Shown in pieces: positions 1-64,000 of a DNA stretch of 64,000 nucleotides. This DNA is from an uncultured archaeon. GTDB lineage: Archaea; Aenigmatarchaeota; Aenigmatarchaeia; CG10238-14; SCSR01. A program made the translations under genes and the position numbers. The stretch lies in NCBI GenBank assembly GCA_964366355.1, contig CAYITO010000001.1:2459-66458 (forward strand). Reading direction: 5' to 3'. Numbering within the stretch: the stretch's first letter is position 1; every line of letters starts with the position of its first letter. The notes under the pieces are model-generated. The model did no database searches. It saw only the letters and a list, made by a program, of their open reading frames with translations, and was not told the DNA's origin.

Positions 1-1
1 G

Positions 2-742
2 ATTTTTTTAGGAAGCTTCGTTTATGCTTTAAACGCAAATCCAAGTGAACCATTGTATGGGCTTAAAAGATTTACAGAGTCAACAAGACTGTTAATTGCA
101 AGCAGTGAGCCAGAAAAAGTTAGTCTACATATGCAAATTGCTGAAGAGAGGTTGAAGGAAGCAAAGGTTGCAGCTGAGAGAAATGATACTGAAACCTTTA
201 AAGAAGTAGTTAATGAATATAAAAGGCAAGTAGAAAATGCTAACATACAATTGGATAAAGCTCAAAAAGAGCAAAAAGAGGTAACACACTTATTGGAAAA
301 AATTACTGAAGATACAGCTAAGCATATTTCTATACTGGAAAATATTGAAGAAAAACATCCAACGTTAAAGGATGAAATAAAGCCAGCTTACAATGTATCT
401 GTAGAATCATTTAAGAAAGCTAAAAGTGAATTAGAAGTGGTGATTAAAGAGAACTACAAGAAAATAAAAGATAACAGGAATGAATCTGTTTTAGATATTC
501 AAGATAGTAAACCAAATTTCACTATTCCCATAGAATCGTACAACAATACAGAGGATAAGTCAAGAAATAAAAATAAGACGAAATACGAATATAAAATGAA
601 ATACAATAAAACAAAGGATGAATTGGAAAAATCAAATAAAACAAGTGACAAAATAAAACCTCATTGGAAAGTTAAAGGTAAATTACAAAAGGCTGTTGAT
701 GAATTAGAGGAAATGAACAAAGATAATAGTACTATAGAATGA
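2..742 (+). CDS. K/E-rich coiled-coil protein, 5' end cut by window edge (DUF5667-like N-terminal region)
   Basis: Frame is open from nt 2 with no upstream stop. The track start at 53 is a TTG. Lys/Glu-rich heptad-like sequence (..AEERLKEAKVAAERN..). Confidence 0.45.
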   Translation: MFLGSFVYALNANPSEPLYGLKRFTESTRLLIASSEPEKVSLHMQIAEERLKEAKVAAERNDTETFKEVVNEYKRQVENANIQLDKAQKEQKEVTHLLEKITEDTAKHISILENIEEKHPTLKDEIKPAYNVSVESFKKAKSELEVVIKENYKKIKDNRNESVLDIQDSKPNFTIPIESYNNTEDKSRNKNKTKYEYKMKYNKTKDELEKSNKTSDKIKPHWKVKGKLQKAVDELEEMNKDNSTIE

Positions 743-848
743 TGCACTTTTTCATTTTTGTGTTTATTTCACATTAACATAACTTATCCTGGCGCGAGTG
801 TGTTTGGTAACTGTAATAAATAATACAAAAAGTAAACAATCATTTAAA

Positions 849-1340
849 ATGAAAATAAGCAAATCACAATCAGCAATGGAATATCTGATGACCTATGGTT
901 GGGCTGTTCTTGTTGTTTTAGTGGTTATAACACTTCTCTTTTCTTACTCTTATATTCCACGCTCTGATAAATTTTCGGTAAATCGATGTGTATTTCAATC
1001 AGGAATTGTGTGCATAGATTATAAAGTAGAAAATGATCCATCTGACAACGGCGTTATAAAACTAGCTATATACAATTCACATGGTCATGACATGACAGAT
1101 ATAGTTGTTACCACAACAGATTGTGGTGTAGCCAATCAAACGGATATCCCAAGCGGAGAAAATGCGATAGTAACAGTTAATTGTAGCCAACCATTGTCAG
1201 GCTCAAAATATAGTGGAGAAGTAAATATTACTTATATAAATCCCGTTTCAGGATTAACACATACAATACAAGGCTCGATATCAACAACTATAGATGAGAC
1301 TACTTCTGTAGACACAATTCCCCCTGTAAGATCAAATTGA
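849..1340 (+). CDS. Archaeal type IV pilin-like protein with class III (prepilin) signal peptide
   Basis: N-terminus MKISKSQSAMEYLMTYGWAVLVVLVVITLLF matches the class III signal motif (basic residues, Q-S-x-E-Y-L, then a hydrophobic helix). The rest is a Cys-containing globular domain. Confidence 0.7.
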   Translation: MKISKSQSAMEYLMTYGWAVLVVLVVITLLFSYSYIPRSDKFSVNRCVFQSGIVCIDYKVENDPSDNGVIKLAIYNSHGHDMTDIVVTTTDCGVANQTDIPSGENAIVTVNCSQPLSGSKYSGEVNITYINPVSGLTHTIQGSISTTIDETTSVDTIPPVRSN

Positions 1341-1451
1341 CAGCCAACAGAAGTTCTCTCACCAGGAACAACTCAAGCAGCAATTTCTGTAGCAACGAAT
1401 GAAAATTCCAATTGCCGTTATTCGACAACTCTAGGGACATCTTATTCTTCT

Positions 1452-2081
1452 ATGAATGAATTTTCAATAACAGGAACAACTTCACATTCTACAACAATAT
1501 ATGGTTTAGCAAATGGAACTATTTACAATTATTATATAAAATGTCAAGATACAGTTGGGAATTTTAACAACGATGACTTTACTATAACATTTAGAATTGC
1601 TACAGCTATTATAAATATTTCTAATATTGACGATGCTTATATACGTAACGATGTTCCTGATACCAATCACGGTGGCTCAAGTCGTTTTCTTATAGATGGA
1701 GCACCAGTCATATACAGAACATTGATAAAACCATTAGATTTGGGAGGCATTCCACCAAACACGACGATACTAAAAGCCGAGCTAGTGCTAACGGCTTATG
1801 ATTTAGGGAGTCCAGCTAATGCCTCTAAGGTATTGAGCACATGGAATGAAAATACAGTAACTTGGAATACTCTTCCAGCAATCGAGTCAATGCCATTTAC
1901 CACATTCCGTACCAACTCAACTACAGTTATTGTAGACATAACCTCACTAATGCAAGAGTGGATAAATAGTGAGCCAATTTATGGAGTATTACTTTGGTCA
2001 TTTAGAACTGATGGGAGTGATTATAGAAGCACTGAATATAGTATCGTTGCTCAACGCCCAAAGATAATTGTCATGATTTAA
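1452..2081 (+). CDS. DNRLRE (disaggregatase-related) domain protein; no signal peptide of its own. Probably the C-terminal extension of the pilin gene across an in-frame TGA at 1338-1340.
   Basis: Motifs LSTWNENTVTWNTLPA and GVLLWS are typical of DNRLRE domains. Same frame as 849..1340. The 111 nt between the TGA and the ATG at 1452 has no stop and encodes conserved-looking ..SNCRYSTTLGTSYSSM.. Confidence 0.55.
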   Translation: MNEFSITGTTSHSTTIYGLANGTIYNYYIKCQDTVGNFNNDDFTITFRIATAIINISNIDDAYIRNDVPDTNHGGSSRFLIDGAPVIYRTLIKPLDLGGIPPNTTILKAELVLTAYDLGSPANASKVLSTWNENTVTWNTLPAIESMPFTTFRTNSTTVIVDITSLMQEWINSEPIYGVLLWSFRTDGSDYRSTEYSIVAQRPKIIVMI

Positions 2082-2213
2082 CATTTCGTAAAATCTAAAT
2101 TATAATTAAGAAAGCCTAAGATATAAAGTTTAGAAGGTTGATTTATGATGAAATCAAAAAACTGATAACAATTTTAATCAAAGCTTTAAAAACAGAAAAT
2201 AAGAAGTAATAGT

Positions 2214-2621
2214 ATGGTAAAGGAGTTTAGGTATAGGGGAACAAGTTTAGAAGACTTGAAGAAGATGTCTATTGATGAGATTGCTAAATTATTGCCATCT
2301 AGGGCCAGAAGAAGTTTGAAGAAAGGACTGACTGACCAGCAAAAGAAATTCTTGGAAAATTTAAGGAAAACCCCTGAGAAGTTCCACAAGACGCATGTAA
2401 GGGACATGATAATTTTGCCTGAAATGGTTGGCGCCAAAGTCGGCATTTACAAGGGAGGAGCGAAGGCAGGCGACAGCAGCAAATGGGTTAATGTAGTCAT
2501 TGCTCCGCAGATGATAGGGCACAGGATAGGGGAATACAGCATACCTATAGGAAGAGTGAAACATTCTGCACCAGGGATCGGAGCTTCAAAAGGCAGCAAG
2601 CATATCGCAACTAAAACATAA
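2214..2621 (+). CDS. rps19p: 30S ribosomal protein S19 (uS19)
   Basis: ..FRYRGTSLEDLKKMSIDEIAKLLPSRARRSLKKG.. and HSAPGIGASKGSK are a typical archaeal uS19 pattern. Confidence 0.9.
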   Translation: MVKEFRYRGTSLEDLKKMSIDEIAKLLPSRARRSLKKGLTDQQKKFLENLRKTPEKFHKTHVRDMIILPEMVGAKVGIYKGGAKAGDSSKWVNVVIAPQMIGHRIGEYSIPIGRVKHSAPGIGASKGSKHIATKT

Positions 2622-2632
2622 ATGGAGATTCT

Positions 2633-2989
2633 ATGCAAGTCACATCCAAATTAAAAGATGCAGGAATATCATTCAAAAGCTCGCTAATTATGTCGAGAGA
2701 GTTGAAGGGATTGAAAGTTGAAAGGGCAAAGCGGCTTCTTGACGATTTGATCAACCAAAAGGCAAGTGTTGACGGAAAATACTATACCAAGGTTGCCAAA
2801 AATTTCCTGAACGTACTGAAGTCAGCAGAAGCCAATGCCAGACAGAAGAATTTGGACACGGAAAAACTGTTTGTCAAGGTTGCGAAGACGGACAAGGCTG
2901 CAAAGGCCGTCAGACCTAAATCAAGGTTTAAGTTCAGAGGAAGGGAAGCTAAGGTTGCGAATATTGAAATCGTGCTTGAAGAAAGATAG
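2633..2989 (+). CDS. rpl22p: 50S ribosomal protein L22 (uL22), short form
   Basis: Position directly after S19, plus basic uL22-like sequence (..RAKRLLDDL.., KAAKAVRPKSRFKFRGREAKVANIEIVLEE). Confidence 0.75.
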   Translation: MQVTSKLKDAGISFKSSLIMSRELKGLKVERAKRLLDDLINQKASVDGKYYTKVAKNFLNVLKSAEANARQKNLDTEKLFVKVAKTDKAAKAVRPKSRFKFRGREAKVANIEIVLEER

Positions 2990-3039
2990 TCTAGTTCGTT
3001 TACAAAACCTTAAAAATGTAACTCTTAAAATGAAATAAT

Positions 3040-3360
3040 ATGCAGCCAATGAGAAAATCGGGACTTATAAATGAATTGTATAATTTAGAAAGAAGCGCGC
3101 AGATAGTTGACGGTAATAGTTATTGGGCAGCCATAAATCGTTCCGATAGATATTGGACACCTATGTTACTTAGATGGAATATTTTAACTCATGCCGGCAC
3201 TGCTGATGATCTTAGGGAAGGAGGAATAGAAACAGGATATCATAGAAGGCGTACAGTTTATAAAGTAAATCATCATATACTCAAAAAATTGAAAGATGGT
3301 AGCGAATCATTTGGTAAGAATGTTGACGAGGAAGATGTGAATAGAGTTTTATTTTCTTAA
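3040..3360 (+). CDS. Hypothetical Trp-rich protein inserted between L22 and S3
   Basis: 106-aa ORF filling a 430-nt gap in an otherwise tight r-protein operon. No recognisable family. Confidence 0.35.
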   Translation: MQPMRKSGLINELYNLERSAQIVDGNSYWAAINRSDRYWTPMLLRWNILTHAGTADDLREGGIETGYHRRRTVYKVNHHILKKLKDGSESFGKNVDEEDVNRVLFS

Positions 3361-3421
3361 TTATTGTTTACTTTTCCTTTGACCAAAGCCTTAAAAACGG
3401 ATTCTACCAATAATTGAATCT

Positions 3422-4027
3422 ATGGCAATCGAGAAACTCTTCGTGAAAGAGGGGATAAAGGAATCCGAGGTAGAGGAATTTCTGAGAACCAAGTTCGAAA
3501 AGGCAGGCTACAGCCATTCTCTTATCGAGAGAACGCCGCTGGGAACCAGGATAATAATTTTTGCCCACAAGCCTGGACTGGTCATAGGCAGGAGCGGCAG
3601 AAGGATCAACGAAATTGCCGAGGAGATAAAGGAAAAATTCGGGTTTGAAAATCCTCTGGTTGATGTAAAGGAAGTGGACAACCCATTCCTGGACGCAAAC
3701 ATTATCGCAAACCGAATAGCAAGGGCAATCGAAAAGAATATCAACTTCAAGAAAGTTGCAAACTATTATCTTGAAAAAGTTACAGAAGCTGGCGCAATAG
3801 GCATCTCAATCCATGTAGGCGGCAAGCTTGCAGGCAGCGAGAGAAGCAGGTTCCAGAAGTTCAAGAGGGGATTCATCGCTTTCTCAGGGGAATATGCAGA
3901 GAGGCTTGTTGACAAAGGAAATGCAAAGGCCAATATCAAACCTGGAATAGTTGGGATAAAGGTTTTCATAATGCAGGAAATGCCGAAGGAAGTAATCTAC
4001 AAAGAAGGCTCCGATGAGGAGCGATAG
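3422..4027 (+). CDS. rps3p: 30S ribosomal protein S3 (uS3), KH domain
   Basis: ..GLVIGRSGRRINEIAEEIKEKFG.. KH motif, with archaeal uS3 conservation throughout. Confidence 0.9.
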   Translation: MAIEKLFVKEGIKESEVEEFLRTKFEKAGYSHSLIERTPLGTRIIIFAHKPGLVIGRSGRRINEIAEEIKEKFGFENPLVDVKEVDNPFLDANIIANRIARAIEKNINFKKVANYYLEKVTEAGAIGISIHVGGKLAGSERSRFQKFKRGFIAFSGEYAERLVDKGNAKANIKPGIVGIKVFIMQEMPKEVIYKEGSDEER

Positions 4028-4065
4028 ACTTTTATATATTGAATTATCATAAAGGTTTAGAGCAA

Positions 4066-4281
4066 ATGGCGATTCTTAAAACAAAGCAGATTAGAGAAAC
4101 GAAGCAAGACGGCTTGAGCAAAAGGCTGTCTGAGCTGAGATTGGAACTTCTTAAAGAACAAGGCAACGTAAAGATGGGAAGGCCGATTAAAAATCCCGGA
4201 AAAATCAGGGTTTTGAAGAAGACGATTGCTAGAATAGCTACGATACAGAATGAAAGAAGATTGAAAGAGGTAAAGAAGTAA
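4066..4281 (+). CDS. rpl29p: 50S ribosomal protein L29 (uL29)
   Basis: MAILKTKQIRE..LSELRLELLKEQGN.. uL29 signature. Internal ATG at 4066 is the likely start. Confidence 0.8.
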   Translation: MAILKTKQIRETKQDGLSKRLSELRLELLKEQGNVKMGRPIKNPGKIRVLKKTIARIATIQNERRLKEVKK

Positions 4282-4283
4282 CA

Positions 4284-4619
4284 ATGGCCGAAGTCTGTCC
4301 CAAATGTAGAAGTCCAATGATGGCAAGCGTTTGTTCAAGATGCGGCCTGCCATCTGATATATGCGCTTGCGTTGCAATAGACCAAGCTGGACACAAGATA
4401 AGAGTTTTCATAGAGACCAGAAAGTTCAGAAAACCCATCACAATTATAGAAGGTATAACCGATAATGCAAAGGACATCTCAAAGCAATTGAAGTCAAAGC
4501 TTGCATGCGGCGGGACTTACAAGGACAATCACATAGAATTGCAGGGTAACCATACGCACAGGATAAAGGACATGCTGGTTAAATTGGGTTATTCGGCAGA
4601 CCAGATTGAAGTAAGTTGA
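4284..4619 (+). CDS. Translation initiation factor aSUI1 (eIF1 family) with N-terminal Zn-ribbon
   Basis: ..[46 protein letters not shown].. SUI1 fold motifs. CPKC..CSRC cysteines. Canonical position after L29. Confidence 0.8.
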
Positions 4620-4623
4620 TGGC

Positions 4624-5043
4624 ATGAAATCAAAAACGCCAAAGACAGAAGGCGAATGGAAGACATGTCTTACTCCCGCGCAATATCACATATTAAGGCA
4701 AAAGGGAACTGAAGCACCCTTTACTGGCAAATACTACAAAAATAAGAAAAAGGGAATGTATATCTGCGCAGGTTGCGGAGCCAAGTTATTTTCTTCAGAT
4801 GCAAAGTATGAGTCCGGCACTGGATGGCCGAGCTTTTGGGCTCCGGCTTCCAAAGACAATGTAGAGACTAAATCGGATAACAGCATGTTGATGCATAGAA
4901 CTGAGGTGTTGTGCAGGAAGTGCGGCGGGCATTTAGGACATGTTTTTGACGACGGTCCAAAACCTACTGGTTTACGTTACTGCATCAATTCTGCGGCATT
5001 AAATTTCAAGGAAATGAAGCAGGCTAAAAGGTCAAAGGATTGA
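4624..5043 (+). CDS. msrB: Peptide-methionine (R)-S-oxide reductase MsrB
   Basis: [35 protein letters not shown], the SelR/MsrB Zn and catalytic-Cys pattern. Confidence 0.85.
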
Positions 5044-5125
5044 ATTGTGAATGAGCGTAGGGGTTAGAAGACTTGGCTGGATTTTGAGCAAATACTTTAT
5101 AAAAGTAATACTTTACTTATAGATA

Positions 5126-5533
5126 ATGGTAAATTACATATCAGTCTTATTGGGTTACTTTAATCCACAAAGAAGAAGTGACGACCTATTTAAAAGAGTT
5201 CTTAAAGAGAGTGATAGAGATCCTGAGAATGCACGATGCATGCAAAATGTAGACCGCATGGTATATATGCTTAGAGAAAATGGGATTGATGGAGGACAAT
5301 TTGGTATCTTATGTATAGCTGCTGCAGATGATTCCCCATCTATAATACAAACTAACAGAGGACTACGGGTTTATGATTATCACTTAGCACTGGTGGTAAA
5401 AAATGGAGATAAAATTACTGTCTTAGACCCTTACTCAAATAGAGGTATTCATGGCTCATTAGAAGATTATTCGAGTGATACAAGAGTATCTAGAGATAAT
5501 ATGGAAATTAGATGGCTTCAAGATCCAAGATAA
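5126..5533 (+). CDS. Hypothetical protein
   Basis: 135-aa ORF between msrB and the Rpp29 gene. No recognisable motifs. Confidence 0.35.
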   Translation: MVNYISVLLGYFNPQRRSDDLFKRVLKESDRDPENARCMQNVDRMVYMLRENGIDGGQFGILCIAAADDSPSIIQTNRGLRVYDYHLALVVKNGDKITVLDPYSNRGIHGSLEDYSSDTRVSRDNMEIRWLQDPR

Positions 5534-5547
5534 TAGATTGTGAAACT

Positions 5548-5832
5548 ATGCCAATCACGCCATATAATCTTGTAAGACACGAATTAATTTCCTTACCTGT
5601 GAAAATTATAAAATCGTCAGACCCAACTCTAAAAAAACTATCAGGAAAAGTCACCGACGAAACCTACAATACCCTCAAGATTGAAACAAAAGACGGTAGG
5701 GAAAAAACCGTAATAAAAGAAAATTGCATCTTCATCTTCACCCTCCCCGACAAAACCAAAGTGCAGGTGGACGGCAAACTGCTTGTATCAAGACCGGAAG
5801 ACAGGATAAAGAAAAAATTCCCGAGATGGTGA
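5548..5832 (+). CDS. rnp1: RNase P protein component 1 (Rpp29/Pop4)
   Basis: ..NLVRHELISLPVKIIKSSDPTLKKLSGKVTDETYNTLKIETKDG.. ..VDGKLLVSRPEDRIKK matches the Rpp29 Sm-like fold consensus. Canonical position before S17. Confidence 0.75.
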   Translation: MPITPYNLVRHELISLPVKIIKSSDPTLKKLSGKVTDETYNTLKIETKDGREKTVIKENCIFIFTLPDKTKVQVDGKLLVSRPEDRIKKKFPRW

Positions 5833-5880
5833 ATTAAAAAGCAATAAAAACATGTCTTTTCTAATTAATACAGTATCTTT

Positions 5881-6207
5881 ATGGAAGCACGAAACATCGG
5901 GATAGATGTCAAGAAACCAGAAAAGACATGCGAAGATGTCAGCTGCCCGTTCCACGGAACGCTCAGCGTTAGAGGAAACATCATTCAGGGAAAAGTTGTT
6001 TCGACACGGGCGCAGAAGACTGCAGTTATAGAAAAAAACTACCAGCACTTCTTGACAAAGTACGAGCGATATGAAAGACGGCACACAAGAATCGTGGCAT
6101 ACAATCCCGAATGCATAGGAGCAAAAGAGGGGAATGTCGTTAACATAGCCGAGTGCAGGCCTCTGAGCAAGACCAAGGCATTTGTTGTTATAGAGAAGGT
6201 GGGATGA
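5881..6207 (+). CDS. rps17p: 30S ribosomal protein S17 (uS17)
   Basis: ..CPFHGTLSVRGNIIQGKVVSTRAQKTAVIE..YERRHTRIVAYNPECI.. uS17 OB-fold signature. Confidence 0.85.
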   Translation: MEARNIGIDVKKPEKTCEDVSCPFHGTLSVRGNIIQGKVVSTRAQKTAVIEKNYQHFLTKYERYERRHTRIVAYNPECIGAKEGNVVNIAECRPLSKTKAFVVIEKVG

Positions 6208-6605
6208 TGAAACCAATCAAGGCAAGAATTGCCAGGGGTTTGAGGGTAGGAAGCAATCTGGTATGCGCAGATAATACTGGCGCCAAAATAATCCAGATAA
6301 TCTCGGTTGCAGGCTACAAGGGAGTGAAAAAAAGGCAACCTACCTGCGGTGTAGCTGATGTGATAAAGGCTACTGTGAAACAGGGCGACATTAAAATCAG
6401 AAAGCAAGTTGTGGGCGCTGTAATAATCAGGCAGAAGACAGAATATCGCAGGAAGGAAGGATTGAGAGTTACTTTTGAGGACAATGCGGCGATTTTAGTT
6501 GATGACAACCAGGAACCTCGAGGGACGGAAGTGAAAGGACCTGTTGCCAAAGAAGTTATTGAAAGATTCTCATCGATCAGCAAGGTCACGAGCATGGTGG
6601 TTTAA
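6204..6605 (+). CDS. rpl14p: 50S ribosomal protein L14 (uL14)
   Basis: ..LVCADNTGAKIIQIISV.. ..FEDNAAILVDDNQEPRGTEVKGPVAKE.. Start ATG at 6204 overlaps the S17 stop. Confidence 0.9.
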   Translation: MMKPIKARIARGLRVGSNLVCADNTGAKIIQIISVAGYKGVKKRQPTCGVADVIKATVKQGDIKIRKQVVGAVIIRQKTEYRRKEGLRVTFEDNAAILVDDNQEPRGTEVKGPVAKEVIERFSSISKVTSMVV

Positions 6606-6647
6606 ATTAGCGTCAAATCAAAAAAGCCAAGCAAGAAAAGGAAATTT

Positions 6648-7106
6648 TTGCATACAGCACCATTGCATTCCCGAAGAAAGCTGTTGTCAGCCCACCTATC
6701 CAAAGAATTAAGGCAGCAGTTCAAGCGAAGAGCGCTGCCATTGAGGAAGGGAGATGAAGTTGAAATAATGAAAGGCAGCTTTGCTGGCAAATCCGGAAAA
6801 GTTGCAAAAGTCGATCTGGAAAACTATAGAATTTATGTTGAAGGCATAACAAGGAAACGAACCGTCGGAACGGATGTGCAGGTTCCAATAAGCCCAAGCA
6901 ACCTCAAAATAACAAATTTAAGCCTAGATGACGAATTTAGGAGAAAAATATTGCAGAGGAAGGGCGGAATAAAATTAGAAAAACCAACGAAGAAGGAGGA
7001 AGTTAAGGAAGATGTCAAATCTCAAAAGGCTGCTGATACCACGATTTTGGCGAGTGCAGAAAAAGACAAAGACGTGGGCAGTAAGTCCGAGACCGGGTCC
7101 CCATAA
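6648..7106 (+). CDS. rpl24p: 50S ribosomal protein L24 (uL24, KOW) with K/E-rich C-terminal tail
   Basis: ..APLHSRRKLLSAHLSKELRQQF..RKGDEVEIMKGSFAGKSGKV.. KOW motif. The tail overlaps the S4e start in another frame. Confidence 0.8.
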   Translation: MHTAPLHSRRKLLSAHLSKELRQQFKRRALPLRKGDEVEIMKGSFAGKSGKVAKVDLENYRIYVEGITRKRTVGTDVQVPISPSNLKITNLSLDDEFRRKILQRKGGIKLEKPTKKEEVKEDVKSQKAADTTILASAEKDKDVGSKSETGSP

Positions 7107-7710
7107 AAAATTCGAATCCATACCACTGCAGGTATTGGTCAGGGACATTCTCAGCATAGCAGAGACAGGAAAGGAAGCCCAGGCGATAATCAGCAAGGGC
7201 GAAGTGATCGTCGACGGCAAGGCCAGAAAAGATAATGCTTATCCTGTTGGTTTGTTTGACACAATCAACCTACCAGTTTCTAATCAATTCTACCGCGTCG
7301 TCCCATCCCATGATGGCATGAATGTAATTTCTATCGAAAAGGACGAGGCGAATGTGAAAATCTGCAGGATCGAGGGCAAGACCCTGATTGAAAAGGGAAA
7401 ATTGCAATTGAACCTGAACGACGGCAAGAACATTCTTGTTGATGATGGAAAATATAAAACAGGCGATTCTATATTGATAGAGGTGCCGTCATTGAAAATC
7501 AGGGAGCATGTGAAACTAGCCAAGGGGAGCATGGGAATTATTCTCAAAGGCAAAAACTCGGGAAAATCCGGGGAAGTCAAGGAAATCCTGCCAGGGAAAT
7601 TCAGGCAACATCCAAGCATCATCTGCAGGATAGAAGGTGAGGATGCGGAAGTTTTGAGAGACAATTTTATTATAGTCGGAAAAGAAAAACCATTGGTAAC
7701 GGTGGGCTAG
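7012..7710 (+). CDS. rps4e: 30S ribosomal protein S4e (eS4)
   Basis: ..LKRLLIPRFWRVQKKTKTWAVSPRPGPHK.. canonical eS4 N-terminus. Confidence 0.9.
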   Translation: MSNLKRLLIPRFWRVQKKTKTWAVSPRPGPHKKFESIPLQVLVRDILSIAETGKEAQAIISKGEVIVDGKARKDNAYPVGLFDTINLPVSNQFYRVVPSHDGMNVISIEKDEANVKICRIEGKTLIEKGKLQLNLNDGKNILVDDGKYKTGDSILIEVPSLKIREHVKLAKGSMGIILKGKNSGKSGEVKEILPGKFRQHPSIICRIEGEDAEVLRDNFIIVGKEKPLVTVG

Positions 7711-8217
7711 ATGCAGGAAAATCCTATGCATGCAATCAAGATAGAGAAATTAACCCTCAATGTCGGTTGCGGAAATGATCATGAAAAGATAGAGAGGGCA
7801 AAAAAGTTGCTGGAGATGCTATCCAGCCAGAAGTCAATAATAACTGTGTCTAAAACAAGATCAACTTTCGGAATTCCGAAAGGAAAGCCCCTTGGGGTCA
7901 AAGTGACATTGAGAAAAGCAAAGGCAGAGGAATTTTTCAAAAAAGTCCTGCAGAGCTTGGACAACAAGCTGGAATCCGCGCATCTTGACAAATATGGCAA
8001 CATAAACATAGGCATAAAGGAATACATAGACCTGCCGCAGGTGAAGTACAGCCATGATATCGGGATGCTGGGATTGAACTGCTCTATAACACTCCAAAGA
8101 CCCGGATACAGCATCAAGCGTAGGCGCATACAAACAAGGAATATATCCTCGAAAAGCAAAATCTATAAAGAAGAAGTGGTCAGTTGGTTGAAGGGAAAAG
8201 GCGTTCAAATTGAATGA
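7711..8217 (+). CDS. rpl5p: 50S ribosomal protein L5 (uL5)
   Basis: ..NPMHAIKIEKLTLNVGCG.. ..GMLGLNCSITLQRPGYSIKRRR.. uL5 pattern. Confidence 0.9.
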   Translation: MQENPMHAIKIEKLTLNVGCGNDHEKIERAKKLLEMLSSQKSIITVSKTRSTFGIPKGKPLGVKVTLRKAKAEEFFKKVLQSLDNKLESAHLDKYGNINIGIKEYIDLPQVKYSHDIGMLGLNCSITLQRPGYSIKRRRIQTRNISSKSKIYKEEVVSWLKGKGVQIE

Positions 8218-8392
8218 AAACGAGGTTAGCATGATGGAATTAACAGCGAAGCTGGGCGGAGTGATTTTGAAGAAAGCCGAGCTTGAGAATGATTTCGAGG
8301 CCGTCTATTCCAAAGTTTTCGAGAGAATGTTCCAGTTGCAATCAACAGGCAATGACGAGTTCCTTTTCATCCTTGGTGATATTGGCGGATAG
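8210..8392 (+). CDS. Small hypothetical ORF between L5 and S14
   Basis: 60-aa ORF overlapping the L5 stop by 8 nt. Possibly spurious. Confidence 0.2.
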   Translation: MNENEVSMMELTAKLGGVILKKAELENDFEAVYSKVFERMFQLQSTGNDEFLFILGDIGG

Positions 8393-8555
8393 ATTTTCGG
8401 GTGTTTTTCTGGCTGTTAAAAAGTTTGGCAAGGCTACAAAAATGTGCAGGCGTTGTGACAATTCCCGAGGAGTCATCAAGAAATACGGACTTTCCTATTG
8501 CAGGAGATGCTTCAGGGAAATAGCCAATGACATAGGATTCCACAAGTATAGATAA
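8376..8555 (+). CDS. rps14p: 30S ribosomal protein S14, type Z (Zn-binding)
   Basis: ..KKFGKATKMCRRCDNSRGVIKKYGLSYCRRCFREIANDIGFHKYR, the CxxC..CxxC type Z S14 motif. The true start is probably a GTG or TTG upstream of the internal ATG and is uncertain. Confidence 0.7.
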   Translation: MILADRFSGVFLAVKKFGKATKMCRRCDNSRGVIKKYGLSYCRRCFREIANDIGFHKYR

Positions 8556-8586
8556 AGAATAAAAGTTTGACTATTAAGCTAATAAT

Positions 8587-8928
8587 ATGAGGCAAGAAAG
8601 AAAATTCGCTCTTATAGTAACAAGTTGTGATCCTCAAGAAAAGACTTTGTATTGGGGCCCACCACCTCTTGATGTAATTGGGCTTCTTCCAAGTTATCAG
8701 AATTTTCATGGCTATGTTACAACTGCTGAAACCGTAGACGAGACGACCTATAGATTCTTTGGTGTTCACCCGTATAATCCAGGTGCAACTCTAGAATTTG
8801 TCGAGGAAACATCGATAATGAGACGATTGTTTCCTTACACCAGTTTAGAAGCAGTAGATAGTAACGAACGTATACCCGTTAAAAAACCAAATCTTTATAG
8901 AGGACTAAAAGCTTTAGCTTATGTATAA
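8587..8928 (+). CDS. Hypothetical protein; the r-protein cluster ends here instead of continuing to S8/L6
   Basis: 113-aa ORF with no recognisable motifs. Confidence 0.35.
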   Translation: MRQERKFALIVTSCDPQEKTLYWGPPPLDVIGLLPSYQNFHGYVTTAETVDETTYRFFGVHPYNPGATLEFVEETSIMRRLFPYTSLEAVDSNERIPVKKPNLYRGLKALAYV

Positions 8929-8939
8929 ATAATTTAATT

Positions 8940-9806
8940 ATGGTATTTCAAACAATTGCTTTATCAACAGCATTTATCGGTTCTTCTATAGCTGCTCTAT
9001 GGGACTTGAAAACAACAGAAATTCCCGACCAGATACCCCACATCATGGTTATCATAGCGCTGGTTGTTTATGGGGTTCAGTCTTATGCAGAATTTAACTA
9101 TTGGATTCTCCTTACAAGCATCATATCTGGATTGCTGCTTCTAGGCTTCGGTTTTCTCATGTACTTTTCGAGCCAGTGGGGCGGAGGGGATGCTAAGTTA
9201 TTGTCGGCAATCGGTTTTTTATTGCCCACAGCTCCAAGCGGTTTTGCCAATACATTTTTCCCATTCCCAGCAAGTTTTCTCTTCAACCTGTTTTTGGTGG
9301 GTGCGGGTTACATGATTGTTTATGCCTTGATTCTGGCATTGATGAATAAAAAAATTATTGAAAGATTTGCGAGCGACATGAAATCAAGCAGCAAGATTTT
9401 TGTTTTCGGTTCTGCAACACTTTTCGTTGTTTTCACGCTTCTAAGTTTATTGGTTGCAAATGCATTTTCAATTCAGGTCAGTACAAAGTTTCTGTTGGAT
9501 AATTCTGTTTTGCTTTTGGGCGCCACGATTTTTATTTTCATAATTTGGAAATTCGCCAAAGCGGTGGAGGATGTCGGATTCAGGAAGAAAATTCATATCA
9601 GCAAACTTAGAGTCGGCGATGTGCTGTTGGAATCTAAACTTTGGGAAGGGATAACAGTAAAGGAATTGAGGGCTGTTAAAAAATCCGGCAAGAGAGTGGT
9701 CTGGATTAAGGAAGGCGTTAGGTTTGCGCCCGCATTTCCATTGGCTTTAATATTTACTCTATATGTGGGAGAAGGAATTTTCCTATTCTTGAATTTTGTA
9801 CTTTAG
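8940..9806 (+). CDS. Archaeal prepilin/preflagellin peptidase (A24 family, PibD/FlaK/EppA-like)
   Basis: Polytopic membrane protein with catalytic-Asp motifs ..WDLKTTEIPD.. and ..QWGGGDAKLLSAIG.. (the GGGD[AV]KL hallmark). Confidence 0.75.
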   Translation: MVFQTIALSTAFIGSSIAALWDLKTTEIPDQIPHIMVIIALVVYGVQSYAEFNYWILLTSIISGLLLLGFGFLMYFSSQWGGGDAKLLSAIGFLLPTAPSGFANTFFPFPASFLFNLFLVGAGYMIVYALILALMNKKIIERFASDMKSSSKIFVFGSATLFVVFTLLSLLVANAFSIQVSTKFLLDNSVLLLGATIFIFIIWKFAKAVEDVGFRKKIHISKLRVGDVLLESKLWEGITVKELRAVKKSGKRVVWIKEGVRFAPAFPLALIFTLYVGEGIFLFLNFVL

Positions 9807-10355
9807 CCTTTCGCTATTGACTAGAGTAAAAATTTTCTTCAAGTCTGCATCTGTAAATTCATCTGCGTGCCAGTCAAAAAATTCTTTCAAGTCTTCTTCC
9901 TTATAACCTTCTTCTAAATACTCTAAAGCTTGAATGATCATTTCCAGTCTGTCTAGTTGCCTGACAATTTTCGCCTCAGGAGTTTTCATTTCCTCGAATT
10001 CACTCCATGCGTCAAAATACTTTTCTCTTATAGTTTTTGGCAGTATTGACAGCAATTTATCCAAAGCCTCTTTTTCCTTCGCTTTCCACTTTTCTATACC
10101 CAGTTTCTTTTTGGCCATGGGATCCCAATCGCCTATTATAGCTTCCGGCAAATCGTGCAGCAAACACATCCTGACTATCCGCTCAGTGTTTAGCTTTTTC
10201 ATATCAGCTACAATCAATCCCAGAACAGCAGTCCTAAAAATATGTTCCGCCACACTCTCCGGATTTTCTATTTTGGCCCAAGTGACCCAGCCAGTTCTTT
10301 CTATTTTCTTCAACTTCCCGATTAATTTGGAAAATGCTAAAATCTCTTCAATCAT
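9783..10355 (-). CDS. HD-domain phosphohydrolase (YfbR-like 5'-deoxynucleotidase family)
   Basis: ..AEHIFRTAVLGLIVA.. ..LLHDLPEAIIGDWD.. are HD motifs. Confidence 0.7.
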   Translation of the reverse strand: MIEEILAFSKLIGKLKKIERTGWVTWAKIENPESVAEHIFRTAVLGLIVADMKKLNTERIVRMCLLHDLPEAIIGDWDPMAKKKLGIEKWKAKEKEALDKLLSILPKTIREKYFDAWSEFEEMKTPEAKIVRQLDRLEMIIQALEYLEEGYKEEDLKEFFDWHADEFTDADLKKIFTLVNSERLKYKIQE

Positions 10356-10421
10356 TCAAACACTTTATAAAAATAATGAAGCAAACCTTTAATACTCCCC
10401 GCCGAATAATTGTAACACGTG

Positions 10422-11747
10422 TTACCCTAAATAAAGTTTTCTATATGTGACCATTTCAGTAGGGATTGAAACATCCAATTTTTTAATACCATTCATATAA
10501 GGCTGCAAAACTTTTGGTATCAATACCGAACCATCCTTCTGCTGGAACTGCTCCAGTATAGCAATCATCGTTCTGCTAGTAGCCAATGCAGTATTGTTCA
10601 AAGTATTTACGAACCCAACAGGAGCCTGCCCTTGCTTCTCCCTGAACCTTATGTTGAGCCTTCTGCCTTGATAGTCTGTGCAATTGCTGTTCGATCCTAT
10701 TTCCCTGAATTTACCGTCAGCCATCCAGACTTCCGTATCATATTTTTTTGCAGCAATATTGCCAATATCACCAGAACAAACATTAACAACACGATAATGC
10801 AATCCCAATGCCTGATACAGTTCCTCTGAATTTTTCTGAAGTTCCTCATGTATTTTCCAAGACTGCTCAGGCAAACAAAACACAAACTGCTCCACTTTGT
10901 TGAACTGATGCATCCTGAACAAACCTTTTGTATACTTTCCATGCGCTCCTATCTCTTTCCTGAAACACGGCGATACACCAGCAACTTTTAGCGGCAAATT
11001 AGTTTTGTCAACAATTTCACCAGCAAGCATCGCGCCCAACGCGTGCTCAGAAGTAGCTATCAAGTACAAATCCTCATTCTCAATCTTGTATGTCACCATT
11101 TCAAAATCAGTCGCATCTATCATTCCCTCGTATGCATTCCTGTTAATCATCAGCGGCGGCTCTACTATCACAAAGCCTCTCTTTCCTAGAAAATCCAATG
11201 CAAATCTTTGTATAGCCAAATCCAACAGCACAGCTTCATTTTTCAAAAATACAAACCCAGTTCCTGCAACCTTAGCAGCCCTTTCGGCATCAACCAAATT
11301 CAAATTCTCCAAAATTTCCATGTGATTCTTAGGTATGAAATCAAATCTGGGCTTCGAACACCATTTTCTTACTTCAATGTTATCGTTTTCATCTTTGCCG
11401 ATTGGAACTGATTCATGCAGAAGATTCGGTATGCTCATCAAGAGTGTTTTTTCTTTGGCTTCAAGATCATTTAGATTCTTCTGTTTTTTTTCTATCAGTG
11501 CATCGACTTTCTTCGCATCAGCCAGCGGCTTTTTTGCCAACTTCCCTTCTTTTTTCAGCTTGGCGATCTCAAGGCTCAATTTGTTTCTTTTCTGCCTTAA
11601 TTCATTTATTTCAGTTTGTGATTTTCTCCATTGACTGTCAACTTTCAACAATTCTCCCAAAAGTTTTAATTTTTCAGGGTCATCCCTTTTCTTGATATTT
11701 TCCTTGATTAAAGAAGGATTTTCTCTTATGAGTTTAATGTCGAGCAT
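10422..11747 (-). CDS. serS: Seryl-tRNA synthetase
   Basis: N-terminal coiled coil, then class II motifs (..FRMHQFNKVEQF.., ..GSNSNCTDYQGRRLNIRF..). Start at MLDIKLIREN. Confidence 0.9.
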   Translation of the reverse strand: MLDIKLIRENPSLIKENIKKRDDPEKLKLLGELLKVDSQWRKSQTEINELRQKRNKLSLEIAKLKKEGKLAKKPLADAKKVDALIEKKQKNLNDLEAKEKTLLMSIPNLLHESVPIGKDENDNIEVRKWCSKPRFDFIPKNHMEILENLNLVDAERAAKVAGTGFVFLKNEAVLLDLAIQRFALDFLGKRGFVIVEPPLMINRNAYEGMIDATDFEMVTYKIENEDLYLIATSEHALGAMLAGEIVDKTNLPLKVAGVSPCFRKEIGAHGKYTKGLFRMHQFNKVEQFVFCLPEQSWKIHEELQKNSEELYQALGLHYRVVNVCSGDIGNIAAKKYDTEVWMADGKFREIGSNSNCTDYQGRRLNIRFREKQGQAPVGFVNTLNNTALATSRTMIAILEQFQQKDGSVLIPKVLQPYMNGIKKLDVSIPTEMVTYRKLYLG

Positions 11748-11781
11748 AACTACATTTAATAAATTGAATTTAAAATAGTAT

Positions 11782-12072
11782 ATGCACAAAGCTCTTTTGT
11801 TGCTGAAGAAAATACCGGAAGGTAAAGTAGTCTCTTATGGTGAATTGGCTAGAGTATGTAAAACTTCTCCGCGAGCTATTGGAAGAGTAATGAAAAGTAA
11901 TTTACATCCAGAAGAATATCCCTGCTACAAGGTGGTTGGTAGTTCTGGTGATTTGGTTGGGTATAGTGGAAAAGGCGGCCTGGCAACTAAAATTAAACTA
12001 CTTGGAAAAGAGGGAATTATTATTCAAAATGGTAAAGTTGAGAAAAAGTATTTCTATAGTTTCAGTGCGTGA
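11782..12072 (+). CDS. Methylated-DNA-protein-cysteine methyltransferase (MGMT/Ogt) DNA-binding/active-site domain only
   Basis: ..VSYGELARVCKTSPRAIGRVMKSN..PCYKVVGSSGDLVGYSGKGGLATKIKLL.. The PCHR-type active-site Cys is retained as PCYK. Confidence 0.6.
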   Translation: MHKALLLLKKIPEGKVVSYGELARVCKTSPRAIGRVMKSNLHPEEYPCYKVVGSSGDLVGYSGKGGLATKIKLLGKEGIIIQNGKVEKKYFYSFSA

Positions 12073-12117
12073 TTTCCTGTTTTTTGGTATGACAATATCT
12101 GTGAGGAGCTAAAATTT

Positions 12118-13197
12118 CTATCTTGTTATTTGAGCATTCCTTACAATTTCATAAAGTTTTTTAGCCTTACCTTTTTCAAAATGCTTTCTGACAGGACTTA
12201 GTATCTCGTCAAGCGCTAAAGTTGTTTCTTTTTTTAAGTCGAGAGGATGTAAACTACCTTTTTTGAATATGTTTTCGAGTTCGTCGTATTTTTGGATTTC
12301 CAGATTTCCCCCGAATTTTGGTGGTCGTTTTATTAGTCTCGAATCAAACTTTCTAAGAATTATGTATTTCCAGATTTCAAGTATAGGATTTCCTTCAACA
12401 ATTTTCTCGGGGCAGAATGCTTTATTGATTTTTTCTTCAATTTCTTTTTTGTTGTCATGTATGAATATTGCTGTCTGGGGTTTTGATTTACTCATCTTAT
12501 CCTCCAGTTGAAATGTTGCTGTTTCTTGGCCCATTCTTCCTTCTGTCCCTTGCAAACTGACAAGAAGGTGGTGATGTACACATACTCTTGGTGTTTGTCC
12601 TAGTTTTTGAGACAGTTCTCGTGATAAAAGTGTTGCGTGCCTCTGATCCATTCCAAGTTGTAAAATATCGGCGCCGAAATAAAATGGATCCCATGCTTGC
12701 ATCATTGGATAGAGAAGTTGTGCTGTATATTTCATGTCAGTTTCACTTCTTCCCATTATAGGACTAGCTCTTATTGCTCGTTGGACTGTAACATTTTTTG
12801 CAACATCTATGACACCTTTCCAATATAAATCATCTTTTACAGCATCGCTTGCCCATAATATCTTTACTTTTTTGATATCTACACCACACGCTTTCCAGCC
12901 TTCAATAAAATATTCTCCTACTTTTTTGATAAGTTCTAGATTTCCACTCATCTTGTTATTGATATATCCGAACCAATCGGCAATCCAAAGAATGAAATCA
13001 ACTTTGGCCTCCAGAAAGTCATTTATCTTTATTGCTCTTAGAATTCCGCTACCTAGGTGTAAAGTTCCTGAAGGTTCAAAGCCATCATAAGCCACTGGTT
13101 TTTGTTTTGTCTCCAACAGAGTTCTAAGATCATCTTCTGTAATTATCTCTTCTGTTGGAGGTCTTTTGATTAACTCAAGTTTCGTCTCCAAGTCCAT
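12118..13197 (-). CDS. tyrS: Tyrosyl-tRNA synthetase (archaeal type)
   Basis: Near-colinear similarity to archaeal TyrRS: ..AYDGFEPSGTLHLGS.. (HIGH), KMSKS present, C-terminal ..KRPPKFGGNLEIQKYDELENIFKKGSLHPLDLKK.. Confidence 0.9.
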   Translation of the reverse strand: MDLETKLELIKRPPTEEIITEDDLRTLLETKQKPVAYDGFEPSGTLHLGSGILRAIKINDFLEAKVDFILWIADWFGYINNKMSGNLELIKKVGEYFIEGWKACGVDIKKVKILWASDAVKDDLYWKGVIDVAKNVTVQRAIRASPIMGRSETDMKYTAQLLYPMMQAWDPFYFGADILQLGMDQRHATLLSRELSQKLGQTPRVCVHHHLLVSLQGTEGRMGQETATFQLEDKMSKSKPQTAIFIHDNKKEIEEKINKAFCPEKIVEGNPILEIWKYIILRKFDSRLIKRPPKFGGNLEIQKYDELENIFKKGSLHPLDLKKETTLALDEILSPVRKHFEKGKAKKLYEIVRNAQITR

Positions 13198-13288
13198 ACT
13201 ACAATTACGAAATAGTTCAATTTATCTTTTATTGGCTTCGCTTAGATAATCTTAAATAACTACAAAATATCATAACTGTTGACTGAAG

Positions 13289-14701
13289 ATGCAGACCGCA
13301 GTATTACAAGAGATTGTGCCAAATGGGTTGACCTATGGCATTGATGATAGAAGAACAGTAAGCGAACGTGGAATACCGGTTGAAGTCCGATATAAAACTC
13401 CTTTAGACAAATCATGGAAAGAGGTATGGTATGGCAGAAGAAATCATGGAGGCAATATATTCAACAGAAGTGGTGTATGGCGCCATAGAGAGGCGCTTAA
13501 TTTTCTTGGCATAGACACAGAAAACTATGAAAATTGTGCGGCAAATCTTGTTTCATTAGACGGAGCTGAAGGTGCAAATTCAGGACCATTTCACTTGTCC
13601 AGCTCTGCACAATATGCTGGATTGCCTAGCGACGATGTTGTATTTTTATACGAAGGCAATAACCCTAGCGGTTCATTCAAAGACAGAGGAACTGTAGTTG
13701 CAGCTACCGATGGCAGAAGACATGGCACAGAACGTTACATAGTAGCTTCTACAGGTAATACAGCAGCATCTATGGCAGCGGTGATTGCTAATGAAAAATC
13801 AGGAGGAAGATATTCACAAAATGTAGAGCTTATAGTACTCATACCTCGTGGCAGAGTAGCAGCAGAAAAACTGCTACAAGCCCAAGCATATAGAGCCAAA
13901 ATTATACAAGTAGACGGAGATTTTGATGCTACTTTAGAGTTGTCTCGTAAGTTGAGAGAAGCTGATCCTGCACTGTATCCTGTTAATTCTTACAATCCAT
14001 TCAGAGTAGAAGGACAAAAAACTGAAACTTTTACAATAATCGAACATCTGAGATACCAAGTTCCAGACTGGATAATTACCCCCGGGGGTAATTTAGGCAG
14101 TACAGCTGCTATACATAAAGCACTTCTGGATTTGCGAGATTGGGGATGGATTTCCAAAGTTCCGAGAATCGCTGTTGTAAATGCAGCCAGCGCCAATACA
14201 CTTGAACTACTTTATAACAGAGAAGGTTTGAGGTGGAATAATGGTGATTTTGATGTTCAGTCAATAACAGAATTTTATTCTCAATTAAGAGACGAGCGTG
14301 CTAGTGCTAGACATCCTAGACGGACTCATATGTCAGCCATCGATATACATTATCCCGCAGAAGAAAATATGATTAAAACACTGCGAGCATTGGAAGATAC
14401 GAATGGTGTAGTCACAAGTGTAACTGATATAGAGGCATGGGATGCAAAACGAACAATTGACAGCAATGGTTTGTTTATGGTTGACTTGGCATCTGCCGCG
14501 GCCTTAGCCGGTTTGAAAAAACTTGTTCGAATCGGTGAGGTAGAACATGGTCAAAGTGTAGCGGTTAGATTAACAGGTAGGGACAAAGATCCTGCGTTGA
14601 GCGCAAGATACTATGGAGATGAAAACAAGCAATATTCCAATAGACCCATAGAACTTCCCAATGATTTAGGAGCAGTTAGAAATTTTATCTATAACCAATA
14701 A
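13289..14701 (+). CDS. thrC: Threonine synthase (long form, PLP-dependent)
   Basis: PLP-lysine motif ..NPSGSFKDRG.. with fold type II conservation. Confidence 0.8.
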   Translation: MQTAVLQEIVPNGLTYGIDDRRTVSERGIPVEVRYKTPLDKSWKEVWYGRRNHGGNIFNRSGVWRHREALNFLGIDTENYENCAANLVSLDGAEGANSGPFHLSSSAQYAGLPSDDVVFLYEGNNPSGSFKDRGTVVAATDGRRHGTERYIVASTGNTAASMAAVIANEKSGGRYSQNVELIVLIPRGRVAAEKLLQAQAYRAKIIQVDGDFDATLELSRKLREADPALYPVNSYNPFRVEGQKTETFTIIEHLRYQVPDWIITPGGNLGSTAAIHKALLDLRDWGWISKVPRIAVVNAASANTLELLYNREGLRWNNGDFDVQSITEFYSQLRDERASARHPRRTHMSAIDIHYPAEENMIKTLRALEDTNGVVTSVTDIEAWDAKRTIDSNGLFMVDLASAAALAGLKKLVRIGEVEHGQSVAVRLTGRDKDPALSARYYGDENKQYSNRPIELPNDLGAVRNFIYNQ

Positions 14702-14746
14702 GAAATTGTTAACTATTTACTATTGCTTCACAAATTATTTTGACAT

Positions 14747-16015
14747 ATGCAATTGAATTTTCTCGGGGCTATGAATTCTGTCACGCCTTCCGGAATTCTG
14801 GTTGACACCGGCAAAGCACGGTTCGTCCTTGACTACGGCGCTGACGTGGAGCATATGCCGCCAAAGCCCCCGATGGCTGTTGATAAAGTCGATTACATTC
14901 TGCTGTCGCACGGACATCTCGATCACTGCGGCTCGCTGCCGATTCTGGTGAAGAAAAACAGCTGCCCAATAATCTCAAATTCCTGCACAAAAGAGCTCAC
15001 GGAACTGCTACTCTTGGATTCTGTGAAGATAAACATGTTCGAAGCAGGCGATATAGAAGAGGCCAAACTCCCCTTCGATAAAACTGATGTCAAGCTTACA
15101 ATAAAGAAATTCGTTGACCTTAAGTACAGAAAACCTTTGTCTTTCAAGAACACAGAAATTGCCTTTTATGACGCTGGGCACATCCCTGGCAGTGCTATGA
15201 TACTCATGAAAACCAAGGGCAAGAACTTGCTGTACAATGGCAATTTCAACACAGCCGACACCCGCCTATTGGCAGGATGCGATCAAGACCTTCCAAAAAT
15301 CGATTATCTGATAACCGAATCAACCTATTCGCAGCGCGACCATCCGGATAGAAAATCGCAGGAAAAGGGGTTGGTGCAATTAGTCAACGAGACTATATCG
15401 AATGACAGCGTTGCTTTGATTTCCACCTTTGCAATCGGCAGGGCTCAGGAGATATTGCAAGTGTTGAATTCGTATGGGATAGATTATCCGCTGTATTTGG
15501 ATGGAATGGCAAGGAAATCCACCACTATTATCAACAGATACAAAAATCTGCTAAGAGAGCCTAATAGTTTGGATGATGTGCTGGAAAAAGTTACTTTTGT
15601 TGGTGGGGATAGGATGAGGGACAAGATTGTAAAACAGCCTTGCGCCATAGTTACTACGTCAGGCATGTTGGCAGGAGGGGCGATAATTCCTTACATACAG
15701 AAACTGCATAAGGACAGAAATTCGAGTCTGATTCTCACGGGATTCCAAGTGCCAAACACCCCTGGACACAAGCTTCTGCAGACTGGTAGGTTCATTCATG
15801 AAGAGATAGATGTGGAGGTTGAGATGTTTATCAAGAGATTTGACTTTAGTGCACATGGTGGCAGGAAGGAATTGTTAGGGTTTGTTAAAGATGTCAACCC
15901 AGAGAAGGTTTTTTGTGTGCATGGCGATGATACAATAGGTTTTGCAAAGGAATTAGATGAAAAGGGTTTTGATGCAATAGCACCAACCGTTGGCAACAGA
16001 ATTTTTGAGTTATAG
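14747..16015 (+). CDS. Metallo-beta-lactamase / beta-CASP family ribonuclease (aCPSF/RNase J-like, no KH domains)
   Basis: ..LSHGHLDHCGSLP.. (HxHxDH), then beta-CASP motifs, and a C-terminal ..CVHGDD.. His motif. Confidence 0.8.
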   Translation: MQLNFLGAMNSVTPSGILVDTGKARFVLDYGADVEHMPPKPPMAVDKVDYILLSHGHLDHCGSLPILVKKNSCPIISNSCTKELTELLLLDSVKINMFEAGDIEEAKLPFDKTDVKLTIKKFVDLKYRKPLSFKNTEIAFYDAGHIPGSAMILMKTKGKNLLYNGNFNTADTRLLAGCDQDLPKIDYLITESTYSQRDHPDRKSQEKGLVQLVNETISNDSVALISTFAIGRAQEILQVLNSYGIDYPLYLDGMARKSTTIINRYKNLLREPNSLDDVLEKVTFVGGDRMRDKIVKQPCAIVTTSGMLAGGAIIPYIQKLHKDRNSSLILTGFQVPNTPGHKLLQTGRFIHEEIDVEVEMFIKRFDFSAHGGRKELLGFVKDVNPEKVFCVHGDDTIGFAKELDEKGFDAIAPTVGNRIFEL

Positions 16016-16020
16016 ATAAT

Positions 16021-16434
16021 TTATACCATGTCAGCACGTAAATGTGAAATCGCGATTATAGTATCCACATCAATGATGTAATTGGTTTCTAACGCTTCGA
16101 AAGCTTTTTTCAGGGTTATTGAATACTCCATAGCAATTTTCCAAGCCTTATTTCCTAAAGCCGGCGTATATTCGGTGGGGTGGGTCTGTTCAATTTCATT
16201 CAAGATGCCATCTATCATTAGTGGCGGTTCTAAGCCTAAAATCCTTGCTTGACCGCAAACGTAGCGCAATCTTTGCTCATTTATTCCCCTTTTAATCGGA
16301 TCGGTAAGATAGCCATAAACAGCATCACATGCTGCTTGCATTAGAGCACTATCTGCCGAAGTTCTTACAAGTCTTCTCAATCTACGTTTCGCGTATGCTT
16401 GAAAATCGAATGGGTAGTTGTTTGTCATAAACAC
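16021..16434 (-). CDS. Hypothetical protein
   Basis: 137-aa ORF with no family recognised. Confidence 0.4.
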   Translation of the reverse strand: MFMTNNYPFDFQAYAKRRLRRLVRTSADSALMQAACDAVYGYLTDPIKRGINEQRLRYVCGQARILGLEPPLMIDGILNEIEQTHPTEYTPALGNKAWKIAMEYSITLKKAFEALETNYIIDVDTIIAISHLRADMV

Positions 16435-16548
16435 TTCTCTTTTATTATGTATATTCTACCAAAAGATTTTTATTAATACGCTAATATAAGCATTTCGCTA
16501 CTGAAGAATAGTAATCTATATATACTTACCACTACCATACAGTGACAT

Positions 16549-17379
16549 ATGCCAATACAGAACCAGATAGCTCTGTGCTCAGAGCATTACGGGAGATGGA
16601 AGAATGCGGCCTTGAATACAGACGGTATACAGGCTAAAAGGGCTATGGAAAGGGCGTTCTTCTGGCTAGAGCTGCAAACAGCATTTATTGCATTGCATGC
16701 TTTGGAGCAATCTAGAAATGATGCAAAGACAAAAAGAAAGCTAATTATTGCTAAAACTAATCTATCAAAGAAATTGGCTGAATATGCGAATGAAACATTA
16801 AAAGAATTGTATTAAAAACACGTCTATAAATTGGTTATAATATGCGCGACTGAGCTGGATATTGGAGAGAACGAATCTCTAAATGGGATGTTTCTGAAGA
16901 GGACAGAAGATATCTAGAAGGTGTTTATGTTGTTTCCAGAGAGGCGATTATTTCGGACATCGTTTCCTATGCTATAAATAAACCAGAAATATTTATGGAT
17001 CTTCAATTTCGTACTATGTCTATAGACGGTGTTATTAGCGATACGCCTGATAAGTTAAGACCTTACACAAGACAATTGTTTGATGCATATCAAGATTTTT
17101 ATAGATGATTTACAAGAAGTTTCGGGAGGTTCTGTTCGTTATCTGATGGCATTACTCAATTTTGATTGGATTTGCGCAAATAGACAATGGATACCGGCTT
17201 TAAGGGAAAGATTAGACAACATTTATGCAACCACACAAAAATCTTCAGATAACCCTAGCCTTTTAGGTCATTATAGGGAAATATACAGAACTTATTCTTC
17301 GAGAAACCCTAAAGAAGCCTTGCGAGCAACATATTATGCAAATAAGGCATTTTTTGATCAAATTCGTGCCAAAACATAA
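16549..17379 (+). pseudogene. Three consecutive ORF fragments (frames +1/+0/+1), possibly one frameshifted gene of unknown function
   Basis: ORFs 16549..16815, an 84-codon stop-free stretch at 16854..17108 without ATG, and 17080..17379. They overlap or abut in shifting frames. Confidence 0.3.
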
Positions 17380-17472
17380 AAAGCGATTGTTGAGCAGCTT
17401 TATTCTTTATCAAAATGATATTGAAAGAATTATTGAAACTAATTAATCTTGAAAGCCAATATTACTAATTAT

Positions 17473-18690
17473 ATGCCTAAGAAAAAAGTCATTTTCCTGT
17501 TTCTAGACGGTCTGCCTGATATGCCCAAAGACGACAAGACACCGCTGACAGAGGCTGAAAAGCCGAACATAGACTGGTTTGCCAAGAACGGCGTGACGGG
17601 TGAAATGATACTTTTGGACAAGAGCTACTGGACTGAATTAAGCCGCACAAGCGTCTCCCATACAGCCAACATCAGCCTTCTAGGATATACTCCCAACAGA
17701 TTTCCGGTCAAGAGGGGCGTTCTGGAAGCATTGGGGGCTGACATACAGTACAAAGAAGGCTACCTAGCATTAAGGTGCAACTTCGCAACCGTGGACAAGG
17801 ACCTGCGGGTGGTTGACAGGCATGTTGGCAGGAATGTAACAGGACTGCCAGAGCTAACAAGATACATAAACGAGAATGTCAACATAGGCGTCCCATTTAT
17901 TTTCAAGCGCACGTATGAGCACAGGGCTGCTTTGATGATAAAGATGAGCTTGAACGATGAGATAACGAGCAACGATCCTATGAAAGAGGGGGAGAAGGTA
18001 AAGAAAATATCCGCAACCAAACCAGAAGCTTTTGTTTCGGCCAAGATAGTACAGGATTTCATCGACAAGGTTCACGGCCTAATAGAATATCACACTGTCA
18101 ACGAAGAACGAACAAGAAAGAAGATTCCCGCAGCAAACTACATTCTTGTAAGAGAGGCCGGCAACAAACTTTTGGATCTATTGCCCCATTTCACAGAGAA
18201 ACATAAAATCAAGAAAGCCGTGTCAATCTCCGAGTCAGGCTCGATAAAGGCCACATGCCTTTTGGCAGGATTCGATTCCATAACAGTCCCGGAGATAATC
18301 GACGATGGCAGAATAAACTACCGCAAGACCATGGATTTTGTTTTCAACAACATTGAATATGCATTGCCAGATTACGATTTTGTTTTTGCCCATATCAAGG
18401 AGACAGATGTTGCAGCCCATGACAAGGATTTCCAAAGGAGGGTTGATACGATAGAGGCAATGGATGCCAAACTTGAAGCTTTCAGGGATTCCAACAACAT
18501 CTTGGTTATAACTTCCGACCACATAACTTCAACTGAAACAGGCAAGCATGAATACGGACCAGTGCCTGTTCTTGCGTATGGGAAAGGTAAGGATAAGGTA
18601 AAGAAATTTGATGAGATATCTGTGAAGAAAGGGAAATTGAAGAAATATACTGGAACTAAGTTAATGAAGTTTATTTTTAAAAAGAAATGA
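17473..18690 (+). CDS. apgM: 2,3-bisphosphoglycerate-independent phosphoglycerate mutase, archaeal type (ApgM)
   Basis: ..VIFLFLDGLPD.. N-terminus and ..ITSDHITSTETGKH.. motifs of the archaeal iPGM family. Confidence 0.85.
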   Translation: MPKKKVIFLFLDGLPDMPKDDKTPLTEAEKPNIDWFAKNGVTGEMILLDKSYWTELSRTSVSHTANISLLGYTPNRFPVKRGVLEALGADIQYKEGYLALRCNFATVDKDLRVVDRHVGRNVTGLPELTRYINENVNIGVPFIFKRTYEHRAALMIKMSLNDEITSNDPMKEGEKVKKISATKPEAFVSAKIVQDFIDKVHGLIEYHTVNEERTRKKIPAANYILVREAGNKLLDLLPHFTEKHKIKKAVSISESGSIKATCLLAGFDSITVPEIIDDGRINYRKTMDFVFNNIEYALPDYDFVFAHIKETDVAAHDKDFQRRVDTIEAMDAKLEAFRDSNNILVITSDHITSTETGKHEYGPVPVLAYGKGKDKVKKFDEISVKKGKLKKYTGTKLMKFIFKKK

Positions 18691-18700
18691 AATTAATATT

Positions 18701-18925
18701 GTGGATAGATATCTTCATCCGCGAAACATGTTAGTACAAGTACGTAGAGTCATAGAAGGAATAGAATCAATTGTAGCTTTCTTAGAAGATGGCTATACAA
18801 TCAATGGTTATCGTGTTGAATCATTACCACGAAATCGAGCTAAAAAACTGCAAGGAGACTTTCAAAGATTGTCTGAAACACTACACGGAATTAAAGATTT
18901 GTTAGAAAACTACAATCATGAATAA
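18701..18925 (+). CDS. Small hypothetical protein
   Basis: 74-aa ORF between apgM and eno. Confidence 0.3.
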   Translation: MDRYLHPRNMLVQVRRVIEGIESIVAFLEDGYTINGYRVESLPRNRAKKLQGDFQRLSETLHGIKDLLENYNHE

Positions 18926-18976
18926 AAAAATTAATAAACATAGCCTTTAATTATCCAAATACGAAAATGATTTTCA

Positions 18977-20134
18977 ATGAAAGTCAAAAGTTTGAAAATA
19001 CGGGAAGTGCTTGCAACAAATTCCCACAAAACAATCGAGGTTGAACTGCAGACAGAGAAGGGTTCTGTAAGGGCGTCGGTTCCTATCGGCACTAGCAGAG
19101 GCAAGTACGAGGTTGCTTATCTGCCAGTAGATGAGGCAGTATTAAAATTTGGTGGTATCAAACGACATTTTACATCCGAGGAACTGTCCGAGCAGAAAGA
19201 AGTTGACGAGATGCTCAGGATGATAGACAAGACTCCGGACTTCAAGGAAATTGGCGGCAATCTCGCATTGGGCATATCATCAGCTTTCCTGAAGGCTTTT
19301 GCACTTGAAAACAACCAAGAAGTATTCCAATTCTTGTCAAAAAAGCCATCCATGCCAAAACCGATATCGATAGTCGCCGGTGGATGGAAGGGACAGAGCG
19401 ACATACAGGAATTCCACTTTCTCCCTGTGCACCAAAATTCTTTCTTTGATAATATAACCAAAATCGCTTCAGCATATTTTGCGGTTGGAGAGAGCTTGAA
19501 AGAACATGATAGAAGTTTTAAATTCAGCAAAATTATCGAGTCAGGCTGGTTCACAACCCTGCACTATGAAAAACTGTTGGATGTCTTGACAAAAATCGCA
19601 AATGAAAAATCGCTGAAGATTGGATTGGATGTCGCAGCTTCGGAAATTTGGGATGGCGATGCTTATGTCTATTCGGATGGCAAACGCCTGTCTGCAACAC
19701 AACAAATCGAACTGATGGAAAATCTGGCCAATAATTACCCGATAACTTATATCGAAGATCCGTTCAACGAAGACGACTTCATTTCATTTTCAACCCTAAC
19801 CCATAGATTGCAAAACAAAACAGTATGCGGCGACGACATTTTCACAACAAATCTCAAAAGATTGAATTATGGCATCATGCACAAGGCAGCCAATGCCATC
19901 CTGATCAAGCCAAACCAAATCGGCACAATAACAGACATGATGAAGGTCATAGAGGAAGCCAAGAGAAACAGGCTGGTCACAGTGATGTCACACCGTTCTT
20001 CAGAATGCGACGATGTGTTAATTGCACATTTGGCTGTCGGATTGAATTGTGATTATGTAAAGTTCGGCATATCAGGAGACAGGGTAATCAAGCTAAACGA
20101 GATGATAAGAATAGAAGAAAAGCTTGCAAGTTAA
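18977..20134 (+). CDS. eno: Enolase (phosphopyruvate hydratase), short/divergent
   Basis: ..AANAILIKPNQIGTITD.. and ..VMSHRSSECDD.. (canonical SHRSGETED). Confidence 0.85.
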   Translation: MKVKSLKIREVLATNSHKTIEVELQTEKGSVRASVPIGTSRGKYEVAYLPVDEAVLKFGGIKRHFTSEELSEQKEVDEMLRMIDKTPDFKEIGGNLALGISSAFLKAFALENNQEVFQFLSKKPSMPKPISIVAGGWKGQSDIQEFHFLPVHQNSFFDNITKIASAYFAVGESLKEHDRSFKFSKIIESGWFTTLHYEKLLDVLTKIANEKSLKIGLDVAASEIWDGDAYVYSDGKRLSATQQIELMENLANNYPITYIEDPFNEDDFISFSTLTHRLQNKTVCGDDIFTTNLKRLNYGIMHKAANAILIKPNQIGTITDMMKVIEEAKRNRLVTVMSHRSSECDDVLIAHLAVGLNCDYVKFGISGDRVIKLNEMIRIEEKLAS

Positions 20135-20143
20135 ATTATATTC

Positions 20144-20752
20144 ATGGCCAAGATGCCATTAGAAGACGCCGATGAGCGAAATACAAGCAAGCTGCATTTA
20201 AACCCCTGGGAAATCATCCAGATTGTCTTGATTGTAATCGTGGCCTATCTGATGTATCTGTGGAAAGGCCCTCCGCTCGCGGCATTGACTGTCATGGTAT
20301 GGATTGACAAAAATTTCTTTACTAGGTTGAAATTTCAGGACCAATTTGGCTTGGAGCTGGAGACATTATCTTCGATAATTGCCGGCGTTATCTATGGTCC
20401 GTTCTTCGGCTTCTTCTTCGGCTTTGTCGTCTGGACATTTATCGGCGGCCTTTTTGAGATCGTTGCTTGGATGATTGTCCCGCCATATGGGCCTGCGACA
20501 TATCCATTCGTTCCGTCATTCGATACGCTGACTGACGGCTTTTTGGGTGTTGTAGGCGGTTTAGTCGGTACATCTATACCTCTGTTATTTCTAGTGTTCG
20601 GTGCATGTGTAATCCGAAATGTCATACAAATTGTTAAAGATTACGTATACGGCTGGCCACCGAAATTCGCATATGTGATAAACATTCTTTTCAATGTTAT
20701 CATAGTGATTGCATTCCAGTATTATTTGAAAGCAATATTCAATATATCCTAA
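20144..20752 (+). CDS. Integral membrane protein, unknown function
   Basis: Several hydrophobic helices. No motif recognised. Confidence 0.45.
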   Translation: MAKMPLEDADERNTSKLHLNPWEIIQIVLIVIVAYLMYLWKGPPLAALTVMVWIDKNFFTRLKFQDQFGLELETLSSIIAGVIYGPFFGFFFGFVVWTFIGGLFEIVAWMIVPPYGPATYPFVPSFDTLTDGFLGVVGGLVGTSIPLLFLVFGACVIRNVIQIVKDYVYGWPPKFAYVINILFNVIIVIAFQYYLKAIFNIS

Positions 20753-20804
20753 TTCCTTCCATGTTTGAAAATTTTTAAATATCATTACAACTAAGATAGA
20801 TGAT

Positions 20805-21878
20805 ATGGTTTCAATCGAAGCTTTAATCCCGAATGAATATCTCAATTTTCTGATAATCATAGTAGCCTCTGTAGTCTTTTCATGGCTAGCTCATTTTATC
20901 CTGAATAGACACGTCAAGAAAATCGTCGAAAAAACAAAGCAAGAAATCGATGATGAAATTCTTAAAGTCTCCTCTAAACCATTGCACACTTTGATCATTT
21001 CTATAGGACTATACATCGCCTTGAAATCTCTGTCAATTTTAACACCATACACCATTTGGTTGGATGGAGGATTTTTCGTACTTATTGCATTGGTCATATC
21101 ATGGACAATTTCCAGAATTTTAAAAATTTTAATAAGCCATTGGATCAAAGTTCAACATGGCTATGAAAAAGCACCCGAAGTAATCAGCAAAATAATTTCG
21201 ATGATAGTTTATCTTATAACTATTTTAATTATTCTCGCTTATTTCCGAATTGAGATAACACCTCTGATTGCAGCTTTGGGATTAGGCGGTGTGGCTGTAG
21301 GACTTGCCCTCCAAAGCACGCTCTCAGACTTTTTTGCCGGCATAAACATAGTCACGGACCGTCCAATAAAAGTCGGCGATTTTGTAGATCTCGAGGGAAA
21401 TATTTTGGGCGAGGTGGAGGATATAGGATGGCGAACGACAAAAATCAAGGTATTAGGTGGTGATGTAGCAATCGAGCCATTAGTAGCTGACATCATAATT
21501 ATTCCAAATTCAAAGCTTTCCAACTCTATAATCAAGAACTACTCTGTTCCCAGCCCAAGGACTACAGCATTAGTCGAATGCGGCGTTTCCTATAAATCTG
21601 ATTTGAGAAAAGTAGAGAAGATTACATTGGATGTCGCGAAAAAAATACAGGGAACATTTCCAGGTGCAGTTAAAGATGCTGAACCAGCTATGATGTACAA
21701 AACTTTCGGCGATTCTAACATCAATTTCATAGTTATACTGCGTGTTGAAAATATTATGCAGAAACGGCCAGTAATTCATGAATTCATAAAAGCGCTCAAA
21801 GAACGATACGACAAAGAAGGAATAGAAATTTCCTGGCCAATCAGAAAAATATACTATGGCAACAATGAGAAACTCTAA
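20805..21878 (+). CDS. Mechanosensitive ion channel, MscS family
   Basis: TM helices then ..GLALQSTLSDFFAGINIVTDRPIKVGDFVDLEGNILGEVEDIGWRTTKI.., the MscS beta-domain signature. Confidence 0.8.
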   Translation: MVSIEALIPNEYLNFLIIIVASVVFSWLAHFILNRHVKKIVEKTKQEIDDEILKVSSKPLHTLIISIGLYIALKSLSILTPYTIWLDGGFFVLIALVISWTISRILKILISHWIKVQHGYEKAPEVISKIISMIVYLITILIILAYFRIEITPLIAALGLGGVAVGLALQSTLSDFFAGINIVTDRPIKVGDFVDLEGNILGEVEDIGWRTTKIKVLGGDVAIEPLVADIIIIPNSKLSNSIIKNYSVPSPRTTALVECGVSYKSDLRKVEKITLDVAKKIQGTFPGAVKDAEPAMMYKTFGDSNINFIVILRVENIMQKRPVIHEFIKALKERYDKEGIEISWPIRKIYYGNNEKL

Positions 21879-21892
21879 CAGTTCAGTTTTTT

Positions 21893-22726
21893 TTAAATCC
21901 CTTTCGATATTTCTTTCAATCTTCTAATTCGCTCTTGGACTGGCGGATGAGTCGAAAATAACTTTACGAAAGCATCTCCGCTGAATGGATTTACAATAAA
22001 TAAATGGCTTGTGGCCGAATTCCCCTGCAGAGGATGATTAGTAGCAACCTTGGATATCTTGTCTAACGCAGATGCCAACGCCAATGGCTTCTTAGAAATC
22101 AAAGCGCCTGTTTTATCGGCTGCATATTCTCTTGTTCTCGATATTCCTAGTTGAATTAACGTAGCTGCCAGTGGTGCTAAAATTATCAAAGGCAGAAAGA
22201 TTGCACTACTACCCTGTCTTCTCTCACCGCCAAATGCTCCCCATAAAGCCATATGTGCAATGTAGGAAATGGCACCGGCGACCGTAGCAACAATTGTAGA
22301 AGTAAGTGTATCCCTATTTTTAACATGACTCAATTCATGCGATAGAACACCTTCAATCTCATCCCAATCCAATTGTTTCAAAAGTCCACTAGTTACTGCA
22401 ACAGCCGCATGCTTAGGCGAACGACCTGTTGCGAACGCATTTAGGACAGGCAAATTAACCAAATACAGCTTAGGTTTGGGCATCCCCGCCTCGTCTGCAA
22501 TCCTTTCTACAATATCATGCAACTTAGGCTCATCGCTTTTTGAAATAGGTTTTGCCCTGTACATTGCAAGTACAATTTTGTCAGAATACCAGTAGCTGAA
22601 GAAATTCAGGCCCAAGGCGATGAAAAAGAAAATTGTCATGCCCTGTATTCCAGCCAATAAGAAGCCTATGACTAATAGAATGCCTGTAAGCAATCCCAAC
22701 AATGCAGCAGTTCTTAAAAAGCTCAT
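21893..22726 (-). CDS. htpX: Zinc metalloprotease HtpX (M48 family)
   Basis: ..VLSHELSHVKNRD.. HExxH, a downstream ..EYAADKTGA.. motif, and N-terminal TM helices. Confidence 0.85.
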   Translation of the reverse strand: MSFLRTAALLGLLTGILLVIGFLLAGIQGMTIFFFIALGLNFFSYWYSDKIVLAMYRAKPISKSDEPKLHDIVERIADEAGMPKPKLYLVNLPVLNAFATGRSPKHAAVAVTSGLLKQLDWDEIEGVLSHELSHVKNRDTLTSTIVATVAGAISYIAHMALWGAFGGERRQGSSAIFLPLIILAPLAATLIQLGISRTREYAADKTGALISKKPLALASALDKISKVATNHPLQGNSATSHLFIVNPFSGDAFVKLFSTHPPVQERIRRLKEISKGI

Positions 22727-22794
22727 TTTCCCAACCGTAATTTATTGTTGTATAACCTTATAAAAATATCATATCCAGAATGTAATATATTTTA

Positions 22795-23397
22795 ATGGCA
22801 AAGAGAAGCAGACATACTATTGACGGGGCTATAAAGAATTTTGTCGGCGACTATCAATGGGAGCATAGGAATGCATTTTTTATAATTCTGAGTATAATTG
22901 TTGCCTACATCTTGCTGAAATCACAATTAATCCACAATTCAATTGCAACTATTGGTGATCTTGGCTATATTGGAAGTTTTGTTGCCGGGCTATTTTATGC
23001 ATATACTTTGACAGCAATTCCAGCTACAGCTAGTCTGTTCCTTCTTGGAGGACAGCTAAATCCCATACTCATCGCAATAACAGGGGCAGCCGGTGCAGTT
23101 TTAGGCGACTATATGATATTTCGTTTTGTCAAAGACAGTTTTATCCAAGGACTAGAGGAATTTCCAACCTTGAGGAAAATTATTTTCAAAATAAGCGACA
23201 ATATGAAAAAATCAAAAATTTCGAAAAAGCTTATCCCACTTCTGGCAGGTTTTATAATTGCTTCGCCGTTGCCTGATGAGTTGGGAGTAAGCATGCTTGG
23301 TATGGTTCGCTTTCGTTCAAGGAAATTCTTCATTTATTCATTTTCTTTGAATTTCATAGGAATTTTATTGATTGCATTTGCCGGAAAAGTTTTGTAA
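22795..23397 (+). CDS. Integral membrane protein, unknown function
   Basis: Four to five predicted TM helices. Confidence 0.45.
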   Translation: MAKRSRHTIDGAIKNFVGDYQWEHRNAFFIILSIIVAYILLKSQLIHNSIATIGDLGYIGSFVAGLFYAYTLTAIPATASLFLLGGQLNPILIAITGAAGAVLGDYMIFRFVKDSFIQGLEEFPTLRKIIFKISDNMKKSKISKKLIPLLAGFIIASPLPDELGVSMLGMVRFRSRKFFIYSFSLNFIGILLIAFAGKVL

Positions 23398-23427
23398 AAA
23401 TATAAATATACAACCGAAATATAACTC

Positions 23428-24381
23428 ATGCTCAATTTAATTGATTTAGTTGACAATGAGGAAAAAACTTTAACTCTTGATGAACTAAAGGAAGCGAAAC
23501 TGCATAATGTCTGGCTGGATTTAAAAGACCCTTCTGATGAGGAGGTCAGGGCTTTAGCAGAGAAAGTTGACATTTCCAAAAATCTCATCAAACCCACAGA
23601 GCTTCCAACATTTTCATCCATCCGTTACGTAGAAAATATGGCTATATTTTATTTTTCCAGTTTCTCAGGAGAATTTGACTTAAAAGAACTGTCTACAATT
23701 GCAATAATTTTTTCAAAAACTTTCATCGTTACGGTGCGAATCGGAGACATGCCTGCTTTGGACAAGGCAAAACAGCGCCTGCGCAAGGCAGAGACTGATT
23801 CACCGTCATATGTTCTTTATGTCCTTCTGGATGAAATCATAGGCAATTATTTTTCCTATGTAGAGCTTATAGACGACAAAGTTTCTCATCTGGAAGAAGC
23901 TGTGATAGAAAAACCTGCCGAAGGGTTGTTCAAGGAAATTATCGAAACGAAATCAAAATTAACCACTTTCAGCCGTTTTCTTTGGTACGAAAGGAGCGTC
24001 CTGTACGTTCTCAAGCGATCAGCCTTGCCTTTCATTACTGATATGACCAAAAGTTATCTGGATGAATTGGTAGACGACCTAACAAAACAAATTGATAGTG
24101 TCACTATATTCCGAGAAATTCTCACAGATGCGATGAACTTTTATCGTGCCGCCCTGACGCAGCAGTCGAATGAGAGGATAGAAAAACTTTCCGATATAGT
24201 GAAAGTACTGACAGCTTTGACGGTTATTATGGCAATCCCAGCTTCAATATCCTCTCATTATGGGCAAAACTTTCCTATACCGGAAATCAAGTCAGTAGAA
24301 TTTTATTACTTGACCACTGTGGTCACAGTAGGTTTGATATTGTTTGTAATTTTCATTTTCAAGAAAAAGGGCTGGATTTAG
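23428..24381 (+). CDS. corA: CorA-family divalent cation transporter (variant GQN motif)
   Basis: Soluble N-domain plus two C-terminal TM helices, with ..HYGQNFPIPE.. at the GMN-motif position. Confidence 0.7.
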   Translation: MLNLIDLVDNEEKTLTLDELKEAKLHNVWLDLKDPSDEEVRALAEKVDISKNLIKPTELPTFSSIRYVENMAIFYFSSFSGEFDLKELSTIAIIFSKTFIVTVRIGDMPALDKAKQRLRKAETDSPSYVLYVLLDEIIGNYFSYVELIDDKVSHLEEAVIEKPAEGLFKEIIETKSKLTTFSRFLWYERSVLYVLKRSALPFITDMTKSYLDELVDDLTKQIDSVTIFREILTDAMNFYRAALTQQSNERIEKLSDIVKVLTALTVIMAIPASISSHYGQNFPIPEIKSVEFYYLTTVVTVGLILFVIFIFKKKGWI

Positions 24382-24398
24382 AAGCTTAACTCAGAATT

Positions 24399-24974
24399 TT
24401 ATTTTACAATTTCCAACTTCAAAATACCGTTCTTGAATTGTCTGTCCACATACGCATTAGCTGGGACAGGTAACAGCTTAAAATAGCCTTTGTTGCCAGC
24501 AGCTGCTCTTATCTCAATGCTTTGTTCCAGCTGCTTTATCTGGACATCTTCCTCTTTGACATCTGGCAAGTTGATTGTAATTATCTGCTTTTTGCCAACA
24601 TGCTGTATCTTGGTCTCAGGTTCTTCGGTAAATTCTGGAATTCTAATCTCCCTTTTACCTTCGAACACAGGTTCTTTAACAGGAAATCTATGTTCGTGAT
24701 GTCTGTGGCCGGCAGATGTTTTGACCTCAACCCTAGGCTGGATGCCTGTGCCTGATGTTATTGTAATGCTTACGCCCCTTGCAGGAGACTTTAATCTAAA
24801 TCTCGGAAATCCCAAATTTCCCTCGAGCGTTTTATTGATCATTTCCATTTCCCTGCCGATATTTTTGTAATCACCGAAACTCTTCCCCAGCAAATCAACC
24901 CCGCAATTCGGGCAGAAATTCCATTTGTCCTTTGTCTCAACATTACAGTTTTTGCATTTCTTTTTCCAAAACAT
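24399..24974 (-). CDS. Small heat shock protein (Hsp20/alpha-crystallin) with N-terminal Zn-ribbon
   Basis: N-terminus CKNC..CPNC, C-terminus ..FKNGILKLEIVK, typical of an sHSP ACD. Confidence 0.7.
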   Translation of the reverse strand: MFWKKKCKNCNVETKDKWNFCPNCGVDLLGKSFGDYKNIGREMEMINKTLEGNLGFPRFRLKSPARGVSITITSGTGIQPRVEVKTSAGHRHHEHRFPVKEPVFEGKREIRIPEFTEEPETKIQHVGKKQIITINLPDVKEEDVQIKQLEQSIEIRAAAGNKGYFKLLPVPANAYVDRQFKNGILKLEIVK

Positions 24975-25010
24975 ACTATCTCATGCTCCTTCCTATTAAT
25001 ATATTCTAGT

Positions 25011-25466
25011 TTATCGAATTTTAATCTCTTTGCCAGCCTTCTTCTTTTCCTTCTTAGGCAGCCTGACTACAAGCGAGCCATTTTCAAACTCAGCCTCCGC
25101 TTTTTTATAGTCGACCTCTACAGGCAGGGTCATGAATTTCCTGAATGTGCCCAACCTTCTCTCAGCCCTATAAACGTCTCTAGCCTTCTCAATTTTACTT
25201 TCTTTATGGCTTGCAGAAATCTCGACGGTTCTTTCAGTCACTTTCACTGCAATCTCGTCTTTGTTGAACTGCGGAAGATAGGCTTTTACCACAACATCTT
25301 CATCCGTCTCGCCAACATCGATAAAATCAAACATTCCAGTAATATCTTTCATCGGCATGCCTTCCATGCTTTCTGACATCATTTTTGCAAACAATTTTTT
25401 CATCCTCTTCAATTCAGAAAAGTTCTCGTCCCAAACCATACAATCACCACTAATAGTAAGAATCAA
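25011..25466 (-). CDS. Small heat shock protein Hsp20
   Basis: ..AEFENGSLVVRLPKKE.. ACD C-terminal motif, with ..YRAERRLGTFRKFMTLP.. Confidence 0.8.
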   Translation of the reverse strand: MILTISGDCMVWDENFSELKRMKKLFAKMMSESMEGMPMKDITGMFDFIDVGETDEDVVVKAYLPQFNKDEIAVKVTERTVEISASHKESKIEKARDVYRAERRLGTFRKFMTLPVEVDYKKAEAEFENGSLVVRLPKKEKKKAGKEIKIR

Positions 25467-25480
25467 ATTTTATAAATATA

Positions 25481-25669
25481 TTAAGTAAGTGTCTGAATCT
25501 TTTTTCCTTTGAAGAGCGCCTTGCCGCCAGTCGGGAGAACCAACTCTTCTTCGCAATTTAGGCATTTCACAACCATTGAAGCCTTGCTGAATATAATCTG
25601 CTCATTCTTGCATTTGCGACAAAGCAATTTTATGAATCGCGATTCCGGAGCAGTTATTATCTCTTTCAT
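25481..25669 (-). CDS. rps27e: 30S ribosomal protein S27e (eS27)
   Basis: ..FIKLLCRKCKNEQIIFSKASMVVKCLNCEEELVLPTGGKA.. C4 Zn finger eS27. Confidence 0.85.
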   Translation of the reverse strand: MKEIITAPESRFIKLLCRKCKNEQIIFSKASMVVKCLNCEEELVLPTGGKALFKGKKIQTLT

Positions 25670-25950
25670 CCCTTCACCAGTTCAAGCTTCTTTACCCTAA
25701 AACCAGCACCGTGCATATGTTTCTTACCACATACAGAACATTTAAACCTCAAATCAACTTTTCTTGTGGGCTTCTCCCTTCCTTTCGGATTCTCCTTAGG
25801 AAAGCTTCCATATCCCAGCATCTTCCTTAAGAAGCGCCTCTGGCCCTGCGCCATCGTTCTTCTAGTCTTCTTCTTTGCCAACTCTGCGGTATGCGGCGTG
25901 TGTTTCTTGCAAAATAGACAGTATATATTGAGTTCCTTCGGGAATTTCAT
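25666..25950 (-). CDS. rpl44e: 50S ribosomal protein L44e (eL42)
   Basis: ..YCLFCKKHTPHT..QGQRRF..GYGSFPK..FKCSVCGKKH.. eL42 pattern. Confidence 0.85.
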   Translation of the reverse strand: MKFPKELNIYCLFCKKHTPHTAELAKKKTRRTMAQGQRRFLRKMLGYGSFPKENPKGREKPTRKVDLRFKCSVCGKKHMHGAGFRVKKLELVKG

Positions 25951-25968
25951 TCTTATCAATTGAAAGAT

Positions 25969-26343
25969 TTACTTTAAAAGTATTAAGAGTTTGGGATAAA
26001 ATAGGATTATTCCTACAATCACAGACGCTATCACGGTTATCAGTACTGCGCTTGCCGAAATGTCTTTTACAATTTTTATTGAAGGGTTGTGTTTTTTATC
26101 CACATAATCCGCAAAAATTTCTATTGCAGTGTTGAACGCCTCTGCAGCCAATACGCTTGAAATAATCAGAATCAGTATCAGCCACTCTACTGCACTAAAA
26201 CCAAGATACAAAGCCGCGATAATTGTTGCAATCGCAATTACAAGATGTATCTTGAAGGTATTCTCCGTGCGCGTGACTTCCATTAGTCCTGCCAATGCTT
26301 CCTTGAAGTGTATGTGTCTCACAATTAGAAAATTCAATTTCAA
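25969..26343 (-). CDS. dgkA: Diacylglycerol/undecaprenol kinase (DgkA family)
   Basis: Three TM helices, with ..AAEAFNTAIE..VDKKHNPSIKIVKDISASAVL.. DgkA motifs. Confidence 0.7.
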   Translation of the reverse strand: MKLNFLIVRHIHFKEALAGLMEVTRTENTFKIHLVIAIATIIAALYLGFSAVEWLILILIISSVLAAEAFNTAIEIFADYVDKKHNPSIKIVKDISASAVLITVIASVIVGIILFYPKLLILLK

Positions 26344-26870
26344 GCCTTAAATTCTTCTATCGCGTCTTTTTCCATCAGGACTTTGGCATTATCTTCAGGC
26401 AAGCTTGCAGTATCCCCCTTCTTGAAAGGGCCGTAAGTCTTCATATCGCTTCCGATAAATTCAGGAACATCTTCCTTGAAAATTATCAAGCTGGGTTCCT
26501 TCTTCTCGCCAGCAATTATAGATTTCAACATACCATCCCGCCTTCCCCTTATCAAGCCCACCAAGGAACTGTAGAATATCTTTTCTTCCTGCGTCAAGTT
26601 TTCCGGCGTTATTCTTGTTCGTACATTTATTATCGCAGCATTCAGAATTTTCCTCTCCCGCCTGTTGACTATATCCTCAACCAACCTTTCAACGCCCTTT
26701 ATTTCCAAGAACTCCTTCCTGTCATCATTCGACACCAAGCTTCTTTTATGATCCAGATATGCTGCAATTGCATCGAAGAAATTCTCAGGAAGCCTCGCCA
26801 ATTTTGGCAGTCTTTGCTCTTCCCTTTGTATCTTTCTTATCAGCTCAAAAGTTATGGTTTCCTCTAGCAT
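26340..26870 (-). CDS. GINS subunit (Gins51/Gins15 family), candidate
   Basis: ~177 aa, weak GINS A-domain-like pattern (..LPENFFDAIAAYL.., ..RRERKILNAA..). Sits immediately downstream of the primase gene, the conserved archaeal priS-gins15 arrangement. Confidence 0.5.
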   Translation of the reverse strand: MLEETITFELIRKIQREEQRLPKLARLPENFFDAIAAYLDHKRSLVSNDDRKEFLEIKGVERLVEDIVNRRERKILNAAIINVRTRITPENLTQEEKIFYSSLVGLIRGRRDGMLKSIIAGEKKEPSLIIFKEDVPEFIGSDMKTYGPFKKGDTASLPEDNAKVLMEKDAIEEFKA

Positions 26871-27171
26871 ACCAGTTAATATACAACACCTAAAACGTAA
26901 AAAGCTAACTAAACTGTAGATATTGAACAAAGAGTAATTTTATCTTTACCAAATAGGAAAATGCATTTCGTCTAACGTATGCTATTTACAGAAGCTTTTT
27001 GCCCTCTGGAACGAGGCACGGCAACTCTGCCGAGCGACGAACTGGCAAAAAATTTGGGTGAACGACTGCTTTTCCAACAAGTCAAAGAAAATTTTATCCT
27101 GAGGTATAAGCCACTCTTTAAGTCCCATAATCCCCGATAAATTACTTGTAAACTAAAGTTATAACTCTATT

Positions 27172-28470
27172 CTATCGCGTCTTTTTCCTAGTCCCAGATT
27201 TGTCGGCTTTCGAAATTTTCCTCATAGGATAGCTGATTGGATTCTTGATTCCTTGCGCATGGAGGTCTTTGCATAAGTCATACAGCCCCATGCTTTTGTA
27301 GAAGTTCTCATTGTCGCAGTTTGGCGGAGCCAATATCCTGTCACTTTGCCTGAAGTGCCATCTCAACTGGGAGCGCAGATAGCTGGACCTCAAAGGCGAA
27401 TAGTTCTTTTCATTCCACTCAAAAATCCTTTTTTCCACCTGCTCAGGATTCCAACCCATGTTTCTTAGGAAGTTGATTAGAATGAATAGCGAACGCTTCT
27501 TGCCGTCGCCTATGCCCTCCAAGATTTTTTTGATGCAGGGCGGGAAATAAGTTTCTGGAATGAATCTTGTTCTGTTGAATTCCCTTGTTTTTGGAAGTCC
27601 CTCTTTTTCTTCAACCATGTTTTTGGCAGCCCAGTCCAAAGCTTCTATCACCAAATCTTGAGCATCGCCCTTTGTCTCCGGAATTAAAAATTTCACCTCA
27701 ACCTTTGCATTTTCTGGCAAAGCCTGCTCCTTTTCAAACTTTCTTATATCCTCGGCTTTCAATGGCAAACTAACCAGCAAAGTGCTTTCGTGCAATGAAT
27801 ACGGCAGACGGAACAGATGCCTGCTTTTGAAAATGTCCATGTTGACAATCTTGAACGGGTCTATTTCCTCGTCCTTGATTATTTCATTCAAATTTTTCTC
27901 GCTTCTTCTTGCCAAGTTTTCAAGACTATCCAATGCAATCAGTTCATCCTTCAGCATGTCTTTGATATACCATTTTATGAAATTCGTAACCTTTTCCTGC
28001 AAACCAGGATAAAGCAACTGGATAGGCTGGTAGTTGATAGTCGGAGGCAGTGATTCGAACGGAACACCTATATGAAACCCCTTGCCACCGGAAAATTTCA
28101 AAGAGTAATTTCTCACACCATGATCTTTGAGAGCTTCTATGACAGTTCTTGTGGCGACTTTTGCAATTTCGAAGTCCTTGACGTCCGGATCGAAGAAAAC
28201 GCTCCAGCCCGTTCTCATATTATCCAAGTCCTTTTTAATCATGCCCACTTCCAGTTTCATGGGATTGGACCAGTGCTCGATGCTGCCGTGAAATGCAATA
28301 GCCCCCTCCGACACGGCATTTAGAATATCGCTCGGATACTGCATTATGTCAGGGCGCTTGCCAAAGGCACCACCATTGTAGACCGAGACTACTTCACGGT
28401 TATTCGAAACTTCTAGAATTGCTTTTTGTACAGATTCTTTAGAATACCAGTTGTAGGCTTTTTGCAGCAT
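27172..28470 (-). CDS. DNA primase, fused small (PriS catalytic) and large (PriL C-terminal-like) subunits
   Basis: PriS motifs ..FFDPDVKD.., ..FSGGKGFHIGV.., ..MDIFKSRHLFRLPYSLHEST.. in the N-terminal part. The C-terminal part has ..YFPPCIKKILEG..DGKKRSLFILINFLRNMGW.., the FPPC PriL signature. Confidence 0.8.
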   Translation of the reverse strand: MLQKAYNWYSKESVQKAILEVSNNREVVSVYNGGAFGKRPDIMQYPSDILNAVSEGAIAFHGSIEHWSNPMKLEVGMIKKDLDNMRTGWSVFFDPDVKDFEIAKVATRTVIEALKDHGVRNYSLKFSGGKGFHIGVPFESLPPTINYQPIQLLYPGLQEKVTNFIKWYIKDMLKDELIALDSLENLARRSEKNLNEIIKDEEIDPFKIVNMDIFKSRHLFRLPYSLHESTLLVSLPLKAEDIRKFEKEQALPENAKVEVKFLIPETKGDAQDLVIEALDWAAKNMVEEKEGLPKTREFNRTRFIPETYFPPCIKKILEGIGDGKKRSLFILINFLRNMGWNPEQVEKRIFEWNEKNYSPLRSSYLRSQLRWHFRQSDRILAPPNCDNENFYKSMGLYDLCKDLHAQGIKNPISYPMRKISKADKSGTRKKTR

Positions 28471-28563
28471 AACGTTCCATGAGAAGCAGAGCTCCTCAAG
28501 ATATATTAAGAGGGTATATTTAAATCCTAATTTTTAGGTTATGTAGTACGTACTACATTGAAT

Positions 28564-29982
28564 TTATTTTAATTTCCTCCACTTTACTCCTTCTTTCATG
28601 TCCTCGATAACTATCCCAAACTCTTCCTTCAACCTATTTCTTATCTTATCCGCCATCTTGTAGTCACCTTTCATTCTAGCCTCCTCCCTTTCAGAAATCA
28701 ACCTCTCAGCCTCTCTCGATAATTTCTCCTCTTTCAGGGCATCCTTCAAATCCAAACCAAGCACTCTATCCAACTCCAAAACTGTTTTAATTACATTCTT
28801 TGCATCAGTCTCGCTAATGGCGTCAGAATTCACCAGCCGGTTTATCCGATTCATAAATTTGAACAATGAAGCCAAAGCATCGTTTATGTTAAGGTTATTA
28901 TCCATAGCGTCATTGAACTCCTTTAAGACCTCAACTATCAGCCTCTTTACGTCTGGATTGTTTTTTTTACCTTTGACATACTTCAAACTCTTCATGAAAT
29001 TGAACAAATTGTCAACAGTCTGCTTGGCTGCATCCAAAGAGCTGAAAGTAAAGTTGAGCTTTTGTTTGAAATTTGCCGACAATAACAAAAACCTGATAAC
29101 CTTTGGATCATACCCTTTGTCCAAAATATCTCTGAGTGTGTAAAAATTCCCCAGAGACTTGCTCATCTTCTGCCCGTCCACAAGCAGATGCTCGCCGTGC
29201 AACCAATAGTCGACAAATTTCTTTCCTGTTGCCGCTTCACTCTGTGCAATCTCATTTTCATGATGCGGGAACATCAAATCAACACCGCCTGTGTGAATGT
29301 CAAATGTCCTTCCCAAATATTTCATGCTCATGGCACTGCATTCTATGTGCCATCCAGGCCTCCCTTTCCCGATTTTTGCATTCCAGAATACGTCACCATC
29401 CTCCTCATCCCAGAATTTCCATAATGCGAAATCTTGCGCTTCCTCCTTGGTATACAAGTCGCTTCTAACTCTCGCGCCAGCCTTCAATCCCTTTAATTTT
29501 ACTTTTGAAAGCTTGCCGTAACTTTTGAATTTAGAAATGTCAAAATAGATTCCGTCAGTAGATTTGTATGCAACTCCCTTCTTGCGTAGAGTTTCTATCA
29601 AGCCTGTCATTTCCTTTATGTGTTCTGTGGCTTTTGGGAAGATATCTGCAGGCAGGATGTTCAGGGATTTCATATCATCAAAAAACGCTTTGGTGTACCT
29701 TTGAGTGAAATCTTTCAATTTGATTCCCTCTTTTCTCGCGCCTTTGATTGTCTTGTCATCGACATCTGTAAGATTCATCACATGCTTTACTTTGAATCCC
29801 CTGTACAGCAGCCATCTTTTAAGCATGTCCTGCCAGACGTAAGTTCTGAAATTCCCGAGATGCGCAAAATCATAGACAGTAGGACCACAGGTATACAACC
29901 CGACTTTTCTATCCTTCAAGGGTTTGAAGACTTCTTTTTTTCTATCCAATGTGTTGAAAATTTTTAGTGTAATATTAACCAT
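28564..29982 (-). CDS. cysS: Cysteinyl-tRNA synthetase
   Basis: ..LYTCGPTVYDFAHLGNFRTY.. (HIGH region), ..KMSKSLGN.., and Zn-binding Cys residues. Confidence 0.9.
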   Translation of the reverse strand: MVNITLKIFNTLDRKKEVFKPLKDRKVGLYTCGPTVYDFAHLGNFRTYVWQDMLKRWLLYRGFKVKHVMNLTDVDDKTIKGARKEGIKLKDFTQRYTKAFFDDMKSLNILPADIFPKATEHIKEMTGLIETLRKKGVAYKSTDGIYFDISKFKSYGKLSKVKLKGLKAGARVRSDLYTKEEAQDFALWKFWDEEDGDVFWNAKIGKGRPGWHIECSAMSMKYLGRTFDIHTGGVDLMFPHHENEIAQSEAATGKKFVDYWLHGEHLLVDGQKMSKSLGNFYTLRDILDKGYDPKVIRFLLLSANFKQKLNFTFSSLDAAKQTVDNLFNFMKSLKYVKGKKNNPDVKRLIVEVLKEFNDAMDNNLNINDALASLFKFMNRINRLVNSDAISETDAKNVIKTVLELDRVLGLDLKDALKEEKLSREAERLISEREEARMKGDYKMADKIRNRLKEEFGIVIEDMKEGVKWRKLK

Positions 29983-30011
29983 AAATAATTTCTAATCGAA
30001 AACTAATAACT

Positions 30012-31670
30012 TTATAGCAAAAATGCAACAGACAACCCAGCAAATACGATCAAAAATGAAATGACAATTCCAAGCGCTCTTGCGTAACTTCTTATTTCCT
30101 TGCCTTCGACGTATATCTTGTTAAGCTCTATCCAATGCGATAAACCCCTTAAGAACCACCCGTCTACAGTACAGCTCTTTCCGATCAACTTGTTTGTTTT
30201 TGTAAGTGCGAAAATCAAATTCCCAAAAAGCGGTATGAAATTTTCATAATTCAAATATATTATGCCGGTTTTATCTTCGAACATCATGTCTTCTGAAAAT
30301 ATGTAACCTGGTACCCCCTTCCCAACAATCTTACCTCTAAACTTAATCGGTCTGCCTTTTATACTAGAAGTGTATATGTCATCCATTATGTCGGCTATGT
30401 CAGTATCTTCGAATTTATTCCGTGTCGAATAAGTATAAAGAGTTCTTAATAAAGTCCCTGCGCCGAAAGATGCTAACAATGATCCAATAAAGAACGGTAA
30501 TTGTTCCGTATAACCGCTTAAAGTATTGGGGGTAAAGAAGTTTGATACAAGCAAGCCACCAACTGCTAAAGGTATGGTCACAGGGAGAAGATGGAAAAAT
30601 ACATCTATGAAGAAGTTTCTATACAATTTCCTTTTATCGACTTGATATTTCGTTAAGAGATTGTTAAAATCGAATAATGGTTTCACTCCAATTTTTACAG
30701 CAAAGTTCGACAATCTTCTTATTCTTTTTCCAGTCAAAGGATGCGTTGAGCTCAATTCCGAAATCCAGCCCCATGGGTTATGCATATCAAAAAGTATAGC
30801 CCCTTCTACAGGAGCCCAGCTTTTCATTTTTACCGAATTCAGATAAACAAGACCCATAGTCTTTGCCATCTTGAAATCGAATATACCTAAACTTCTGGTC
30901 GACTTGAGGAACCTAATTTCCTTTTCACTTCTTTCAGGATTTTTTATTATACCATAGGATATTTTTATAAGTGCATTTGATAACAGATTGGGATTTTTTG
31001 TAACTTCTGCTGAAAATTCATCTGCATAATATTCTCTTGTCCTATTCAGCAACAAAACTATGTATGTGCCTATAATGTAGAAAATATACGAAATTGCTGC
31101 AACTGCGAGAAATATAGCTCCACCACCTTTTCTCCTACCACCACCTCTTGTTATTACATATACCTCAAATAATAGTTGAACTATGACAGAAGCCATTGTC
31201 ATTATGATAAAATCAAGATGAACTATATGACCTATCTCATGGGCAAGTACAGATTTGATTTCGTCTGATTTCAAGTAAGTAAATAATCCCTCAGTAAAGA
31301 CTATTCTTGAATTGAAAGGCGCACTACCATAAGCAAATGCTGTTGGATTATCGTCTTTAATTATTCCTATCTTCGGGACTTTTATTTTCTTAGAGTTACA
31401 AACACTTTCTACAAAAGAAGCTATGTTAGGATCTCTCTTTTTCAAACCTTCTATACCAATCCATTCCACATGATAAAAAAACCTATAGATCCAGTCTGCT
31501 ATGTATGGTGAAAGTAGCCATATGAAAAAATTTACTGCTAGAGTTAAGATAATTAAGAAATACCATTCGAAGAAGCCCAAAAGGTAGGCTGTTGTGGCAA
31601 GAACTGTGAAAAGCATGCCAAATAAAAGGCTAAGTATAAGTACAGAAGCTAAAATCAAATTAATGTTCAA
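30012..31670 (-). CDS. M48-family (HtpX-like) membrane metalloprotease with ~200-aa C-terminal extension
   Basis: ..SVLAHEIGHIVHLD.. HExxH, ..EYYADEFSA.., and multiple TM helices. Confidence 0.7.
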   Translation of the reverse strand: MNINLILASVLILSLLFGMLFTVLATTAYLLGFFEWYFLIILTLAVNFFIWLLSPYIADWIYRFFYHVEWIGIEGLKKRDPNIASFVESVCNSKKIKVPKIGIIKDDNPTAFAYGSAPFNSRIVFTEGLFTYLKSDEIKSVLAHEIGHIVHLDFIIMTMASVIVQLLFEVYVITRGGGRRKGGGAIFLAVAAISYIFYIIGTYIVLLLNRTREYYADEFSAEVTKNPNLLSNALIKISYGIIKNPERSEKEIRFLKSTRSLGIFDFKMAKTMGLVYLNSVKMKSWAPVEGAILFDMHNPWGWISELSSTHPLTGKRIRRLSNFAVKIGVKPLFDFNNLLTKYQVDKRKLYRNFFIDVFFHLLPVTIPLAVGGLLVSNFFTPNTLSGYTEQLPFFIGSLLASFGAGTLLRTLYTYSTRNKFEDTDIADIMDDIYTSSIKGRPIKFRGKIVGKGVPGYIFSEDMMFEDKTGIIYLNYENFIPLFGNLIFALTKTNKLIGKSCTVDGWFLRGLSHWIELNKIYVEGKEIRSYARALGIVISFLIVFAGLSVAFLL

Positions 31671-31732
31671 TTAATTCACTTAAATATGATATTATTTTAA
31701 ACCTAATTAATATTCTCTTAAAAGAGCTTAAA

Positions 31733-32839
31733 TTAGCAGCACCATTTTCTTATCAAATCTGTATAAAGTTTAGTGGTTTTTTTGATACTTGAAATTTTTA
31801 CAAACTCGTCATTGACGTGCGCCTGACCCTTTTCTATAGGACCGCATGCAACGCATTCCATACTCAACTCCCTTATGTACAATTCCATTTCCGTATATCC
31901 TGATTTTGAACCCACTTTTAGTTTACCATCGATACTCTTCAAAACTTCAACTAGCTTGGAATCTTTAGCTGTTTTAACAGCAAGTCTTGGTTCATTCAAA
32001 AATTTAACTTCTGCACTTATGCTCTGTTTTCTTAACAAATTTTTGAACTGATTCAATGCAGAATTAGGAGTTTCACCCCACGTAAGCCTTCTATCAACCT
32101 CAACCTCACATTTGTCTGCAACTATGTTCACCTTCGTCCCACCAGAAATCTTACCGACATTTATCGTTCCATACCCAAGCGTGACATCTTTGTGTTTTTT
32201 CAAATTACTTTGAATTGCTTCCAAGCTACTTACAAATTTCGTAGCTTTCGTAATTGCATTAACTCCTTTTTCTGGTTCAGAGCCATGCGCAGCCTTGCCA
32301 TGAAAGACAAATTTAACATGCAATATTCCCTTTTGTCCAACAGCAATATCATAATCACTGTCTGCAATCAAACCATATTTGACATCTTTGAAAATTTTCC
32401 CCCTATTTTTAATCAGGTATTTGCTACCACCTTGGGCTACTTCCTCATCCCCGACCAACGCGATTAATAACTTTCTTTTGAAATTTCGTTTCACATTATT
32501 CTTCAAAGCTGTTAAGATAGCTGCAACACCACTTTTACTATCGCTCGCACCTCTACCATAAATTTTATCCCCAACAATCTTCGCAGAAAATGGATCGTAT
32601 TTCCATGCTTTCAAATCACCCACAGGAACAGTATCGATATGCGTATTAAACATCAACCCATTACCCTTACCTACCGATGCAACTACACTATATCTATTAC
32701 TTCCAAATTCAACCAATCTTGTGTCAATTCTCAAACCATCCAAATAATCAAAAATATATTTTGCTACCTGCTTTTCGTTTCCTGGTGGATTTTGTGAATC
32801 TATCCTAACCAATTCTTGTGTCAATTGTACTTCTTCCAA
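31733..32839 (-). CDS. M20 family metallopeptidase (ArgE/DapE-like deacylase)
   Basis: ..MFNTHIDTVP.. and ..GRGASDSKSG.. metal-binding motifs, ..GHGSEPEKG.. Confidence 0.8.
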   Translation of the reverse strand: MEEVQLTQELVRIDSQNPPGNEKQVAKYIFDYLDGLRIDTRLVEFGSNRYSVVASVGKGNGLMFNTHIDTVPVGDLKAWKYDPFSAKIVGDKIYGRGASDSKSGVAAILTALKNNVKRNFKRKLLIALVGDEEVAQGGSKYLIKNRGKIFKDVKYGLIADSDYDIAVGQKGILHVKFVFHGKAAHGSEPEKGVNAITKATKFVSSLEAIQSNLKKHKDVTLGYGTINVGKISGGTKVNIVADKCEVEVDRRLTWGETPNSALNQFKNLLRKQSISAEVKFLNEPRLAVKTAKDSKLVEVLKSIDGKLKVGSKSGYTEMELYIRELSMECVACGPIEKGQAHVNDEFVKISSIKKTTKLYTDLIRKWCC

Positions 32840-32855
32840 TGAAACACCTTAAAAA

Positions 32856-33101
32856 TTATTCTAGAGATTTTAAGAATTCCTCTTTACTGATTCTTGCTTG
32901 TTCTAAAATTCCCAATAGAGTGCCTAGCGTCACTTCTTTATGCAGAGGGATAACGGTTGCTATTTTCTCCCTTCCAATAAACTTCCTTAGGACAACATGA
33001 CTTCCTGTCTGTCTGGCAGCTTTGAAGCCGAATTCCTTCACCAAAATTTTTATTATTTTAATGCCAGAAAGCCTAGGCAATTTCGACACTAACCGCACCA
33101 A
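32856..33101 (-). CDS. hicA: HicA-family mRNA interferase toxin
   Basis: ..ILVKEFGFKAARQTGSHVVLRK..TVIPLHKEVTLGTLLGILEQARI.., the YcfA/HicA pattern. Confidence 0.7.
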   Translation of the reverse strand: MVRLVSKLPRLSGIKIIKILVKEFGFKAARQTGSHVVLRKFIGREKIATVIPLHKEVTLGTLLGILEQARISKEEFLKSLE

Positions 33102-33282
33102 TTGTTTCCATACTTTTAAGCTCTTTTTTCATTTCCGGCATTTCTTCTAGATAGAGCTCTACTGCTTCTTTTATGTTATTTATTGCATCTTCAATAGTTT
33201 TGCCTTGAGTGGTAACACCAGTAACCGCTTCCTTGATTACATACATATCATCTTCTCTCCACACGACAGTTTGCAACTTCAT
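33073..33282 (-). CDS. hicB: HicB-family antitoxin (UPF0150)
   Basis: 69 aa, ..YVIKEAVTGVTTQGKTIEDAINNIKEAVELYLEE.. Overlaps the hicA start. Confidence 0.65.
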   Translation of the reverse strand: MKLQTVVWREDDMYVIKEAVTGVTTQGKTIEDAINNIKEAVELYLEEMPEMKKELKSMETIGAVSVEIA

Positions 33283-33337
33283 ATTATCACTATCTATAGT
33301 TTCTTTTATAAGGCTATCTAAGTATTAATCTTTGCAG

Positions 33338-33826
33338 TTATAATTTTGGAATCCATCTTGGCACTTTCTTCTTATATTCTAAATATCGTTTCCCAAATCT
33401 TTTCTCCAAATTCCTTTCTTCCGACCTAACTACTGCAAAATGCACGGCTAGCATGAAGATTGGGATGATTATGAACATCGTTGATAAGTTTATGAAAACT
33501 GCAAATCCACTCATCATCAATAACCAGGAAAGATATATAGGATTTCTCGTGTACCGAAACGGACCTGTTGTGAGCAAGACTTTTGGCGGTTTCCATGGCA
33601 TGGGTGTGCCTTTGGCATCTAGAAATGATTTTACTGAATAAACATCTAGAAAAATTCCAACTAGAACTATAAAGAGCCCACCGAGATTTGTCGGATAGCT
33701 AAAAATTCCTGGCAAAGGCAGGTAGGCAACCAAAGAGACAGCAAGATAGTAGGGCAAGAGGAAAATTAGAAATAATATAAAAGTTGGGCGCAAAAGGAAC
33801 AGTTCGATGCTTGTAGGTATTTTCAT
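33338..33826 (-). CDS. Isoprenylcysteine carboxyl methyltransferase family (ICMT/PEMT-like) membrane methyltransferase
   Basis: ..LLTTGPFRYTRNPIYLSWLLMMSG..AVVRSEERNLEKRFGKRYLEYKKKVPRWIP.. C-terminal ICMT signature. Confidence 0.7.
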   Translation of the reverse strand: MKIPTSIELFLLRPTFILFLIFLLPYYLAVSLVAYLPLPGIFSYPTNLGGLFIVLVGIFLDVYSVKSFLDAKGTPMPWKPPKVLLTTGPFRYTRNPIYLSWLLMMSGFAVFINLSTMFIIIPIFMLAVHFAVVRSEERNLEKRFGKRYLEYKKKVPRWIPKL

Positions 33827-33858
33827 TCGATCACAAGTTAAGAGCTCTAATGTAATTA

Positions 33859-34137
33859 TTACAATCTAAAAATCTTCTCTATTATATTCTTACTACCCTT
33901 GTACTTTTGATAGAATTTCAATGCTGCCTCATACAATTTATAATTCCCATAAGGAAGCAGTTCCCATGCAAAGGACTCAAATTTCTTCTCCCAAAGCAGC
34001 TTGAAAATCAGGTAATCCTTTTTTATTTCACCGAATTTCCTTGCTTCATCTATATTCTCAAACATTTTAGAAAATATCCTCTTAGCATTCTTTGTTATCC
34101 ACACTACTTTTATAGTTCCTTTTTCTATAGCAGCCAT
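33859..34137 (-). CDS. Hypothetical protein
   Basis: 92-aa ORF. Confidence 0.35.
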   Translation of the reverse strand: MAAIEKGTIKVVWITKNAKRIFSKMFENIDEARKFGEIKKDYLIFKLLWEKKFESFAWELLPYGNYKLYEAALKFYQKYKGSKNIIEKIFRL

Positions 34138-34152
34138 TCTATCACAAATCAG

Positions 34153-34223
34153 AGCTCGGGAGGGGAATCGAACCCCCTTGCGCCGCTCTGCAGGCGGCTA
34201 CATATCCAATCTGCCACCCGAGC
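34153..34223 (-). tRNA. tRNA-Cys (anticodon GCA)
   Basis: Reverse complement is GCTCGGG-TG-GCAGATTGGATATGT-A-GCCGC-CTGCAGA-GCGGC-GCAA-GGGGGTTCGATTCCCCT-CCCGAGC-T. It folds with a 7-bp acceptor stem, a 5-bp anticodon stem, a U-GCA-GA loop, a GGGGG/CCCCT T-stem with TTCGATT loop, and discriminator U. CCA is not encoded. Confidence 0.8.
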
Positions 34224-34253
34224 ATAATTAACTATTGTCTTTAGAATGCCTTT

Positions 34254-35645
34254 TTATTTAACTTTTGTTACTAATCCAGCAGTCGCATCAATCTCTATCC
34301 TATCCCCATCTTTTAGAACCTTCGTGGCATTCTTAGTGCCCACTATGCATGGTATTCTCAACTCCCTAGAAACGATTGCAGCATGGCTGGTAATCCCCCC
34401 TTCATCGGTGACAATCGCAGCCGCCTTGTGCATTGCTATCACATAATCGGGATGAGTCATGACAGCCACAATGATATCACCCTTGTTTACCTTTGCCAAG
34501 TCTGAAACACCTCTGACAATCTTTACGATGCCTGACGCTTTACCGCGGGATGCGGAAATCCCCTTTATTTCTTCCGAAAGTTCATCAACTGACGTCAAAC
34601 CCAATTCTTCTAAAGTCTCTTGCAGCCCATTGCCACTTTTGCAAACAAGCTTCTTCTCTGCGTTAAAGTAAATGGCAAATCCTCTTTCCCTTTCTTCTAC
34701 GACACTTTTAGAAACACCCTTTCCACTATCCAGAAAATCTACAATTTCATCCTCCATCATGTAAGAAACGTCCTCCATTTTTACCGACATTCTCCTGGCA
34801 ATCTCCTCAAACAACTTTTGGCCATAGAATATACCCTGTCTTCTGAAATCGTCCTTCAAATCTTTCAGATAGGATAGTCGCTTTGCGATGTCAAGTATTT
34901 TCATCTCTTCATCTGAAGGTCTGATGCTTTCAATCAAATCACCATAAGATGTCGATGCAACATTTTCGGTTTTCTTGAACTCGCTTATGTGCGAGAAAAA
35001 TTTCTGCTTTGTCCACGGCATGTTGTGTATGTCCAAACAAGGCAGCCATTGGAATTTCTCGTATACCGCAGTTTTTTCATCCTCATTCATCCTTTCCCAT
35101 TTAGAAGCTAGGTCATTCAGTTGAACTGATGCAGCCTTCTTATCGGGTCTTAAAGCTATTTCGATGAGATCATGCAATTTCTCATTGTCTTCCCCGATTT
35201 TGTTTTCGATTATCTCCTTAGCTTTGTCTGAAAAGAAATTGTTTATGATAAACTGTATCCAGATGAACGGGCCGTATCTAATATTTTTGCTACTGTAGCC
35301 TAGATACATTTCTTTTAATTCTCTGTTGGTTTTATCCTTGAGGTTAGATTTTGCTATCTTCTCGGCTGTCAGCAGGTAGTCATTTCCAGTTTGGATGAAC
35401 ATTTTTTCGAATCCCTCATAGTTTTCGGGATTATCTAGGTACTTCTCTTTTAATCTGACAACAAATTCATTCCACTTCTCTTCATCTATGTAGCAAACCT
35501 CATTCCCGTGTTCCGGCACATAAATTTGCTCGTAAAAGGGGGCTGGGACAATGAAGCTGTTGATTGGAGTCAGGCACTTCAACGATAATTCTGTATATTG
35601 CACACCATATTCCCTTGCCAGTATTTTCTTCCAAGGCATTTTCAT
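34254..35645 (-). CDS. PEP-utilising enzyme mobile (phosphohistidine) domain protein, PEP synthase/PPDK-related
   Basis: C-terminus ..DEGGITSHAAIVSRELRIPCIVGTKNAT..GDRIEIDATAG.. is the swivelling phospho-His domain. The N-terminal 330 aa have no classic ATP-grasp motifs. Confidence 0.7.
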   Translation of the reverse strand: MKMPWKKILAREYGVQYTELSLKCLTPINSFIVPAPFYEQIYVPEHGNEVCYIDEEKWNEFVVRLKEKYLDNPENYEGFEKMFIQTGNDYLLTAEKIAKSNLKDKTNRELKEMYLGYSSKNIRYGPFIWIQFIINNFFSDKAKEIIENKIGEDNEKLHDLIEIALRPDKKAASVQLNDLASKWERMNEDEKTAVYEKFQWLPCLDIHNMPWTKQKFFSHISEFKKTENVASTSYGDLIESIRPSDEEMKILDIAKRLSYLKDLKDDFRRQGIFYGQKLFEEIARRMSVKMEDVSYMMEDEIVDFLDSGKGVSKSVVEERERGFAIYFNAEKKLVCKSGNGLQETLEELGLTSVDELSEEIKGISASRGKASGIVKIVRGVSDLAKVNKGDIIVAVMTHPDYVIAMHKAAAIVTDEGGITSHAAIVSRELRIPCIVGTKNATKVLKDGDRIEIDATAGLVTKVK

Positions 35646-36208
35646 TCCCTAAAGACATCGTCTTGTTTTAATCCAAGCTCTTTCCTTACAGACTTGATTC
35701 GCTTCACATATTCGTCGTAAATTTCCTTTGGCTTGTGCAAGATGTAAAACCCTTTTGCATTTTCGTATAGGGAGCAGTCAAAAACATCCGCATCCTTCAC
35801 TAACTCGACATAAGGCTTGTCGGTATAGATTTGTTTCTCGCTGTGGTGGGCTATAGATTCGGTAATGGTATTTATTTCTTCTTTGCTGAAGTCCCGAGAA
35901 TCTTCAAGGATTTTTCCAGTGATTTCGGCGCCTCTTTTCCCATGACCCTCGTACTTCCCCTCAACAATGACATAAATATCGTGCAGCAAACAAGCAATCT
36001 CTGCAATTTCAACATCCAAATTCCTTTTTTGGGCGAGTATCCTGCCTATTTGCAAGCAGCCAGAGGAATGCTTTAATTCCCAGACTATGGAGCTTTCGCG
36101 CTTTTCGTCAGGGATTTTGCTTTTGAGAAGCAATTCCACTACTTTTCTCTGTAATTTTTCAGACCTAGTCAGTTCATTTCCCTTGAAGTGGTGGAAGTCC
36201 TTTGTCAT
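35642..36208 (-). CDS. HD-domain phosphohydrolase
   Basis: ..LQIGRILAQ.. ..ACLLHDIYV.. H..HD motif spacing. Confidence 0.6.
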   Translation of the reverse strand: MTKDFHHFKGNELTRSEKLQRKVVELLLKSKIPDEKRESSIVWELKHSSGCLQIGRILAQKRNLDVEIAEIACLLHDIYVIVEGKYEGHGKRGAEITGKILEDSRDFSKEEINTITESIAHHSEKQIYTDKPYVELVKDADVFDCSLYENAKGFYILHKPKEIYDEYVKRIKSVRKELGLKQDDVFRE

Positions 36209-36229
36209 ACAAAATAACAGTTAAGAAAA

Positions 36230-36499
36230 CTATTTCTTCTTTGCTTCTTTCTTCAATCTCAACAGTTTTATCTTGAATCCGCATTTGTTGCATGTCAAGT
36301 TAAACTTCTGGTTGGCGCCAGTTCCAGTTACGAAGGGCTCGCCCCACCCCTCTTTTCTCTTTTCGCTATTATTACATTCGGGGCATGTTAAATCAACATT
36401 AGCTTCGCTTTCCTCTTTTAGTTTCAAAATTCTAATCTTGCCATTAGCCTTTCCAGAAGAATTTTCCAATCCTCTGGTCGTGATATACTCCAAAGCCAT
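36230..36499 (-). CDS. Small Zn-ribbon protein
   Basis: CPEC..CNKC pairs. 89 aa. Confidence 0.4.
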   Translation of the reverse strand: MALEYITTRGLENSSGKANGKIRILKLKEESEANVDLTCPECNNSEKRKEGWGEPFVTGTGANQKFNLTCNKCGFKIKLLRLKKEAKKK

Positions 36500-36503
36500 G
36501 TCA

Positions 36504-36674
36504 TCACAACGGTCTTTTCTTAGGTCTTAATGCCCTGCTGCCGCATTTCCTGCATTTGACTTTGGCTTCCTTAACCTTGGCAGAGTCAGCCCTTATCTTG
36601 CTCTTGCATACCCTGCAAACATAAACCCTGAGGAACAATCTTGCCAGCGCTTCAGGGAAAGTTTTCTTAACCAT
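36504..36674 (-). CDS. rpl40e: 50S ribosomal protein L40e (eL40); absent from ORF track because it is under 60 aa
   Basis: Manual translation gives MVKKTFPEALARLFLRVYVCRVCKSKIRADSAKVKEAKVKCRKCGSRALRPKKRPL, the eL40 pattern (C..C..C.KCG..LRPKK). Confidence 0.75.
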   Translation of the reverse strand: MVKKTFPEALARLFLRVYVCRVCKSKIRADSAKVKEAKVKCRKCGSRALRPKKRPL

Positions 36675-36950
36675 AACAAGAATTATCGATTATACCTTTT
36701 AAGTCTTTCAACGGCACAACTTCAATACAACATATTTATACTTGGTTTAATCTAAATACTAAACGAAAGCATAGTTTAGAAAAGGTAAGGTCATATGCCT
36801 GTACTATGTAAAAGATGCGGAGCAAATGTTCCCGCTCAAGAGCTAATAAGACATCTATGGATATACCATCGAGATCAATTCATGATTGTTGATGAGCCTG
36901 TTTAACTAGACAAACTTTAAATATTAATTTGCATATTTCTTTTCGGTATA

Positions 36951-37529
36951 ATGCTTAAACCAGAGATAAGAATACTAGGTTTTGATGACGGCCCTTTTGA
37001 TTCTAAAACAAAAACCACTCCTGTAGTTGGCGTTGTATATAGGGGAGGCAGGTTCTTGGACGGGATACTTAAAACAGACGTGGAGGTTGACGGACTGGAT
37101 TCTACGCAGAAACTGGAAAAGCTTATTAATTCCAGCAGGCATAAACAACAGTTAAAAGTAATCATGCTAGACGGCATTACGGTAGGCGGTTTTAACATAA
37201 TAGACATAAAACAGCTGCATGAGAACACAAACATCCCTGTGATAGTTTTCAACAGGAAATATCCGGACCTGAATTCTGTAAAAAATGCCTTGGACAATTT
37301 CGTCGATTCTGATTTGAGATGGAACCTGATTAAAAATGCTGGGAAAATAAAGGAATGCAAGCTTGGTGCCGACAAGACAATCTATTACCAGGCGATCGGA
37401 ATGGCGGACGAGGATGTTGAAGATACGCTGCTCTTGAGCTCTACGCACGGAGACATACCAGAACCCCTAAGGGTAGCTCATTTGATAGCGACAGCAATAG
37501 TAAGGGGAGAATCTTATGGACGCGCGTGA
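36951..37529 (+). CDS. UPF0215/DUF99 family protein
   Basis: ..RILGFDDGPF.. N-terminal signature of DUF99. Confidence 0.65.
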   Translation: MLKPEIRILGFDDGPFDSKTKTTPVVGVVYRGGRFLDGILKTDVEVDGLDSTQKLEKLINSSRHKQQLKVIMLDGITVGGFNIIDIKQLHENTNIPVIVFNRKYPDLNSVKNALDNFVDSDLRWNLIKNAGKIKECKLGADKTIYYQAIGMADEDVEDTLLLSSTHGDIPEPLRVAHLIATAIVRGESYGRA

Positions 37530-38049
37530 AACCTGGAAAAGGCTAAATGAAGGATGGATAGGAATTTTCTTCTCGATATTCTTGGGGGTAATCTTTGCGG
37601 CATTTTTCTATTATGTGGTTTTGGCATCTGTTTTGAATACAAGCTTGCCGGTGGTTGCAGTGGTTTCATCCTCGATGCAGCATGACAATGCCGAATTGAC
37701 GCATTACAGCGTGTTGCAGAGAGCCTACAGTTATTCAAGAGCTGAGATTGATTCATGGCCAGCGGCAGGCGGATTCGCTATAGGTGATATGCCTGTTGTT
37801 CAGGGTTCGGATAGCTACAAGATAGGCGATGTGATAGTGTATAGTGTAGAGAGCCAGCCAGCGCCGATAATCCACAGGATAATAAAAGTCAACGACGACG
37901 GGACCTTCCAGACAAAGGGGGACAACAACCTCAGCCAGTTGCCGTACGAATCCTCGGTCAGCAAGAGCCAAATAAGCGGCAAAGTAATCTTTATAATTCC
38001 CAAACTCGGATATGTAAAGGTATTAGCTTCCAAAATCTTCGGTATTTGA
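37516..38049 (+). CDS. Signal peptidase I, archaeal/eukaryotic type (S26B, Sec11-like)
   Basis: TM anchor, ..VVSSSMQ.. (catalytic Ser box), ..GDVIVY.., ..IIHRIIKVNDDGTFQTKGDNN.. (His box). Confidence 0.75.
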   Translation: MDARETWKRLNEGWIGIFFSIFLGVIFAAFFYYVVLASVLNTSLPVVAVVSSSMQHDNAELTHYSVLQRAYSYSRAEIDSWPAAGGFAIGDMPVVQGSDSYKIGDVIVYSVESQPAPIIHRIIKVNDDGTFQTKGDNNLSQLPYESSVSKSQISGKVIFIIPKLGYVKVLASKIFGI

Positions 38050-38050
38050 T

Positions 38051-38383
38051 ATGATTAAGTTCTGCGCAAAATGCGGCAATCTTCTGGTAATTGAGAGGAA
38101 AGGCAAGAGGACATTTTTGATCTGCAAGAAAGGGCACAAGCAGACAAAATTAAAGCGCGAAAAAATTGTGATATCGGAGCATATTGCAGACCAGAAGAGG
38201 GGAATAGTTGTCATGGGCAAGGACGAGGGTATAGCAGAATTGCCGACGACAAAGATAATGTGTCCTAAGTGCGAGCACATGGAAGCTCATTGGTGGATGC
38301 AGCAGACAAGAACTGCTGATGAGCCGCCGACATTGTTCTACAGATGCAAGAAATGCGGTTACAGCTGGAGAAGTTACGGTTAA
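38051..38383 (+). CDS. tfs: Transcription factor S / RNAP subunit M (TFIIS-type Zn ribbon)
   Basis: N-terminal CAKCGN Zn ribbon. C-terminal ..CPKCEH..QTRTADEPPTLFYRCKKCGYSWR.. TFIIS acidic hairpin. Confidence 0.85.
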   Translation: MIKFCAKCGNLLVIERKGKRTFLICKKGHKQTKLKREKIVISEHIADQKRGIVVMGKDEGIAELPTTKIMCPKCEHMEAHWWMQQTRTADEPPTLFYRCKKCGYSWRSYG

Positions 38384-38386
38384 ATT

Positions 38387-40573
38387 TTACGGCGAAACAA
38401 TCCCAGACGCCGTGTCATTGTATCCTGTTGAGTTTACAGTGACATTTGTTGGATATACCCCGCCGCTAGAATAATTGGTTTCAATTACGATGAACAAGGG
38501 CTCTGTAGTGTTTAATGTCACATCTTGATTGGATGATATGCTTTGGGCATCAGTCTTGAACAGCCATGAAACCGCCCTCTGGCCTATGTTGTTTACTGCG
38601 GTAATTAATTGTATAGTGCTGCCCTGGCTTTCCGAGAATGTGGAATGCTCGGTTATCTCAACCATCTTTACGACGAACCTGTCGACAAGAGAATCGAGGA
38701 AAGAGCCGCTGTATGCGTTTATTGTGTTTGACTTGTTGCCTTGGGTTGTGTAGTTGTGCCTGTGGGAGACATTGGTCGCCCCGCCTCTTGGCAAGGTTGA
38801 GATGTTACTGTTGGTGACGCTAGGATCAGTCATGTTCCAAGAAACAGCCAAGTCCTGCGGCCAGTAGTTCTTGATTGTGAAGTTGGTTGTCCTGTTGGTC
38901 TCCCTCTCCCTATAGCTGTTGTAGTTTTCTATTTCTATAGATTTCAAAGTAAATGTCTCATTGAATCTGTCGCTTAAGCCTCCGGAAGAAACTACTACAG
39001 AAACATTCTTATCTCCCTCCGTTGTGTAGGTTATATCCTGTGTTATTTGTCTTGACTGGTTTGTGGCTAATGTAAGAGAGTTTGAAAAGGTCTGCCCATC
39101 ACTGATGATGTGCCATGTTATCGTAGATGGATAATAGTAATTTGTGATGTTGAACTTTACCAGCCTATTGTTTCCTGATAGCGAGCTCGCATTGTAGTCT
39201 TCTATAGCTATTCCCTTGATTTCAAAATTGATTGTCTTTGAATGGTTGCCATCTGTTGAATTTGCAATGCAAGTGAAAGTCTTCTTCCCTGGCAATGAGT
39301 AATTATAATTAAATGTGATGTTTCTGTATTCCTTGGCAGCCATGGTGAATGAGGAGTTGGACGACCTCCCTTCGCTGCAGTCCCAATTGACGCTTGAAGA
39401 CGCGACATCCATGTCGTTGAATATCTGCAGGCTGAAGTTCACCAAAGTCCTGTCTTGGTTGGGAGTTGACAAGTCCGTTATCTTGATTCCAAACTTTGCA
39501 TTTAGATTTTCAAAATCTACTGAATTGCTTGCTGAGCGTCCAGTGATATTTATCCTGTAGTCTCCTGCGCTGGTGTAGTTGTTCGCGGCTACAACCAATA
39601 TAGATTCGTTGTTCAGGATGTCGAATGCGATTGCTGAATTGACCAGTATGGTGCCGAAGTCTATGCTCCAAGCGCCGCTGGTTGCAGTTGTGTTCTTCTC
39701 GTTAGCAAGGTAGAATTGAATTGTTCTTGTCCTGTTGGTTGAATAGAGCTCTCCTTGGTTGATTACATCTATTCCTGCATCGCCAGTCACTATTTGGAAT
39801 GGCGCATGGACTGGAGTTCCGTTGTAGACGAACTTGGTCGTGTTGATGCTGTTCCTGACAATTTTCAGGATGTTGCCTATTGCATTGTAGGAATAGTAGA
39901 ATGTCTGACCACCTAAGCTGGCATTTACTAGCCTGTCCAAGAAATCATAGGTCATGTTGTACGTCCTGCCGTTTGCCTTGTCGTCTATCACAATGATGTT
40001 GCCAACCTTGTCATAGTAGTAAGTCAGATTTTGTACGCTTCCTGTCCTTATCTGCGCCAGCCTCGCATTCTGGGAGTCGTATGAGAACTCAGTAACCCTT
40101 GTATTTGCATAAGTTCTATTTAGAGGATTGTCGAACGCGTTGTGGAATGTGCTGTTGATAAAATCAATTATTTTTGATATCTTGCTCTGGTTGTTGTAGT
40201 TGTAGTCCGTGGTTATGCCTGGGCTGAGCGTTTGTTTCACCAGCCTGTCCATGGAGTCGTAGTAGTTCCTTTTCTCGAAAATGATTCCGTCTATGGTTCT
40301 AGTTTCTTTAGTTACTCTGAGCTTGTCATCGTATTCGTATTTGAATGTTGAGTTGCTGAAGGTGATGTTGGTTAATGTCCCCTCGTAATCCTTGTCGTAT
40401 GCATAGGTGATGTTTATACTTGTCATGTTTTTCGTAAGTATTCTGTTCAATGCATCGTAGGATATGTTCACTTGGTTTGTTGGGTTGTCGTAGGTGAGAT
40501 TTTGCACAGAGGCTACGGCTAATTGTGGCAATGCTAGCAAAAACAAAATAAAAACTATTGTTTCAGTTTTCAT
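38387..40573 (-). CDS. Secreted YD-repeat protein with tandem Ig/PKD-like, N-glycosylation-sequon-rich C-terminal repeats
   Basis: Signal peptide MKTETIVFILFLLALPQLAVA. N-terminal RHS/YD-type repeats (..YAYDKDY.., ..YYDSMDRLV.., ..YDFLDRLV..). The C-terminal half has ~100-aa internal repeats with very many N-x-S/T. Confidence 0.7.
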   Translation of the reverse strand: MKTETIVFILFLLALPQLAVASVQNLTYDNPTNQVNISYDALNRILTKNMTSINITYAYDKDYEGTLTNITFSNSTFKYEYDDKLRVTKETRTIDGIIFEKRNYYDSMDRLVKQTLSPGITTDYNYNNQSKISKIIDFINSTFHNAFDNPLNRTYANTRVTEFSYDSQNARLAQIRTGSVQNLTYYYDKVGNIIVIDDKANGRTYNMTYDFLDRLVNASLGGQTFYYSYNAIGNILKIVRNSINTTKFVYNGTPVHAPFQIVTGDAGIDVINQGELYSTNRTRTIQFYLANEKNTTATSGAWSIDFGTILVNSAIAFDILNNESILVVAANNYTSAGDYRINITGRSASNSVDFENLNAKFGIKITDLSTPNQDRTLVNFSLQIFNDMDVASSSVNWDCSEGRSSNSSFTMAAKEYRNITFNYNYSLPGKKTFTCIANSTDGNHSKTINFEIKGIAIEDYNASSLSGNNRLVKFNITNYYYPSTITWHIISDGQTFSNSLTLATNQSRQITQDITYTTEGDKNVSVVVSSGGLSDRFNETFTLKSIEIENYNSYRERETNRTTNFTIKNYWPQDLAVSWNMTDPSVTNSNISTLPRGGATNVSHRHNYTTQGNKSNTINAYSGSFLDSLVDRFVVKMVEITEHSTFSESQGSTIQLITAVNNIGQRAVSWLFKTDAQSISSNQDVTLNTTEPLFIVIETNYSSGGVYPTNVTVNSTGYNDTASGIVSP

Positions 40574-40877
40574 ATAAGCCTCTTTTAATCCTCTGACCGA
40601 ACGGGTCGTAGGAGTATTCTTCAACGATTGGGAAAGTTGCGTCTATTTCTACCGAATAGTTTTCCAAAAATATTTCAAATCCGATTAGGTAGTGTGAAAA
40701 GTTGCCGATGGTGTTGTTATCTTTGTCTGCTATAGTTCCTAGAGTTTCGAAGATGGTGAGGTTGGTGGGAAAGGGAAAAGAAGTTTCAGTTGAAGGTTCT
40801 GTATAATCTAATGCCTCAGCTTCTTGTGTAAATAAAATTATTGTTAGAAGTAATGTAAGTAAAAATAACAATCTCAT
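40563..40877 (-). CDS. Small secreted protein ending in an Rhs-like YDPFGQRIK motif (possible Rhs-derived fragment)
   Basis: Signal peptide MRLLFLLTLLLTIILFTQEAEA. C-terminus ..EEYSYDPFGQRIKRG is identical over 9 aa to ..YTYDPFGQRIKIS in the large Rhs protein. Confidence 0.45.
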   Translation of the reverse strand: MRLLFLLTLLLTIILFTQEAEALDYTEPSTETSFPFPTNLTIFETLGTIADKDNNTIGNFSHYLIGFEIFLENYSVEIDATFPIVEEYSYDPFGQRIKRGLYEN

Positions 40878-41476
40878 TTTTTACTCTCCTTTGTAAAATA
40901 ATACTCTATGTTAGAGTCGTAGACTTCTCTAAGTCTGTGAGAGGAATATGTTTTGTCCAAAAGTCCAGTAGCAAAAACTTTTACTAAATGTATAGGATTT
41001 ACTGGTATCTTCCCACCGACTAAAACAGGTTTATGGTAATCTATATCATTTTTAGGTTTCTTGATAAAGTCCCATTTAAGTCCTTTTACATTTTTTCTAA
41101 ATGTTTCACCAAGATACATTCCTATATCGTAACATAAGGAAAGTGTTTCCTTAGACAGGTCTACTTTCGGTATATCCACATGCGGTTTTAAGTGCCCCGG
41201 AATTCCACTCTCAATTTTTTCAATTTCATTTTTAGTCAATTTTCTACTTGTTATGCGTTTTGCAAACCATTCACCTAAATATTTTAGAGACTCTGGAGAA
41301 AAGTTTAGTTTTCTAGGGTCGTATCCAGTATTTTGCGCCGTTTTTTTAAAAATTTCTATCCTTCCCGGTATAGATTTAACAAACCATTTTAGAAATTTTT
41401 CAGCTTCTTTCTCGGACATTTCTTTGAAGCTTCTTTTGATCGGAAATTCTATTAGTTTATAATTTCTTACGGCCAT
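40874..41476 (-). CDS. Candidate Rhs immunity protein (cytoplasmic, no signal peptide)
   Basis: 200-aa ORF overlapping the 3' end of the rhs gene by 10 nt. Position is typical of rhsI immunity genes. No known family recognised. Confidence 0.5.
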   Translation of the reverse strand: MAVRNYKLIEFPIKRSFKEMSEKEAEKFLKWFVKSIPGRIEIFKKTAQNTGYDPRKLNFSPESLKYLGEWFAKRITSRKLTKNEIEKIESGIPGHLKPHVDIPKVDLSKETLSLCYDIGMYLGETFRKNVKGLKWDFIKKPKNDIDYHKPVLVGGKIPVNPIHLVKVFATGLLDKTYSSHRLREVYDSNIEYYFTKESKK

Positions 41477-44400
41477 TTTATTTTCACCTGTGAAACAACA
41501 TACGAAATAGCACCTTTAGTTTGTTCTATTGACTTTTCAAATTCTTTTAATGCACCCCTTGTGAATCCAGACTTTCCAGTTATAGGACTTTCAAATAAAA
41601 CCCACTGTATACTTTTCTTTACACCACTTTGCACTAGTTCTATGTCTTTTGCTATTTGGGCTTTAAAATCTTTTGTTGCAGAAACTCTTCCAACTTTGAC
41701 TTCAAATGCTTTTCCAGTTTGCGGTACTATTACATCTGGAATGCGTTTGCCTTGACTAGTAGATAATGGTTGCTTATTAAGCACTCCTCCTTCTTGCTTA
41801 GCTATTGTGCTTTCTGAGCTTTTGCTTATTTGTTTGTTTATTTCGATTTGTTTGGCTTTTTCAATATTTCTACTAATATCAGTAATTTTACCACCAGAAC
41901 TAATCGCATTAATCCCAGCTTCAGCTCCTTTTACTACAACTCTCCCGCCAGTCAAACCAGGAGCAGCCAACCCGCCTATATCAGCAATCAAAGAACCATA
42001 ATTCCAAAGATTAGTTGGATCATCTTGTATATCCCGTATATCCATAGTTATGAACGCTACATCTACAGCAGATTCTAAGTATTTTCCACAAGGATCCTTG
42101 TACTTGTAAGGGTTGCCTAGCGCATACGAGTACCTATTCAGAAACTGCGGGTTATACGGATTTTGAACTATCGGATCAGGTCGTAACCTCAATCCCCACT
42201 CAGGCTTGTAAGGAACGTTGCAAAGCATGTAAGTGTTGGTTTGGTCTTTGAATTGTCCTGTGTATAACTTCGGGTCGGCAAGACCACCTCCAAGCAACTC
42301 CCCATAAGGCGAGTAGTAACTGTTCTCGACAACATTGCCATTAGAATCAGTAATCAACGTAGTGCTCCCAAGATGGTCTGGATGGTAGAAATATTTACTG
42401 CCATCTGGATTAACTCTCGCAACAAGTATTCCTTCCTGGTATACGTAAGTGAAGTCAAAAGTGCCAGTGGAATTTTTAATTCTCATTAGCTCCTTGAACG
42501 GGATGTATACTGTCGTGTTTGTAGTGTCATTCCTAGAAATCTTTATCCTCTGCCCGAACGGGTCGTATGTATAGTTTTCTAATATTGGTGAACTAGATGT
42601 ACTGCCATTCCTAATTTTTATTAACTGATTCAATCCATCATATTCCCTGTAATATCCATCGCCAGTAACAAGATTGCCCCCACCATTCTGCCTCTGAGTA
42701 ATTAGATTGCCAACAAGGTCGTATGCATAAGTCCAATTCCCCAAATCAGGGTCGCTAAGTGCAATTCTCCTGCCAAGCGAGTCATAAGCGAATGTAAACT
42801 TGTTGCCAAGAGCATCGGTAATCTTGATTAAATTGTCTTGAGTATCATACTCGTAAGAGGTGTTGTAGACTTCCTCGGAAGTTACGTTCAATACTGCATC
42901 TAGGATTGGGTCGTTGTTGTACTCCAAGACATTTGCAATTCTATCGTACCCATCAAGCACGTAAGCTTTCCTGTGGCTGTTCTCGTCGAATGCTGTAATA
43001 GTTCTGTGATTAAATAAAATTGTCTTGTTCGTCCCGTCTGGGTTTCTAACAAAAGTCACTCTACCCAGCACATCAAACGTGTAGTTAGTGTTGTTGACAG
43101 TAGCAGACGGCGTGCTCAATCCAGTACTAAAGCTATCAAAATATGGATTCTGCTCGCTAACAACTCTGCCAAGACTATCATAGAAAAGATTCTTCACAAT
43201 CTGCTGGCTGCCGTCAGCAGGTCTTTTAAATTGAACAAAGTTGGCAAACCCGTCGTAGTAGAAGTAAGTGTCGTAAGTCTTGTTGGCAGTAGTCCTTTGT
43301 GAAACTTTGATTATCTCAGGCGCAACCCCGTCGAATATGTAGGTGTAGTTTTTGGTAGGCAGTTCAAAGCTATCAAACGGCTGCACTTCCTTGGCAATCC
43401 TTCCAAAAACATCATAGTGATAAGAGGTATTCACATCATTCGAAAACTGCCACAATAGGTTCCCAGTACCCAGATCATACTTGTAGTCAGCCCTGTGAAA
43501 TAGCGCATTGGTAACCGCATCAGGATAAGTGAATGTAGTGTCCCTAAAGCCGAAGTTATATCTTACAACCCTTCCAAGAGGGTCTGTCTGCCTAACCACA
43601 TTCCCGAAAGGATCATAATCATACTTGACGACATGCCTTCCCCCAGTGTCAACCCAAGTATCAATTTCTGTTACATCGCCTTTAGTAGCATTCGAACCGT
43701 ATGGCAATCCATCATAAGAATACCTGACATCACCAACTTTGGTGGAATTGTCCGATGAAAATAGTTGATACTGCTTCAGCCTGTCGACAATCCATGAAGT
43801 GCTGTTGACAACATAGGAATACCTCTCGTACTTCTCATCTCCAGTTACATTGACATCGCCAAAGAATACACTCGAGACAAGATTCCCGAAATTGTCGTAT
43901 GAATAAGAGGCATTCGTCACCTTGGCGCCGGTGGAGTTGCCATCATGCAAATAATTAGCCTGCGAAAGAAGGAAAATCTTGAAATAGCCGCTGGTGTTGG
44001 TGAAATTGTACACGCTCTCATCCTTCGAGAAAATGCTGCCCGTGGAATTAAACACCTCTGTCTTGTATTCCGTCCCCCTCCTCGCATCATCCTGGTGGAA
44101 GTAATGGCTTACCAACGAGTTATCAGGCAGCGTCTCGTTCACAACCCCGAATCCCCTAAACTCAAAATCGTCATAATCGTAGCTGGCATTCGCATACGTG
44201 TAATTGAACCTTCCGACAACGCCGAATGCATTGGTCATGGAGTTGTTCTGCGTTGCATTCGCCACGACCCAGACATTGAACCCGATGTCGGAAACGTTAT
44301 TGGTTCCGTTGTTGCCGAATGACGTGGAGGCGGTATAGTTTATCGACTCTATCGCAATAACCCCGCCAAGCTCGTTGACGATGCGCTTGAGCAGGAAAGG

Positions 44401-46383
44401 CGTGGTCTGGTTCTTGATCCAAGTGAACTTGGTGCTGCCGTTGGCTATGAATATGTCCATGAAGCCGTCGCCATTTGCATCCGACACCCTCCTCCCAATA
44501 TTCCTCCCGTTCATTATGAAAACCTCAGGAGACCCCCATGAGTTGTTCATCGTCCACCCATTCCCATTATTCAGCCAAGTGTTCCTCGACGAAGTGCTTT
44601 CATTGAAGTAATCCTCAATAATGTCAACCAAACCATCGCCGTTTATATCGGCAAACCTAACCCCCCTGTCAGGATTGCTGCCAGTCACAAAATCAATCGG
44701 GGGAGCCCACACGGAGGAAAAGTCCGCCCAAGTGCCATTCCCCATGTTGAGCCACGCATTATGCCCGTTGTGCCCCTTGATGATATCAACCAATCCATCC
44801 CCATTAACATCCTCCAGCCTCGCCCCCGTGTCCACACCCGTGCCGTCTATGAACTCCACAGGAGCCACCCACACAGAGCTCACATTAGTCCACCCGTCGC
44901 CGTTGTTTACAAACGCGCTTTTGTTGCCGCCTCTCGACTGCAGTATGTCGACCCTCCCGTCGCCGTTGAAATCAACCAAATGAGTCCCGCCGTCAAAACC
45001 GCCCTGGAGAAAATAAACAGAGTTTGGTAACTTCCATGCGGCCGAACTGTTCCACCCCGTGCCGTTGTTGAGCCACGCCAGCCTCGTGTCAGGCGTGTTC
45101 TTCGACTGCACGATATCCATCAACCCGTCATTGTTCAAGTCCGCAAACCTCACGCCCTGGTCAGCATCGTTGCTGTCGACAAAATAAATCGGCGGGGCAA
45201 ATGAATTGTCAGGCACGAAATTGCCGTTCCTGTCGTTTACCCAAGCCCTCTTGTCCGCATTGATTTCCCTTCCCAGCAGCACATCAACAAACCCGTCGTT
45301 ATTGAAATCGACCAGCCTCGCCCCGTGGTCAGACGTCTCCACGGAAAAATCCGTGGGCATCACCCACTTTGTGAAAGACTTGCTGAAATTTGCGCCAGGA
45401 GAATGATAGTCGAACGATATCTGGTGAAGCAGCGAGACCCCGTCAGAGCCGAAATATTTCATCCTCCCCAAAGACGACAAGGACCTCTCTGCGCTCAAGT
45501 TCAGATATTCGAAGCTATAATTTCTGACCAGCTTGCCGTCTGCAAACACGTGAATATTTTCAAGCCTCCTGCTTTCATTAAGAATGTTCCCCTGCTCAAA
45601 CACCGTCCTCTTGTCAGGCCTTGCGGAACCCTCGTAGACAAAATCTATAACTCTCCTCCTGTCATTGTTGTACTGTATCTGAACCAGGTATGCGGCACCG
45701 TTGTCCTCTGAGTTTGGGTCCTCAGAATAATGGTAAAATATCTTGTTGTCGTGGGTGTCGTTAACCAAATCAACGCTCCACCTGACAGCATAATTCTTTC
45801 CCGTATTCGACGCCAGTTCAGAATAGTTGCTGTATCCAAACCTGTACTGCGTGCCGTCCTTTGCAGTAACAATCCAGTAAAGGCCATAGGTGTTGTTGAT
45901 GCTTGACGAATTCTGGATCTTCATGAACGACTCAATCCTGGTATGGAACAACCCGTCATTGCTGTCATAAACCAATTCATAAGCATTGCCGTTTAGGATT
46001 AGTTTGAACTCGTCGTCGGGCGTGCTGGCCGCCGTGCCGTTCACATCCCTGAACACATAGCTCTGCGTCAACTGCCATCCGCTGCCGAGTACTCCAGGCC
46101 TCTGCTTCACACTCTGGCTGTTGTACGTTATTGACAGAAATGGCTGCAATCCATTGGTGCCTTTAGGAACCTCTATGGGATACGCGTAAGTAGCCGCTCC
46201 AGTGAACAAGTTTGTGCTATAGCTCCCGTACAATTTCACCTTCGGATGCTCGGGGATATTGGCCTTATGCAGGTAAGGCTTGTAGGAGTCGTCGGCAGCA
46301 ATCGATGCGGGAACTAAAACCAGAAAACTGATGAGAACCAAAATCAAATTCTGGTTTGTTATAATCCAAATGCATCTCACCAT
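41467..46383 (-). CDS. Rhs/YD-repeat polymorphic toxin, TcB/TcC-like architecture (SpvB N-domain, FG-GAP-like beta-propeller, RHS shell, Rhs core, C-terminal toxin domain)
   Basis: Signal peptide MVRCIWIITNQNLILVLISFLVLVPASIAA. SpvB-like ..VKQRPGVLGSGWQLTQSYV.. Six or more D-x-N-x-DG-x-x-D repeats (FVDFNGDGRVD, FADLNNDGLMD, LEDVNGDGLVD, FADINGDGLVD..). Many YDxxGR-type repeats. Rhs core ..YYSPYGELL..YMLCNVPYKPEWGLRLRPDP..LNRYSYALGNPYKYKDPCGKY. Then a ~220-aa unique C-terminal domain. Confidence 0.85.
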   Translation of the reverse strand: MVRCIWIITNQNLILVLISFLVLVPASIAADDSYKPYLHKANIPEHPKVKLYGSYSTNLFTGAATYAYPIEVPKGTNGLQPFLSITYNSQSVKQRPGVLGSGWQLTQSYVFRDVNGTAASTPDDEFKLILNGNAYELVYDSNDGLFHTRIESFMKIQNSSSINNTYGLYWIVTAKDGTQYRFGYSNYSELASNTGKNYAVRWSVDLVNDTHDNKIFYHYSEDPNSEDNGAAYLVQIQYNNDRRRVIDFVYEGSARPDKRTVFEQGNILNESRRLENIHVFADGKLVRNYSFEYLNLSAERSLSSLGRMKYFGSDGVSLLHQISFDYHSPGANFSKSFTKWVMPTDFSVETSDHGARLVDFNNDGFVDVLLGREINADKRAWVNDRNGNFVPDNSFAPPIYFVDSNDADQGVRFADLNNDGLMDIVQSKNTPDTRLAWLNNGTGWNSSAAWKLPNSVYFLQGGFDGGTHLVDFNGDGRVDILQSRGGNKSAFVNNGDGWTNVSSVWVAPVEFIDGTGVDTGARLEDVNGDGLVDIIKGHNGHNAWLNMGNGTWADFSSVWAPPIDFVTGSNPDRGVRFADINGDGLVDIIEDYFNESTSSRNTWLNNGNGWTMNNSWGSPEVFIMNGRNIGRRVSDANGDGFMDIFIANGSTKFTWIKNQTTPFLLKRIVNELGGVIAIESINYTASTSFGNNGTNNVSDIGFNVWVVANATQNNSMTNAFGVVGRFNYTYANASYDYDDFEFRGFGVVNETLPDNSLVSHYFHQDDARRGTEYKTEVFNSTGSIFSKDESVYNFTNTSGYFKIFLLSQANYLHDGNSTGAKVTNASYSYDNFGNLVSSVFFGDVNVTGDEKYERYSYVVNSTSWIVDRLKQYQLFSSDNSTKVGDVRYSYDGLPYGSNATKGDVTEIDTWVDTGGRHVVKYDYDPFGNVVRQTDPLGRVVRYNFGFRDTTFTYPDAVTNALFHRADYKYDLGTGNLLWQFSNDVNTSYHYDVFGRIAKEVQPFDSFELPTKNYTYIFDGVAPEIIKVSQRTTANKTYDTYFYYDGFANFVQFKRPADGSQQIVKNLFYDSLGRVVSEQNPYFDSFSTGLSTPSATVNNTNYTFDVLGRVTFVRNPDGTNKTILFNHRTITAFDENSHRKAYVLDGYDRIANVLEYNNDPILDAVLNVTSEEVYNTSYEYDTQDNLIKITDALGNKFTFAYDSLGRRIALSDPDLGNWTYAYDLVGNLITQRQNGGGNLVTGDGYYREYDGLNQLIKIRNGSTSSSPILENYTYDPFGQRIKISRNDTTNTTVYIPFKELMRIKNSTGTFDFTYVYQEGILVARVNPDGSKYFYHPDHLGSTTLITDSNGNVVENSYYSPYGELLGGGLADPKLYTGQFKDQTNTYMLCNVPYKPEWGLRLRPDPIVQNPYNPQFLNRYSYALGNPYKYKDPCGKYLESAVDVAFITMDIRDIQDDPTNLWNYGSLIADIGGLAAPGLTGGRVVVKGAEAGINAISSGGKITDISRNIEKAKQIEINKQISKSSESTIAKQEGGVLNKQPLSTSQGKRIPDVIVPQTGKAFEVKVGRVSATKDFKAQIAKDIELVQSGVKKSIQWVLFESPITGKSGFTRGALKEFEKSIEQTKGAISYVVSQVKIKWP

Positions 46384-48338
46384 CACGACATTCTGGTATT
46401 TGCAATGAAGTTCTGCACATCGGTTGTGACATTTGCGCTGGTGGTCCTGTTTACCATCTCTAAAACATTCAATGCATTCCCAACACCAGGGACATTCGCA
46501 GGAGTCTGGCTGTCCGTGATGTAGTTGAAGGCCCATATCTGGCTTCCGACCCTTGTTGCCTTGTCGAACCTTCCCAAGTATTGCGAAGTGTTCGTTAGCC
46601 TGACATAGATTTGCTGGTCCGTATAGATAGGGACTGAAGTGCCGAGAGCATTTCTTATGCCGGCTATAATCGCATCCCTTCCGCTACTCTCGCTTAGGTA
46701 TGGAGATGCTGGAGGGTCCCCGCCGCCACTCACGGTAAAGACCGGAGTCATCGTTATCGTAAAAGAAGTGAGGTTGTAAATCCTCGGCTCCCCCACGCCT
46801 GCATTTGAGTTATTGTAGAAATAAATGTCATCATACTCGCAATCTCCCCCCGTTTTTTCAATTCCGAAATATGTGATTCCCGTAGCATCAGTGGTATTGG
46901 AAAAGCTGTGATTCCAACCCACATGCTCGTCTATGCTATTTAACCATGCCTTCCCGTAAAGCCTTTCCTTCAACTCTATTTTCATCATGTACTGGACATT
47001 GGTGCTTGGAAATGGAGCTCCAAATGTCTGTGCTCCCTGGTTATAATCATCAACCGCAAAGAACCCGCCATCTCCACCTACTCCAAACAGCCTTTGACTG
47101 CCTTGAATAGTATTCCCATTGTGGTATATGTCAATTCTGCACCTGTCTCCAGTACTTCTAAGCAACAGCTTTCCATAAGCCCCGACTGTCCCATTAGTTT
47201 TTGGATTGATTGCTGGAATATTCCTTAATGCAAATGCAAATCCAGGGTCACTCCCCATTTTTACAATTTTATTTGAAAAGGTCGGGCTTCCAGTAGTGGT
47301 AAATCCACCTCTGTCTCCTGCATCATAAGTTTCATTAGTTATATACCAAGTAACATTTCCAAAAGTTGTAACCGCTGAATCATTGAACCACACATGAACA
47401 GGATTTGTGTTCATATCAGAGGTTGCCCTGAAATTAATCTGCGTCCTGTTTCCAGATGTCGTGTTGCACCCGCTCAATTCAAGAGTCCCTATTCCGAATT
47501 TAAGAGCCGTATCATTAGCATTGTTGGTTAGTCTTATATCCTGACAGGCATCTCTAATGTCAACAGAAGCATCAAACCCAGAAGCCCTTGCCAGTTCCAC
47601 CCATATCGTCGCATTCTCAACCGAAGCGCTTGTCGATATGCCTATAACCTTGTTGTAATTCTCAAACGTCACAGCCCAATCAAATTTCTTGTACGTCTGA
47701 TTCAAAACTTTCACCGCAGGAATGACATCCCTCTTGTTCAACCCGAGCTGCCTTTTGAAGTATGTTATGTATTGAATCTCGATGTTTTCGTTCGGCTTGA
47801 GCCTTAGTTTTGCCCTCCCGTCCTTTATCTGGGTTATGTTCACCCATCCAGAGTCCACAAGTACCTTGTAGGTTGAGGGATTCCCGTCCACCTGAACCAA
47901 TTGTAGTTCGCTCCAAGTTATCGTTCCGTTAGGGAATGTCTCGGTGTGTGAGATTGTATTTTCAACAACCGTCTTATTTTGTACAACTACTTCCTTCAGG
48001 GTTGTATTTTTAACTAAGATGTCAAATCCGTTGCTTTGTTGAGCCACGCCTTCAAGCAACTCCTCCCATTCAAATTCAAACTCCTGTTCTGTCGGCAATG
48101 GGTTTTTAAGAGTAAATCGAATCGACGAGCCTATCCTGTCGCTCATTTGCTGCTCCCTTCTGACCTCCAACAGTTCAGCAAAGATGCTGTCAGCCGTATA
48201 TGCAGGCTGTGAAAAGACTTGAGATGCTAAAGCCAAGGTTAGCAAAGACGCAATTAGAAAAAAGGCGGTAAAGAATACTGATGCAGAACGGCTTTTCAAT
48301 TCGACTAAGCGCATTATAAATGAATCAAGCACTGTCAA
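46383..48338 (-). CDS. Secreted N/T/G-rich protein of unknown function, stop overlapping the rhs start
   Basis: Signal peptide ..VFFTAFFLIASLLTLALASQVFSQPAYTA. Its stop TGA overlaps the rhs start ATG by 1 nt. Confidence 0.6.
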   Translation of the reverse strand: MTVLDSFIMRLVELKSRSASVFFTAFFLIASLLTLALASQVFSQPAYTADSIFAELLEVRREQQMSDRIGSSIRFTLKNPLPTEQEFEFEWEELLEGVAQQSNGFDILVKNTTLKEVVVQNKTVVENTISHTETFPNGTITWSELQLVQVDGNPSTYKVLVDSGWVNITQIKDGRAKLRLKPNENIEIQYITYFKRQLGLNKRDVIPAVKVLNQTYKKFDWAVTFENYNKVIGISTSASVENATIWVELARASGFDASVDIRDACQDIRLTNNANDTALKFGIGTLELSGCNTTSGNRTQINFRATSDMNTNPVHVWFNDSAVTTFGNVTWYITNETYDAGDRGGFTTTGSPTFSNKIVKMGSDPGFAFALRNIPAINPKTNGTVGAYGKLLLRSTGDRCRIDIYHNGNTIQGSQRLFGVGGDGGFFAVDDYNQGAQTFGAPFPSTNVQYMMKIELKERLYGKAWLNSIDEHVGWNHSFSNTTDATGITYFGIEKTGGDCEYDDIYFYNNSNAGVGEPRIYNLTSFTITMTPVFTVSGGGDPPASPYLSESSGRDAIIAGIRNALGTSVPIYTDQQIYVRLTNTSQYLGRFDKATRVGSQIWAFNYITDSQTPANVPGVGNALNVLEMVNRTTSANVTTDVQNFIANTRMS

Positions 48339-48472
48339 CCTACTATAGCATTAAATTCGGCCAATAAAAAGCTTTTCCAACTCGCAACCAAACCTGATTT
48401 AAAAACTTTTAAGCTTAAACTCCTCAATCATTTTTAACTCAATTGCTTGTCAAGCCTCTGGGGCAAATAACA

Positions 48473-48793
48473 ATGATAGAAAATTCACTTGAGAAGGTCA
48501 GGGAAGCGGAAAATCGTGCAGCTAAGATTATAGAAGATGCCAATCAAGAGAAGGAAAACATAATTGCTGAAGCCAAGAAAAGAGCGTTGGGCATTATAGA
48601 AGAACTTGAGGAACAATCAAGAAAAGACCGTGCGAAGCTGCTTGAAAAATTGAAAAGGGAACTAGAGGAAGAGAAGAGCGAGAAGATTGAAACCGCGGAA
48701 TTCAGCATAAAGAAACTCAAGACCGATTCTAAAAGCAAAACTTCAGGCCAAGTCAGCTTTCTGTACGAGAAATTTCTCGAGGCGATAGGATGA
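48473..48793 (+). CDS. atpH: A1A0 ATP synthase subunit H
   Basis: Short charged coiled-coil protein first in the atp operon (..LEKVREAENRAAKIIEDANQEKENIIAEAKK..). Confidence 0.65.
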   Translation: MIENSLEKVREAENRAAKIIEDANQEKENIIAEAKKRALGIIEELEEQSRKDRAKLLEKLKRELEEEKSEKIETAEFSIKKLKTDSKSKTSGQVSFLYEKFLEAIG

Positions 48794-50592
48794 TAAAACC
48801 GAAAGAAATGACAATGGTAAGAATAATCAGTCCTTCCAACAAGGCGTATAGTGTTATCGAATCTTTATACGAAATGAAAGTATTGCATATTCTTGATTTC
48901 AAGAAGGGCGAGAAGGAGTTCTTCGATATTGGCAAGCCATTCAAGGAGGCATCCAGCTATTCAGAGCAGCTGATTGCTTTGCGTTCCATGATAGCAAGGC
49001 TGAAGATATCAGGCAAGCCTAAGCATTTGAAGAACTTCCATGAAGCCCAAAAAAATTTTTTACATTCGAATGAAACCTTCAGGCGCATTATCGAAAAGAT
49101 GGAAAAGGCAAAAGCAGAAGAAACCGAGCTCTCGGAGGAAGCCAAAAACCCATTGATAAATCTCGGCATCGCCCGAGCTGAAATAAAGGAATACAAATCA
49201 CTTGTAAGTTTTCTGGGCACTGTAAAATCTCCGATCGAACCAAAATTGCAATCCATAACTTCCGATTACACCCTTCTTCAAAAAAAATTGGAAAAGCAAA
49301 TTGCAGTTGCACTTTTTGTAAAACGCGGAACAGAAGAAAAAACAAAAGAGCTGCTGAGCAAGTCCGGTTTTACCGAATACAAGCTTCCCGGTTTAAGCAA
49401 GTCAGAAATCGAGGAAAGGCTGTCCGAAATTAAAGAAGAGATAAGCACTTTAGAAAAGCAGCTGGAAGATTTCAAGAAAACAAACTCACAATTTTTGATC
49501 AACTATGAATTTGCATTGGCTGAGTTGAATGAAAAGGCAGAAGTGCCATTGAGATTTGCTGCGAGCAGGAGCACACTTATTGCTATAGGTTGGGTGCCTG
49601 CTGACACGGCTGAGGCACTAAAGCAAAATTTGGCTGAAGTAGCTAAGGGAAAGGTTTCTGTAGAATTAATGCAAGGCAAAAACCCGCCGACTGTCTTGGA
49701 AAATTCCAAATTGGCAAAACCATTTGAACTTCTTCTGGATTTGTATTCCTTGCCAAGATATTACGAGATTGATCCTACAGTGCTGATGTTCATAGCATTT
49801 CCTTTATTCTTTGGCTTCATGCTTGGCGATGTCGGCTACGGATTGATCACTTTTTTTGCCATGCTTATGATCGGAAAGGTGGTGCCGGTTGAAGTCAAGC
49901 CTTTGTTGAGGATAATAACCATCTCGGCTTTGGCAAGCATAGCATTCGGTTTTGTATTCGGCGAATTTTTCGGACATGAGTTCATCAAGCATCCCATTTT
50001 GAACAGAGTACATGACATAAACACAATGATGCTGATATCGGTTGCAGTTGGAGTTGTGCATTTAAATCTCGGTCTGGTTTTGGGCATAATTAATGAGATG
50101 AAGCATCACAACTTTTTCGTCGCTTTCCTGAAGAAAGGTTCATGGATGGTTCTTCAAGTTGCAGTTGGAATTCTCGGCTACGGTTTCTTGCAATCAAACC
50201 GAACTTTCGAGATTGCCGGTGGTGCGTTGTCGATAATTTCCATAGCAATGATAATCAAGGGCGAAGGTCTGTTGAGAATCGTCGAACTTCCTGCACTTCT
50301 GTCAAACATTCTATCATACATGAGATTATACGCAATCGGTCTTGCGTCAGTTTCATTTGCGGCAGTAATCAACAACTTGTCATCCGGCCTTTTTGCACAA
50401 GGCGGTTTAATGATGATAGTCGGCGCAGTTATTTTACTCTCAGGCCATCTGGTGAATTTGTTGCTCGGTCTTTTAGGACCATTCTTGCATTCACTCAGAT
50501 TGCACTATGTTGAGTTTTTCCAAAAATTTTATGAGGGAGGAGGCTACAAGTATAGCCCCTTCGGAATAGTTAAAATGTTAGGAGGTAGATAG
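48790..50592 (+). CDS. atpI: A1A0 ATP synthase subunit I (a-subunit, membrane)
   Basis: Soluble coiled-coil N-domain plus a C-terminal multi-TM domain containing ..LSYMRLYAIGLAS.., the conserved Arg helix. Confidence 0.85.
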   Translation: MIKPKEMTMVRIISPSNKAYSVIESLYEMKVLHILDFKKGEKEFFDIGKPFKEASSYSEQLIALRSMIARLKISGKPKHLKNFHEAQKNFLHSNETFRRIIEKMEKAKAEETELSEEAKNPLINLGIARAEIKEYKSLVSFLGTVKSPIEPKLQSITSDYTLLQKKLEKQIAVALFVKRGTEEKTKELLSKSGFTEYKLPGLSKSEIEERLSEIKEEISTLEKQLEDFKKTNSQFLINYEFALAELNEKAEVPLRFAASRSTLIAIGWVPADTAEALKQNLAEVAKGKVSVELMQGKNPPTVLENSKLAKPFELLLDLYSLPRYYEIDPTVLMFIAFPLFFGFMLGDVGYGLITFFAMLMIGKVVPVEVKPLLRIITISALASIAFGFVFGEFFGHEFIKHPILNRVHDINTMMLISVAVGVVHLNLGLVLGIINEMKHHNFFVAFLKKGSWMVLQVAVGILGYGFLQSNRTFEIAGGALSIISIAMIIKGEGLLRIVELPALLSNILSYMRLYAIGLASVSFAAVINNLSSGLFAQGGLMMIVGAVILLSGHLVNLLLGLLGPFLHSLRLHYVEFFQKFYEGGGYKYSPFGIVKMLGGR

Positions 50593-50596
50593 AAAA

Positions 50597-50824
50597 ATGG
50601 CAGTAGATATAGGAACAGGATTGCTAGGACTCGGAGCCGGTATTGCAATAGCTGGAGGAGCGCTAGCTGCAGGTATAGCTGAAAAGGATATAGGAACCGC
50701 AGCAATAGGCGCCATGGCTGAAAAAGAAGAGCTTTTTGGTAAAGGCTTGATTCTTACAGTCATTCCTGAAACATTAGTCATCTTCGGCATGGTTGTAGCA
50801 ATACTGATACTAGGCAAAGCATGA
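50597..50824 (+). CDS. atpK: A1A0 ATP synthase subunit K (proteolipid c-subunit, single hairpin)
   Basis: 75-aa Gly/Ala-rich hairpin with the ion-binding Glu in ..LTVIPETLVIFG.. Confidence 0.85.
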   Translation: MAVDIGTGLLGLGAGIAIAGGALAAGIAEKDIGTAAIGAMAEKEELFGKGLILTVIPETLVIFGMVVAILILGKA

Positions 50825-50836
50825 TAGAGAATAAAC

Positions 50837-51400
50837 ATGGGATTGGAAAATGTAATAGATGAAATTATTTCGCAGGCTGAAAAGCAGAAGCAGGAAATAA
50901 TTGATCAAGGCAAGCAGGAGGCCAAGAAAATAGTAGACGAAGCTATGCGCAAGGGAAATGAACAGGCCAAAAAATTCGATGAGGAAACGAGAAGAATAAT
51001 CGGCGAAACTAAAAAGATGGAACTTTCGGCAGGCAATATCAAAACGCATAAGATGATGCTTGAGGCAAAGAAGAGCATACTTGACGAGGTCTACAATCAA
51101 GTGATTGAGAAGGTAAGCAAGATTGACTCTTCCAAGCGAAAGGAAATCTTGCACAAGTTGGTGGAAAGGGCGGAGAAGGAATTGGAGGATGCAAAGTTTG
51201 TTTACTGTGCTGGTCGAGATAAGGAACTCGTTTCGGACATGAAAGGCTTGAAATTCGGGGGCGAGATTGATTGCATCGGCGGTGTGATAGTAGAAAATTC
51301 CAGCAAAACCATCAAAATAAATTACACATTTGATGTGCTGCTTAAGGATGTGAAGGAGATATATCTGAATGAAATTTCAAAAAAAATCTTTCAAAGTTAG
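50837..51400 (+). CDS. atpE: A1A0 ATP synthase subunit E
   Basis: Position in operon and charged coiled-coil N-terminus typical of subunit E. Confidence 0.75.
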   Translation: MGLENVIDEIISQAEKQKQEIIDQGKQEAKKIVDEAMRKGNEQAKKFDEETRRIIGETKKMELSAGNIKTHKMMLEAKKSILDEVYNQVIEKVSKIDSSKRKEILHKLVERAEKELEDAKFVYCAGRDKELVSDMKGLKFGGEIDCIGGVIVENSSKTIKINYTFDVLLKDVKEIYLNEISKKIFQS

Positions 51401-51401
51401 G

Positions 51402-52313
51402 ATGAAAAAACATCCTGCACGTGCGGTGAGGGTATCTCCATATACCTACACTAGAGTAAAGGCTATGAAGGCAAAACTGCTTGGAAAGGAAGACTACCAG
51501 AAGTTCCTCAAGATGTCCCAGGAAGAGATTGCAAGATACCTGCAGGAGACTGAATACAACAAGGAAATCACAGAGCTTGCCATGAAATTCAGCGGGACAA
51601 ACCTCATTGAATACGGATTGAACAGGAATTTGGAGAACACGTTTTCGAAAATATGGAAAATTGCATTGCGACAGACCAAAGAGCAAATCGGACTTTACCT
51701 GAGACGCTACGATATAGCAAACATAAAAACAATTTTGAGGGGCAAATACGCCAAAGTCCCGAATGAGAAAATAATCAATGAGTTGGTTGTGAGTGGGGAA
51801 TTGTCAAGGAACTTTTTTGAACTGGTGATAAAGGAATCAACGAACTTGGAAAGCGCGATAGAATATTTCAAGAGAACTGAATACTATCCTGTTTTGAAAA
51901 AATTTTCAAACAATTTGACAAAATTGGAAGACGAGCTGGACAAACTTTATTTTTCGATGGCATTGGATGCTGCCGGAAAGGACCTCAAAGATTACATACA
52001 GATGGAGATTACAATTAAAAATGCATTGAATAGATTAAGAGCAAAGAAGGCTAACATAAACGTCGAGCTTCTCCTGGGCGAGAAGAAAATAAAGATACCA
52101 TATCAGGACGATTCTGTTGAGGCGAGAGTCTTCATGAAGAAACTTTTAATCGAAAGGGCAATCAGGATGGTGCACGAAGCCAAGCTCAATCTCAAGCCAA
52201 TCTTGGGCTATTTCATCGCAAAGGAAAATGAAATCAGCAACATAAGAATGATAACGCGGGGGAAGCATGCGGGATTGGGCGAAGAATTAATCCAGAGGCA
52301 GTTGGTGATCTGA
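51402..52313 (+). CDS. atpC: A1A0 ATP synthase subunit C
   Basis: Position in operon. ~300-aa helical protein. ATG at 51402 follows the atpE stop. Confidence 0.75.
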   Translation: MKKHPARAVRVSPYTYTRVKAMKAKLLGKEDYQKFLKMSQEEIARYLQETEYNKEITELAMKFSGTNLIEYGLNRNLENTFSKIWKIALRQTKEQIGLYLRRYDIANIKTILRGKYAKVPNEKIINELVVSGELSRNFFELVIKESTNLESAIEYFKRTEYYPVLKKFSNNLTKLEDELDKLYFSMALDAAGKDLKDYIQMEITIKNALNRLRAKKANINVELLLGEKKIKIPYQDDSVEARVFMKKLLIERAIRMVHEAKLNLKPILGYFIAKENEISNIRMITRGKHAGLGEELIQRQLVI

Positions 52314-52609
52314 TGGAGATAGCAGTAGTTGGAAATGACGATTTTGTAACCGGCTTTTCATTGGCAGGCGTAAGATATTATTTCACTTCAGAAACTAACC
52401 TCGACCAAAAAGTCGAAGAGGTTTTGAAATACGATGAGATAGGCGTGTTGGTCATGGAGGAGGAACAATTTAAATCGTTGAACAGCAAAACTAGAAAGAT
52501 GCTCGAAAAATTGGTTAAACCTGTCTTGGTTTTGGTCTCTGACACAGGAAAGGAGACAGATCTCAGGCAGATGATAAAAAGAAGTTTGGGTGTTGACTTA
52601 TGGCGATAG
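52313..52609 (+). CDS. atpF: A1A0 ATP synthase subunit F
   Basis: [20 protein letters not shown].., the typical subunit F N-terminus. Confidence 0.8.
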
Positions 52610-54339
52610 GCAAGCTATACCGTATATCCGGCCCGGTAGTAGTTGCAGAAGGATTAGACGCAAAGATGTACGAATTGGTAAAAGTTGGAAATGAAAAACT
52701 ATTGGGTGAAGTAGTTCAGATAACAGGAGACAGAGCTACAATACAAGTTTATGAAGAGACTATTGGTCTGAAGCCTGGCGAGCCGGTTGAAGGCACTGGG
52801 GCTTCGCTTTCTGTAGAGTTGGGACCTGGATTGTTATCACAAATTTATGACGGCGTACAAAGGCCGTTGCCAGTTTTGCATGAGTTCGGAGGAGAATTTA
52901 TAGCTCGAGGCATCACGGCGCCTGCGTTGGATGAAAATAAAAATTGGGAATTCGTTGCAAAAGTTGGGAAGGGCGACGAGGTTGCAGGCGGCGACACACT
53001 CGGAACAGTTCAGGAAACAAAACATTTCGAGCATAAAATTTTAGTTACTCCCAACGTCAAAGGAAAAATAAAAGAAATAAATTCCGGCAAGTTCAACATC
53101 AGACAGCCTATCGGGGAATTGACAAACGGAACGAAATTATATCTGTCTCACAAGTGGCCAGTTAGAACTCCAAGACCTGTCAAAGAAAAATTGATGCCGA
53201 CACTACCAATGATAACAGGACAGAGAATACTTGATGCTCTATTTCCAATTGCCAAAGGCGGGACGGCTGCAATGCCAGGGCCATTTGGATCAGGAAAAAC
53301 TGTAACACAACAACAATTAGCAAAGTGGAGTGATGCGAAGATTGTAGTCTACATCGGATGCGGCGAAAGAGGAAACGAGATGACCGAAGTTTTGACAGAA
53401 TTTCCAAAATTAATCGACCCTTATACAAATGCTCCCTTGATGGAAAGAACAGTTTTGATTGCAAACACGTCAAACATGCCGGTTGCTGCGAGAGAAGCAT
53501 CAGTTTACACAGGCATGACGATTGCAGAATACTTCAGAGATCAGGGTTATGATGTTGCATTGATGGCTGATTCAACCAGCAGGTGGGCAGAGGCAATGAG
53601 AGAAATTTCTTCTAGATTGGAAGAGATGCCTGGCGAAGAGGGATACCCAGCTTATCTTGCTGCAAGATTGTCGGAATTTTATGAAAGAGCGGGAAGGTGT
53701 ATTTGTCTTGGTAGTGACAAAGAAGGTTCCATCACTGCAATAGGTGCAGTGTCGCCTCCAGGAGGAGATTTTTCAGAACCTGTGACACAGAACACTCTGA
53801 AGATAACAAAAGTTTTCTGGGCTCTTGATGCGAGACTCGCTCAAAGAAGGCACTTCCCCGCAATAAATTGGTTGGATTCCTATTCGCTTTACAAGGACAC
53901 TCTGGCGCAGTGGTATATTGACAAAGTTGCAGACGATTGGAATGATATAAGGCAAAAGGCAATGGAGATTTTGCAGCAGGAGGCATCGTTGCAGGAAATA
54001 GTCCAGCTGGTTGGAAGCGACGCACTGCCTGAAAAAGAAAGGCTTACGATTGAAATCGCAAGGATGATTCGTGAAGGATTCCTGCAGCAGTCCGCATATC
54101 ACCCGGTTGATTCTTACTGCAGCCTGAAGAAGCAGTACGGCCTTTTGAAATCTATAATGAAGTTCAGAGAGTTGGCATTCCAATCTCTTGACGAGGGTGC
54201 GAACTTACCAGCAATAGCTGCGCTTGACATCAAGACAAAACTTATAAAAGCTGCTCTGATAGATGAGAAGAGCTTCGAACATGAAATCAAGAAGATAAAC
54301 GAGCAGATGGGCTCAGACTTCAAAGGATTGGTTGTATAA
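52600..54339 (+). CDS. atpA: A1A0 ATP synthase catalytic subunit A
   Basis: Walker A ..GPFGSGKTV.. plus the non-homologous region typical of A/V-type A subunits. Confidence 0.95.
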
Positions 54340-55714
54340 TATGAAGGAATACAGGACAATATCACGAATCGCAGGACCATTGGTTTTTGTAGAGAAGACG
54401 CACGAGGTTGCATACGGGGAGCTTGTTGAAATAGAATTGGACGGACAAAAAAAGTCAGGACAGGTTCTTGACACTTCCAAGGATATTGTCGTCGTGCAGG
54501 TTTTCGAGGGAACATCCGGGATAGATAGAAATTCAACTGTGAAATTTTTGGGCAGGACAATAAAGCTCAGCTGCACCAAAGAACTTATGGGAAGAATTTT
54601 GGACGGGTTGGGAAGACCAATCGACGGCGGGCCTGAAGTGATTCCAGACGAGCAAAGGGATGTAAATGGCTCAGCAATGAATCCCTATTCCCGTGATGCT
54701 CCAAGAGATTTCATACAGACAGGCATATCATCAATCGACGGAATGAATACACTCGTGAAAGGCCAGAAGCTTCCAATATTTTCCGGTTCAGGTTTACCCC
54801 ATAACGACATAGCATTGCAGATAGCGCGACAGGCAAAGGTCGGCAAGAATTTCGCCGTAGTTTTTGTAGCGATGGGAATAACAAACGAAGAAGCTCAGAG
54901 GTTCATCAAGGAATTCGAGCATACCGGGGCGCTGGAAAGGGCTGTCGTATTTTTGAACTTGGCTGACGACCCTGCGATTGAAAGATTGGTGACGCCGAGA
55001 ATGGGACTGACTGCGGCAGAGTATCTTGCATTCACCCATGGGATGGATGTTTTGGTTATTTTGACAGACATGTCCAGCTATTGTGAAGCACTACGTGAGA
55101 TAGGTGCAGCACGCGAGGAAGTTCCTGGAAGAAGAGGATATCCTGGCTACATGTACACAAATCTCGCATCACTTTACGAGAGGGCGGGATTGATAAAAGG
55201 GAAGAAGGGATCGATAACACAATTTCCAATTTTGACTTTGCCGGGGGATGATATAACTCATCCGATACCTGATTTGACCGGATACATCACGGAAGGGCAG
55301 ATAGTTCTTTCAAGGGAGTTGCATGCAAAGGGAACCTATCCTCCTGTGGATGTGCTGCCGTCGTTAAGCAGGCTGATGCAGATTGGAATCGGCGCTGGCA
55401 AGACTAGGGATGACCACAGGGCTGTTAGCAACCAGTTGTATGCTGCGTATGCCGAAGGAAGATCGTTAAGAGGATTGGTTGCAATTGTCGGCGAAGAGGC
55501 GTTGACGGAAAGGGACAGGGCATACCTGAAGTTTGCAAAAACATTCGAGGAGCAGTTCGATGGACAAGGAAAGACTGAGGACAGAAGCATAGAGGAGACT
55601 TTGAACTTGGGATGGAAGCTGCTGCAATTGATGCCGAGGAATGAATTGATAAGAATTGATGATTCATTGATAGAGAAATATTCTAAGCAGTTGGATTTGA
55701 AATTTGCTGGATAA
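54332..55714 (+). CDS. atpB: A1A0 ATP synthase subunit B
   Basis: ..[11 protein letters not shown].. N-terminus, ..[22 protein letters not shown].. Confidence 0.95.
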
Positions 55715-55980
55715 CCGTAGGTTTAAAACTGAAATTTTTATTGATACCCATTTGATGCCCTATAAATCACCATATGGTCAGAGGGTAATATCCCATATAC
55801 AGGAACTAATTCAAGGCCAGTCAACTGAGGCAGTAAATACGGCAGAGTTGGAGAATGAATAACTCTCCCATTAGGATTCCTTGAAGTAGGTCTAGTTTTA
55901 ACCCCCCAGCGCAACATATTGTCGTGCAATTCTACTTATTTCCACTCGTCTACCCATAGTCATAATATCATCCATCCTGC

Positions 55981-57423
55981 CTACGCATTCAAGTATGTGA
56001 AAAATTCCCAGGGCGTCGGCCTTAATGAAACTTGCAACTGCTCATCTTTTTTAAATTCTACATATTTTTCCAGGAAGTCTCCGGTGAAAACCGGTTTCAA
56101 GAAATCATCATCGGACAACAACGACTCGATAGCTTCCTTTAAAGAGCCGGGCAGTTCCTTAACACCCAGAGCTCTTCTCCTGTCTGGAGTTAGTTTGTAA
56201 ATGTCTTCATCAACTGACGAGCCAGGATCGATCTTTCTCCTTATCCCATCCAACCCAGCCATTAGCATTGCCGCAAATGCGATATAGGGATTGCATGACG
56301 GATCGGGTGTTCTGAATTCAAGCCTCTTGGCATGCTCTATCCCCTTATGATACATAGGAATTCTTACGTTTGCAGAACGATTCCTAACACTCCATGCAAC
56401 AAATACAGGTGCTTCATATCCCGGAACCAACCTTCTGTAGGAATTGGTAGTTGGATTTGTTATTGCACACAAAGCACGCGAATGTTCCAATAATCCGCCA
56501 ATGTAGTATCTTCCGGTCTGGCTCAATTCAGCATAATCGTCGTCAGGATCGAAAAATGAATTCTTCCCATTCTTCCACAAGCTTTGGTGCGTATGCATGC
56601 CTGATGCATTATCGCCGAATATCGGTTTGGGCATGAACGTGGCTACCTTTCCCAGTCTGCTGGCGAGCATCTTGATGACGTATTTGTAGGTTACCACCTT
56701 GTCAGCCATGCTCACCAATTCATCATACTTCATGTTGATTTCACACTGCCCGGCCGTTGCAACCTCGTGATGGTGGGCATCCAGAAAAATTCCGAAACTA
56801 TCTGTAAGAATTCTGCATACTTCATTCCTGAATTCTGTCAATGTGTCTTGGGGCGATGACGGATAATAGCCTGCTTTGAACGGAATTGGATATCCCTTGC
56901 CGCCGTTGTTATGCCACGGCGCTTCAGAAGATTCTATCAAGTACCCCGAACCAGCCCATGAATCCCTGGCAGCTATGGGACTTGGCAACAGTTGCACAGA
57001 ATCAAAAACAAAGAATTCCAGCTCAGGCCCCCAATAAGTTTTATCAAAGCCCATCTTCATTGCCTCCTCTTCGGCCTTCTGCGCTATGAATCTAGAATCG
57101 CGCGTGAACCTGTCTTTTCCAAATCCTTCATAAACATCGACAATTACTCTTGCGGTCTTGTGATCGTCTTGGTTCCAAGGAAGCGTGGCGAAAGTCTTCA
57201 GGTCAGGCCTCATTATCATGTCCGACTCGTGTATGTCCTTGAATCCCTTTATCGAACTGCCGTCCAACTTGCCAAAGCCATCGGCAAAATCACCTTCGCC
57301 TATTGAGTTGGTGGGAATGTTGATGTGCTGTAGAGCGCCTAGAATATCCACAAACTGAAACTCCAGCCACTTTATATTGTTAAATTTTATCTTGTCCAAA
57401 ATGCCGCCAACTAAGGTGTCCAT
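55981..57423 (-). CDS. glnA: Glutamine synthetase type I
   Basis: ..FMPKPIFGDNASGMHTHQSLW.. and ..NPTTNSYRRLVPGYEAP.. GS motifs. Confidence 0.9.
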   Translation of the reverse strand: MDTLVGGILDKIKFNNIKWLEFQFVDILGALQHINIPTNSIGEGDFADGFGKLDGSSIKGFKDIHESDMIMRPDLKTFATLPWNQDDHKTARVIVDVYEGFGKDRFTRDSRFIAQKAEEEAMKMGFDKTYWGPELEFFVFDSVQLLPSPIAARDSWAGSGYLIESSEAPWHNNGGKGYPIPFKAGYYPSSPQDTLTEFRNEVCRILTDSFGIFLDAHHHEVATAGQCEINMKYDELVSMADKVVTYKYVIKMLASRLGKVATFMPKPIFGDNASGMHTHQSLWKNGKNSFFDPDDDYAELSQTGRYYIGGLLEHSRALCAITNPTTNSYRRLVPGYEAPVFVAWSVRNRSANVRIPMYHKGIEHAKRLEFRTPDPSCNPYIAFAAMLMAGLDGIRRKIDPGSSVDEDIYKLTPDRRRALGVKELPGSLKEAIESLLSDDDFLKPVFTGDFLEKYVEFKKDEQLQVSLRPTPWEFFTYLNA

Positions 57424-57554
57424 AAAAACTATAACTTTTATTGCAAATGAAGATATTTATATTTGATTATCGACAATTGAATAGTAAAAATCATAAATTG
57501 TGAAGATAAAAAAATTAAAGAACTAATAAAGAAGTATATTCTTATGAAAAAAAT

Positions 57555-57905
57555 ATGACTATTCTTATATCACTAATTATTACAGTCACTTTCGGTGTAC
57601 TTGCTTATATCTATGTCAGCAGTGGTTTACACATTGTTGAAGCAAATTGCGTCGGTGATATAATAACTGTTACCATAAAAAATGGTAGTGGATCGCAGAT
57701 TGATAATGTTTCTGTAGAGGCTGTACAGCCCGATGGAAGAACCAGCGGTTCATGTGTTATTGGGGACATGAGTGCTGGCGGTAAGGGTAGTTGTATGATT
57801 AACAGGCCTAGTGGAGCTAGTATAGGAACATACAAAGTAAGTGTAACCGTATCGGGGGCTGCAGTAATTACAGGAAATGTAGTTTGTTCAGCCACAGGCG
57901 TTTAG
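57555..57905 (+). CDS. Small N-terminally anchored or secreted Gly/Ser/Cys-rich protein
   Basis: N-terminal hydrophobic helix. 116 aa. Confidence 0.4.
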   Translation: MTILISLIITVTFGVLAYIYVSSGLHIVEANCVGDIITVTIKNGSGSQIDNVSVEAVQPDGRTSGSCVIGDMSAGGKGSCMINRPSGASIGTYKVSVTVSGAAVITGNVVCSATGV

Positions 57906-57979
57906 ATTATTAATGAACATTTCATGGCAGCAAATAGAATGATATAAATAAAAACACAGAATTTAACTAAAGATTTATT

Positions 57980-58603
57980 ATGACTATTACACCCACACGC
58001 TCGACATTATTGAAGTTGAAAAAGACCATCAAGCTGGCAGTGGCTGGACATTCTCTCTTGAAGAGAAAGCGAGACGGTTTGATACAAGAATTCTTCAAGG
58101 TGCTTGGGCAGGCGAAAGAGTTCCAGTCGAAATTGCAGGAAAATTATCAAAAGGCCAAAGGGGCGATAAATTTGGCACGGGCTGTAGACGGGAGTGCTGT
58201 GGTGAAATCTGCATCATTCGCACACAAGGACAGTGCAGAGATAGAGCTTGAAACTAGGAACGTGATGGGAGTGATAGTTCCAAAAATCACCAGCGATTAT
58301 CATGTTGAAGCATTCCATACTCGAGGTTATGGTATCATTGGCACATCTGGGTATATAGATGATGCAGCAGAATCATACGAACAGGTTTTGAAAGACGTGA
58401 TTACAATCGCCGAAATCGAGACGGCATTGAAGAAATTGCTGATAGAGATAGACAAAACTAAAAGGCGTGTTAATGCGCTGGAATTCAGGGTGATACCAAG
58501 GTTGCAGGGCGATGCGAAATATGTGAAACAAAGATTAGAGGAAATGGAGAGGGACGACGTCTTTAGGTTGAAAAGGATTAAGGCAAAGAAAGCAGTCAAA
58601 TGA
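57980..58603 (+). CDS. atpD: A1A0 ATP synthase subunit D
   Basis: ..TRSTLLKLKKTIKLAVAGHSLLKRKRDGLIQEF.., the conserved subunit D N-terminus. Confidence 0.85.
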   Translation: MTITPTRSTLLKLKKTIKLAVAGHSLLKRKRDGLIQEFFKVLGQAKEFQSKLQENYQKAKGAINLARAVDGSAVVKSASFAHKDSAEIELETRNVMGVIVPKITSDYHVEAFHTRGYGIIGTSGYIDDAAESYEQVLKDVITIAEIETALKKLLIEIDKTKRRVNALEFRVIPRLQGDAKYVKQRLEEMERDDVFRLKRIKAKKAVK

Positions 58604-58607
58604 ATTT

Positions 58608-58991
58608 TTAGTTTTTGCTGCCAGCTCTTCTGAGTAAAATTTTACTATACTGGTCCACCAGCCTCTGAACATCTTCTGAATTAGTTCCAGCGCGTCTGCT
58701 TAAGTTTAAGTAATGAGTTATATCTCCGACCTCTACACCTGTTTCCGCACAGTCCCTAAGTCTAGACAAAATGGCGCTGTTACGCAGACTTTCCATGCCA
58801 AGAAGAAGACTAATTGATTGAATACTAACCAGATATCCCAATTGATTTAGAAAAATATTTTGTAAAGGTGTATAACTTCTTCCATACGGTTGAATTGCCG
58901 AAGAGGTTACCATAAATAATAATTTGTTTTCGCTTTTTAACTCCTTTTCTATTGTGCAAAGTAAATTATTTGTATAGCAATTCTGAATCAT
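58608..58991 (-). CDS. Hypothetical protein
   Basis: 127-aa ORF in an otherwise empty 350-nt gap. No motif. Confidence 0.3.
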   Translation of the reverse strand: MIQNCYTNNLLCTIEKELKSENKLLFMVTSSAIQPYGRSYTPLQNIFLNQLGYLVSIQSISLLLGMESLRNSAILSRLRDCAETGVEVGDITHYLNLSRRAGTNSEDVQRLVDQYSKILLRRAGSKN

Positions 58992-58996
58992 TATTC

Positions 58997-59500
58997 ATGG
59001 CATTTGCAGACTTTTGGCGTTTGATGGCAGCAATCGGCGATTTTGAAGTCTGGCTGGCAATAGTTTTCTTAATTCTGGCACTTTATGCTGTATTTCCGAA
59101 ATCAAAGAAACATAGAATTGCATTTTTAGTATTCGTTCTCGTGCCCTCACTTTTTATTTCTGCTGGTATAACTGAATTGCTCAAGATTTATACACAGATA
59201 CCGCGACCATGCCTTGGACAGGCAGACTGCCCTTCTAATTTTTCATTCCCAAGCGGGCATGCCGCAGCAATGTTTGCACTGGCTGCTGCAGTGGCACTGA
59301 ACAACAAAAATTTGGGAATTAAATCTGCTTTCGCAATCTTGGCCATCTTGGTTTCAATTTCTAGGGTTGCATTGAATTACCATACGTATGCCGATATAAT
59401 CGGCGGCGCATTCGTTGGGATTTCCACGGTATATTTGATCGAAATTTTATATAAGCGAAACATCTTAAGCTTAAAAGCTTTCAAGTCAATAATCTCTTGA
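58997..59500 (+). CDS. PAP2-family (type 2 phosphatidic acid phosphatase) membrane phosphatase
   Basis: ..FSFPSGHAAAMFA.. and ..SRVALNYHTYADIIGG.. PAP2 motifs. Confidence 0.7.
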   Translation: MAFADFWRLMAAIGDFEVWLAIVFLILALYAVFPKSKKHRIAFLVFVLVPSLFISAGITELLKIYTQIPRPCLGQADCPSNFSFPSGHAAAMFALAAAVALNNKNLGIKSAFAILAILVSISRVALNYHTYADIIGGAFVGISTVYLIEILYKRNILSLKAFKSIIS

Positions 59501-59787
59501 TGGCTAATTACATTCCCAAAAAAATCTCTCAGGTTACAAAAACAGATTCAAGAGTTTCTGTAATCGGCAAGATCCTGGATGTCGGCAATAATTCTTTTGT
59601 ACTGCAAGACGATGCAAGCACGACAGAAGTATTCTCAGATATCCCGGCAGAAAAGGACAAGTTAGTCCGAATCTACTGCTCTGTCATAGAAGGGCGATTG
59701 AAGGCAGATGTAATCCAGGACTTGACAGGCTTCGATTTTCCTCTATTTAAAAAAGTTGAAGAACTATATAATAAAGCAGGTGTTTGA
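59497..59787 (+). CDS. Small OB-fold-like protein
   Basis: 96-aa ORF. Beta-rich prediction by eye only. Confidence 0.4.
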   Translation: MMANYIPKKISQVTKTDSRVSVIGKILDVGNNSFVLQDDASTTEVFSDIPAEKDKLVRIYCSVIEGRLKADVIQDLTGFDFPLFKKVEELYNKAGV

Positions 59788-59788
59788 A

Positions 59789-60541
59789 TTGTTCAAAGCA
59801 ACATTGGCAGAACCGCAACTTCTAGTCAACTCAATTTCAACCATTGCAGAATTGATAGATGAAGGTTTGTTCAAGATTTCTAAAAATGGCATTAGTTTGG
59901 TTGCAGCGGACCGGGCGATGGTCGCTGTCGTTGATTTCAGTTTGTCATTAGGCGCTTTCCAGAATTACGAGTTGGAAGAGGAGCAGACAATAGGGCTGAA
60001 CATAACCAATCTGTTGTCGGTTTTGAAAAGGGCTACAAGCAATGACAAGATCTCCTTGAATCTGCATGGCAAGAAGCTGGAGATTTTATTGGATGGCAGC
60101 AGCAAGAGGAAGTTCACAGTTCCTTTGCTTGATTTGAGCCAGGAGGAAGTCCCGCCGATAGACCAGTTGGAATTTACTGCAGGAGCAGAAATAAAGCCGG
60201 AAGTTTTGCAGTCTGGAGTTGATGACGCGGAGATAATTTCAGATTCTGTTGTTTTTGAGATATCGCCAAGTATATTTTTGATGAAGGCCGAAGGCGATGT
60301 GAGCAGAGCAGAATTGGAACTCGAGAAGGGCAACCAAGCCTTGATTGATATAAAATCAGACAGCAATGCAAAATCCAGATACCCTTTGGATTATTTGAAG
60401 AAGATGATGAAGGCAGGCAAGGTTGCAGATTCAGTTGGAATAAAGTTCGGGCAGGACTATCCGATGAAGCTGTCTTTCAAGTCAGGCGACAAATGCTCTT
60501 TGCAATTCATTTTAGCACCGAGAGTCGCTGAGAACGAATAA
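59789..60541 (+). CDS. pcn: PCNA sliding clamp
   Basis: MFKATLAEPQLLVNSISTIAELIDEGLFKIS.. matches the archaeal PCNA N-terminus. Probable TTG start at 59789, 6 nt after an AGGTG, though the track ORF starts at 59756. C-terminal ..LAPRVAE.. Confidence 0.8.
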   Translation: MFKATLAEPQLLVNSISTIAELIDEGLFKISKNGISLVAADRAMVAVVDFSLSLGAFQNYELEEEQTIGLNITNLLSVLKRATSNDKISLNLHGKKLEILLDGSSKRKFTVPLLDLSQEEVPPIDQLEFTAGAEIKPEVLQSGVDDAEIISDSVVFEISPSIFLMKAEGDVSRAELELEKGNQALIDIKSDSNAKSRYPLDYLKKMMKAGKVADSVGIKFGQDYPMKLSFKSGDKCSLQFILAPRVAENE

Positions 60542-60580
60542 ATTTTATAATCAGCCGGCGATAATTTCTAATAGAGTTCA

Positions 60581-61249
60581 ATGAATACTGACAGGGCTTT
60601 GGATGAAATAACTTGGTTCGGACATGCCAGCTTCTTGATACATGACAAACTAAATAATAAAAACATATATTATCTTGATCCTTTTGATTTCAAGGAAAAA
60701 CCCAAAGAAACAGCCGACATAATTTTTATCACTCACGCACATTACGACCATTGGAGCCCCAAGGACATACAGAAAATTTTGGATGATGAGACGATAGTTG
60801 TAGGCGTGAATGGGTGCGAGGGAATGAAGCTTCCGGAAGAAAGGTTTATGATAACCGAGCCCAACCGAGAGTTTGAGTTGAAGGGAATAAAAATAAAAAC
60901 CGTTCCTGCATACAACATCAGGCCCGAGAGATTGCAATTCCATCCGAAAGCAAACAAGTGGGTAGGCTACATATTGGAGGTAAACAATGTTAAAATCTAC
61001 CATGCAGGAGACACAGATTTTATACCTGAAATGAAAAATCTGGGAAAGGTCAATGTTGCAATGCTTCCAATGGGAGGGACTTATACGATGGACGTCGACG
61101 AATCTATACAGGCCGCTAATGCAATCAAGGCAGAGGTAACTGTTCCGATGCACTACAGAACTCTGCTGAAAGATTTCGAGTCTGCTGAAAAAAGGTTCAA
61201 AGCTGGCGTCAAGGGCAGGGTTGAAATTCTGGATGAAGTTGCTGCCTGA
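60581..61249 (+). CDS. Metallo-beta-lactamase-fold hydrolase
   Basis: ..IFITHAHYDHW.. HxHxDH motif. Confidence 0.75.
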   Translation: MNTDRALDEITWFGHASFLIHDKLNNKNIYYLDPFDFKEKPKETADIIFITHAHYDHWSPKDIQKILDDETIVVGVNGCEGMKLPEERFMITEPNREFELKGIKIKTVPAYNIRPERLQFHPKANKWVGYILEVNNVKIYHAGDTDFIPEMKNLGKVNVAMLPMGGTYTMDVDESIQAANAIKAEVTVPMHYRTLLKDFESAEKRFKAGVKGRVEILDEVAA

Positions 61250-61252
61250 TGC

Positions 61253-61417
61253 TTACTTTCCTGCCAGTTTGTTTTTCTTCACGAAAGCCCAAAGTTTCTT
61301 CGTCATTTGACTTGGAGCCAATCCCCCTGTCCCGAAGATTTTCGAGATAGGCCAATCCTTGACTTTCTTGAAGTTTACGCTATATCCGCCGAATGGTTTC
61401 TTTGCTATTTTGATCAA
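61253..61417 (-). CDS. Small basic peptide resembling the N-terminal half of a SWIB/MDM2 domain
   Basis: Manual translation gives (TTG)IKIAKKPFGGYSVNFKKVKDWPISKIFGTGGLAPSQMTKKLWAFVKKNKLAGK, preceded by AGGAGG. Compare the SWIB consensus ..LAEFLG..MSRTEVVKKLWDYIKENNL. Confidence 0.3.
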   Translation of the reverse strand: MIKIAKKPFGGYSVNFKKVKDWPISKIFGTGGLAPSQMTKKLWAFVKKNKLAGK

Positions 61418-61454
61418 CCTCCTTTAGAAACGTTATTTTCTTAGAATAAAAGCA

Positions 61455-62468
61455 TTGCTACCAACCCCAGTTTTAACAATCAACATATTCTGGCTAGAGC
61501 AAATAATACTTATGCTCAGCAAACTGATTGTCTTGCTAATTTTGATAATGACAGGACTTTATTTCCTAAACCAATTCAATTCCGCACAAATCACTCCCGA
61601 AACTAAGCAACAAACACTAAAGCCAGTAACCATTCCACCATCACTTCTAGACTATCCGAATTTAAGATGGAACCACATGCCACTTACCGTCTTCATAAAT
61701 CCAGCTGCCTCAAAAGAGTCATACATATCTGATGTCAAGCTTGCGATGGCATTATGGAAGGATGCGACAAACGGCATGATTTCCTTCGAATTGACAAAGT
61801 CAAAAGACGCCGACATAACAATCGAATGGGTTGGCGAACTGAAAACAAATTCCTTGGATGCAGCTGGCGACACGAACATCAACTTCTACAATCAGACAGC
61901 ATTCAAAATTATAAACAACGCCACCATAGAGCTGCTGGACAAAATAGATTCGAAAGAACTTAATGATTTTGACATGACAAACTTGGCAATACATGAAATA
62001 GGACACGCATTAGGCTTGAGCCATAATGATGCTAAAGACAGTGTGATGAACCCAGTCTTGAAAATTCCATCAAAAGAAATCAAACCAATCACAAAGCAGG
62101 AAATCCAGCTTTTGCTTGACACCTACAAAATCCAGCCAAAGCCCGACCTATACATCTCAACAAATTCCACAGTTACAAAAATCGTCGATACGCGTCTCTT
62201 CAAGGAAAACTATTATATCAATACCGTGATTGCTGTAGAGAACAACGGATTGATCACTTCCACAAACACTACAATGCTGATAAAAGCCGGTGGCATGATA
62301 GTGCGGGAAGACAATCTGCCGGAAATCCCTGTCGGTGCAATCTTCACCAGAACCTATGTCAACCAGCCGGTAAGCGGAAATTTCAGTAATGTTGAAATAA
62401 TTCTGGATTCTGACAACCTTGTAGACGAACTTAACGAGGCAAACAATCTTTTAATTTTGAAAGCTTGA
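61455..62468 (+). CDS. Secreted or membrane-anchored matrixin-like zinc metalloprotease (metzincin, M10-like)
   Basis: N-terminal TM/signal, ..AIHEIGHALGLSHNDAKDSVMNP.. (HExxHxxGxxH plus Met-turn). Confidence 0.7.
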   Translation: MLPTPVLTINIFWLEQIILMLSKLIVLLILIMTGLYFLNQFNSAQITPETKQQTLKPVTIPPSLLDYPNLRWNHMPLTVFINPAASKESYISDVKLAMALWKDATNGMISFELTKSKDADITIEWVGELKTNSLDAAGDTNINFYNQTAFKIINNATIELLDKIDSKELNDFDMTNLAIHEIGHALGLSHNDAKDSVMNPVLKIPSKEIKPITKQEIQLLLDTYKIQPKPDLYISTNSTVTKIVDTRLFKENYYINTVIAVENNGLITSTNTTMLIKAGGMIVREDNLPEIPVGAIFTRTYVNQPVSGNFSNVEIILDSDNLVDELNEANNLLILKA

Positions 62469-62658
62469 AAGAAAAAGGAAATGGGGAAAGAGAGGCTAAT
62501 GGTTTTCTGCTTTCCCCAAAGACAGGTTGACAGACGCGCTAGATTAGCTCGTAAAATTATATTGAACATTATGTATTACATTCTTTGTGAAAAGCTGGTA
62601 CAGAACCATGTTCTACAGATAAAAATAGTTAAAAACACTAAATCTTATTGATTGTGAT

Positions 62659-63357
62659 ATGGCAGTATTGATACCTCTCTGGTTCTATGTCTTCAGTTCT
62701 GTTACTTATATCATTGCGTCATTAGCCGGGATTCTTCTCACTTACTTCGCATTAAAACTCTACAAGCTCACAGGCAAGCGCGAGCAGAGGTTTCTGTTCC
62801 AAGCAATGGGGTTCATTACCTTGGGTTTTGTAATTTTATCCATCGCCAACATCTACGGCTATTTCCACTTCCAGTATTGCTTCCCTGCATGCCAGTTCGA
62901 TGTCACGGATCCTAACTATACCCTAATAATCAAGAGCGGAAATTACGCCTATTATGTGGCAAGCCTTCTCGGCTACATACTCTTGGCAATGACCTACTTG
63001 AAGACAATAAAGATAGACAAGCTCTTTGTCGTGATGCCGCTTAATTTGGCTCTGATATTCCAATCGTTGCAGCACGGATTCCTATACCCATTTGACAATT
63101 TCGTATTCCAGCTCTTCCACCTCCTGTCGATAATAATCCTTTCCTACATAAACTTCAACACGATAACCAACTATCTGGTTCTGAAGACCAAGCACAGTTT
63201 TCCTGTGATGGTGGGCTTCCTTTTCATCGGCGCGTATCATTTCCTGATGGCGCTAACGCCATTTAAGCCGATAGTTTTTGCCGCTGCGCATCTCTCATTG
63301 CTGGTAGGTTTGGCATCACTGTTATGGATGCTTGTGCAGGTGAACAGGCGTGGCTGA
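62659..63357 (+). CDS. Integral membrane protein, unknown function
   Basis: Six to seven predicted TM helices. Confidence 0.45.
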   Translation: MAVLIPLWFYVFSSVTYIIASLAGILLTYFALKLYKLTGKREQRFLFQAMGFITLGFVILSIANIYGYFHFQYCFPACQFDVTDPNYTLIIKSGNYAYYVASLLGYILLAMTYLKTIKIDKLFVVMPLNLALIFQSLQHGFLYPFDNFVFQLFHLLSIIILSYINFNTITNYLVLKTKHSFPVMVGFLFIGAYHFLMALTPFKPIVFAAAHLSLLVGLASLLWMLVQVNRRG

Positions 63358-63370
63358 GCGTCGCTCCAAG

Positions 63371-63628
63371 ATGCAGGTGTTGACTGACATACTGAGAGTG
63401 ATACAGAGGGAAGGCGGAACAGCCAAGCCAACGCACATCCTTTACAAGGCAAACCTGTCCCACAAGCTCCTGAAAAGCCACTTGAGCCTGCTGATGGAAA
63501 AGGGCTTCGTAGAACAGAGGCAATACGGCGACAAAATCCACTATTCTGTTACATTGAAAGGCGCCAAGTTCATGGAAGAGTTCAGGAAAGTTGAGAAGCT
63601 GTCGTCGGCATTCGGCCTGTCGGTTTGA
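63371..63628 (+). CDS. Small winged-helix DNA-binding protein (transcriptional regulator)
   Basis: ..MQVLTDILRVIQREGGTAKPTHILYKANLSHKLLKSHLSLLMEKGFVEQ.. wHTH pattern. Confidence 0.5.
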   Translation: MQVLTDILRVIQREGGTAKPTHILYKANLSHKLLKSHLSLLMEKGFVEQRQYGDKIHYSVTLKGAKFMEEFRKVEKLSSAFGLSV

Positions 63629-63631
63629 CTC

Positions 63632-63970
63632 TCATTTTGAGACAATAAATGTAGGCACATATCGATACTTGAGCTTTCTTGCATCTGCATGAGTAAAATG
63701 TTTCATCAGATGTATCCAGAATGGGCTCAAAAGCAAAGTTATGGCTATTACGATGCTTATAATCTGAAAGCCAAAATTCTGTATAATGCCGATTTCCAAG
63801 CCGAATGCTGCAAGAACGAAGCTGAATTCCCCGATTTGCGAAAGCAGCGCGCCTGAATACAGGCTTTCTTCCCAATCCTCGCCAAGAAATCTAAAGACAG
63901 CTGCATTGACAAACGTGTTGGTGAGGAATACGGCCACTACCAGCAGTGAAATTATGACTATGTTTTGCAT
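63632..63970 (-). CDS. Membrane protein, N-terminal part beyond window edge
   Basis: Hydrophobic ORF running off the window end. Confidence 0.35.
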   Translation of the reverse strand: MQNIVIISLLVVAVFLTNTFVNAAVFRFLGEDWEESLYSGALLSQIGEFSFVLAAFGLEIGIIQNFGFQIISIVIAITLLLSPFWIHLMKHFTHADARKLKYRYVPTFIVSK

Positions 63971-64000
63971 CAGAAATGCCAGGTTGATTATAGCTCCTAT

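Follow-up and report, generated by a model that had tools for sequence, protein, structure and literature searches.

How host-dependent DPANN archaea attach to their hosts and breach them is an open question, and to our knowledge the giant SPEARE proteins of one halophilic lineage are so far the sole molecular candidate. Among bacterial systems, two are of interest here. In the Tc (ABC) toxins, composed of TcA, TcB and TcC, the TcB-binding domain of TcA (TcdA1) is located at the C-terminal end. WapA from Bacillus subtilis consists of a signal peptide, an RHS-repeat shell, a DPxG-type cleavage motif and a variable C-terminal toxin, with an immunity gene downstream; we know of no SpvB, propeller or TcdB part in WapA and of no conserved partner gene upstream of it. 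Hamm et al. 2019 (PMC6642349) described the SPEARE proteins of Nanohaloarchaeota, which reach 8,553 aa. Each is a single polypeptide whose extracellular part contains laminin-G adhesion domains, a serine protease and a BC-toxin-like domain, the model of which is based on the BC subunit of ABC toxins; a transmembrane segment is also present, and a type III restriction-enzyme region lies in the cytoplasm. Finally, DUF2341 proteins encoded in archaeal type IV pilus loci were inferred to be pilus-tip adhesins (Makarova et al. 2016, PMC4858521).

We analysed a locus in which a protein of 643 aa, ending in a conserved C-terminal domain (CTD), is encoded directly upstream of an Rhs protein. The locus belongs to a stretch of 64,000 nucleotides, called hereafter the window, and comprises the following features:

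48364..48371, minus strand: candidate archaeal BRE/TATA promoter, an AT-rich TTTTTATT box with AAAGC ahead of it (read from sequence alone)
46383..48314, minus strand: gene of the CTD-family protein, 643 aa (alternative starts GTG 48332 and TTG 48338)
48207..48314, minus strand: N-terminal signal peptide or signal anchor, residues 1-36 (basic n-region, 18-residue hydrophobic core, ALA-SQ)
47679..48206, minus strand: N-terminal domain, residues ~37-212 (hmmsearch i-Evalue 2e-11 to 5e-4)
47370..47555, minus strand: DUF2341-like segment, residues ~254-315 (hhalign)
46980..47342, minus strand: fast-evolving patch, residues ~325-445, within the unassigned region 318-536 (dN; variable alignment block)
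46386..46706, minus strand: conserved CTD, residues 537-643 (profile search, conservation table, AlphaFold)
46381..46386, minus strand: gene junction GTGATG (read directly; kept in relatives L003 and L004)
41467..46383, minus strand: Rhs protein, 1638 aa, TcB-TcC-fusion-like (Pfam; PDB sequence matches)
40874..41476, minus strand: 200-aa ORF, candidate immunity protein (by position only)
38387..40573, minus strand: 728-aa exported protein (start MKTETIVFILF...), with YD/RHS repeats, then repeated beta-sandwich-like segments

In its longest version, the first ORF runs from TTG 48338 and encodes 651 aa (46383..48338, minus strand, in the ORF listing), as described in a first-pass annotation of this DNA, which had placed its lower end at 46375, 8 nt past the stop; the ORF ends at 46383. 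ATG 48314 is nevertheless the most likely start, giving a product of 643 aa (MRLVELKSR...), since a relative with 79% identity begins at an ATG in the aligned position. In the public annotation the gene begins at GTG 48332 (649 aa). The candidate promoter box is located about 50 nt upstream of ATG 48314. When we compared the gene with those of two relatives, dN/dS was about 0.13, which corresponds to purifying selection and indicates that the ORF is a real coding gene.

The stop TGA (46385-46383) and the Rhs ATG (46383-46381) have one base in common, A46383. This single-nucleotide overlap had been correctly seen, but the overlapping string is TGATG and not ATGA. An in-frame GTG at 46386 is an alternative start for Rhs and would make a 4-nt overlap (GTGA). 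We observed an identical junction in the two 79%-identical relatives L003 and L004, where the frame of Rhs does not stay open on its upstream side. The NCBI call for the Rhs of the window is exactly the 1638-aa product from ATG 46383, and the Rhs homologues of six other loci start with a hydrophobic signal segment followed by a conserved ADDxYKPYLHKA. On these three grounds the Cys-rich Rhs start at 46536, which had previously been judged less likely, can now be rejected. The pair is closely packed on one strand and leaves no space for an intergenic promoter, in agreement with the co-transcription proposed earlier; co-stoichiometric expression, proposed at the same time, cannot however be deduced from an overlap. 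Overlaps are found in 7 of the 37 same-strand neighbouring long ORF pairs of the window, and that between the 643-aa gene and Rhs is statistically not unusual there.

The Rhs protein had been described as BC-like, and its domains confirm this description. It comprises a signal segment (residues 4-33), SpvB (60-253), FG-GAP propeller repeats (~351-650), TcdB_toxin_midN (630-776), the RHS-repeat shell, the RHS core, NPYKYKDPCGKY (DPCGKY at 1430) and a variable tip of ~200 aa. The Pfam matches to SpvB, FG-GAP, TcdB_toxin_midN and RHS repeats have E values of 1e-9 to 6e-24, that to the RHS core reaches 23.8 bits, below the cut-off of 27.9, and the PDB sequence matches are TcdB1, YenB and T6SS Rhs. 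The tip departs from that of an 88%-identical homologue (P0175) after residue ~1527, and the protein appears to behave as a polymorphic toxin with a swappable tip. No Pfam, NCBIfam or PDB sequence match was obtained for the tip itself; our guess is that it may be a PD-(D/E)xK toxin (IPDVIV...FEVKVG after a GLTGG stretch). The 200-aa ORF, which overlaps the Rhs stop by 10 nt, has neither a hydrophobic segment nor a Pfam or NCBIfam match. The last gene of the same-strand block encodes the 728-aa protein. The idea that a 745-aa downstream ORF is an orphan Rhs toxin cassette proved to be wrong; this ORF encodes an exported protein in which YD repeats are accompanied by repeated beta-sandwich-like segments.

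Residues 9-36 are the sole hydrophobic segment of the 643-aa protein, and in a low-confidence full-length AF2 model (pLDDT 30) a helix (4-33) covers this signal region. Rhs and the 643-aa protein have one N-terminal hydrophobic segment each. In the 643-aa protein we counted 20 N-X-S/T sequons for 8.5 expected from its composition, a density of 3.1 per 100 aa, compared with 1.1 for the other ORFs of the window. The lone hydrophobic segment and the sequon excess back the earlier description of the protein as secreted, and it is probably a surface protein with heavy N-glycosylation. Its composition (T 10.1%, G 8.1%, N 7.9%) is indeed N/T/G-rich, as had been stated.

The protein as a whole has no Pfam (even at E<=10), NCBIfam or PDB sequence match. 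Residues ~37-212 form a domain common only to a few family members (P0005, P0015, P0014). By hhalign, residues 254-315 match the DUF2341 regions of relatives (79% probability, E 1.5e-5), a homology that is transitive and seen only between profiles; a direct search of the 643-aa protein with Pfam DUF2341 (PF10102) was silent, with transitive HMMER links via relatives. In the patch ~325-445, dN is 0.27-0.41 versus 0.02-0.15 elsewhere, with an omega of 0.13-0.32. A lectin- or jelly-roll-like nature, suggested on the basis of composition, did not find support: Laminin_G_3 (PF13385) is absent from the protein by Pfam search, and with hhalign residues 318-536 score 3% against the Laminin_G_3 regions of the family, so that a ConA-like jelly roll is not borne out for this region. 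The proposed structure prediction was of no help for the full-length protein, AlphaFold with three close sequences yielding the unusable model mentioned above; in this model the part ahead of the CTD is strand-rich without long helices.

Broad conservation is confined to the last ~105 aa of the protein (~537-643), which we consider to be an undescribed domain of a likewise undescribed family. With an exhaustive HMMER search (E<=1e-3) we detected the CTD in 522 cluster representatives, in each case as the very last part of the protein. Searched by itself, the CTD had no sequence match in Pfam, NCBIfam or the PDB. In the window, the profile matches residues 545-647 of the 655-aa stop-to-stop translation, that is protein residues ~539-641, at 7.8e-41. 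The conserved pattern is E..AI..GI...(Y)TDQQIY.R....Q..G.FDK......Q.WAFNY.........E......I..V..FI..T, with E542, D584, W594, N597, E619 and I637 as near-invariant residues and E542, Q567, R572, Q578, D584, K585, N597 and E619 as near-invariant polar ones. The CTDs of the family contain 4.7 sequons on average, three of them at conserved positions. There is about one copy per locus, including one in the 64-kb window, and none of the 150 best matches listed is longer than 1,590 aa. Upstream of the CTD the heads vary (Laminin_G_3, DUF2341, Kelch, beta-helix, subtilase), Laminin_G_3 being present in 14 and DUF2341 in 10 of 32 members; the head of the 643-aa protein is unrelated to that of most of them.

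The 46 related loci are labelled almost all as Woesearchaeota, Nanoarchaeia, Aenigmatarchaeota or Micrarchaeota (DPANN). Word-indexed homologue searches returned three close relatives, short CTD fragments, unrelated Laminin_G_3 proteins and nothing further, and a genome scan with the alignment of close relatives gave no matches. The close relatives were all obtained from Hainich groundwater, in the 0.1-um filter fraction. In the window, the locus adjoins an A-type ATPase operon. These features identify the host as a tiny DPANN archaeon of groundwater. Neither the 643-aa protein nor Rhs has relatives in IMG/VR, and a viral origin was therefore rejected.

The AlphaFold model of the CTD (pLDDT 84.6, pTM 0.80) consists of a helix, four strands and a helix. 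Searched against the PDB, it gave no match at E<=1e-3 (TM 0.15-0.41, high rmsd); against BFVD, two matches had E<1e-3 (TM 0.19-0.53 overall, again with high rmsd, and 0.43-0.53 among the better ones), and the named matches were mostly nucleases. These matches hint, weakly, at restriction-endonuclease-like folds. One might then suppose that the CTD is a catalytic or nucleic-acid-binding PD-(D/E)xK domain, that its carriers are surface-tethered nucleases scavenging DNA for nucleotide-auxotrophic DPANN, and that the link with Rhs is incidental. Almost all named matches are of the PD-(D/E)xK type, both in the PDB (R2 endonuclease domain, MGME1, AF1548, Exo5, Bax1, RecU, McrC) and in BFVD (restriction endonucleases, Holliday-junction resolvases, VRR-NUC, DUF2726; best E 7e-4), and the many near-invariant polar residues of the CTD are in line with this idea. 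However, the PDB and BFVD scores given above are poor support for it, the order helix-four strands-helix differs from the canonical alpha-beta-beta-beta-alpha-beta core, and there is no sequence match to nuclease families. Moreover, the conserved acid is followed immediately by the lysine (FDK, D584-K585): in our reading of the conservation table, no D...(D/E)-x-K spacing is conserved in the CTD. We consider this explanation very unlikely.

The extreme C-terminal position of the conserved module, together with a location directly upstream of a TcB-TcC-like gene with conserved SpvB, propeller and TcdB middle, could also evoke a miniature TcA, in other words a pore-forming translocator that would dock the cocoon via its C-terminal domain and inject the toxin. 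This possibility is largely refuted and we give it hardly any credit. With 643 aa the protein is several-fold smaller than TcA subunits, it has no Pfam match to the VRP1, TcA_TcB_BD, neuraminidase-like or receptor-binding families, and no TcA is found among the 50 CTD fold matches listed or the PDB sequence matches. The strand-rich part without long helices before the CTD (low-confidence AF2 model) and the many CTD-family members that have no Rhs neighbour, the majority, also argue against it. The first-pass annotation had already set the protein apart from TcA and this holds: the 64-kb window contains no TcA-sized gene, and the protein has no sequence or fold resemblance to TcA.

We then come to the linkage between CTD and Rhs genes. 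A BC-type Rhs gene lies directly downstream of the CTD gene in 7 of the 46 species-level loci (L005, L008, L034, L038, L040, L044, L048), and the Hainich variants L001-L004 have the same order, as does the window. In the recurring pairs, identity amounts to 44-60% for Rhs and to 37-57% for the CTD, with gaps of -11 to +24 nt. In the reverse test, a metagenome scan based on Rhs, the CTD gene was directly upstream in two of the three Rhs homologues of the sample, while the 4 kb upstream of L051, a close Rhs homologue, contain no CTD gene. It was mostly via the CTD that the Rhs-linked loci came to light, so that only the forward count is free of bias. Among the Rhs-linked members the heads differ and the CTD is kept; four of them carry Laminin_G_3. 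In a rough tree the Rhs-linked CTDs are not monophyletic. Taken together, these genomic data suggest that the CTD family is linked to Rhs in a non-random manner.

Co-occurrence with Rhs, which had been put forward as a check, was observed in part: the pairing recurs across diverged DPANN genomes, but 39 of the 46 CTD loci are without an adjacent Rhs. The commonest CTD neighbours are S8 subtilases with CARDB/PKD domains or unrelated housekeeping genes. The core function of the family is thus not Rhs-specific, and the CTD is not a dedicated Rhs-binding domain. The proposal of a novel Rhs partner receives support from the recurrent pairing and from Laminin_G_3 in several Rhs-linked relatives, but not from most CTD carriers. 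Homology to an unrelated surface-protein family had been named as an argument against such a partnership. This argument applies by half: the surface-protein family to which we assign the protein is widespread in DPANN, but it is non-randomly linked to Rhs.

These observations bear directly on another explanation, that the 643-aa protein is an independent surface adhesin or a structural envelope protein, possibly of S-layer type, which does not depend on Rhs and shares an operon with it by the chance of clustered exported host-interaction genes. Besides the scarcity of Rhs neighbours, it is favoured by the clustering of CTD genes with other exported proteins (S8 subtilases, PKD/CARDB proteins), by the roughly single CTD copy per locus, also in the window, by the N-terminal signal and the richness in sequons, as in envelope glycoproteins, and by the frequency of gene overlaps in the window. 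On the other hand, BC-like Rhs genes are rare, and to find one immediately adjacent in 7 of the 46 species-level loci, as well as in 2 of the 3 loci seeded by Rhs, is far above chance for a genome of ~1000 genes, and heads as diverse as lectin, Kelch and subtilase do not suit a lattice former of S-layer type. We regard this explanation as rather unlikely; if the pair merely shares an operon, all that is left of the finding is a new family of domains in surface proteins of DPANN.

The best explanation, which we advance tentatively, is that this modular protein acts at the cell surface as an adhesin or in docking, and that it is expressed together with a polymorphic Rhs toxin, without a TcA-type channel. 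Its presence in one operon with an Rhs "cocoon" toxin makes the role of adhesion partner possible, and the 643-aa protein is plausibly the targeting or adhesion partner of the toxin; it may also associate physically with Rhs. The operon has the 643-aa gene as first cistron and Rhs as second, with the probable immunity gene after them, and Rhs is a Sec-exported cocoon of TcB-TcC-fusion type with a swappable C-terminal toxin tip. According to the most likely mechanism, both proteins would be exported together. The variable, locally fast-evolving N-terminal part would bind a structure on the target or host cell, and the constant CTD would be the docking module holding the protein either on the surface of the producer or on the Rhs cocoon. 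The pair would thus act as an adhesin plus a toxin container, with no TcA-type injection channel.

A more specific version, which we find improbable, gives the CTD family the part that the A component plays in bacteria. Its members would be small, modular and glycosylated subunits for receptor binding, with the CTD docking on the propeller end of the BC-type cocoon. At other loci the CTD would then dock on the large subtilases, and effector containers would be positioned on the host cell during DPANN-host contact. If this were true, it would define a two-part, TcA-free delivery system, an unfused ancestor or derivative of the SPEARE proteins. The compact, expressible pair (643 + 1638 aa) is suited to testing a TcA-independent use of a Tc-type cocoon, and the CTD can serve as a sequence marker for locating such loci.

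When we compared the locus with the systems introduced above, the likeness to Tc toxins was found in the Rhs of TcB-TcC fusion architecture and in the partner gene directly upstream. In contrast to Tc toxins, there is no TcA, the partner has 643 aa and is unlike TcA in sequence or fold, both proteins bear Sec-type signals, and there are a putative immunity gene and a swapped tip; with these last two characters, the locus fits polymorphic toxins used between microbes rather than insecticidal Tc toxins. Like WapA, the Rhs of the window has a signal, an RHS shell, a DPxG-type motif, a variable tip and a putative downstream immunity gene; what is new here is the presence of a CTD partner, and of such a toxin in an archaeon. 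With the DUF2341 pilus-tip adhesins, the family shares the character of large exported archaeal proteins for which an adhesin role is proposed, with DUF2341 itself in about a third of the CTD members considered and a putative DUF2341-like stretch in the 643-aa protein. However, no pilus genes flank the locus, T2SSF being found only at L018 among the scanned downstream neighbours, and the CTD is not described by Makarova et al. 2016 (PMC4858521).

There is also a resemblance, judged from the published description, to the SPEARE proteins: these too are from DPANN, and S8 subtilase, Laminin_G_3/DUF2341 heads and BC-type Rhs recur around the CTD genes. Here, unlike in SPEARE, they are encoded by separate genes of 600-1900 aa (643 + 1638 aa for the pair of the window), with no internal transmembrane segment and no cytoplasmic restriction-enzyme part. 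DPANN lineages of freshwater and groundwater thus also possess the protease, the lectin-type adhesin and the BC-toxin cocoon, each encoded by a gene of its own next to the others, the adhesin-type component bearing a conserved unannotated CTD found in hundreds of protein clusters. By analogy, the CTD-Rhs locus resembles a split version of the nanohaloarchaeal SPEARE proteins.

The gene adjoining rhs had been described in the first-pass annotation as encoding a 651-aa secreted candidate partner of Rhs, the 1638-aa TcB-TcC-fusion-like (BC-type) protein encoded directly downstream. We observed that the ORF is real, with small corrections to its start codon, its overlap string and its lower coordinate, which is 46383. 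We call it the CTD gene, after a conserved C-terminal domain (CTD) of its product.

46383 to 48338, minus strand: CTD-gene ORF in its longest form, 651 aa from a TTG (ORF listing)

Eight codons into this ORF, an ATG at 48314 begins MRLVELKSRSASVFFTAFFLIASLLTLALASQVFSQP, and P0002, a relative with 79% identity, has its own ATG start at the equivalent alignment position; the public gene call starts at GTG 48332 (649 aa). The most likely product, judging from this alignment, is a protein of 643 aa starting at ATG 48314. On the minus strand the gene ends with ...AGA ATG TCG TGA, the TGA being 46385-46383, and A46383-T46382-G46381 forms an ATG in the Rhs frame. The stop and start codons have one base in common, as had been proposed, within the string TGATG and not ATGA. 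A second possible Rhs start, the in-frame GTG at 46386, would give a 4-nt overlap. Since 7 of the 37 pairs of same-strand neighbouring long ORFs in the window overlap, the junction is of an operon type and nothing rarer. A Rhs start at 46536, already doubted in the first-pass annotation, was rejected: the frame of Rhs is not open before the junction in two Hainich groundwater variants (L003 and L004), homologues at six other loci start with a hydrophobic segment followed by the conserved ADDxYKPYLHKA, and NCBI lists exactly the 1638-aa product of ATG 46383. The CTD gene is under purifying selection (dN/dS 0.11-0.14, dS about 1). It is separated by about 105 nt (48339-48442) from a divergent ATP synthase operon (first ORF 48443-48793), and this spacer is AT-rich with TATA-like boxes in both orientations.

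Residues 9-36 form the only hydrophobic segment of the window protein, and residues 4-33 that of Rhs. The window protein contains 20 N-X-S/T sequons versus 8.5 predicted from its own composition, which is rich in T (10.1%), G (8.1%) and N (7.9%), as first reported; sequon density per 100 aa is 3.1 for the window protein, 3.0 for Rhs and 1.1 for the other long ORFs of the window. In archaea, such a sequon pattern is typical of exported, N-glycosylated envelope proteins, and the window protein is probably glycosylated.

No match to the window protein was found in Pfam, NCBIfam or PDB sequences, and a full-length AlphaFold model built on three sequences reached only pLDDT 30. Residues 14-354 share homology with just three of the family members listed (P0005, P0015 and P0014), in their N-terminal parts, and within this stretch residues ~254-315 align with the DUF2341 domains of these proteins (hhalign probability 79%, E 1.5e-5). 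For residues 318-536 we detected no match, including to the Laminin_G_3 regions of the family (hhalign 3%); the lectin or jelly-roll fold suggested from composition is not borne out. This stretch includes the fastest-evolving patch of the gene, residues ~325-445 (dN 0.27-0.41 and omega 0.13-0.32, versus a dN of 0.02-0.15 elsewhere), compatible with a ligand-binding surface under diversification. The 5' half of rhs and the CTD gene (44001-48000) also stand out in composition, with a G+C of 0.50 at 44-46 kb and 0.46 at 46-48 kb versus roughly 0.33-0.45 in the remainder of the window, which horizontal acquisition or amino-acid bias may explain.

We searched 1.84 billion cluster representatives exhaustively with HMMER and recovered 522 proteins at E<=1e-3, of which 191 also pass E<=1e-10. 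Among the best 150 of the 522, which are 440-1170 aa long, the match is almost always limited to profile positions ~537-642 and runs to the C-terminus of the target. We then scanned the parts ahead of the CTD, hereafter heads, in 32 members (31 relatives and the window protein, itself without a match): Laminin_G_3 was found in 14, DUF2341 in 10, Peptidase_S8 in 2 and Kelch repeats in 1. Since the match is confined to the C-terminus and the heads differ, the family is defined by its CTD; on these alignments it is a constant domain of ~105 residues behind interchangeable heads.

The CTD has no match in Pfam, NCBIfam or PDB sequences. Its conserved residues include E542, I549, G552, I553, Q567, Y570, R572, Q578, F583, D584 (100%), K585, W594, N597, E619, I637 and T640, and CTDs of the family average 4.7 sequons, three of which recur in position. 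An AlphaFold model from a 17-sequence alignment (pLDDT 84.6, pTM 0.80) consists of an N-terminal helix, four strands and a C-terminal helix. Foldseek returned no PDB match to it at E<=1e-3; the top weak matches are almost all PD-(D/E)xK-type nucleases (R2 endonuclease, MGME1, AF1548, Exo5, Bax1 and RecU; TM 0.15-0.41). In a viral structure library two matches fall just below 1e-3, the better matches reach TM 0.43-0.53, and those named are mostly restriction endonucleases, resolvases and VRR-NUC. The model would possibly have a restriction-endonuclease-like fold lacking the canonical catalytic spacing, and we make no assignment.

To look at conservation of the pair, we scanned one genome per GTDB species for the CTD pattern, which gave 46 loci with one CTD copy each, as in the whole window, and searched their surroundings by tblastn with the window's Rhs. 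Seven loci have an adjoining Rhs: in five (L005, L008, L038, L044 and L048) a full BC-type homologue, 44-60% identical over up to 1445 residues, starts -11 to +24 nt after the CTD-gene stop, and two (L034 and L040) hold partial homologues at contig ends. The four Hainich variants (L001-L004) have the same order. The heads of these Rhs-linked CTD proteins are not homologous to that of the window protein; four carry Laminin_G_3. In the reverse direction, JGI metagenomes scanned with an alignment of the Rhs N-terminus yielded three true homologues. In two (L052 and L053) a CTD gene ends ~90-100 nt upstream of the start of the Rhs match, and in the third (L051) a divergent unrelated gene takes its place. 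The proposed operon partnership is borne out, with conserved synteny. Given so rare a gene type in ~1-Mb genomes, we argue, from rarity and not from a computed statistic, that chance falls far short of explaining such adjacency. L003 and L004 also have a 53-54-aa DUF2080 gene directly upstream of the CTD gene (3393-3554 and 1126-1290, respectively). Their flanking genes differ from those of the window, and the pair thus has at least three genomic contexts within a single aquifer.

The CTD is not confined to Rhs loci. Downstream of it in the remaining 39 loci, we found a large S8 subtilase in 5, the other neighbours being unrelated (for example ABC ATPase, T2SSF, epimerase, DUF58, CDP-archaeol synthase, DNA polymerase B). 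Same-strand upstream genes very often encode large exported S8 subtilases or PKD/CARDB/Ig proteins, sometimes with a ~195-aa protein in between. A recurrent same-strand order, large S8 subtilase (frequently carrying CARDB, PKD or Ig domains), PKD protein, ~150-200-aa protein without family match, CTD protein, was seen in L006, L013, L016, L023, L031, L035, L049 and L050. In a rough neighbour-joining tree the Rhs-linked CTDs split into several groups.

We also examined Rhs and the genes downstream of it.

Rhs residues 60-253: SpvB (Pfam)
Rhs: FG-GAP repeats (Pfam)
Rhs residues 630-776: TcdB_toxin_midN (Pfam)
Rhs: RHS repeats (Pfam)
Rhs: RHS core (Pfam, sub-threshold)
38387-40573, minus strand: 728-aa exported YD-repeat protein (MKTETIVFILF...), last gene of the same-strand block

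The propeller region of Rhs matches TcdB1 and YenB, and its shell matches T6SS Rhs proteins. A tip of ~200 aa without family or PDB match follows the motif NPYKYKDPCGKY (DPCGKY at residue 1430). Compared with P0175, the 88%-identical Rhs of another Hainich variant, the alignment covers residues 1-1527 and then ends, the last ~110 residues (~1528-1638, window 41470-41800) being replaced; the partner CTD proteins share only 79% identity. This divergence is, as far as the alignment indicates, tip-swapping of the kind that polymorphic toxins typically show. The stop end of rhs has a 10-nt overlap with a 200-aa ORF that lacks a hydrophobic segment and is by position a candidate immunity protein. 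The 728-aa protein has a few YD/RHS repeats, then four or five repeated sequon-rich beta-sandwich-like segments, and only a weak family match (DUF6046). L038, L044 and L048 (12.9-13.7 kb) carry, downstream of their full Rhs genes, ORFs of 398-423 aa whose only match is to Rhs residues ~1236-1462 and which resemble displaced Rhs C-terminal cassettes like those of bacterial Rhs loci. The block is flanked by housekeeping genes (36951-38383; 34152-34223), namely Endonuclease dU (PF01949), a TFIIS/RPB9-type zinc-ribbon protein and tRNA-Cys, together with a 177-aa ORF without match.

The divergent operon encodes an archaeal A-type ATP synthase (subunit I by Pfam, A and B by NCBIfam). Close relatives of the window protein (100%, 79% and 79% identity) were found only in assemblies of the 0.1-um filter fraction from Hainich groundwater well H51, and remoter ones in MAGs labelled Woesearchaeota, Nanoarchaeia/Nanoarchaeota, Aenigmatarchaeota and Micrarchaeota. 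The ATP synthase operon and the relatives in DPANN MAGs together point to a DPANN archaeon as the source of the window. In L045 (JAKLDR010000054.1) the contig that carries a CTD gene and, after it, an S8 subtilase was binned as a Planctomycetota bacterium, and 'uncultured Methanosarcinales' is the label of several further CTD loci; such cases may be transfers, or DPANN contigs with a wrong bin or label. No relatives of the window protein or Rhs were found in IMG/VR viral contigs.

On these data, the window protein would be a modular exported protein, in which the constant CTD may do a job common to all contexts, such as docking on a partner or on the cell envelope, or another binding or enzymatic activity, and the variable head may confer specificity. 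In several DPANN lineages the CTD protein would be co-expressed with, and probably work beside, a polymorphic toxin, the Sec-exported BC-type Rhs; elsewhere its gene has large subtilase genes as neighbours. A targeting or adhesion role is plausible, if tentative, and mere co-location of two exported proteins is somewhat less likely. Besides Rhs, the 64-kb window has no ORF longer than 745 aa, and therefore no TcA. A TcA-like role of the window protein is so far excluded, to the extent that sequence, size and fold matches allow: of the idea that it substitutes for TcA, a channel is unlikely and a binding subunit possible. The initial observation was essentially correct and its interpretation is partly supported. 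What should last is a C-terminal domain family of DPANN that had gone unannotated and a recurrent gene pair of CTD protein and BC-type Rhs.

In the available part of a large survey of Tc loci in bacterial genomes, TcC is defined by adjacency to TcA or TcB, and that part holds no description of an archaeal pair of the CTD-Rhs type (PMC7861908). The closest described analogues are the SPEARE proteins of Nanohaloarchaeota, which combine a serine protease, laminin-G adhesion and a BC-toxin-like domain in a single giant protein, with proposed roles in host attachment and pore formation (PMC6642349). In SPEARE proteins this triad is fused, whereas in the CTD loci the same triad is spread over genes.
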